DNA of 32,046 bases, taken from positions 1-32,046 of the forward strand of contig CAYVNK010000002.1 in NCBI GenBank assembly GCA_964452885.1. Direction: 5' to 3'. This document shows, piece by piece, positions 1 through 32,046 of the stretch. The position numbers were made by a program, and so were the translations under genes. The notes under the pieces were generated by a model. That model was not told the origin of the DNA. It saw only the letters and a list, made by a program, of their open reading frames with translations, and searched no databases. Position 1 is the first letter of the stretch. Each line of letters begins with the position of its first letter. This DNA is from an uncultured Gammaproteobacteria bacterium. GTDB lineage: Bacteria > Patescibacteriota > Microgenomatia > UM-FILTER-40-11.

Positions 1-972
1 ACGATTGAGCCAAATGTCGGAGTAGTTGAAGTGCCTGATGGACGATTAAAGATTTTGGCGGAAATTGTGCATACTGAAAAAATAGTGCCCGCGATTGTGG
101 AATTTAAAGATATTGCCGGTTTGGTCGCCGGGGCTTCAAAAGGTGAGGGCTTGGGCAATAAATTTCTGTCGCATATTCGAGAAAGCGCGGCGATTGTTCA
201 TGTTTTGCGCGGATTTGAAGATCAAAATGTAGTGAGAAATGAACCGATAAATCCCCAAAGTGATTTTGAAATTGTTAAAACCGAACTTTGTTTAGCGGAT
301 TTGCAAACTTTGGAAAAACAACGCGAGCCAAACCTTTTGGTGGCGACAAAAGAAGAAAAGAAAAAATGGGAAACAATTTTAAGGTTAAGAGAGAGGTTGG
401 AAAGTGGACTGGAGATAAGAAACGAAAAGTGGGAGGAAGACGAATGGAAGGTTATCGAATCTCTGTTTTTACTAACAGCCAAACCGGCAATTTTTGTTTT
501 GAATATTGACGAGAAAGAAATAGAGACGGGGAAAGAGAAATTGGTGGAAAAATTCGGATTGCACGATTTGGGAGAAGTAATTCCGATTTGCGCCAAAATA
601 GAAATGGAGCTTTCCGATATTACGGAAAGTGAAAGATACGATTATTTAAAAGAACTTGGTCTTTTGGAAAGCGGGTTGAGCAAGCTCATTAAAAAAGGTT
701 ATGAAGTTTTGGGTTTGCAAACTTATTTGACGGCCGGAGAAAAAGAAGTCCGGGCCTGGACGATAAAAAAAGGAGCCAAAGCCCCGGAGGCGGCGGGAGT
801 GATTCATACTGATTTTGAGAAAGGGTTTATTAAAGCCGAAGTAGTCGGCTTTGAGGATTTTGTTCGATATAAAGGTTGGAAGGGCGCGGCGGAGGAGGGT
901 AAGGTGAGGTTGGAGGGGAAAGAGTACGTTGTACAGGAAAACGATATCATTGAATTTAAGTTTAATATTTAA
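1..972 (+). CDS. ychF: Ribosome-binding ATPase YchF/OLA1, 5'-truncated by the window edge
   Basis: Frame 1 is open from base 1 (TIEPNVGVVEVPDGRL...), upstream of the listed 31..972 ORF. The coiled-coil insert and TGS-type C-terminus (GVIHTDFEKGFIKAEV...GKVRLEGKEYVVQENDII) fit YchF. The N-terminal G motifs lie off-window. Confidence 0.9.
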   Translation, partial: TIEPNVGVVEVPDGRLKILAEIVHTEKIVPAIVEFKDIAGLVAGASKGEGLGNKFLSHIRESAAIVHVLRGFEDQNVVRNEPINPQSDFEIVKTELCLADLQTLEKQREPNLLVATKEEKKKWETILRLRERLESGLEIRNEKWEEDEWKVIESLFLLTAKPAIFVLNIDEKEIETGKEKLVEKFGLHDLGEVIPICAKIEMELSDITESERYDYLKELGLLESGLSKLIKKGYEVLGLQTYLTAGEKEVRAWTIKKGAKAPEAAGVIHTDFEKGFIKAEVVGFEDFVRYKGWKGAAEEGKVRLEGKEYVVQENDIIEFKFNI

Positions 973-975
973 TAA

Positions 976-1004
976 TTGACAATTTTCTCCTCAAAAGGTA
1001 AAAT
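976..1004 (+). promoter_or_regulatory. Sigma70-type promoter for the rpsF-ssb-rpsR operon
   Basis: TTGACA (976-981), 17 nt spacer, TAAAT-type -10 TAAAAT (999-1004). A leader of about 30 nt carries AGGA 8 nt before the rpsF ATG. Confidence 0.5.
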
Positions 1005-1036
1005 TAGAACCAGTAAAAAAGAATAGGAATTTTTTA

Positions 1037-1327
1037 ATGACTAAAACATACGAATTGGTAGTGATCTTGGATCCGGAATTAAAGACTGAGGAACAAGAAA
1101 AACTGCTTGCCAAAATCAAAAAAATAATTACGGATTTAGAGGGTAAGGTTTCTTCAACCAAAGAGTGGGGAAAGAAAGATTTAAGTTACTCAATTGCCAA
1201 GAAAAAGTCCGGAGTTTTTTATATTCTTAACATAGAAATTCCTCCTGCAGGAGTGGTTTCTTTGCGGCAAAAATTGTCTTTGGAAGAAAAGATTTTAAGA
1301 TATTTATTGGTTGTAAAGGAGGCCTAA
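1037..1327 (+). CDS. rpsF: 30S ribosomal protein S6
   Basis: 96 aa starting MTKTYELVVILDPEL. It heads the conserved rpsF-ssb-rpsR trio. Confidence 0.9.
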   Translation: MTKTYELVVILDPELKTEEQEKLLAKIKKIITDLEGKVSSTKEWGKKDLSYSIAKKKSGVFYILNIEIPPAGVVSLRQKLSLEEKILRYLLVVKEA

Positions 1328-1328
1328 A

Positions 1329-1856
1329 ATGTCTTCACGGTCACTTAATAAAGTTCAGCTCATCGGTAATTTAACCAGGGATCCGGAGTTAAGATATACT
1401 CCTCAAGGAACGGCGGTTTGTACTTTAGGCTTGGCTACCAATCGTTCCTGGACAACGGAGAACGGCGAAAAAAGAGAAGAAACGGAATTTCATCGGGTAG
1501 TTGCCTGGAATAAATTGGCCGAGCTCTGCTCCCAGCTTTTGTTTAAGGGCAGAAAAGTCTATGTTGAGGGCAGACTGCAGACCCGGACTTGGACGGCCCA
1601 GGATGGCAGTCAAAGACAGTCTACCGAAGTGGTGATTGAAGAAATGATTATTCTTGACAGCCGTCAGGCGGAAGGGGCGGTGACAGCCGCCGGCAGTGAG
1701 CCGGTAGCAGCCGAGCCAGCGGCGGAAGTGCCTCCGGTTCCCGAAGAAGCCGTATCTCCGGTACCAACCGAACCGACTAAAAAAGGGACCAAAACCGCTA
1801 AAACCGCCGCTAAAGAAGAAAGCACTGATTTACAAGTCGGAGATATTCCGTTTTAA
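1329..1856 (+). CDS. ssb: Single-stranded DNA-binding protein
   Basis: OB-fold N-terminus (LNKVQLIGNLTRDPELRYTPQG...FHRVVAWNKLAE), Pro/Ala/Glu-rich linker and C-terminal DIPF tip. The ATG lies 1 nt after the rpsF stop. Confidence 0.9.
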   Translation: MSSRSLNKVQLIGNLTRDPELRYTPQGTAVCTLGLATNRSWTTENGEKREETEFHRVVAWNKLAELCSQLLFKGRKVYVEGRLQTRTWTAQDGSQRQSTEVVIEEMIILDSRQAEGAVTAAGSEPVAAEPAAEVPPVPEEAVSPVPTEPTKKGTKTAKTAAKEESTDLQVGDIPF

Positions 1857-1864
1857 ATTAAAAG

Positions 1865-2110
1865 ATGTATAAAGGACGACAAATAATAAAAAGATTGAAA
1901 ATTGTCCCGAGAAATTGCCCGTTTTGCAAAAGTAAGACTAAACCGGATTTTAAAGAGCCAGAGATATTAAAAAATTATTTATCCGAAAGAGCAAAAATTA
2001 TTGGCAAAGATCGGACAGGTATTTGCTCAAAGCACCAAAGGCGGTTGGCTCAAGGAATTAAAAGGGCGAGATTTTTAGGGCTTCTTCCTTTTACGGTTCA
2101 AGTGAGGTAA
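1865..2110 (+). CDS. rpsR: 30S ribosomal protein S18
   Basis: 81 aa with the S18 core DRTGICSKHQRRLAQGIKRARFLGLLPF. Confidence 0.9.
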   Translation: MYKGRQIIKRLKIVPRNCPFCKSKTKPDFKEPEILKNYLSERAKIIGKDRTGICSKHQRRLAQGIKRARFLGLLPFTVQVR

Positions 2111-2123
2111 AATTTTCTTTAGC

Positions 2124-3380
2124 ATGAAACTAACCTTAAAACAGATTAGGAGTTTTTTTATTGGACTGATTATTCTTCTGTTAGGTGGGTTTTTAGGTTA
2201 TTTTGCTTCGCAAAAACAGATTTTTGTCAAAAGGAATTCTTCTTCAATTTCCAATGACCTTAAACTGAATTTTTCTTCCCTTAAACCGGCAGCGAAGATG
2301 GATCTTTTTTGGGAAGTTTGGGACAAAGTTTCCCAGTCCTATTTGGGGAGAAAAGATCTTGATCCCAAAAAAATGGTTTACGGGGCAATTTCCGGAATGG
2401 TAGCGTCATTGGGCGATCCCTACACGGTTTTTTTACCACCCTCGGACAATAAAGAGGTTAAAGCGGACCTGCGGGGTGATTTTGAGGGTGTGGGAATTCA
2501 AATCGGTTTCAACAAAGATCAAAGGGTGACGGTAATTGCTCCTCTGGCCGGAACGCCGGCAGATGCGGCGGGGTTAAAATCAGGGGATGTGATTTTAAAA
2601 ATTGTTGATGTTGCTCAAAAGGTTAACAAAGATACGGCCGGGATGGCTCTTCAAGATGCGGTAGATTTAATCCGCGGCGCTAAAGGAACTTCGGTAACAT
2701 TAACTATCGGCAGAGAAGGGTTAAACAAACCTTTTGATGTTAATTTAAAGAGAGAAACCATTGTGGTCAAAAGCGTTAATGTTAAGTTTGTGGAAAAAGA
2801 AGGAAAAGAAGTCGCAATTTTAACTCTTTCCCGGTTCGGTGACCGGACTGACGATGAGTGGGCCGAAGCCGTTAAAACCATCAAGGCAGAGGAAGCAAAA
2901 AAACCAAATTTTAGCGGTGTTATTTTAAATTTAAGAAATAACCCGGGCGGGTATTTGGACGGGGCGGTTTTTATCGGTAGCGAGTTTTTGTCTTCCGGCC
3001 CAGTGGTTTTACAGGATAGGGGAGCGGACGGTAAGGAGACCTATTCCGTTAACCGCCAGGGACAGCTTTTGCGCGAACCTTTAATAGTTCTTATTAACGG
3101 CGGCTCGGCTTCCGCTTCGGAAATTGTGGCCGGCGCTTTACAGGAAGCCAAGAGAGCCAAACTGGTAGGTGAAAAAAGTTTTGGTAAGGGTACGGTTCAG
3201 GAAGCTCAAGATTTAGAAGGGGGAGCAGGTTTGCACGTCACTGTGGCCCGTTGGTTGACTCCTTCAGGAAAGTCAATTGACAAAGAAGGAATAAAACCTG
3301 ACTTTGAAGTCAAGCCGGAGGAAAAAGACCAAACTAAAGATTTACAAATGCAAAAAGCAATCGATTTGTTGATGAGATAG
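2124..3380 (+). CDS. S41-family C-terminal processing peptidase with PDZ domain, membrane anchored
   Basis: N-terminal TM helix, PDZ segment (GTPADAAGLKSGDVILKI) and S41 catalytic block (NPGGYL...INGGSASASEIVAGALQE...GEKSFGKGTVQ). Confidence 0.85.
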   Translation: MKLTLKQIRSFFIGLIILLLGGFLGYFASQKQIFVKRNSSSISNDLKLNFSSLKPAAKMDLFWEVWDKVSQSYLGRKDLDPKKMVYGAISGMVASLGDPYTVFLPPSDNKEVKADLRGDFEGVGIQIGFNKDQRVTVIAPLAGTPADAAGLKSGDVILKIVDVAQKVNKDTAGMALQDAVDLIRGAKGTSVTLTIGREGLNKPFDVNLKRETIVVKSVNVKFVEKEGKEVAILTLSRFGDRTDDEWAEAVKTIKAEEAKKPNFSGVILNLRNNPGGYLDGAVFIGSEFLSSGPVVLQDRGADGKETYSVNRQGQLLREPLIVLINGGSASASEIVAGALQEAKRAKLVGEKSFGKGTVQEAQDLEGGAGLHVTVARWLTPSGKSIDKEGIKPDFEVKPEEKDQTKDLQMQKAIDLLMR

Positions 3381-3390
3381 ACTTTAGAAG

Positions 3391-4551
3391 ATGATAAAAA
3401 AATTATTGAAACTCATCATTTTTTTGATAATAGTGATGGCGGCGGTAGTCGGCGGGGATATTTTTGAACGTGCCTTTGGATTTAGGCTGGCAGACAAGAT
3501 TTTCCCCCAAAAAGCTCCGTTAAAGGAAACGATTGTCCAAAGAAGAGTCTTAAACGAAGAATCGGTGGTGACAGAGGTAGTTGAGAAATGCGGTTCCTCG
3601 GTGGTGACGGTGGGAATTAAAAAGACAGAAAAAGTTTTTAATCCCTTTGAAGATTTTTTTGATCCCTTTGGCTTCTTTAATATTTCCAAACAGACACCAA
3701 AGGAGCAAAAAATTGAGCAAGATATTGGCAGCGGGTTTGTGGTTGCCAAAGACGGCCTGATTGTAACTAATAAACACGTTGTGTCTGACACCTCAGCCCA
3801 ATACCGCGTTTTTACTAAAGATAACCAGTTGTATGAAGTACAAAAAATTTATCGAGATCCGGTAAATGACCTGGCAATTTTGAAAATAGATGCTTCTAAA
3901 GACGGATTAAAACCGGTCGAACTAGGTGACTCTTCAAATTTGAAAGTGGGACAGTTTGTCATCGCTATCGGCGCGGCCTTGGGCGAATTTAGAAACACGG
4001 TGACCACTGGGGTTATTTCTGGTTTAGGAAGAACAATTTCTGCCGGCAGTCCTTTTCAGGGAGTAGAAAATTTAGATAACGTGATTCAAACAGATGCGGC
4101 CATTAATCCCGGGAACTCCGGTGGGCCGCTTTTAAATTCATTAGGTCAGGTAATTGGCGTTAATGTGGCTGTTGCCTCCGGGGCGCAAAATATTGGCTTT
4201 ACTCTACCAATAAACACGGTCAAGGAAACTCTTGATAACTTTAACAAGACCGGTCAGTTTTCCCGGCCGTTTTTAGGATTGAGATATCGGGATATTGAAG
4301 CCAAAGAAGCCATTACCAAAGGTTGGGTTGAAGGAGCGGGGGTGGTAGAAGTAGTTTCCGGCTCGCCGGCAGAAAGCGGCGGTATCAAGGTTGGGGATAT
4401 TATTACTAAAATTGACAATGAAAAAATTACTACCAAAAATCCTCTATCGAGTGTTGTTAGCAAAAAAAAGGTAGGACAAGAAATTAAAGTGACTGTTTGG
4501 CGGGATGGCTCGGAAGCAACTTTAACTGTAGTTCTTAAAGAAACTAGTTAA
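3391..4551 (+). CDS. HtrA/DegP-family trypsin-like serine protease with C-terminal PDZ domain
   Basis: TM anchor; catalytic-triad contexts TNKHVV, NDLAILKI and GNSGGPLL; PDZ segment (GSPAESGGIKVGDIITKID). Confidence 0.85.
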   Translation: MIKKLLKLIIFLIIVMAAVVGGDIFERAFGFRLADKIFPQKAPLKETIVQRRVLNEESVVTEVVEKCGSSVVTVGIKKTEKVFNPFEDFFDPFGFFNISKQTPKEQKIEQDIGSGFVVAKDGLIVTNKHVVSDTSAQYRVFTKDNQLYEVQKIYRDPVNDLAILKIDASKDGLKPVELGDSSNLKVGQFVIAIGAALGEFRNTVTTGVISGLGRTISAGSPFQGVENLDNVIQTDAAINPGNSGGPLLNSLGQVIGVNVAVASGAQNIGFTLPINTVKETLDNFNKTGQFSRPFLGLRYRDIEAKEAITKGWVEGAGVVEVVSGSPAESGGIKVGDIITKIDNEKITTKNPLSSVVSKKKVGQEIKVTVWRDGSEATLTVVLKETS

Positions 4552-5239
4552 GGGGTTTCAATTCTTCAAACAATTTGTCGAGTTTGCCTTCCATGATATT
4601 TTCAATTTGGTGAAAAGATTTATTGATTCGGTGATCGGTAACACGGTCTTGGGTAAAATTGTAGGTTCTGATTTTTTCGTTGCGCATGGCTCGGCCAATA
4701 ATGGCTCTTTGATCACCTAAAGCTTTAATTCTTTTATCTTCTTCCAAGTCCCAAAGCTTGGCCCTTAAGATAGAAAGAGCGTTAGCCCGGTTTTGCTCCT
4801 GAAATCTTTCCGATTGGGCGGTGACCACAATGCCTGTTGGAATATGTTTTAATCTGACAGCAGTTGATACTTTTTGGACATTTTGTCCACCCTTGGAAGA
4901 AGAACGGTAAAATTGCATTTCAATATCTTCTTGTCTTAAATTTACTTCCTGTTCAGGAATTTCTGCCAAAACAGCGACCGAAGCGGTAGAAGTGTGAATC
5001 CGGCCTCTTTTTTCGGTTTCCGGGACTCTTTGAACGCGGTGAACGCCGGCTTCGTGTTTTAGCGTGTCAAACGCGCCTTGTCCGGAAATTTTAATAACGC
5101 CCTCGTCAATGTAAGTGACTTTCCAGTTTTTGAAAGCGGCATATTTGGCATACATCCGAAGCAAGTCTGCCACCCAAAGTCTGGCTTCATCGCCACCGGG
5201 TCCGGGGCGAATTTCCAGAGTGACAACATTTAAATTCAT
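4544..5239 (-). CDS. prfA: Class I peptide chain release factor, RF1-like, lacking the N-terminal domain 1 (231 aa)
   Basis: GGQ motif (SSKGGQNVQKVSTAVRLKHIPTGIVV). RF1-type recognition loop VHRVQRVPETEKRGRIHTS (PxT-like PET, not the SPF of RF2). C-terminal YNFTQDRVTDHRI. The protein begins at the block equivalent to LEIRAGxGGxEA. Confidence 0.8.
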   Translation of the reverse strand: MNLNVVTLEIRPGPGGDEARLWVADLLRMYAKYAAFKNWKVTYIDEGVIKISGQGAFDTLKHEAGVHRVQRVPETEKRGRIHTSTASVAVLAEIPEQEVNLRQEDIEMQFYRSSSKGGQNVQKVSTAVRLKHIPTGIVVTAQSERFQEQNRANALSILRAKLWDLEEDKRIKALGDQRAIIGRAMRNEKIRTYNFTQDRVTDHRINKSFHQIENIMEGKLDKLFEELKPLN

Positions 5240-5270
5240 GTAAGAATTTAGAAATTAGAGCAATTAAAAA

Positions 5271-5585
5271 TTAGGATTTTCGAGTGAGCATCTCTTTAAA
5301 AGTCTTTGGCCTTTGGTCTTCCAACTTGGCTTCTTCAATTTTCTTCTGCAGTTTCTTTTTCTTTTTACTGACTAAGTTGGTGACTGCCGCCGCTTTTCTC
5401 TTTTGGAACTTTTCCACCCGGCCCAAAGAATCCACAAATTTTTGCTGTCCGGTAAAAAATGGGTGACAAGCAGAGCAAACATCTACCCGAATTTCTTCTT
5501 TAGTCGAACCAACCGTAAAACTATTGCCGCAGGTACAGGAAACCTTGGCGTTAGGAAACCACTTAGGATGAATGTCATTCTTCAT
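5271..5585 (-). CDS. rpmE: 50S ribosomal protein L31 (Zn-ribbon type) with a Lys-rich C-terminal extension
   Basis: MKNDIHPKW..., CTCG...[10 protein letters not shown] cysteine pairs. At 104 aa it has roughly 35 extra C-terminal residues ([12 protein letters not shown]...). Confidence 0.9.
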
Positions 5586-5591
5586 GAGAAT

Positions 5592-5620
5592 ATTGTACCA
5601 AAAAATTAGAGTTAATTCAA
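5592..5620 (-). promoter_or_regulatory. Promoter for rpmE-prfA, predicted leaderless
   Basis: On the minus strand: TTGAAT (5620-5615), 17 nt, TACAAT (5597-5592), 6 nt, ATG (5585). The -35 lies in the last hisS codons. Confidence 0.45.
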
Positions 5621-6880
5621 CCTCAGAATTTTGAAAAGCTCTGACTCAAAAACTGACTTTTGGACGCCATTTTTTAAGCTCTTGAGAGTGAAAGTCTTAT
5701 TCTTGATTTCATCGGGGCCAATGATTAGAACATAAGGAATTTTTTTATTGTCGGCATATTTTATTTGTTTGGCAAGTTTATCTTCAGAGTTTAAATAAAG
5801 GTCGCAATTTATTTTTTCCGTTCGTAATTCTTGGGCCACGGCGATTGATTTTTCCAAAAGTTCTTGAGAAAAAACAGTGACGAGAACTTTGGCCGGATTG
5901 ACTAAGAGTGTCGGGAACTTACCATTGGCCTTAAGAATTTCGGCAATAACCATATCTCCCATAGCAAAGCCCACGCCGGGAATTCTAGTTTTTCCTCCCA
6001 CTTCTGCGGTTAAATTATCATAACGGCCGCCGCCCCAAATTGATCTGAATTGTCCCTTAATGTCCCAACCCTCAAAAACCGTTCGGGTATAATAATCCAG
6101 TCCGCGGACAATGGCCGGGTCATATTCGGCAAAATCCGCTACACCATACTTTTTTAACAGTTCAAAAATCCTAACCAACCAAGGTGATTTAAGATAGGCA
6201 TTTTTTTCCGAAAGTATTTGGATGATTGAATTCCGCTGGTCAAGAATCAAGCCAATTTCTTCCGCCATTTCCAGAAAAACCCCTTCTTCAACTTTGCCTT
6301 TTTTATCTATCAGTCGGAAAACAGGAATAATTTTCTCTTCGGCAATTCCCAAAGAAAGAATTTTTTCCTGAAGTAATCTGCGGTCGTTTATTTTAATTTT
6401 TACCTCTGATGGAGTCAGTCCAAGTTTTTGATATAAAGTGGCGGCGATGGCGATGACTTCCGCGTCCGCTTCCAGATTTTCCTGCCCAAAAATATCACAA
6501 TCCCACTGAAAAAATTCCCTGGCCCTGCCTTTTTGCGGTTGCTCGTAGCGGAAGCGGCGGCCGAAAGTAAACCATTTGACCGGGAAAGTGAGCGAGCCGG
6601 CTTTTTGGGCCACCATCCGGGCCAGAGTGGGGGTTATTTCCGGTCTTAAGGCTAAAACTTTTCCTGATTTGTCGGTTAAAGTAAAGGCCTGTTTTTTTAC
6701 CAGTTCTTCCCCTGATTTGGCGGCATATAAAGCCAAAGTTTCCAGAGTCGGACCCTCGTATTCCTCAAAACCAAACAACTTAGAAACTTCTTTTACTTTT
6801 TCGTAAAACCACATTTCAAAAGCCCAATCTTCCGGGTAAAAATCACGTGTGCCTTTAACCGGTTGAATTAAATCTGCCAT
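5612..6880 (-). CDS. hisS: Histidine--tRNA ligase
   Basis: 422 aa with class II motifs ([45 protein letters not shown]) and an anticodon-binding C-terminus. Confidence 0.92.
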
Positions 6881-6886
6881 ATTTTC

Positions 6887-6915
6887 ATGATATCATTTCA
6901 AAAAAATATTAACAA
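6887..6915 (-). promoter_or_regulatory. Promoter for hisS, predicted leaderless
   Basis: On the minus strand: TTGTTA (6915-6910), 17 nt, extended -10 TGATATCAT (6895-6887), 6 nt, ATG (6880). There is no SD and no room for a T-box leader. Confidence 0.45.
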
Positions 6916-6917
6916 TA

Positions 6918-6939
6918 AAACCAGCTTTTTGGCTGGTTT
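6918..6939 (-). terminator. Intrinsic terminator after the two secreted-protein genes
   Basis: 8-bp stem AAACCAGC/GCTGGTTT with a 6-nt loop. On the minus strand it is followed by TTTTATTGTTAATATTTTTTT, 27 nt downstream of the 6966 stop. Confidence 0.5.
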
Positions 6940-6965
6940 ACATACTTTTTTCGCTTGAGGGGGGA

Positions 6966-7718
6966 TTAGGGCAAAATGAAGACGGATTTGGCAATGGCGG
7001 CTTTTCCCAAGCCCGGCTCAAAATAAATCACGAAAACTTTTTGTCCTTCTTTTAAATCCTTAAACTTAGGCGAAGACTTAAGATCTGATTGAAGAGTGAA
7101 GTAAGTGTCTTTATTGATAGTAATAATGCTGGCGATAGCGTTATCTTCTTTGACGGGGGAAAGTGTAATTTGGGAATTTTTAGTGTCAATAGTTAAAATT
7201 TTACCAAAGGTGACAATTCTTTTGGCCACCGGAGTTGGGGGGGGCAAAACGACAATCACTCTTTTGGCGGCCAGAATTTCGTCATCACCGACCGTTCCCA
7301 TGGCAATCACTTTATTGTCCAGAGCCAAATCGCCGATTTTAATTTCCTTCTTGTTGGCGGCAATAATGGTCGTATCCTCAGTAATCCTGATTCTTTGCTT
7401 CCCGCGGAAGTTGTTTAAAGTAATGGTAGAATCAGTAATTTGGGAGATTATTCCCACAAAAGCTTTTTTCTCAATGTTTGCTTTAATTTGGTCGACTTGT
7501 TCTTTAATTGCATCACGGATTACTTTTACGTTTTCATCGACACTAACAGTGGGCGTTAATGAACCGGATGGAGTAGCCGTAGTATTGGTAGGTTTAGGTG
7601 ATGGAGTTGTCGAAATCGCAATAACTTTGGTTGTCGATAACAGAAAGAACATTAACAAAAAAGAAAACAAAAAGCATCTTTGATATTTGATCTTTGATAT
7701 TTGATTTATGGTTATCAT
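6966..7718 (-). CDS. Secreted protein of unknown function with two beta-rich repeats
   Basis: Signal peptide (KIKYQR, hydrophobic core, VIA-IS), Thr/Pro/Ser linker, two similar modules (ITEDTTIIA...; INKDTYFTL...). ATGA overlap with the upstream gene stop. Confidence 0.6.
   Translation of the reverse strand: MITINQISKIKYQRCFLFSFLLMFFLLSTTKVIAISTTPSPKPTNTTATPSGSLTPTVSVDENVKVIRDAIKEQVDQIKANIEKKAFVGIISQITDSTITLNNFRGKQRIRITEDTTIIAANKKEIKIGDLALDNKVIAMGTVGDDEILAAKRVIVVLPPPTPVAKRIVTFGKILTIDTKNSQITLSPVKEDNAIASIITINKDTYFTLQSDLKSSPKFKDLKEGQKVFVIYFEPGLGKAAIAKSVFILP
7676..7703. repeat. Perfect 14-bp tandem duplication (ATCTTTGATATTTG x2) inside codons 6-15 of the 6966..7718 gene
   Basis: Units at 7676-7689 and 7690-7703 are identical. 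The unit length is not a multiple of 3. Confidence 0.9.
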
Positions 7719-8146
7719 ATTTCTACTGTACTAAAAACAACGGTCACGATTTTGCTTATTTTTTCTCCGATTTCGGAAATTGCCTGGACCTCAATTTCGT
7801 TTTCCCCGGAAACGAGTAACATTTCCGTTTCAAAATTTCCCTTTAAATCCGCTTGTAAAACTTTTTCTCCCTTTTCTCCCATAATAATAACCCAGGATTG
7901 AGGAGTAGTAGTTCCGGAAACAGCCACCTTACCTTCTTTAATAATTGATTGGTCCGCCGGGGCGGAAAGAGCGAGAGTTTGGGTAGCGATAGGACCGGCC
8001 GTGGGTTTATTTTCCTCTTCTGATGCTTGCGGAGTTTGAATTTTACCGGCTTCATTAAGCGATTTTTGGGCGTTAAAAATACCGAAAGTAGCCATTAATC
8101 CCACGCCAAAACCGATAACAATTGCCAGAATGACTTCTTTCTTCAT
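7715..8146 (-). CDS. Membrane-anchored extracytoplasmic protein of unknown function
   Basis: I chose the ATG at 8146 (MKKEVILAIVIGFGVGLM...) over the TTG at 8164, because a promoter -10 sits 7 nt upstream of this ATG. One N-terminal TM helix, then a beta-rich domain. Confidence 0.6.
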   Translation of the reverse strand: MKKEVILAIVIGFGVGLMATFGIFNAQKSLNEAGKIQTPQASEEENKPTAGPIATQTLALSAPADQSIIKEGKVAVSGTTTPQSWVIIMGEKGEKVLQADLKGNFETEMLLVSGENEIEVQAISEIGEKISKIVTVVFSTVEI

Positions 8147-8153
8147 GCACCAT

Positions 8154-8182
8154 ATCTTAGGCAAAAATCCTCATCTTGTCAA
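8154..8182 (-). promoter_or_regulatory. Promoter for the 8146 gene, predicted leaderless
   Basis: On the minus strand: TTGACA (8182-8177), 17 nt, TAAGAT (8159-8154), 7 nt, ATG (8146). Confidence 0.45.
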
Positions 8183-8204
8183 GGCGAGTAGTGGATGATA
8201 TTAT
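8176..8204 (+). promoter_or_regulatory. Promoter for the MBL-hydrolase/dnaB operon
   Basis: TTGTCA (8176-8181), 17 nt, TATTAT (8199-8204), 11 nt, ATG (8216). Its -35 overlaps the divergent promoter's -35. Confidence 0.45.
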
Positions 8205-8215
8205 TAAATCCGAAT

Positions 8216-8854
8216 ATGGACATTACTTATCTTGGTCATTCATCTTTTAAAATTAAAACCAAAACCGCGACGGTAGTGACCGATCCTTTTTCTCCGGAAA
8301 TGGTGGGTTTTAAATTTCCCAAAGCCGAAGCAGATATGGTTACTGTTTCCCATCCGCACAAAGACCATGATTTTGTCGCGGGAATTACGGGTGACCCATT
8401 GGTTATTAGCCAGCCTGGAGAATATGAAGCAAAAGGAATTTCATTTTTTGGTTTTCCTGCTTTACACGGAGGAAAAACGGAAGCGGAAAAAATCGCCAAT
8501 ACCATTTTTTTAATTGAAGCGGATGGACTTTCGATTTGCCACTTGGGAGATTTGGGAGAAATGCCTTCGCCGAAAATTATGGAAGAAATTATCGGGGCGG
8601 ACATTTTAATGGTGCCGGTCGGGGGAACTTATACTTTCGGTCCGAAAGAAGCAGTAGAAATTGTTCATCACATAGAGCCGTCAATTGTTTTACCGATGCA
8701 TTTTAAAGCGCCTAATTTACCGGAACTTTCCGGTTTGGAAGAATTTTTAGATGAAATGGGAGTGGAAAAAGCGGAAAAATTGGATAAGCTTTCCGTGGTG
8801 AAAGATAAACTGCCCGAAGAAACCAAAGTAGTCGTTCTTGAAAGGAAAGCTTAA
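8216..8854 (+). CDS. Metallo-beta-lactamase-fold hydrolase (UPF0173-like)
   Basis: MDITYLGHSSFKIK..., metal-binding motif VSHPHKDH, later HLGDLG. The start is moved to 8216 because the 8195 ATG lies inside the promoter spacer. Confidence 0.8.
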   Translation: MDITYLGHSSFKIKTKTATVVTDPFSPEMVGFKFPKAEADMVTVSHPHKDHDFVAGITGDPLVISQPGEYEAKGISFFGFPALHGGKTEAEKIANTIFLIEADGLSICHLGDLGEMPSPKIMEEIIGADILMVPVGGTYTFGPKEAVEIVHHIEPSIVLPMHFKAPNLPELSGLEEFLDEMGVEKAEKLDKLSVVKDKLPEETKVVVLERKA

Positions 8855-10174
8855 ATGGCCGAAGGTAAGGTTCCTCCTCATTCTCAAGAGGCAGAAACCT
8901 CAATTATTGGGGCAATTCTAATTGATAAAGATGCCATCATTGCCGTGGCCGAATTTTTGCGGCCGGAGCATTTCTATAACGAAAATCACGGAGCAATTTT
9001 TAAGGCGGTCTTGGATCTTTATGAAGAACGCTCACCGATTGACATTGTTACGGTTGGGGATAAACTCAAAAAAAATCGGGCTCTTTCGAAAGTCGGCGGT
9101 TCGGCTTTTCTGGTGGAGTTGGCCAATAGTGTGCCCACGGCCTCCAATGCGGAAAAATACGGACAAATTGTTAAAGACCTTTATATTAAAAGACAGCTTA
9201 TTTCTGCGGCCAGCAGGATTGCCGATACGGCTTTTGACGAAGGGAATAGCGCCGATCAAGCCATAGACAAAACAGAAATGGAAGTTTTTTCCCTTTCGCA
9301 AAAACATTTGAAACAAAGTTTTATGCCGATTAAAGATGCCCTGGCGGAAAGCTTTGACCGACTGGATGAACTTCATAAAATGGCCGGAGGACTGCGGGGA
9401 GTTCCCACCGGTTTTCGTGATTTAGATAATATGCTGGCCGGATTGCAGCCTTCCAATATGATTATCCTGGCGGCCAGACCGGGAGTGGGTAAAACTGCCT
9501 TGAGCTTAAATATTGCCCGGGCAGTGGCGGTGGATTATAAAATGCCGGTGGGGATATTTTCAGTGGAAATGAGTAAGGAAGAGTTGACCGACCGTCTTTT
9601 AACCAGACAGTCGGAAATTGACGCCTGGAAACTCAAGACCGGGAAATTAGAAGAGGAAGATTTTACCCGTTTTTCCGAAGCCATGGGTATTTTGGCGGAC
9701 GCGCCTTTGTATGTTGACGACACGCCGGGAATTTCCGTTTTGGAAATGAGAACCAAAGCCAGAAGACTGCAAGTAGAAAAAGGCTTGCAACTTTTAATCA
9801 TCGATTATTTGCAGCTGGTGCGGGGCCGGAATTTGGAGAATCGAGTGCAGGAAGTTTCCGAGATTTCCATGGGGATTAAAAATTTGGCGAGAGAATTAAA
9901 AATTCCCATTATTGCGGTTTCTCAACTGTCAAGAGCGGTAGAAATTAGGGGCGGGCAAAGACCAAGACTGGCTGATTTAAGAGAAAGTGGAGGATTAGAA
10001 CAAGATGCTGATGTAGTGATGTTTTTGTTTAAAGAAGATGAAGAAAATCCGGAGAATGTCACTTTGGAAATTGCCAAACACCGTAACGGTCCCACCGGCG
10101 CGATAAAACTGCGCTTTGTTCCTTCCCGTGTTTCCTTTTATCCTATGGAGGTAAGACAAAAAAGTGAGAAGTGA
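8855..10174 (+). CDS. dnaB: Replicative DNA helicase DnaB
   Basis: 439 aa: N-terminal PPHSQEAETSIIGAIL, Walker A ARPGVGKTA, Walker B LLIIDYLQL, SQLSRAVE, KHRNGPTG. Normal length, so no intein. Confidence 0.93.
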   Translation: MAEGKVPPHSQEAETSIIGAILIDKDAIIAVAEFLRPEHFYNENHGAIFKAVLDLYEERSPIDIVTVGDKLKKNRALSKVGGSAFLVELANSVPTASNAEKYGQIVKDLYIKRQLISAASRIADTAFDEGNSADQAIDKTEMEVFSLSQKHLKQSFMPIKDALAESFDRLDELHKMAGGLRGVPTGFRDLDNMLAGLQPSNMIILAARPGVGKTALSLNIARAVAVDYKMPVGIFSVEMSKEELTDRLLTRQSEIDAWKLKTGKLEEEDFTRFSEAMGILADAPLYVDDTPGISVLEMRTKARRLQVEKGLQLLIIDYLQLVRGRNLENRVQEVSEISMGIKNLARELKIPIIAVSQLSRAVEIRGGQRPRLADLRESGGLEQDADVVMFLFKEDEENPENVTLEIAKHRNGPTGAIKLRFVPSRVSFYPMEVRQKSEK

Positions 10175-10176
10175 GA

Positions 10177-11718
10177 ATGACGGTTAAAAAGCTTCAAATT
10201 ATTTTGATATTTTTTTTACTCACTCTTTATGCGGTTTTGGTCACCCAGAGAATTGATTTGGTCACGGCGGATTTGGGCAGACACTTGAAAAACGGAGAAA
10301 TCATTTGGAATAATTTAGCTTCGAAAGGCCTCGCCTTCCCAGAGGTAATTTCTAGAAATTTATATTCCTATACTTATTCTAATTATCCTTTTCTCAATCA
10401 TCATTGGGGAAGCGGAGTTTTATTTTATTTAATTCAAAAAATTTTCGGGTTTGCCGGACTCTCGGCATTCTTTACCTTAATTTCTTTATTCACTTTTTTA
10501 ATTTTTTTTCTGATTGCCCGGAAAATTTCAAACTTTAACACGGCCCTTTTAACTTCGGTCATCATTATCCCGATATTGGTCAGCCGGACAGAAATCCGAC
10601 CTGAGGCTTTTTCTTATCTGCTTTCGGGAATTTTTTTATGGATATTAATTTTCAAAAGAAAAAAACTATGGTTATTACCGGTTTTGGAAATCCTGTGGGT
10701 TAATTTACATATTTATTTTTTCTTAGGGCTTTTTCTGATTGGGGTTTTTGGCGTTAGGGAACTATTTATTTTTTTTGCAGAAAAAAGCAAAAAAAGTCTG
10801 AAAGAGATAAAAAAATTATTCCTGGCGGGTGGGGCAGCGGTTTTGGCAACCCTAATTAATCCCGCTTTTATCAAAGGCGCTCTTTACCCTCTGCAAATTT
10901 TTAAAGGTTACGGTTATCGGCTTTTCGAGAATCAAAGCGTTTTGTTTTTGGATAAAATCGTCCGTTATCCTCAGAATTTATATTTTAAAATTGCCTTTGG
11001 AATTTTAATTTTAAGTTGGGTTTATGTCTTAATAAAAAGACAAAAAATCTCCATCACCAATTTAATCTTCAGCTTTTTCTTTTCTTATCTTGGCTGGACT
11101 GCTGTTAGAAACTTTAGTTTATTTGGATTATTTTTAATACCGGTAATAGCAGAAAATTTTAAAGGAATCTTTAAGGGGGAGAGAGAGGACTATCAGTCTT
11201 TTATTACTTCTTCTCTAACCATTATTTTAACTGTCGGAATGTTTTTATTAAATCCAATTTATTGGCAAGGGAAAATTTCTTTAGGAGTTGGATTAAAAGA
11301 AGGGAATGAGAATGCGGCGAACTTTTTCCAAAAAAATAATCTGGCTGGCCCGATTTTTAACAATTACGACAACGGCGGCTATCTGATTTATTTTTTGTTT
11401 CCCCGGGAAAAAGTTTTTGTTGATAACCGGCCGGAAGCTTACCCTCAAGATTTTTTTGAACAGGTATATATTCCTATGCAGGAAAATAACGGCAAATGGC
11501 AGGAAATTGATAAAAAATATCGCTTTAACGCCATTTTTTTCCACCGTAATGATCTGACTCCCTGGGGCCAAACCTTCTTAATTACCAGAATTAAAGACTT
11601 TGCCTGGGCGCCGGTTTATGTTGACGATGAGCAGATTATTTTTCTAAAAAGAAATAAGCAGAATGACGAAGTGATAAAAAAATTTGAATTGCCGAAAGAA
11701 ATGTTTTCGGTGAGGTAA
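10177..11718 (+). CDS. Large polytopic membrane protein, possibly a GT-C-type glycosyltransferase
   Basis: About 12 predicted TM helices, an acidic residue in the first external loop (TADLGRHLKNGE) and a soluble C-terminal domain. The family assignment is tentative. Confidence 0.5.
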   Translation: MTVKKLQIILIFFLLTLYAVLVTQRIDLVTADLGRHLKNGEIIWNNLASKGLAFPEVISRNLYSYTYSNYPFLNHHWGSGVLFYLIQKIFGFAGLSAFFTLISLFTFLIFFLIARKISNFNTALLTSVIIIPILVSRTEIRPEAFSYLLSGIFLWILIFKRKKLWLLPVLEILWVNLHIYFFLGLFLIGVFGVRELFIFFAEKSKKSLKEIKKLFLAGGAAVLATLINPAFIKGALYPLQIFKGYGYRLFENQSVLFLDKIVRYPQNLYFKIAFGILILSWVYVLIKRQKISITNLIFSFFFSYLGWTAVRNFSLFGLFLIPVIAENFKGIFKGEREDYQSFITSSLTIILTVGMFLLNPIYWQGKISLGVGLKEGNENAANFFQKNNLAGPIFNNYDNGGYLIYFLFPREKVFVDNRPEAYPQDFFEQVYIPMQENNGKWQEIDKKYRFNAIFFHRNDLTPWGQTFLITRIKDFAWAPVYVDDEQIIFLKRNKQNDEVIKKFELPKEMFSVR

Positions 11719-11720
11719 AA

Positions 11721-12266
11721 CTATATTTTCTCCACGCTGTAAGTTTCAATTGTCACTTTTTTCTTCCACTCGTCTGGAGCAAGTCCGGCCTTAAGGCAAA
11801 GATGGGAGAGAAATTGTTCCGGCTTTGACAACTCGTCCCAAACTTGGGGCAAAAAAGTGGCTGTCCGACCGGCATATTTTAAAATTACTCCGGGTTTATT
11901 TTTTTCCAAAAATTCGATTAGCGAAGCCGCCGATTTATATTCAAGTTTTTTACCAACGCTAAGTATAGAAATTTCTATGGTAATTTTACCAAATTCACTT
12001 TTGGTCAAGGCCGGGAACCGCGGGTCGGAAAAAGCAGCCGCTCGGGCATTTTCAATCACGTCTTGAAAAAGTGCCTGTACCGGGGCGAGATGACCAATGC
12101 ATCCACGTAGCCGGCCGTCTTTTTTGAGAGTAACAAAGACATTGCGTCTCTGTCTTAAAACGCTGGAAATTTCGGTCATATCATATTCCAATTTTTGATT
12201 TTCCAGTTCTGATTTGATGGCTGCAAACACCAAGTTTTTGAGTATTTTTTTATCTTTGTCTTCCAT
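11721..12266 (-). CDS. amrA: AMMECR1-domain protein (AmmeMemoRadiSam system protein A)
   Basis: Conserved LRGCIGH motif in a typical AMMECR1 context. The start is set at MEDKDKK (12266), 13 nt after the upstream stop. Confidence 0.8.
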   Translation of the reverse strand: MEDKDKKILKNLVFAAIKSELENQKLEYDMTEISSVLRQRRNVFVTLKKDGRLRGCIGHLAPVQALFQDVIENARAAAFSDPRFPALTKSEFGKITIEISILSVGKKLEYKSAASLIEFLEKNKPGVILKYAGRTATFLPQVWDELSKPEQFLSHLCLKAGLAPDEWKKKVTIETYSVEKI

Positions 12267-12279
12267 TATTCTTTTGAAC

Positions 12280-12885
12280 TTAAACGATTTGGGCGACCAA
12301 ATAACCAACGCCGAAAGGCCCTTCATAAGATAAAATTTTGGGTTTGATGGTCACCTTTTCTTTGTTCAGAAGACCAAAAACGAAGGCGAACGAACGTAGT
12401 CCGCAGTCGGCCGCTGCCGGAAATTTGTCATCGAGCGCTAAAATTTCCGGGACTTTTTTTTCTTCGAGGAGTTTAATTAGTTCCCGATCAAACTTCGGTC
12501 CTTCAGGATGATATCCGTATGGTCCATTTGCTTTAAGTACGTGGGACAAGTCACCGGAGGCAATTAGGGCGTAGGCTCTCTTTGTGTCTAAACTTTGCGC
12601 CATTTTTTGTCCCATAACAAAATGTTCTTGGGCTGACTGGGGGCCAGTGAGAAAAGTGGTGATTTTACCCTTAAAATTTTGAGCCAGAAAGAATAAGGGG
12701 ACATTAAAGCCCCAATCTTGGTGAGGTGAACTGATAATAATTTCCTCAGCTTTTTCTTTTTGCATTTTTTCACCCAGTTTTTCTAAAGACTTAAGCGTCT
12801 TTTGCAACTTATGGCGATCTTGATTTGACCCAACCTTTGGCAGAAGAATCGGGGCGTGGGGTGAAATAACGGCAATTTTTATCAT
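12280..12885 (-). CDS. amrB: Memo/LigB-superfamily protein (AmmeMemoRadiSam system protein B), short form
   Basis: MIKIAVISPHAP..., SSPHQD, ASGDLSH and DCG are candidate metal ligands in the Memo-like order. The ATG (12885-12883) overlaps the TGA (12884-12882) of the radical SAM gene. Confidence 0.7.
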   Translation of the reverse strand: MIKIAVISPHAPILLPKVGSNQDRHKLQKTLKSLEKLGEKMQKEKAEEIIISSPHQDWGFNVPLFFLAQNFKGKITTFLTGPQSAQEHFVMGQKMAQSLDTKRAYALIASGDLSHVLKANGPYGYHPEGPKFDRELIKLLEEKKVPEILALDDKFPAAADCGLRSFAFVFGLLNKEKVTIKPKILSYEGPFGVGYLVAQIV

Positions 12886-13913
12886 CGGAATAAGATTTGA
12901 TAACCACAATTCGGACAAAAACCTTTTTTAAGATGATTTTCTACATTATAGCCCATTCGTTCGATCACGGTGGCAGAGCATTTTGGACAATAAGTATTTT
13001 CCAAGCCTGGCGTCAAAATATTACCGGCATAGACATATTTAAGTCCTGAATTAAGACCGATTTGACGAATTTTTTCCAGTACTTTGGCGGGGGTTTCCGG
13101 TAAATGTTGTAATTTCCAAGATATTTTTCCGGAGAAAGCCGTGACATGCCACGGAATATCAGCGCCCAGTTCTCGTTTAATAAATTGTGACAATTTTTTA
13201 AGCATTGTTTCATTGTCGGAGAGAGTCGGGATAACTAAAGTGGTAATTTCCAGATGAACACCTTTTTTCTTAAAGTTTCGGCAGTTTTCCAGAACCGGAG
13301 CCAGAAATGCGCCGCAATTTTCGCGGTAAAACTGGTCGGAAAAAGATTTAATATCAATATTAATCGCGTCTAAGTAGGGAAGGATGGTTTCCCGTGTTTC
13401 TTTGGTCATAAAGCCGTTGGAAACCCAAAGATTGAAGAGCTTTTCTTTCTTGGCGCGCTTCATAATCAGGAGAGCATATTCAGTCCATATTGTTGGTTCG
13501 TTGTAAGTATAAGCGATGGATTCACAACCGTTTTCTTGGGCTGCTTGGACTGCCTGCTTTGGAGAAAGTGTTTTACCCCAAGCAATTTTTGAATAATAAC
13601 GAGTATTGCCTTTGTAGCCTAAAATTTGCGAAAGATCGTAATTTTGACAATTAAGACAGCGAAAATTACAGCCGAAAGTGCCGATGGAAAAAGTTTTGCT
13701 TGCCGGTAGAAAATGATAAAAAGGTTTTTTCTCAATTGGATCAATATTAACCGCAATTGCCTTGCCGAAAACCAGCAATTCCAATTTTCCCGAGATGTTC
13801 TGTCTTACTCCGCAAATGCCTGTTTTTCCTTCAGAAATCTGACAGCGATGATAGCAGGCGGTACAAAGAACAGACTTGTTTTTAAGCGGTTGATAAAGAA
13901 AAGCGGTTTTCAT
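12882..13913 (-). CDS. amrS: Radical SAM enzyme (AmmeMemoRadiSam system radical SAM protein)
   Basis: CNFRCLNCQN (CxxxCxxC), an N-terminal Cys cluster (CTACYHRC...GICG) and a C-terminal zinc-ribbon-like CPKC...CPNC. It sits in the triad with AMMECR1 and Memo-like genes. Confidence 0.8.
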   Translation of the reverse strand: MKTAFLYQPLKNKSVLCTACYHRCQISEGKTGICGVRQNISGKLELLVFGKAIAVNIDPIEKKPFYHFLPASKTFSIGTFGCNFRCLNCQNYDLSQILGYKGNTRYYSKIAWGKTLSPKQAVQAAQENGCESIAYTYNEPTIWTEYALLIMKRAKKEKLFNLWVSNGFMTKETRETILPYLDAINIDIKSFSDQFYRENCGAFLAPVLENCRNFKKKGVHLEITTLVIPTLSDNETMLKKLSQFIKRELGADIPWHVTAFSGKISWKLQHLPETPAKVLEKIRQIGLNSGLKYVYAGNILTPGLENTYCPKCSATVIERMGYNVENHLKKGFCPNCGYQILFR

Positions 13914-13956
13914 CTTAGAACTTTATTTATCTCGGTATTATGAGGGCAAAACCTTG

Positions 13957-14039
13957 TGCCGGGGGAGAGACTCGAACTCTCATGTCTTTGAGGACACAGG
14001 TTTTTGAGACCTGCGCGTCTACCATTCCGCCACCTCGGC
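13957..14039 (-). tRNA. tRNA-Leu (anticodon CAA), type II with long variable arm; CCA not encoded
   Basis: Reverse complement: GCCGAGG-TG-GCGGAATGGTAGACGC-G-CAGGT-CTCAAAA-ACCTG-TGTCCTCAAAGACAT-GAGAGTTCGAGTCTCTC-CCCCGGC-A. All arms fold. There is one A5:C68 mismatch in the acceptor stem. Confidence 0.85.
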
Positions 14040-14092
14040 ATAAGGTGATTTAACTAAGGAGTATTTTAGCAAATTTGGCCTGAAGATTACAA

Positions 14093-14551
14093 TTACCAAA
14101 CAAGGGAAAGAAGGAAGATAGCGTAGACTATTTGAAAAGTGATGCCGAACCAAAAAGAAGTTTTAAACTGATGACTTCTTTGAAATTTTGTTAATATTAA
14201 AATTGGGCTGGCCTTAACATTTAAGTAGTAAAAAGGCGCTTCCGCCAAATCCGGCAGAATGGCAAAAAAAGAGCCGCCAATCACTGTTAGAAAATGGATG
14301 GTGCTTGGCAGAGCTTTAAAAGCAATAAAGAGGCCAAAGAAAAGCCCAAGCAAACAGTCAATAATAATTTGTAAATTAGTTTTAGCCAGTAAATGCCCTA
14401 ACTTCTTTTTTTCTTTATAGATTTCCGGATTCCAATGGGGGAGGAGATCGCAGGCAAAATGGGAAAGAAAAGCGAGCGGGAAAGCCAAGGCGGGATTGCC
14501 GATTTTGTAAGCAATGACCGCGCCGGTGAGGCTGTGCAGCGATTCAAGCAT
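14093..14551 (-). CDS. Small polytopic membrane protein, possibly a YdjM/DUF457-like membrane-bound hydrolase
   Basis: I chose the ATG at 14551 (MLESLHSLTG...) because a -10 lies 6 nt upstream. His/Asp-containing LSHFACDLLPHW and ILPDL sit within TM segments. The family call is weak. Confidence 0.5.
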   Translation of the reverse strand: MLESLHSLTGAVIAYKIGNPALAFPLAFLSHFACDLLPHWNPEIYKEKKKLGHLLAKTNLQIIIDCLLGLFFGLFIAFKALPSTIHFLTVIGGSFFAILPDLAEAPFYYLNVKASPILILTKFQRSHQFKTSFWFGITFQIVYAIFLLSLVW

Positions 14552-14557
14552 AAAAGA

Positions 14558-14587
14558 AGTATATTGTGTTAAAATGATAAAAGTCAA
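14558..14587 (-). promoter_or_regulatory. Promoter for the membrane protein / tRNA-Leu / amrSBA operon, predicted leaderless
   Basis: On the minus strand: TTGACT (14587-14582), 18 nt, TATACT (14563-14558), 6 nt, ATG (14551). Confidence 0.45.
14567..14575 (+). promoter_or_regulatory. Extended -10 promoter for the 14600 operon
   Basis: TGTTAAAAT (TGnTAAAAT) at 14567-14575. The leader carries GAGG (14589-14592) 7 nt before the ATG at 14600. There is no good -35. Confidence 0.35.
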
Positions 14588-14599
14588 AGAGGAAAATAG

Positions 14600-15316
14600 A
14601 TGATTCCCAGTCTTTCTTTTACCATCGGTTTTTTTAAAATCACTCCGCTCTTTTGGAGCCTTATTTTGGCAGGAATAATTTCTTCTTTTTCTCTTTGGCG
14701 AAAACTGCGTGAGGATTATAAAGAGTCAGTCATTTTTAACCTAACCCTGCTTTCATTTTTTTTAGGTTTGCTTTTGGGCCGTTTGGTTTTTGTTCTCTTT
14801 CATTTTTCCGAATTTGGGCTTTCTTTAAACAATTTTTTCACTTTGGATTTGGGCGATAATTTTTCTCTTTTTGGAATAATACTGGGAGTAATTTTGGCGG
14901 TTAAATGGATGACGAGCGGGGAGAAGGGTAATCTTTGGGAAGTTTTGGATGCTTTAGTTTTACCCCTTTTTTACTTTCTTCTTTTAGGAGGACTCGGTTA
15001 TTTCTTAAAAAATAAGGAATGGTTTTCTTTGGGCTACACCTTCACTGGAATTTTGGGGATTTCCCTTTCTTCTTTAGTGGCGAATAAATATCGTTCTTTT
15101 CCTTGGTATAAGAGCGGAAAAATCGGTTTTCTCTTTACTTTTTTTAGTCTAATCTCTTCACTTGCCCTTTTCCTTCTTGCTTTTTTTAAAAACGATACCT
15201 TATACTTATATCGTTTCGGGTGGTTGTTGATGGCGGTGGCCTCAGGCGCAGCTTTATATCACCGCTCGGGCAGGAATATCAAGGAAGATTGGCGTAATTT
15301 TTTTAAAAGAAAGTAA
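14600..15316 (+). CDS. Lgt-like polytopic membrane protein (divergent prolipoprotein diacylglyceryl transferase homologue?)
   Basis: By remembered alignment to E. coli Lgt: LGLLLGRLVFVLFHF ~ LGVFLGGRIGYVLFY, GDNFSLFGIILGV ~ GGMSFHGGLIGV, LLGGLGYFLKNKEW ~ LGAGRLGNFINGELW. It lies in the same operon as lspA. Confidence 0.45.
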   Translation: MIPSLSFTIGFFKITPLFWSLILAGIISSFSLWRKLREDYKESVIFNLTLLSFFLGLLLGRLVFVLFHFSEFGLSLNNFFTLDLGDNFSLFGIILGVILAVKWMTSGEKGNLWEVLDALVLPLFYFLLLGGLGYFLKNKEWFSLGYTFTGILGISLSSLVANKYRSFPWYKSGKIGFLFTFFSLISSLALFLLAFFKNDTLYLYRFGWLLMAVASGAALYHRSGRNIKEDWRNFFKRK

Positions 15317-15318
15317 CC

Positions 15319-15705
15319 ATGGATAAAAAAAGAAAAAACAAAGTTTTATTTCCGGCTAGCTTACTGGAGCCGATTAAGAATTTTTTGCGCATAGAAGAAA
15401 GTAAGTTAAGCAAAAGAAAAAAAGAATTGGATGAACAGGATCCCTTTAAGGATACAAAAAGAATCTTAGACAACGCTTCCTCTGACGCTGACGCCTCGGA
15501 GCAATTTGGTCATGCAACGGTGGAAGGCTTAAAAAGAGAAATTGACCGGAAACTTATCCAGATCCGCAAGGCTTTGTCGCGGATTAAAATTGGCAATTAC
15601 GGTGTTTGCGAAAAATGCGGCAAGATGATTGATACTGACCGGTTAATGATTTTTCCAGAAACGACGGTTTGTGTTGAATGCATGAAGAAAAAAGAGAAAA
15701 AATAG
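15319..15705 (+). CDS. DksA/TraR-family C4 zinc-finger protein
   Basis: Coiled-coil N-terminal part and C-terminal CEKCGKMIDTDRLMIFPETTVCVEC (CxxC-17-CxxC). Confidence 0.75.
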   Translation: MDKKRKNKVLFPASLLEPIKNFLRIEESKLSKRKKELDEQDPFKDTKRILDNASSDADASEQFGHATVEGLKREIDRKLIQIRKALSRIKIGNYGVCEKCGKMIDTDRLMIFPETTVCVECMKKKEKK

Positions 15706-16061
15706 TGGTTTTTATTCTTGTTCTCTTCGACCAGCTGACGAAATTTTTTTCTTTGAAAATGGATTTTGGCCAAATCAATCATTCTGTATCTTGGGGTCTT
15801 TTACCGTTCTGGTCAAATTCAATTTTGATAGTAATTATTTCTTTTCTTTTATTTTTTTTGTGGCGATTTAAAAGTAAAACTGGTGTTTGGCTAATGCTGG
15901 TTGGGGGAATGAGTAATTTATTAGACCGAATTATCAGAGGTGGAGTAGTGGACTTTCTAAAATTACCTCTTATTCCGACCTTTAATATGGCTGATGTGGC
16001 TATTTGTTTTGGCGCCGCCTGGTTTATCGTTGACTTCGTAAAAACAAAGACGCTATCATAA
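15678..16061 (+). CDS. lspA: Lipoprotein signal peptidase II
   Basis: LFDQLTK, NHSVSWG, GGMSNLLDRIIRGGVVDF and FNMADVAICFGA match LspA blocks. The start is uncertain: ATG 15678 overlaps dksA by 28 nt, and GTG 15705 is an alternative. Confidence 0.8.
   Translation: MHEEKREKIVVFILVLFDQLTKFFSLKMDFGQINHSVSWGLLPFWSNSILIVIISFLLFFLWRFKSKTGVWLMLVGGMSNLLDRIIRGGVVDFLKLPLIPTFNMADVAICFGAAWFIVDFVKTKTLS
16030..16059 (+). promoter_or_regulatory. Promoter for the antiporter gene, embedded in the lspA 3' end, predicted leaderless
   Basis: TTGACT (16030-16035), 18 nt, TATCAT (16054-16059), 6 nt, ATG (16066). Confidence 0.45.
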
Positions 16062-16065
16062 CCAT

Positions 16066-17784
16066 ATGCCCGGTTCCCTTATTTTAAGTGATCTTCTGCT
16101 CATCCTTTTAAGTGCTTTTTTGGGCGGTGTTCTGGCCAGGAAGTTAAAACAACCGGCGATTTTGGGCTATCTTTTTTCCGGCATCGTGGTTTCATTTCTA
16201 ATGAACTTTTGGGGCGCGAGTAAAACCAGCCTAAACTTTCTGGCGGAAATCGGCACGGCACTTTTGATGTTTACTTTAGGTTTGGAATTTTCTTTCAAAA
16301 AAAGCGAGCGTTTAAGAACAAATATTATTCAGGCTTCCGTCCTCTGGATTTTAGCGATTATTTTTTTAGGCAGTTTACTCTTGCATTTTGTTTTTAAGTT
16401 CAATCTTAAATCTTCCTTGATAATGGCCGCCGCTTTTTCTATTTCTTCCACCGCCATTGTGGTTAAGTTACTTGAGGAAAAGGGGCTGTCGGAAAGCCTT
16501 CAGGGAAATATTATGTATGGCTCGATCATGACGCAGGATTTGGCGGTTTTGCCAGTTCTCTGTCTTTTTACCCTTTTTTTTGGTGAAGCGCCGATTGAGG
16601 TAAAAATTATTTCCTTGTCCAAAATTGTCGTGGTTTTGGAATTGGCTTTGATTTTTTCCCAGAAAATTGCCTCCAAGGTGGGCGATTTTGTGGCTGGATT
16701 AAAAAGCCGAGAACTTTTGTTACTATTTTCGATTGCCTTAGTTTTTTTGTTCTCAATGTTTACCGCCAGCTTTGGTTTTTCCCTGGCCTTGGGCGCTTTT
16801 TTGGCCGGATTGGTATTGAGTCAGACCAATGAAAATTTAGCCATTTTTTCGGAAGTTCGTCCTTTGCGGGATGTTTTTTTGGTGATTTTTTTTGTATCTT
16901 TGGGCTCCAGTTTAGCGCCTTCGTTTTTACTTGCCAATTGGCTGACTATTTTGGTTCTTTCCGGTTTAATCCTGCTTTTGAAAATTGTTTTAGGAATTTT
17001 AATTTTGGGTCATTTCGGTTATCATGCCAAAACAATTCTTCGGGTTTCTTTGGGGCTGGCGCAAGCGGGGGAGTTTTCTTTTACCTTGGCGGCAGTGGCC
17101 TTTTCCGGCCACTTTTTGGACGAGGACAGTTATCTTTTGGTTATTTCGGTTGCTTTGTTAACCATGGTTCTGACTCCGTGGCTTTTTTCTTTGGCAGACA
17201 TACTTTATAAAAAATGTTGCCCATTTTTGAAAAGGTTTCCTTTCCTTTACGAAAAATATTGTGCTCGAAAAATTCAAGAATCCCCGATGGACGAATTGCC
17301 TTTTACTAACCATGTCGTCATTCTCGGATATGGCCGAGTGGGGAAGTGGATCGGCAGTCTTTTGGACAAAGCCAAAATTCCTTATTTGGTGGTTGAGTAT
17401 AATCCTCACATTGTCAGAAGACTTAAGATGGAAGGAAAGAGAGTCATTTTTGGCGACCCGACAGACATTGACGTGCTTGATTTTGCCCAAGTGGATAAAG
17501 CAAGACTGGCCGTTATCGCCATACCGGATCCGGTGACTCAGAGAATTGTTTTGGGAAACTGTAAAACGCTTAATCCTGAGATTTCCATTATTTGTCGGTC
17601 GCACATCGAAGAAGATTATCAAATACTTAAAGAATTGGGGGCGGACGAAATAGTCCAACCGGAGTTTGAAACGGCTCTGTCGATGACCCATCAAATATTT
17701 GAACGATTCGGTTTTAATAAGGAAGAAATTCAAAAGAAAATTAAGGAAATCAGAAATGACCGCGAAGAAAATGAAAAAAAATAA
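16066..17784 (+). CDS. CPA2-family monovalent cation:proton antiporter with C-terminal RCK/TrkA-N domain (Kef-like)
   Basis: About 12 TM helices of Na+/H+ exchanger type, followed by a Rossmann motif VVILGYGRVGKWIG and an RCK-like domain. Confidence 0.85.
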   Translation: MPGSLILSDLLLILLSAFLGGVLARKLKQPAILGYLFSGIVVSFLMNFWGASKTSLNFLAEIGTALLMFTLGLEFSFKKSERLRTNIIQASVLWILAIIFLGSLLLHFVFKFNLKSSLIMAAAFSISSTAIVVKLLEEKGLSESLQGNIMYGSIMTQDLAVLPVLCLFTLFFGEAPIEVKIISLSKIVVVLELALIFSQKIASKVGDFVAGLKSRELLLLFSIALVFLFSMFTASFGFSLALGAFLAGLVLSQTNENLAIFSEVRPLRDVFLVIFFVSLGSSLAPSFLLANWLTILVLSGLILLLKIVLGILILGHFGYHAKTILRVSLGLAQAGEFSFTLAAVAFSGHFLDEDSYLLVISVALLTMVLTPWLFSLADILYKKCCPFLKRFPFLYEKYCARKIQESPMDELPFTNHVVILGYGRVGKWIGSLLDKAKIPYLVVEYNPHIVRRLKMEGKRVIFGDPTDIDVLDFAQVDKARLAVIAIPDPVTQRIVLGNCKTLNPEISIICRSHIEEDYQILKELGADEIVQPEFETALSMTHQIFERFGFNKEEIQKKIKEIRNDREENEKK

Positions 17785-18649
17785 TCGTAAAAAAATTTTT
17801 TTTGGGTCGCCGATCTTTGTTGGGGCATTTTTAGTTTTTTTGTTGCTTTTAGTTTTTGGGGTAATAAAAATGGTGATTTCTTTTAAAAATACTTCGCTCA
17901 GACGGTTTTCCCGGACGAGTTTCGTTTTAATCGACAGAAAAGGGGAACTTTTAATTTTTTCCTCGGAAAGGAAACTGGGTCAGATTTATTTTCTACCGGC
18001 AGAAACAGTGGAGGTTGGTAGAGGTTTTGGAGAGTACGAATGGCGCAAGATATACGGCTTAGGCGAGCTGGAAAAAAAAGGAGGACTGTTGGTTTCCGAA
18101 ACGATTCGGAAGAATTTAAACATCGCTATTTTCGGTTACTTTTATGACGGTAACAAAGAGGCGGATTATTACCGGAAAAACCCGTCAAAGCTTTTCCGAA
18201 ATGTATTTTGGCAAGCTTTAACCGGTAAGGTGAAAACAGATTTGGGAAAGATTGATCTTTTTCTGCTTTATTTGCGCGCTTTAAGCCTTAATAAAAGCCT
18301 TCTTGAGATTGATGATTATTCCGGTCGGGAGAATATCGCCGACAGCAAAATCAGTGAAGAGTCGCTGGCTTTGGAAGTTCTCAATGCTACTTTGCATAAT
18401 GGCTTGGCGCAAGAAGCCGCAAATTTTTTGGAAAAGTCGGGCGTTAGAGTGATTCGCAGCGCCGACGCTTTAAAGCCGGAAGAAAATTGTAAAATTAAAT
18501 CAGAAGTAGAGTTTAAAGAAAGTTATACACTTTTTTGGGTAAAAAGGTTTTTCCCTTGTAGAGTAATTTTTAACAAGGACGGTTCGCGGGCGGATATAAC
18601 CGTGATTTTGGGGGAAGACTACTGGAAAAGAGGGGTAGACAAGTGGTAA
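17756..18649 (+). CDS. Membrane-anchored LytR_C-domain protein
   Basis: Basic N-terminus plus a TM helix. The C-terminal LEVLNATLHNGLAQEAANFLEKSGVRVI resembles the LytR cell-envelope-related C-terminal domain. The start could be 17756 or 17771. Confidence 0.6.
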   Translation: MTAKKMKKNNRKKIFFGSPIFVGAFLVFLLLLVFGVIKMVISFKNTSLRRFSRTSFVLIDRKGELLIFSSERKLGQIYFLPAETVEVGRGFGEYEWRKIYGLGELEKKGGLLVSETIRKNLNIAIFGYFYDGNKEADYYRKNPSKLFRNVFWQALTGKVKTDLGKIDLFLLYLRALSLNKSLLEIDDYSGRENIADSKISEESLALEVLNATLHNGLAQEAANFLEKSGVRVIRSADALKPEENCKIKSEVEFKESYTLFWVKRFFPCRVIFNKDGSRADITVILGEDYWKRGVDKW

Positions 18650-18664
18650 AATCAAGGCTGACAC

Positions 18665-19399
18665 ATGAGCGGACATTCTAAATGGGCCAATATTCATCGG
18701 GAAAAAGAAGTCACTGACCAAAAACGCGGTCAAGAATTTACCAAGATTACCAACGCTATTATGGTGGCGGTGCGTGATTCCGGCGGCGTTACGGATTCAG
18801 GACAAAACTTCAAGCTTAGATTAGCCATGGAAAAGGCCAGGTCGCTCAATATGCCCAAAGAAAACGTTCAACGGGCGATTGACCGGGCGGCCGGTAAGGG
18901 CGAAGGGATGGTTATCAGTGAAGTGGTCTATGAAGGTTACGGTCCGGGTGGAGTGGGAATTTTGGTGGAAACGGCGACTGATAACAAGCAAAGAACGGTT
19001 CAGGAAATAAAAAATATTTTTGACCGGAGTGGGGGAAGCATTACTTCTCCGGGTGCAGTTGCCTTTAATTTCAAAAAAGTGGGGATAATCGTGGTTCCTT
19101 TTTCCGGCGACAAAGAGGAAGCAACTTTAAAAATTATCGACCTTGGTGTCGAAGAAGTGGAAGACGGGAAAGAAGGGGAATTGGTGATTTTCGTTGATCC
19201 CAGCGCTTTGGAAGCAACTAAAGAAGCGCTTGCCAACGCGGGTTTTGTTCCTAAGTCGGTGGAATTGGCAATGAAACCAATTAATACCGTACCGGTAACT
19301 GACAAAAAAATTGCCGAACAAGTTTTTTCTTTGATCGAAAAATTGGAGGCCATGGATGATGTGCAAAAAGTTTATGCAAACATAGTTTTATGTTTCTGA
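18665..19399 (+). CDS. yebC: YebC/PmpR-family DNA-binding regulator
   Basis: MSGHSKWANIHREK... N-terminus; 244 aa, typical family length and blocks (VYEGYGPGGVGILVE). Confidence 0.9.
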   Translation: MSGHSKWANIHREKEVTDQKRGQEFTKITNAIMVAVRDSGGVTDSGQNFKLRLAMEKARSLNMPKENVQRAIDRAAGKGEGMVISEVVYEGYGPGGVGILVETATDNKQRTVQEIKNIFDRSGGSITSPGAVAFNFKKVGIIVVPFSGDKEEATLKIIDLGVEEVEDGKEGELVIFVDPSALEATKEALANAGFVPKSVELAMKPINTVPVTDKKIAEQVFSLIEKLEAMDDVQKVYANIVLCF

Positions 19400-20163
19400 C
19401 TAAACGCCGCAAATTCATTTTTTGTTCTATTTTATTGACTGGCGGATTAACTCTAATTCAATTAGGAGTGATGCCTTCCCGATATCTGGCTATTTTTATT
19501 CTCTCTTTTTTAACTATTCCTTTAACTCTTTGGTCGTTGAAAGAATCCTTACACGGTCCGATCTGGCTGACTTCCTGGATTTTACCCTTACTTTTTACCA
19601 CCGGAGTCGGTCTTTTTTATTTTCTCCTACCCGGAAGTTTGCTTTCAGCCATTCCCATCATTATTATTTATTTTTTGGGAATGTACGCTCTTTTTTTAAG
19701 CGAAAATATTTTTGCGGTGGCGGCGATAAGAACGATTCAACTTTTTCGTTCGGCTTCCGCTGTCAGTTTTCTTTTGACTTTGGTTGCTTCCTTTTTTCTT
19801 TATGATACTGTTTTTTCCTTCCGTCTCCCGTTTTATTATAACGGCCTTTTGGTTTTTATCATTTCTTTTTTTCTTTTTCTTCAGGGAATTTGGTCAGTGA
19901 ATTTGGAAGAAAAAATTAGTTTTTCGGTTTTTTTATATTCTTTTTTTCTTTCTTTGGGAATGGGGGAGATTGCGCTGGTTTATTCGCTTTGGCCGACCGC
20001 CATTACTTTGAGTTCACTTTTTTTAACCACGCTCATTTATGTTTCTTTAGGTATTGTTCAGGCTAAATTAAATGACCGGCTTTTTAAAAAGATAGTGCTG
20101 GAGTATTTGGCGGTGGGCTTGGTGGTGCTTCTCGTTCTTTTTGGCCTTACCCAATGGGGATAA
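19390..20163 (+). CDS. Polytopic membrane protein of unknown function
   Basis: 257 aa with about 8 hydrophobic helices. It overlaps the yebC stop by 10 nt. I recognised no motif. Confidence 0.55.
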   Translation: MFLTKRRKFIFCSILLTGGLTLIQLGVMPSRYLAIFILSFLTIPLTLWSLKESLHGPIWLTSWILPLLFTTGVGLFYFLLPGSLLSAIPIIIIYFLGMYALFLSENIFAVAAIRTIQLFRSASAVSFLLTLVASFFLYDTVFSFRLPFYYNGLLVFIISFFLFLQGIWSVNLEEKISFSVFLYSFFLSLGMGEIALVYSLWPTAITLSSLFLTTLIYVSLGIVQAKLNDRLFKKIVLEYLAVGLVVLLVLFGLTQWG

Positions 20164-20252
20164 ACTTCAAGGGGTTTACCCTGTGAGGGACGAGGGGAGA
20201 GGGTGAGTCAAATAGACCTATAATAAGACAGCCTATATACATAATTATTGGC

Positions 20253-20285
20253 CTTTTTCACGAACCTATAGTTTCTTTTCACGAA
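20253..20285. repeat. Direct repeat CTTTT(T)CACGAA x2, bracketed by TTGGC
   Basis: TTGGC(20248-52)-CTTTTTCACGAA(20253-64)-cctatagttt-CTTTTCACGAA(20275-85)-TTGGC(20286-90). The TTTTCACGAA cores are 21 nt apart. Confidence 0.8.
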
Positions 20286-20445
20286 TTGGCAAAGAAAACC
20301 CGAATCTGCCAAGAATGGTAAAAAAACAAATTGAGGCGTCAAGAGGCGGCAATTATGTTTAAATGATATAGTTTGATAGCAATAACTGTACCCGATTGTG
20401 GATAACTACCCGTTTTTTTTCTGGCAAATCAGCCTTGATCCAAGT

Positions 20446-20469
20446 GTCTCCGGGGGAGGCTTATTTTTT
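20446..20469 (+). terminator. Candidate intrinsic terminator inside the non-coding region
   Basis: Stem GTCTCC/GGAGGC (6 bp including one G:U), GGG loop, then TTATTTTTT (20461-20469). It lies about 280 nt after the nearest upstream stop codon. Confidence 0.4.
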
Positions 20470-20589
20470 CAAAACAACCTGGAATACAGGGTAAAAAATA
20501 ATAATTAATAGTGGAAATACTTTAGAGAAGGGTGAGATATTTGGTCATTGCTGTTCCCGACAGCCGTTTAGGGGCATTTTAGCCGGTCC

Positions 20590-20619
20590 TTGACAAGCAG
20601 TCCCGTTAGATAGTATACT
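20590..20619 (+). promoter_or_regulatory. Near-consensus promoter for the LAGLIDADG-recombinase operon
   Basis: TTGACA (20590-20595), 18 nt, TATACT (20614-20619). A leader of about 45-50 nt carries GGAG (20661-20664) 7 nt before the ATG at 20672. Confidence 0.55.
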
Positions 20620-20636
20620 CATACCGACTGAGTATA
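20614..20636. promoter_or_regulatory. Palindromic candidate operator overlapping the -10 and start site
   Basis: TATACTC (20614-20620), N9, GAGTATA (20630-20636): perfect 7-bp inverted arms. Confidence 0.4.
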
Positions 20637-20671
20637 ATACCTCAAATGTTTAGTCCAAAAGGAGCCGAAGA

Positions 20672-21166
20672 ATGAATGTTTTATCCCCTACGCAAAAAGC
20701 CTGGTTAGCTGGTTTTATAGACGGTGAAGGTTTTATTGGGATTACCTTTCAAAGAAAAAAAGAAAACAAAATTCAGTCCGCAAGCCCCCTATATCATCCT
20801 TATCTTGTTGTTACTAACACCAACCAAAATTCAATCCAGTATATTCAAAATCTCGTGGGTGATGGTAAAGTTTACAAGTTTAAAGCACGTAATCACCTTT
20901 GCTCCCCTGCTTTTCAGTATAAACTGACAAAAGGGGAAGTCCTTTTAGGTTTGCTAAAAGGGATTGAGCCTTTTTTTGTGGTTAAGAAAGAGCAAAGCAG
21001 CCTTGTGATTGAATATTTAAATTTAAGACGCGAGCGAGTGATAATTACCGGTGGCGGTAGTCGTGGCAAGACTTCATTTTCTCTTGAGGAGGAAGATATT
21101 TATCAGAAGTTATTATCTTTAAATAAGCGTGGAGAAAGGATTAAAAATGGAGTTACCTCATCTTGA
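20672..21166 (+). CDS. Single-motif LAGLIDADG homing-endonuclease-family protein, free-standing
   Basis: WLAGFIDGEGFIGITF near the N-terminus with the acidic residue retained (E). At 164 aa it matches the size of homodimeric I-CreI-type enzymes. A KKEQ helix block follows. It has its own SD. Confidence 0.85.
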   Translation: MNVLSPTQKAWLAGFIDGEGFIGITFQRKKENKIQSASPLYHPYLVVTNTNQNSIQYIQNLVGDGKVYKFKARNHLCSPAFQYKLTKGEVLLGLLKGIEPFFVVKKEQSSLVIEYLNLRRERVIITGGGSRGKTSFSLEEEDIYQKLLSLNKRGERIKNGVTSS

Positions 21167-22094
21167 TGATTTTCTTTTGCATCTTAAAGTAAATAATTAT
21201 TCTGCGGAGACAATTTATAACTATGAACTGGATTTAAAAGTTTTTCAATTGTTCTTAAACGAAGAAGCTAAAATTAGTGATTTTAACGGCATTTCAAAGA
21301 AGACAATTGAACTTTATAAAGCATATATGGCTTCAAAAGATCGAAAAACGGCAGGAGGAGAAAAAGCCCAGGGAAATCTAGCCAGCGGTTCACTTAACCG
21401 TTGCCTTTCTTCGCTCAGGGGTTATCTCAAATATTTGATTGAAATGGATTATCCCTGTCCAATTCCACCGGAAGTTATCAAGATGATTAAAACAGAAAAG
21501 AGACACGCTCGGGTCGCAGAATTTGACGACTTAATTCGGTTAATCGAGTCGCCGGCTTATTTAGAAAACAATCCCTTAATCGCGTTAAGAAATCAGACGC
21601 TGATGGAAGTTTTATTTTCGACCGGTATGAGAATTTCGGAACTGTGTAAACTAAACCGGGCGGATATTGATGGGACCGGAAAAATTTTCATTATGGGCAA
21701 GGGCAAAAAGGAACGATTTGTTTATCTAACTCCTCGAGCTCAAACTTTCTTAGAACGCTACCTCGAAAGTCGGGAGGATGCCCTACAACCGCTTTTTATT
21801 CCCTATAGCGGTCCCAATGTATCTTCAAATAAAAGAAGATTATCAACCAACTATATTCAGATGAAAATTAAAGAATATCGGGAAAAATTAAAAATTAATG
21901 TCCCGACAAGTGCTCATTCGTTAAGACACGGATTTGCCACTTACTTGGCGGAAAAAGGGGCCAGTCCGGTAGCGATACAAATTCTTTTAGGACACGAATC
22001 TTTAGACACGACAACGCGTTATGTTCATGCTTCCGATAAATTTGCCGAAGAAACCCACCGCAAATTCCACCCGCTTTCTGAAGTAAAAAAATAA
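21147..22094 (+). CDS. Tyrosine site-specific recombinase, XerC/XerD-like
   Basis: N-terminal SAM-like core-binding domain (FLLHLKVNNYSAETIYNYELDL). Catalytic residues present: R (TGMRISEL), K (GKGKKER), HSLRH, GHES, Y (TRYVH). The ATG at 21147 is preferred (GGAGAAAGGA 6 nt upstream). It overlaps the LAGLIDADG 3' end by 20 nt. Confidence 0.85.
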   Translation: MELPHLDDFLLHLKVNNYSAETIYNYELDLKVFQLFLNEEAKISDFNGISKKTIELYKAYMASKDRKTAGGEKAQGNLASGSLNRCLSSLRGYLKYLIEMDYPCPIPPEVIKMIKTEKRHARVAEFDDLIRLIESPAYLENNPLIALRNQTLMEVLFSTGMRISELCKLNRADIDGTGKIFIMGKGKKERFVYLTPRAQTFLERYLESREDALQPLFIPYSGPNVSSNKRRLSTNYIQMKIKEYREKLKINVPTSAHSLRHGFATYLAEKGASPVAIQILLGHESLDTTTRYVHASDKFAEETHRKFHPLSEVKK

Positions 22095-22103
22095 TATATA
22101 AAA

Positions 22104-22349
22104 TTAATTAATCTGTCTCTCTTTTTCTTGTACAAATTTTTGTACTAACCCCTTAAGTCCTATCTGAATTAAAAGGGCAACAATTCCCGGAGAAAGAGGA
22201 ATCTCTTCAATTTCTTTGGTTTCTTGTTTATAGAAACGGGGTTGGATTACATTAATCATGGGAATTGGCCAATAGTGAAAAGTGATTTTTTTAGGCAAGC
22301 GAATAAAATAATTTTTTTCAGGCTTAAAAGACGAGTATTCTGGGGTCAT
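22104..22349 (-). CDS. Small protein of unknown function (81 aa)
   Basis: The ORF has its own promoter with the same -10/6 nt/ATG geometry as other genes here. It has a hydrophobic or amphipathic segment PGIVALLIQIGLKGLV. I recognised no family. Confidence 0.5.
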   Translation of the reverse strand: MTPEYSSFKPEKNYFIRLPKKITFHYWPIPMINVIQPRFYKQETKEIEEIPLSPGIVALLIQIGLKGLVQKFVQEKERQIN

Positions 22350-22355
22350 GGCGAT

Positions 22356-22384
22356 ATCTTAAAAGAAAGGAGGCTTAAAGTCAA
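22356..22384 (-). promoter_or_regulatory. Promoter for the 81-aa ORF, predicted leaderless
   Basis: On the minus strand: TTGACT (22384-22379), 17 nt, TAAGAT (22361-22356), 6 nt, ATG (22349). Confidence 0.45.
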
Positions 22385-22398
22385 ATTGTTAGGGAAAG

Positions 22399-22419
22399 AA
22401 AGAATAAAAATTATTCTTT
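22399..22419 (-). terminator. Weak A/T-rich hairpin at the gyrA stop, possible terminator
   Basis: AAAGAATAA/TTATTCTTT 9-bp stem with a 3-nt loop; it includes the gyrA TAA and is followed by CTTTCCC on the minus strand. The stem is weak. Confidence 0.3.
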
Positions 22420-25041
22420 GACCACCATTTCTTCTTCCTCTTCTTTTTTAAGATAGGTGACGGCGCAAACACAATCCTGGGCCGCCGTTTTGTCAAAACG
22501 CATCAGTATTACTCCCTGGGTGGCTCTCCCCAACCGCGGAATATTTTTCAAAGGCAACTTTATAATCTGCGCTTGTTTGGAAGTTAAAACAATTTGTTCA
22601 ACCGACTCGTCCACAAATTGCGAGCAAACTACTTTGCCGGTCTTGGGGGTGACCTCGGCCACTTTAACGCCCATGCCCCCCCTCTTTTGCAAAGGAAATT
22701 CGGTAAAGTCGGTTCTTTTTCCTACTCCCCTTTCCATGACGACTAAAATATCCCGAAAAACTTTTCTCCTTTTATCGGTGGATTGCGGGGCTCTGGCCGA
22801 TAGGGCTTCCATGCCGACGACAAAATCATCTTTCATTAAAGTGATGCCGATGACGCCCATGGTATCCCGAGCAGTTGGTCGGACATCCGACTCGTTAAAC
22901 CGGATGGATTTTCCTTCGTGAGAAACCAAAAGAATGTGGTCATTTCCCGAAGTAACCTTGGCCCAGCAAAGTTCGTCGCCGGCTTCCAGTTTAATGGCAA
23001 TTAAGCCCGACTGGCGGACATTGTTATACCTTCCGATTTCGGTCTTTTTGATGGTCCCTTTTTTGGTTACCATAAAAAGGAATTTTTGGTTGGGAGCAGG
23101 TTGGTTGCTGACGGTCAAAACCGATTGCACAATTTCTCCTTGTTCGATATTGATTAAATTAACCACCGCCTGACCTTTTGACTGGCGGGAAGCTTCCGGC
23201 AATTCCCAGACCCTAATCCTAAAAACTCGGCCTTTGTTGGTGAAAAAAAGCAGAAAGTCATGAGTGTTGGCGGTTATCAAATGGGCAATTTCATCTTCTT
23301 CTTTGGTTTTCATTCCCATGACGCCTTTGCCGCCGCGTCTTTGGGTTCGATAGGTGCTGCGGGGCACCCTTTTGATATAACCGGTGCCGGTAATGGTAAT
23401 AATCGTTTCCTCGTTGGGAATTAAATCTTCTTCGGAGAATTCTTCTACCTTTTTCTTAAAGATTTTGGTTTTTCTCTCGTCGGCATATTTTTCTTTGACT
23501 TCATTAAGTTCTTTGGTAATTATTTTTAAGATTTTTGCCGGATGAGCCAAAAGGTCCAAGAGAAAAGCAATCGTTTCTTGAATTTGTTTATATTCGTCTT
23601 CAATCTTTTTCCGCTCCAAAGCGGCCAGTTTCCGAAGTTGCATATCCAGAATGGCAACGGCCTGAATTTCCGAGAGTTTAAATCTGGTCATTAAATTGGT
23701 CTTAGCGTCATCGGCATCTTTAGATTTTTTGATGGTTTCGATAACGGCGTCTAAATTATCTAAAGCAATTAGTAAGCCCTCCAAAATATGTCCACGGCCG
23801 CGGGCTTCTTTAAGTTCAAATTGACTTCTGCGGGTGATGACCACATGACGATGATTAACAAACTCGGTTAAAATTTGTTTGACATTTAAAGTCATGGGTG
23901 TGCCATCAACCAAGGTGACAAAATTGGTGGGAAAAGTGGTCTGCAGTTCGGTTTTTTTGAACAAATTATTTAAAACTTGTTTTGGCCGGGCATCACGCTT
24001 TAGTTCAACCACCACGCGGATTCCGTGACGGTCCGACTCGTCACGCAAATCGGAAATTCCGTCAATTTTCCTTTCTTTGGCCAAATTGGCAATGCGGGCG
24101 ACCAATTGGGCTTTATTAACCTGATAAGGCAACTCCGTAATAATGATTTGAAATTTACCACCTTTGGCTTCTTCAATTTCCGCCTTGCCGCGGATGACAA
24201 TACGGCCTTTGCCGGTGGAATAAGCTTCTTTAATTTCATTTTGATCAAAAATTTGGCCGGCAGTGGGGAAATCCGGACCTTTAATATACTGCATCAGTTC
24301 TTCAATGGAAGCGTTGCTTTCAAAACGAAGGGTCACAGGCTTTTCCGGCGCATTTTCCTCAAAAGTGATTCTTTTAAATTCCAACTCTGCTTCCCCGCGC
24401 GACTCATGTGCCTCCCCCATTTTCCCCTTTTCGATTAAAAATACGACGGCGTCAATGACTTCACCTAAATTGTGAGGCGGGATTTTGGTGGCCATACCAA
24501 CAGCGATTCCTTCTGAACCCATTAAAAGTAAATTCGGTAGTTTGGCGGGTAAATAAATCGGTTCTTTCAAAGTTTGATCAAAATTATCGGTCAGGTCCAC
24601 AGTTTCTTTTTCAATATCGGCCAGCATTTCCTGGGCAATGGCTGCCATTTTGACTTCAGTGTAACGCATGGCGGCCGGCGGGTCTCCGTCAACTGAACCA
24701 AAGTTTCCCTGACCAAAAATTAAAGGATAGCGCATGGAGAAATCTTGGGCGAGACGAACTAAAGCCTGATAAACCGGCATGTCGCCGTGTGGGTGAAATT
24801 TTCCTAAAACTTCCCCAACCACTTTAGCTGACTTGGAAAATTTAGCCGAATGACCTAAACCCATTTCGTGCATGGCGTATAAAATCCGGCGGTGAACCGG
24901 TTTTAAACCGTCACGGACATCCGGCAAAGCCCGTTGGACAATGACACTCATGGCATAATCCAAATAGGACTTTTCCATTTCTTCGGTAATCTCTGTTTGC
25001 TGTAATTTACCGATGTCGTGATGAATTTCTTTTTCTTCCAT
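22411..25041 (-). CDS. gyrA: DNA gyrase subunit A
   Basis: 876 aa: [24 protein letters not shown], active-site AAMRYTE, beta-pinwheel C-terminal repeats, acidic tail. An extra segment of roughly 35 aa lies at residues ~205-244. Confidence 0.95.
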
Positions 25042-25056
25042 TTAAATTTTAAATTT

Positions 25057-27033
<1,977 letters not shown>

Positions 27034-27058
27034 TCAAGGAAGAGTCTTTAATAACCTA

Positions 27059-27087
27059 ATTTTAACAAATTTTAACCCCGAAATCAA
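27059..27087 (-). promoter_or_regulatory. Promoter for gyrB-gyrA
   Basis: On the minus strand: TTGATT (27087-27082), 17 nt, TAAAAT (27064-27059), with a leader of about 40 nt. It starts 8 nt after the holB stop. Confidence 0.5.
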
Positions 27088-27095
27088 GGTAAAAT

Positions 27096-27782
27096 TCAAG
27101 AAATTTCTCCTAAAAAAACATCCAAAGTCAGCCGGAGGTTGCAGTTGGCAGTAAGATAATTTTTGGCCGCGGAAATTGATTTTAAAAGCCTCAAGAATTT
27201 ACTATTTTCCTCGTTAGTAAGCAGCAAATTTCTCCCGACCACGGTTAACTGGTCAAGAAAAGAAAGGGCTTTTTCCCGGTCCTGGTAAATCCCCCACTCC
27301 TCCAGCAAATTGAATCTTTCTCCCAAAGAAGAATTTAATAATTGATTTAATTTTTCTTTAATTTCCTGTTCTTCTTCTTTACTAAGATTTATCTGCGGCG
27401 TTGGTGGCAGTTCAATAATTTCACAGCGGGAAATGACGGTCGGCAGAAGTAATCCCAGATTCGGGACACCAAGAATAATTATAGAGTTTGCCGGAGGCTC
27501 TTCTAAAGTTTTAAGAAGGGAATTTTGTGCTTCTTCCGTTAATTTTTGCGCTTCGGCGATAAAAACAGTCTTTCTTTTTTCCCGGTAAGGTTTAAGCTGC
27601 AAGAATCTCTCTAAATTTCTTATTTCTTCAATACCGATGCTGGTTTTGGTAGAAAGCAGTAAAAAATCCGGACTATTTTCTTGTTTGTCAATTTTAAACC
27701 CGCAGATTTCTTCTGCCTTTTCTTTTCTGTCCTTTGAGTCCCCACCGGCGATTAGTAAACTAAAAATTGATTGGTTGAACAT
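27096..27782 (-). CDS. holB: DNA polymerase III delta-prime-like clamp-loader subunit (short)
   Basis: QNSLLKTLEEPP and LLPTVISRCEIIEL (sensor-1/SRC motif). At 228 aa it has a reduced N-terminal region and no canonical Walker A. Confidence 0.75.
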   Translation of the reverse strand: MFNQSIFSLLIAGGDSKDRKEKAEEICGFKIDKQENSPDFLLLSTKTSIGIEEIRNLERFLQLKPYREKRKTVFIAEAQKLTEEAQNSLLKTLEEPPANSIIILGVPNLGLLLPTVISRCEIIELPPTPQINLSKEEEQEIKEKLNQLLNSSLGERFNLLEEWGIYQDREKALSFLDQLTVVGRNLLLTNEENSKFLRLLKSISAAKNYLTANCNLRLTLDVFLGEIS

Positions 27783-27811
27783 TGACTTTTCCTTCCTTTT
27801 TACCTGATAAT
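27782..27811 (+). promoter_or_regulatory. Promoter for the pilB-pilT-pilC-pilin operon, predicted leaderless
   Basis: TTGACT (27782-27787, overlapping the holB start codon on the other strand), 18 nt, GATAAT (27806-27811), 7 nt, ATG (27819). Confidence 0.45.
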
Positions 27812-27818
27812 AATCTTA

Positions 27819-29528
27819 ATGCCCGATAACCTTAGTATAGCAAACCTTCTTTTCCGGGAAAAAATTTTATCCGCGGAACAATTAAAGCAGGTTCAGTTAG
27901 CTTTTGCCAGCTCCGGAAAACCGGAAGAAGCGGTTTTACGGGAATTGGGTTTCGTCTCCGCCAAACAAGTTGTCAAAGCCAAAGGCGCCCTTTTTAATAT
28001 TCCTTACGTCAGTTTGGACGAGATCGGCGTTACGCCGGAAGTTTTGACTTTAATTCCCAAGTCGGTGGCCGAAAGATTTACTTTGATTCCTTTTGCGACT
28101 TCCGGGGACGGCAAAGAGCTTTCGGTAGCTTTTTCCAATCCTTGGGATTTGGAAGCAATTGAGTTTGTGGAAGCAAAATCAGGAAAGAAAATAAAAGTTT
28201 TTATTGCCCCCGAAGAAGAAATTCAAAAAGCAATTACCGAGCGTTATTCACAAAATTTGGCTACTGAAGTGACAGCCGTCCTAAAAGAAACTGGCCCGGC
28301 CCAAGATATTAAAACTTTGGATTTAGATAAGGCAGACGGAGTGATTAGAAACGAGCCAATTGCCAAGATTGTTTCTACAATTTTAGAGTTTGCTATCCGG
28401 GCCAGAGCTTCTGATGTCCATATTGAGCCGACTCTTGATAAAACCCGAGTCCGTTACCGGATTGACGGCATTTTGCAGGAAAAATTGATTTTACCTAAAA
28501 GTGTTCATGAGGCTTTAGTTTCGCGGATTAAAGTTCTGTCCGATATGAAGATCGATGAAAAAAGAATTCCCCAGGACGGACGCTTTAATTTTAAGGCCGA
28601 TGGCGCCGAAATAGACTTGCGGGTTTCCACTTTGCCGACTGTTCACGGCGAGAAAATTGTTATGCGCTTACTTAAAAAAAGCGGCGGAGTTCCCACTATG
28701 CCGGAATTGGGCTTACGTGGAAGAGGTTTAAAAAATTTGGAAGACGCGATTTTGCGGCCGCATGGAATTATTTTAATTTGCGGACCGACCGGCTCCGGTA
28801 AAACTACCTCGCTTTATTCAATTCTTTCCAAAATTAATACGACTAAAGTCAATATTGTCACTTTGGAAGACCCGGTGGAATACCAAATTGCCGGCGTTAA
28901 TCAAGTACAGATTAATCCGGCGGCAGGGTTAACTTTTGCTTCCGGTTTGCGTTCTTTTTTGCGTCAGGACCCGAACATTATTATGGTTGGAGAAATTCGT
29001 GATCGGGAGACGACTGATTTGGCTATTCAGGCTTCTTTGACCGGACATTTGGTTTTTTCTACCATTCATACTAAAAGCGCTTCACAAGCGATGCCGCGTC
29101 TAGCCGACATGGGTGCTGAACCATTTCTTTTGGCTTCAACCTTAACGGCCATTATGGCTCAAAGAATTTGCCGGAGGATCTGTAATGCCTGTAAGGAAAC
29201 TTATGAGCCGCCTCCGGATGTAGTGGCGGATGTTAAAAAAATCTTAGGTCCCCTTTATCCTTTAAAAGAGGGAGATAAATTGATGTTTTCTCGCGGGAAA
29301 GGTTGCCCAGAGTGTGCCAATACCGGATACTTAGGTAGGATTGGAATTTTTGAAGTTTTGCCGGTGACGGAAAAAATCGCTCGCTTGATTATCGAGCGCT
29401 CGGCGGCTTTGGATATTGAAAAAGTGGCCGTTGAAGAAGGAATGATTACTTTAAAACAAGATGGCTACTTGAAAGCCATCGAAGGAATAACTACCATTGA
29501 AGAAGTCTTGCGTGTTGGTCAAGATTAA
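27819..29528 (+). CDS. pilB: Type IV pilus assembly ATPase PilB (GspE family)
   Basis: N-terminal GSPII_E_N-type domain, Walker A GPTGSGKTT, Walker B IIMVGEIRD, His box, tetracysteine CNAC...CPEC. Confidence 0.9.
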   Translation: MPDNLSIANLLFREKILSAEQLKQVQLAFASSGKPEEAVLRELGFVSAKQVVKAKGALFNIPYVSLDEIGVTPEVLTLIPKSVAERFTLIPFATSGDGKELSVAFSNPWDLEAIEFVEAKSGKKIKVFIAPEEEIQKAITERYSQNLATEVTAVLKETGPAQDIKTLDLDKADGVIRNEPIAKIVSTILEFAIRARASDVHIEPTLDKTRVRYRIDGILQEKLILPKSVHEALVSRIKVLSDMKIDEKRIPQDGRFNFKADGAEIDLRVSTLPTVHGEKIVMRLLKKSGGVPTMPELGLRGRGLKNLEDAILRPHGIILICGPTGSGKTTSLYSILSKINTTKVNIVTLEDPVEYQIAGVNQVQINPAAGLTFASGLRSFLRQDPNIIMVGEIRDRETTDLAIQASLTGHLVFSTIHTKSASQAMPRLADMGAEPFLLASTLTAIMAQRICRRICNACKETYEPPPDVVADVKKILGPLYPLKEGDKLMFSRGKGCPECANTGYLGRIGIFEVLPVTEKIARLIIERSAALDIEKVAVEEGMITLKQDGYLKAIEGITTIEEVLRVGQD

Positions 29529-29532
29529 AAAA

Positions 29533-30594
29533 ATGACAGACGTTCATACCCTTTTAAATTTAACGGTCGAAAAAAATGCTTCTGATTTACATCTTCAGGT
29601 AGGTATGCCGCCCTGCTTAAGAATTTACGGAGAACTTTCTTTTTTAACCGAATACGGTATTTTAACTGATGAAGATACGGAAATTTTGCTTTTTTCTCTT
29701 TTGAACGAAGAACAAAAAGAAATTTTGGCCAACAATAAAGAAATTGATTTTTCTTTTGAACTGGCGACCAAGGGCAGGTTCAGGGTCAATGTTTATCACC
29801 AAAAAGGCAGTTTGGCCGGTGCCCTCCGTTTTATCCCCTTAAAAATTAAAACTGTTGACGATTTGTTACTGCCTCCGATTTGTCATGAGTTTGTCAAACT
29901 GCGGCAGGGTTTTGTTTTGGTCACCGGACCGACCGGTCACGGTAAATCAACGACTTTGGCCGCAATTATTCAGGAAATTCTTCAAAACCGTTCCTGTAAT
30001 GTCATTACGATTGAGGATCCGATCGAATTTGTCTTTAATAGCCAGCGCTCCCTCATTTCCCAGCGGGAGCTGGGCTTAGATACCCATTCCTGGTCGGCGG
30101 CTTTGCGTTCGGCTTTGCGGGAAGATCCGGACGTGGTTTTAATTGGGGAAATGAGAGATTATGATACGATTGCCGCCGCTTTAACCATTGCCGAAACCGG
30201 ACATTTGGTTTTTTCTACCTTGCACACCAATTCGGCTTCCCAGACCATTGACCGGATTATCGATGCTTTCCCCGAAGAAGCAAAAAGCCAAGTCAGAATA
30301 CAGATGGCAACTTCGTTAGAAGCGGTTTTCTCGCAAAGACTGGTTCCCGTAATTAACGGGGGGAGGATGGTGGCCTACGAAGTCATGGTGGCCACTTCGG
30401 CGATCCGGACGGCTATTCGGGACAAAAAAACCCATATGCTGGATAATATTATGCAGACCTCGGGCGCTTACGGTATGTCAACCCTGGAAACTTCTCTGGT
30501 TAAGTTGGTCATGGACGGAAAAATTTCCCTTGATACTGCCAGACTTTTTGCTCTGCGACCGGAGGAAGTCACCCGTTTAATGAAAGGTTCCTAA
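29533..30594 (+). CDS. pilT: Twitching-motility/retraction ATPase PilT
   Basis: ASDLHL, Walker A GPTGHGKST, VVLIGEMRD, TLHT, AIRTAIRDKK (PilT signature-like). The start is set at the ATG at 29533, 5 nt after the pilB stop. Confidence 0.9.
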   Translation: MTDVHTLLNLTVEKNASDLHLQVGMPPCLRIYGELSFLTEYGILTDEDTEILLFSLLNEEQKEILANNKEIDFSFELATKGRFRVNVYHQKGSLAGALRFIPLKIKTVDDLLLPPICHEFVKLRQGFVLVTGPTGHGKSTTLAAIIQEILQNRSCNVITIEDPIEFVFNSQRSLISQRELGLDTHSWSAALRSALREDPDVVLIGEMRDYDTIAAALTIAETGHLVFSTLHTNSASQTIDRIIDAFPEEAKSQVRIQMATSLEAVFSQRLVPVINGGRMVAYEVMVATSAIRTAIRDKKTHMLDNIMQTSGAYGMSTLETSLVKLVMDGKISLDTARLFALRPEEVTRLMKGS

Positions 30595-30597
30595 AGC

Positions 30598-31803
30598 ATG
30601 CTAAATTTTTCTTACAAAGCCAAAGACCAGACTGGAAAAGAGGTTAAGGGTCTGGTGGAGGCGCAGGACAAAAAACAGGCCCTGACTATTTTACACGAGA
30701 AACAGTTCACCCCCTTTTTTATCAAAGAAGAGGGAGAAAATTTCTTGGGTTATTTTTATAATAAGTTTGTCAAAAAAGTTTCTCAGGGGGAAGTGGCGGT
30801 TTTTACCCGTCAGATTGCGACCATGATTAACGCCGGCCTTCCCTTGACTGAGGCTTTAACAATTTTGAGTTCCCAAGGAAAAGGTTTGCTTCAGGAAGCG
30901 ATTGGCGTGATTTTAAGAGATGTTGAAGGCGGCTCAAATTTGGCCGATGCTCTGCAAAAACATCCCAAAATTTTTTCTCCGGTTTATATTGCTTTAGTCC
31001 GGGCCGGAGAATCCGCCGGAGTTTTGGATAATATTTTAACCCGACTGGCCGATAATTTAGAGGCGCAAAGAGAATTTAACTCCAAGATTAAAGGCGCCTT
31101 AACTTATCCGATTATTATTTTAGTCGGTATGGGCGGCGTAATTTTTATTATGATGGTTTTTGTTATTCCTAAACTCACCGTTCTTTATACCGAATTTAAT
31201 GCCAAACTGCCGAAGGCAACCCAAATATTAATTACCTTTTCTTCCTTTGCCGCCAAGTTTTGGTGGCTGATAATTTTGGTGGTGGTTGGTTTAGCTTATG
31301 TTTTCCGGATTCTTAATAAAAATAGAGACACTAAAAGAAAATTAGATGAACTTAAATTCAAAATTCCGATTTACGGCAAACTGCAAAACCAGATTGTTTT
31401 GGCCGAATTTACCAGAACCTTGGGTTTACTCGTCGGCGCCGGAGTTTCCATTGTGGAAGCCTTACAAATTTCATCGAAGACTGCCAGCAACATTAAGATT
31501 GAAGAAGGAATTTTGGAAGCCTCCAAGCAAGTAGAAAAAGGGTTCCCTCTTTCGGTCACCATTTCCACCAATCCTTTTTTCCCAAAAATTTTATCCCAGA
31601 TGCTGACTGTTGGTGAAGAAACCGGCAAGGTAGATGAAGTTTTATTGAAAGTCGCCAAGTTTTTTCAGTCCGAGTCTGATGAATCCTTAAAAGGCTTGAC
31701 TTCGGCAATTGAACCTTTAATAATGGTAATAATGGGTGTGGGAGTAGGATTTTTAGCGATTGCGATTATTTTACCGATCTATAACTTGACAAGCGCTTTT
31801 TAA
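30598..31803 (+). CDS. pilC: Type IV pilus platform protein PilC (GspF family)
   Basis: 401 aa with two T2SSF-type repeats (FTRQIATMINAGLPL...; FTRTLGLLVGAGVSI...) and three TM segments. Confidence 0.9.
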   Translation: MLNFSYKAKDQTGKEVKGLVEAQDKKQALTILHEKQFTPFFIKEEGENFLGYFYNKFVKKVSQGEVAVFTRQIATMINAGLPLTEALTILSSQGKGLLQEAIGVILRDVEGGSNLADALQKHPKIFSPVYIALVRAGESAGVLDNILTRLADNLEAQREFNSKIKGALTYPIIILVGMGGVIFIMMVFVIPKLTVLYTEFNAKLPKATQILITFSSFAAKFWWLIILVVVGLAYVFRILNKNRDTKRKLDELKFKIPIYGKLQNQIVLAEFTRTLGLLVGAGVSIVEALQISSKTASNIKIEEGILEASKQVEKGFPLSVTISTNPFFPKILSQMLTVGEETGKVDEVLLKVAKFFQSESDESLKGLTSAIEPLIMVIMGVGVGFLAIAIILPIYNLTSAF

Positions 31804-31864
31804 TAATACAAACTTAAATTAGTAATAGAAAAATAAAAAAAAGATTTGATGAAAGGGGGTGAAA

Positions 31865-32046
31865 ATGAAAAAAATTTTCAAATTTAAAATTTCAAATTTC
31901 AAATTAAGAACCGGGTTTACGATGATTGAGCTTTTGATTGTCATTGCGGTTTTGGGCGTTTTGGCGGTAGCAGTTCTTTCTGCCATAAACCCGATTGAAC
32001 AGATTAATAGAGGTAGAGATACCGGTTCCAGATCAGATGCAGAACA
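31865..32046 (+). CDS. Type IV pilin / pseudopilin precursor, 3'-truncated by the window edge
   Basis: This ORF is not in the supplied track because it is open-ended. It reads MKKIFKFKISNFKLRTG/FTMIELLIVIAVLGVLAVAVL, a class III signal (G-FTxIE) with a hydrophobic helix. GGGGGTG SD lies 5 nt upstream. Confidence 0.85.
   Translation, partial: MKKIFKFKISNFKLRTGFTMIELLIVIAVLGVLAVAVLSAINPIEQINRGRDTGSRSDAE

Follow-up and report, generated by a model that had tools for sequence, protein, structure and literature searches.

So far, intronless homing has been documented mainly for phage enzymes of the GIY-YIG and HNH types. The free-standing SegB, SegF, SegG and MobE of T-even phages (PMC2988022, PMC2790892, PMC2330249, PMC10055350) share several traits with the locus described here: a stand-alone ORF beside conserved genes, a presence that varies at a fixed locus, co-conversion of flanking markers, and mosaic boundaries beside the nuclease gene. 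Those GIY-YIG or HNH enzymes operate between co-infecting phages, whereas the present one belongs to the LAGLIDADG group, sits on a CPR chromosome and lies within the 5' leader of a recombinase gene with a housekeeping role, to which it would be translationally coupled. CPR bacteria do host active single-domain LAGLIDADG enzymes, such as I-ShaI of rRNA insertions (PMC11270868). The fold, size and catalytic positions predicted for our nuclease are those of I-CreI, I-MsoI and I-CvuI; the genes of the I-CreI group and of I-ShaI, however, lie within group I introns or rRNA insertions and have rRNA targets, while this one is free of intron and intein, its family appears to target a protein-coding locus, and its product carries a C-terminal extension, TGRGxRGxTSF...LNKRG. 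A further parallel comes from organelles, where a homing-endonuclease ORF can lodge at the end of a gene for a protein and bring a new copy of the coding segment that it displaces (e.g. atp6, Allomyces). There as here, part of the host gene travels with the mobile unit as a substitute, and a displaced pseudo-copy can remain (loci L086, L093 and L089 in our set). Yet in organelles it is the 3' end that is replaced, with an in-frame fusion, whereas here it is the 5' end, in a bacterium, and the nuclease is a separate, coupled ORF. In the literature, we found no description of a LAGLIDADG homing endonuclease standing free at a housekeeping, protein-coding locus of a bacterial chromosome, and the present one would be a clear case.

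The window, by which we mean the whole stretch of 32,046 nucleotides that was analysed, comes from an uncultured bacterium of the Patescibacteria (CPR), and the relevant features, all but the last on the plus strand, are the following.

20164-20589, plus strand: spacer between the DUF5656 gene and xer, ancestral, conserved in blocks, outside the mobile island
20590-20619, plus strand: promoter-like TTGACA-18-TATACT (consensus scan, 11 of 12 positions matching)
About 20620-21460, plus strand: putative horizontally exchanged island, made of the 3' half of the hairpin, the nuclease gene and the 5' third of xer
20626-20655, plus strand: conserved hairpin, or palindrome, where the transcript is predicted to begin
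20627-20633, plus strand: left arm of the hairpin, ACTGAGT
20634-20647, plus strand: loop of the hairpin
20644-20648, plus strand: AAATG, variant of the 3' side of the loop linked to the LAGLIDADG gene
20648-20654, plus strand: right arm of the hairpin, GTTTAGT
20659-20664, plus strand: Shine-Dalgarno sequence AAGGAG of the LAGLIDADG ORF, read directly from the sequence
20672-21166, plus strand: LAGLIDADG ORF, 164 aa, free-standing, single-motif, I-CreI type
21147-22094, plus strand: complete ORF of a Xer-type tyrosine recombinase, 315 aa
21147-21460, plus strand: xer codons 1 to about 105, putative co-conversion tract travelling with the nuclease gene
22104-22349, minus strand: ORF of 81 aa without Pfam or NCBIfam match

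We consider it probable that the LAGLIDADG gene codes for a xer-specific, free-standing homing endonuclease of CPR bacteria, which spreads by intronless homing with co-conversion. The pair of ORFs lies where the first-pass annotation had located it, and profile searches bear out both of its family assignments. The smaller protein matches Pfam LAGLIDADG_1 (PF00961; E 1.4e-6, 29.5 bits for a cut-off of 23.1) as well as the 'HEase' models of PADLOC. Its motif, LAGFIDGEG, spans residues 12-20, with E19 as the acidic residue; across 33 members of the family, G14, D17, G18, G20 and K105 never vary, and at least 90% of these proteins have E19. K105, within PYLxxKxxQ, aligns with K98 of I-CreI (PFLKLKQKQ). 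Profile matches of the family in the PDB are I-CreI, I-MsoI and I-CvuI (E 1e-10 to 1e-15), and an AlphaFold2 model (pLDDT 86.6; elements H6-19, E20-29, E38-49, H52-62, E66-70, E80-85, H88-101) has the alpha-beta-beta-alpha-beta-beta-alpha core fold, with I-CreI and I-MsoI as top Foldseek matches (E 3e-10, TM 0.70-0.77). Sequence and model thus both point to a free-standing, single-motif LAGLIDADG homing endonuclease gene, the product of which would, by analogy, work as a homodimer; nuclease activity is something that we infer, as we do its exact target and the route by which DNA passes between cells. The C-terminal extension is conserved in the family and common to relatives on predicted viral contigs. 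It is there that the nearest outgroups are found, at 30-36% identity, with a C-terminal LNxRG and mostly no adjacent recombinase gene. A domesticated protein of the WhiA type was also considered: WhiA combines two degenerate LAGLIDADG domains, devoid of catalytic acidic residues, with a helix-turn-helix domain, and the present protein has a single domain, keeps both the acidic residue and the lysine, and shows no further Pfam domain.

The ORF is separate, with its own Shine-Dalgarno sequence and out of frame with any host protein, and does not reside in an intron or intein. Upstream of the pair, the 508-nt gap noticed at first reading (20164-20671) is real and the longest of the window, the two other apparent gaps being occupied by the genes of ribosomal proteins S6 and S18. 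This gap contains no tRNA and has no Rfam match, whether to group I or group II introns, at gathering or E-value thresholds. The recombinase starts with the ATG at 21147 (there is an alternative GTG at 21129); on the ATG reading the two ORFs overlap by 20 nt (21147-21166), and GGAGAAAGGA lies inside the LAGLIDADG ORF, upstream of the xer ATG. The recombinase matches Phage_integrase (E 7e-32) and also contains a SAM_1 domain, in the two-domain layout of tyrosine recombinases; the full catalytic set previously attributed to it is present (R162, the lysine of GKGKK, H257-x-x-R260, H283, Y292). Its best NCBIfam matches, XerC (191.8 bits, cut-off 335) and XerD (180.6 bits, cut-off 329.6), fall short of the equivalog cut-offs: the gene belongs to a divergent CPR Xer lineage, conserved at 64-85% identity across CPR lineages and comprising 4149 clusters in the protein database (E<=1e-80). 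Many relatives have a second Xer paralogue.

The two genes are associated in one direction only: the nuclease gene goes with the xer locus, and xer usually does without it. A tyrosine recombinase gene adjoins the LAGLIDADG gene in 15/15 informative loci of the family, as against 0/44 distant LAGLIDADG loci, and every informative locus with a family member (at least 43% identity) has xer or a remnant of it alongside. Conversely, of 64 close xer orthologues whose upstream sequence was long enough to judge, only 4 have the gene; four further xer loci are non-carriers too, and the protein database holds 107 LAGLIDADG clusters for its 4149 Xer clusters. About 94-97% of the orthologues lack the gene. 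The first-pass annotation had reasoned that each gene occurring freely without the other would speak against a link: xer without the nuclease gene is indeed common, but the nuclease gene without xer or its remnant was never seen. The fear of a chimeric contig can be put aside, the same arrangement being found again on independent contigs. In the Xer tree, carriers occupy at least six separate positions, and among related genomes the gene is present or absent at a fixed xer locus.

The yebC/gyrA neighbourhood is instructive in this respect, for synteny is kept in non-carriers, where the nuclease gene is absent and the order yebC-DUF5656-[~600-nt spacer]-xer-gyrA is retained. Relatives without the LAGLIDADG gene have a spacer of ~580-640 nt with the same conserved blocks, and most loci examined, carriers or not, have a -35 TTGACA and a -10-like hexamer a few nucleotides upstream of the hairpin. 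Because the locus keeps its structure in these relatives, spacer and promoter are ancestral: they had been taken as a property of the gene pair, but they belong to xer and did not arrive with the nuclease gene. The element at 20590-20619 would then be the ancestral xer promoter, driving both genes jointly from a transcription start predicted from sequence.

The argument for horizontal exchange comes from a sharp change in divergence along the locus. Between the window and carrier locus L001, dS is 0.62 in the nuclease gene and 0.69 in xer codons 1-95, as against saturated or at least 2.6 outside (LytR_C, YebC, DUF5656, xer codons 96-315, GyrA). Sliding identity comparison with L001 places the boundaries at ~20620 and ~21460: identity is 80-95% within, save for two short dips to 60-70% in the nuclease ORF; it is 68-78% downstream, and 30-60% on the upstream side, where conserved blocks reach 75%. 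In xer itself, nucleotide identity to L001 is 83-92% over the 5' part (21147-21460) and 60-78% beyond it. The same dS step is seen between L011 and L013, and between L012 and L152. At the protein level, the window's Xer shares 25-38% of its residues with its own non-carrier clade over alignment columns 31-75 (30-column windows), whereas over columns 35-85 it shares 51-63% with loci from other clades that are carriers or bear footprints; residues 35-85 group with these loci, and residues 86 to the end with the own non-carrier clade. These patterns indicate that flanking host sequence has been co-converted, leaving a mosaic xer. We infer on-going homing from comparisons between lineages, because no non-carrier allele from the window's own population was recovered. 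The sharply bounded tract provides direct sequence evidence that uncultured CPR lineages, although diverged, exchange homologous DNA.

At the left end of the island lies the hairpin, found upstream of xer in nearly all loci, and the LAGLIDADG gene is always placed between it and the xer ATG. Viewed as DNA, it is a dif-like 12-6-12 palindrome (inner ...ATAA-N6-TTA...). In a covariation test, 85% of cells are paired, and 74 cells show double changes, against 33.5 in shuffles, a value reached by 0/500 of them. An RNA hairpin is favoured, because the two arms covary, the intermediates of U.G type lying mainly on the plus strand, and because the element stands where the transcript is predicted to start. 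As a conserved 5' hairpin with covarying arms, shared by CPR xer genes, it is newly uncovered and absent from Rfam. Carriers have AA at loop columns 24-25 in 10/10 cases and non-carriers in 3/55, the excess change of carrier elements is limited to the 3' half of the hairpin, and carrier alleles have a weaker predicted fold, the Fisher and Mann-Whitney tests leaving phylogeny uncorrected. In other lineages an NT5C-like gene is inserted at the same site, with a duplicated half-element. The hairpin is a candidate for the cleavage target or for the left recombination junction. The carrier variant, together with the divergent 5' segment of xer, is compatible with immunity to cleavage, but linkage alone could also explain both, in which case the variant would just mark where the island begins on its left side.

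A plausible course of events would run as follows. The nuclease gene sits in the 5' leader of xer, between hairpin and ATG, where the ancestral xer promoter would ensure its expression. Its stop overlaps the xer start and the xer Shine-Dalgarno sequence falls within the codons of the C-terminal LNKRG, an arrangement suggestive of translational coupling, and xer expression would therefore be kept. The enzyme would cut nuclease-free xer loci at or near the hairpin palindrome, or else within the first ~100 codons of xer, and the carrier allele would serve as template for repair of the break. Along with the nuclease gene, repair would copy in the hairpin's 3' half and the first ~100 xer codons, which amounts to intronless homing with co-conversion. 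Carriers may owe protection to changes in the loop and right arm, where TTACA has become AAAY[G/A], and to their divergent xer 5' segment. Among the readings initially proposed, that of a selfish endonuclease homed beside a housekeeping xer gene is the one supported, and it can be narrowed to an entire family devoted to the xer locus of CPR bacteria, fixed in its position and exchanged horizontally along with the first ~100 codons of xer.

To be sure, the protein might have been domesticated as an accessory DNA-binding factor or regulator of Xer, acting for example on the upstream palindrome and maintained by the host. This option, also among the initial readings, we deem unlikely. Stop/start coupling is found in all window-type pairs, with the xer Shine-Dalgarno sequence inside the conserved LNKRG codons, as a host-adapted partner might display; however, LNxRG did not evolve for xer, because it is common to the relatives on predicted viral contigs, nearly all without a nearby recombinase gene. 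Purifying selection on the nuclease gene (dN/dS 0.11-0.29) and the Xer gene adjoining it in 15/15 informative loci would fit a host function, but ~94-97% of close xer orthologues dispense with it, their locus structure unchanged. WhiA and other LAGLIDADG proteins known to be domesticated no longer have the catalytic acidic residue and the lysine; in this family the lysine is retained throughout and the acidic residue in at least 90% of members. The young island, too, reflects horizontal exchange independent of the host background. The history of the gene bears the marks of a cycle of gain, decay and loss, with truncated copies (P0102, 101 aa, in L141-143), a fused or frameshifted one (P0034), clean losses leaving footprints, and deletion of xer beside the nuclease gene in L012 and L152. 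Among the losses, L093 and L089 correspond to L086 without its nuclease ORF, one locus in two states, all three with an old xer-5' pseudo-copy. In the clade of L012, L152, L153 and L154 the neighbouring xer of window type is gone, yet the nuclease gene has remained intact under purifying selection, as would also be expected of a host-function gene. There it stays beside the second Xer paralogue, an adjacency accounted for by an ancestral pair of tandem xer genes, one of which was deleted.

A bolder extension of the homing scenario makes the island a matched set. XerH/difH is a single-recombinase Xer system with its dif site next to xer. XerS/difSL is another, the dif site again lying beside the xer gene (PMC1914069). 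Similarly, the 12-6-12 palindrome stands directly upstream of xer here; unlike those systems, many relatives have a second Xer paralogue, and the covariation and position of the palindrome favour an RNA hairpin. The island might associate an altered inner half-site of the palindrome, a nuclease cutting the unaltered palindrome, and a replacement N-terminal (core-binding) domain of Xer, the palindrome being Xer's own site, dif or auto-operator. The locus looks terminus-like, with converging genes and a peak of cumulative GC skew near 22 kb. We regard this extension as unlikely. Were it true, a selfish nuclease would parasitise and re-specify chromosome-dimer resolution in CPR bacteria, and the deletion of xer in two lineages would be occasional collateral damage.

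It is very unlikely that the gene is an old resident, inherited vertically with many losses and no homing, the similarity of the island resulting from stronger constraint. Pairwise identities of nuclease and Xer do correlate (Pearson 0.81, window-type pairs), and clean deletions of the nuclease ORF are observed, as vertical descent would have it. However, constraint cannot yield a dS of 0.6-0.7 beside saturated codons of the same xer and its flanks, with the same step in three independent pairs; in its 5' part, xer clusters with other carriers regardless of clade, contradicting the tree of the 3' part; and the nucleases of L004 and L105 are 68% identical while the adjoining recombinases are only 39% identical. 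Finally, the two genes could move as one integrative or rearrangement element, with the recombinase integrating it, as adjacency, co-transcription, the adjoining dif-like 12-6-12 palindrome and the NT5C-like gene with its duplicated half-element at the same insertion site elsewhere may suggest, but this two-enzyme module, another of the initial readings, is extremely improbable, since xer codons ~105-315 (the 3' two-thirds) and both flanks are host-like and syntenic in loci without the nuclease gene, no direct or inverted repeats flank the pair in the window, and this Xer is a widely conserved orthologue (4149 clusters) rather than an element-specific integrase.

Seen as a homing endonuclease family, the 107 clusters offer a ready supply of natural meganucleases resembling I-CreI, for which the target region can be predicted. 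The spacer deserves attention of its own. A DnaA-box scan finds the only perfect box of the window at 20397-20405, on the minus strand, and the conserved CPR xer spacer with its single invariant DnaA box is newly uncovered and absent from Rfam. Downstream of xer, the first-pass annotation had reported an 81-aa ORF with a promoter of its own; the ORF exists, but the promoter match is weak (9/12), and a tblastn search at E<=1 over 234 loci, related or chosen for comparison, gave zero homologues. It is probably not a conserved gene and lies outside the feature; should it be no gene, 22095-22410 would form a second non-coding stretch, of ~316 nt. The xer-gyrA spacer differs among relatives.

The LAGLIDADG endonuclease gene that precedes xer in the window is best explained as a free-standing homing endonuclease gene specific for xer, a reading that we consider probable. 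The pair is as the first-pass annotation had described it: coordinates and features are borne out by ORF calls, by the two Pfam profile searches that it had called for, by the 20-nt overlap of the reading frames and by the catalytic residues of the recombinase (R162, the Lys of GKGKK, H257-x-x-R260, H283 and Y292).

20590-20619: promoter-like TTGACA-18-TATACT
20672-21166, + strand: nuclease ORF, 164 aa; Pfam LAGLIDADG_1, E 1.4e-6, above the curated cut-off
21147-22094, + strand: xer ORF, 315 aa from its ATG; Phage_integrase, E 7e-32, and N-terminal SAM_1

An alternative xer start is a GTG at 21129. The 508-nt non-coding stretch at 20164-20671 is indeed the longest of the window, two other apparent gaps being filled by the genes for ribosomal proteins S6 and S18. 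ARAGORN found no tRNA in it and Rfam no match, group I and II introns included (gathering and E-value thresholds), and on these searches a non-coding RNA, an intron or a tRNA was rejected. The converging 81-aa ORF noted next to the pair is not counted as a gene, having no family match and no homologue among 234 related or comparison loci. Defence-system models gave generic 'HEase' matches only.

The nuclease family comprises 107 clusters in the protein database, mostly of 150-170 aa. G14, D17, G18, G20 and K105 are invariant across 33 aligned members, E19 and a C-terminal TGRGxRGxTSF...LNKRG block nearly so. The family profile matches I-CreI, I-MsoI and I-CvuI (E 1e-10 to 1e-15), K105 being aligned with K98 of I-CreI. 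The AlphaFold2 model (pLDDT 86.6) contains the LAGLIDADG core, and its best Foldseek matches are I-CreI structures (TM 0.70-0.77). Together, alignment, profile, model and Foldseek matches point to a single-motif enzyme of the I-CreI type, with its catalytic positions kept and predicted to be active. Wherever dS is unsaturated, dN/dS is 0.11-0.29. The nearest outgroup is formed by single-domain LAGLIDADG relatives on predicted viral contigs of IMG/VR (L155-L162; 30-36% identity over the full length), which have the C-terminal LNxRG motif in common with the family; family members proper were sought on viral contigs and none was found, only these relatives at 36% identity or less.

The association with xer is one-sided. 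Loci were gathered in two ways, via the nuclease (family members having at least 43% identity), then via Xer. Seen from the nuclease, a tyrosine recombinase gene adjoins in 15/15 informative family loci, against 0/44 loci with more distant LAGLIDADG genes. Seen from Xer, the nuclease gene is present in just four of the 64 orthologues (64-85% identity) whose upstream sequence is long enough, and four further loci checked later are non-carriers, lacking the nuclease gene. Cluster counts in the protein database are 4149 for Xer (E<=1e-80) and 107 for the nuclease. The neighbourhood and co-occurrence comparison proposed at first pass thus upholds the association in the first direction and not in the second. 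The idea that an Xer without a SAM_5 Pfam match marks carriers was dropped, all four such loci being non-carriers. Non-carriers keep the order yebC - DUF5656 - 580-640-nt spacer - xer - ... - gyrA - gyrB, with the conserved spacer blocks of the window. As a result, the long spacer and the promoter belong to xer and are older than the nuclease gene: both are present as had been claimed, but as they are shared by non-carriers they are no property of the pair. The literature searched describes no LAGLIDADG-xer association.

The position of the nuclease gene is exact. Nearly every xer locus has, upstream of the ATG, a 30-bp element, aACTGAGTATAAT-atcyc-TTACACTCAGTt (20626-20655 in the window), mostly 44-143 nt away in non-carriers and 493-803 nt away in carriers, the nuclease ORF lying invariably between element and ATG. 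A -35 TTGACA and a -10-like hexamer stand a few nucleotides upstream of the element in most loci, so that the xer mRNA would begin with the element; for the same reason, a TATAAT inside it was rejected as the -10 box. Its arms covary (85% of cells paired; 74 double-change cells against 33.5 in shuffles, 0/500 shuffles being as high), with intermediates that, read on the + strand, are mostly U.G, which favours an RNA hairpin; the 14-nt loop is conserved. As DNA, the element is a 12-6-12 palindrome with dif-like inner bases (...ATAA-N6-TTAC...). Found upstream of xer in L001-L151, it has no Rfam entry; its candidate roles are those of a stem-loop at the mRNA 5' end, of an operator or dif site for Xer, and of the target of the nuclease. 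At the other end, nuclease stop and xer start are always -20 to +2 nt apart, and the conserved LNK(K/R)G codons of the nuclease supply the xer SD (AAAGGA or AAGGAG).

The hairpin differs between carriers and non-carriers. At the 3' end of the loop, AAAY[G/A] replaces TTACA in 10/10 carriers against 3/55 non-carriers (Fisher p 1.6e-9, uncorrected for phylogeny), and the 3' half of the element has a mean of 4.1 differences in carriers against 0.96, the 5' half showing no excess. In the window and in L001, the other carrier genome of its clade, three otherwise invariant stem pairs are now G.U, changes that keep the hairpin and alter the DNA. The three non-carriers with the carrier-type AAAC loop (L073, L118/L119) have a non-carrier-type Xer N-terminus; natural resistance of the allele or a short conversion tract may account for them. 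In another non-carrier, L136, the whole 30-bp element is inverted (3850-3881), 143 nt upstream of xer, and followed by a new promoter-like TGGTATAAT; its Xer has the carrier-linked form of N-terminus. In other lineages (L113-L116 and L131-L133) a different gene of about 1 kb (Pfam NT5C, weak, E 8.6e-4, below the cut-off) fills the slot between hairpin and xer, with a second half-copy, AAACTGAGTATAAT, directly before the xer ATG. The slot looks like a recurrent insertion point.

A neighbour-joining tree (79 Xer proteins) has carriers at six or more separate places among non-carriers, and the window Xer itself is a mosaic. From residue 86 to the end it is closest to own-clade non-carriers (L062, 86%; L063, 84%; against 83% for L001). 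Its residues 35-85, by contrast, are close to carriers and footprint loci: 89% identical to L001 and 51-63% to L136, L089, L086, L093, L011 and L013 of other clades, identity to own-clade non-carriers falling to 25-38% at alignment columns 31-75. Synonymous divergence between window and L001 amounts to dS 0.62 in the nuclease gene and 0.69 over xer codons 1-95; in three upstream genes (LytR_C, YebC, DUF5656), and downstream over xer codons 96-315 and in GyrA, dS is 2.6 or more, or saturated. The same step separates L011 from L013 (0.26 / 0.42 / 1.31) and recurs between L012 and L152, with a nuclease dS of 1.07 and saturation in the neighbouring xer paralogue. A sliding comparison with L001 places the edges of the island at about 20620 and about 21460. 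Inside, identity is 80-95%, apart from two short dips to 60-70% in the nuclease ORF; upstream the figure is 30-60%, with values as high as 75% in conserved blocks, and downstream it is 68-78%. The left edge of the island lies inside the hairpin loop, as excess change in carriers affects only the 3' half of the hairpin, and its right edge lies near xer codon 100. Scattered carriers, mosaic Xer, dS step and loop variant together argue for horizontal spread.

As a homing gene, the nuclease gene would use the xer promoter and be translationally coupled to xer, so that its insertion would leave the host gene unsilenced. The enzyme would cut loci without the nuclease gene, close to the insertion point, and repair from the carrier allele would copy the nuclease gene with the 3' half of the hairpin and the 5' third of xer. 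We tentatively prefer the pseudo-palindromic hairpin DNA as target: symmetric positions are 7/11 in the non-carrier GAGTATAATATCCCTTACACTC and, by direct reading, 4/11 in carriers. The alternative is the divergent segment of xer codons 35-95. The profile of codons 1-120 has carrier-specific divergence at columns 39-47 and 73-93; a conserved pseudo-palindromic target was rejected there, with no clearly conserved 22-bp site. This scheme would be akin to the intronless homing with co-conversion by which Seg and Mob, free-standing endonucleases of T-even phages, spread (PMC2988022, PMC2790892, PMC2330249), and the island edges resemble the recombination boundaries marked by nucleases that have been reported for phages (PMC10055350). 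Unlike Seg and Mob, however, the xer-locus enzyme is of the I-CreI type, is found in a cellular genome and is inserted in the leader of a housekeeping recombinase gene. In CPR bacteria, rRNA insertions carry LAGLIDADG genes, such as I-ShaI, in a report where free-standing copies and recombinases are unmentioned (PMC11270868).

In two lineages the window-type xer is missing beside an intact nuclease gene:

L012 2322-2375: xer deletion, C-terminal remnant
L152 3964-4038: xer deletion, C-terminal remnant
L004 6481-6925: xer deletion, no remnant detectable

In L012 and L152 the nuclease stop is directly followed by the final 18-25 codons of the window-type xer, indicating that xer was deleted there, which may be collateral damage from the nuclease. 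That the nuclease is a domesticated partner of Xer is unlikely. The main point left unexplained by homing is the intact state of the nuclease gene (dN/dS 0.11) in the clade of L012 and L152, where the adjacent xer is lost; a nuclease dS lower than that of the neighbouring gene suggests continued exchange in this clade, and the nuclease gene may have a host function. The gene order in the clade is GluRS - x - second Xer paralogue - nuclease gene - uppS, and the second paralogue adjoins the window-type xer in many non-carriers. Loss of the latter from an ancestral tandem would leave the nuclease of L004 and L012 seemingly paired with a different recombinase; a link to two Xer paralogues was therefore rejected as proof of a functional link. 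The second paralogue (30-46% identical to the window type) lies 0.1-1.6 kb from the window-type xer, on either side, in L092, L107, L109, L113-116, L120, L124, L131-133 and L138; the 32-kb window has none.

Non-carriers with long leaders contain no degenerate nuclease remnants; old copies of the xer 5' end, with stops or frameshifts, are found instead, between hairpin and intact xer, in three loci of one clade:

L086 159-329: codons 1-57, carrier
L093 3721-3963: codons 1-81, non-carrier
L089 3707-3829: codons 1-40, non-carrier

L093 and L089 correspond to L086 minus the nuclease ORF, as footprints of its loss. Of the other rival readings, vertical inheritance with repeated losses is less probable still than a domesticated partner, and a two-gene mobile element is the most improbable. 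Repeats bounding the pair were rejected, a search giving short, chance-level matches only.

Some nuclease genes look like decaying copies: P0102 (L141-143) is shortened to 101 aa, without K105, and P0034 is a fused or frameshifted form of 178 aa with an unrelated C-terminus. The 101-aa copy is abundant in metagenomes, being indexed in 65 blocks of the collection. In L153, a second, unrelated LAGLIDADG_1 ORF (4029-4514; 161 aa, E 3.6e-12) directly follows a family member, so that this site would have two stacked nuclease genes.

The spacer between DUF5656 and xer (20164-20589 in the window; L063-L096) consists of short conserved blocks separated by variable stretches: GGGAGAGGG; CCTATAAT, twice; CTTTTCACGA, twice; TTGGCAA-N13-15-TTGCCAA; TGATATAGTTTGATAG; and the invariant TTGTGGATAACT, which contains the sole perfect DnaA box of the 32-kb window. 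Binding sites or an undescribed RNA are candidate readings. An oriC was rejected, the box being single and unclustered and the window having no dnaA gene; the ORFs at 27819-30594 are T2SSE ATPases. About 22.1 kb is a point of convergence between + strand genes on its left and gyrA, gyrB and holB, on the - strand, on its right. Cumulative GC skew has a first peak near 22 kb, a plateau, a slight dip and a renewed rise from about 28 kb, a terminus-like pattern, though not a conclusive one over 32 kb. The xer-gyrA spacer varies among relatives from 36 nt to more than 1 kb. Finally, 27819-31803 codes for two ATPases of the T2SSE type together with a T2SSF platform protein, a type IV pilus/competence-like set and a possible route for the DNA uptake needed for homing between cells.
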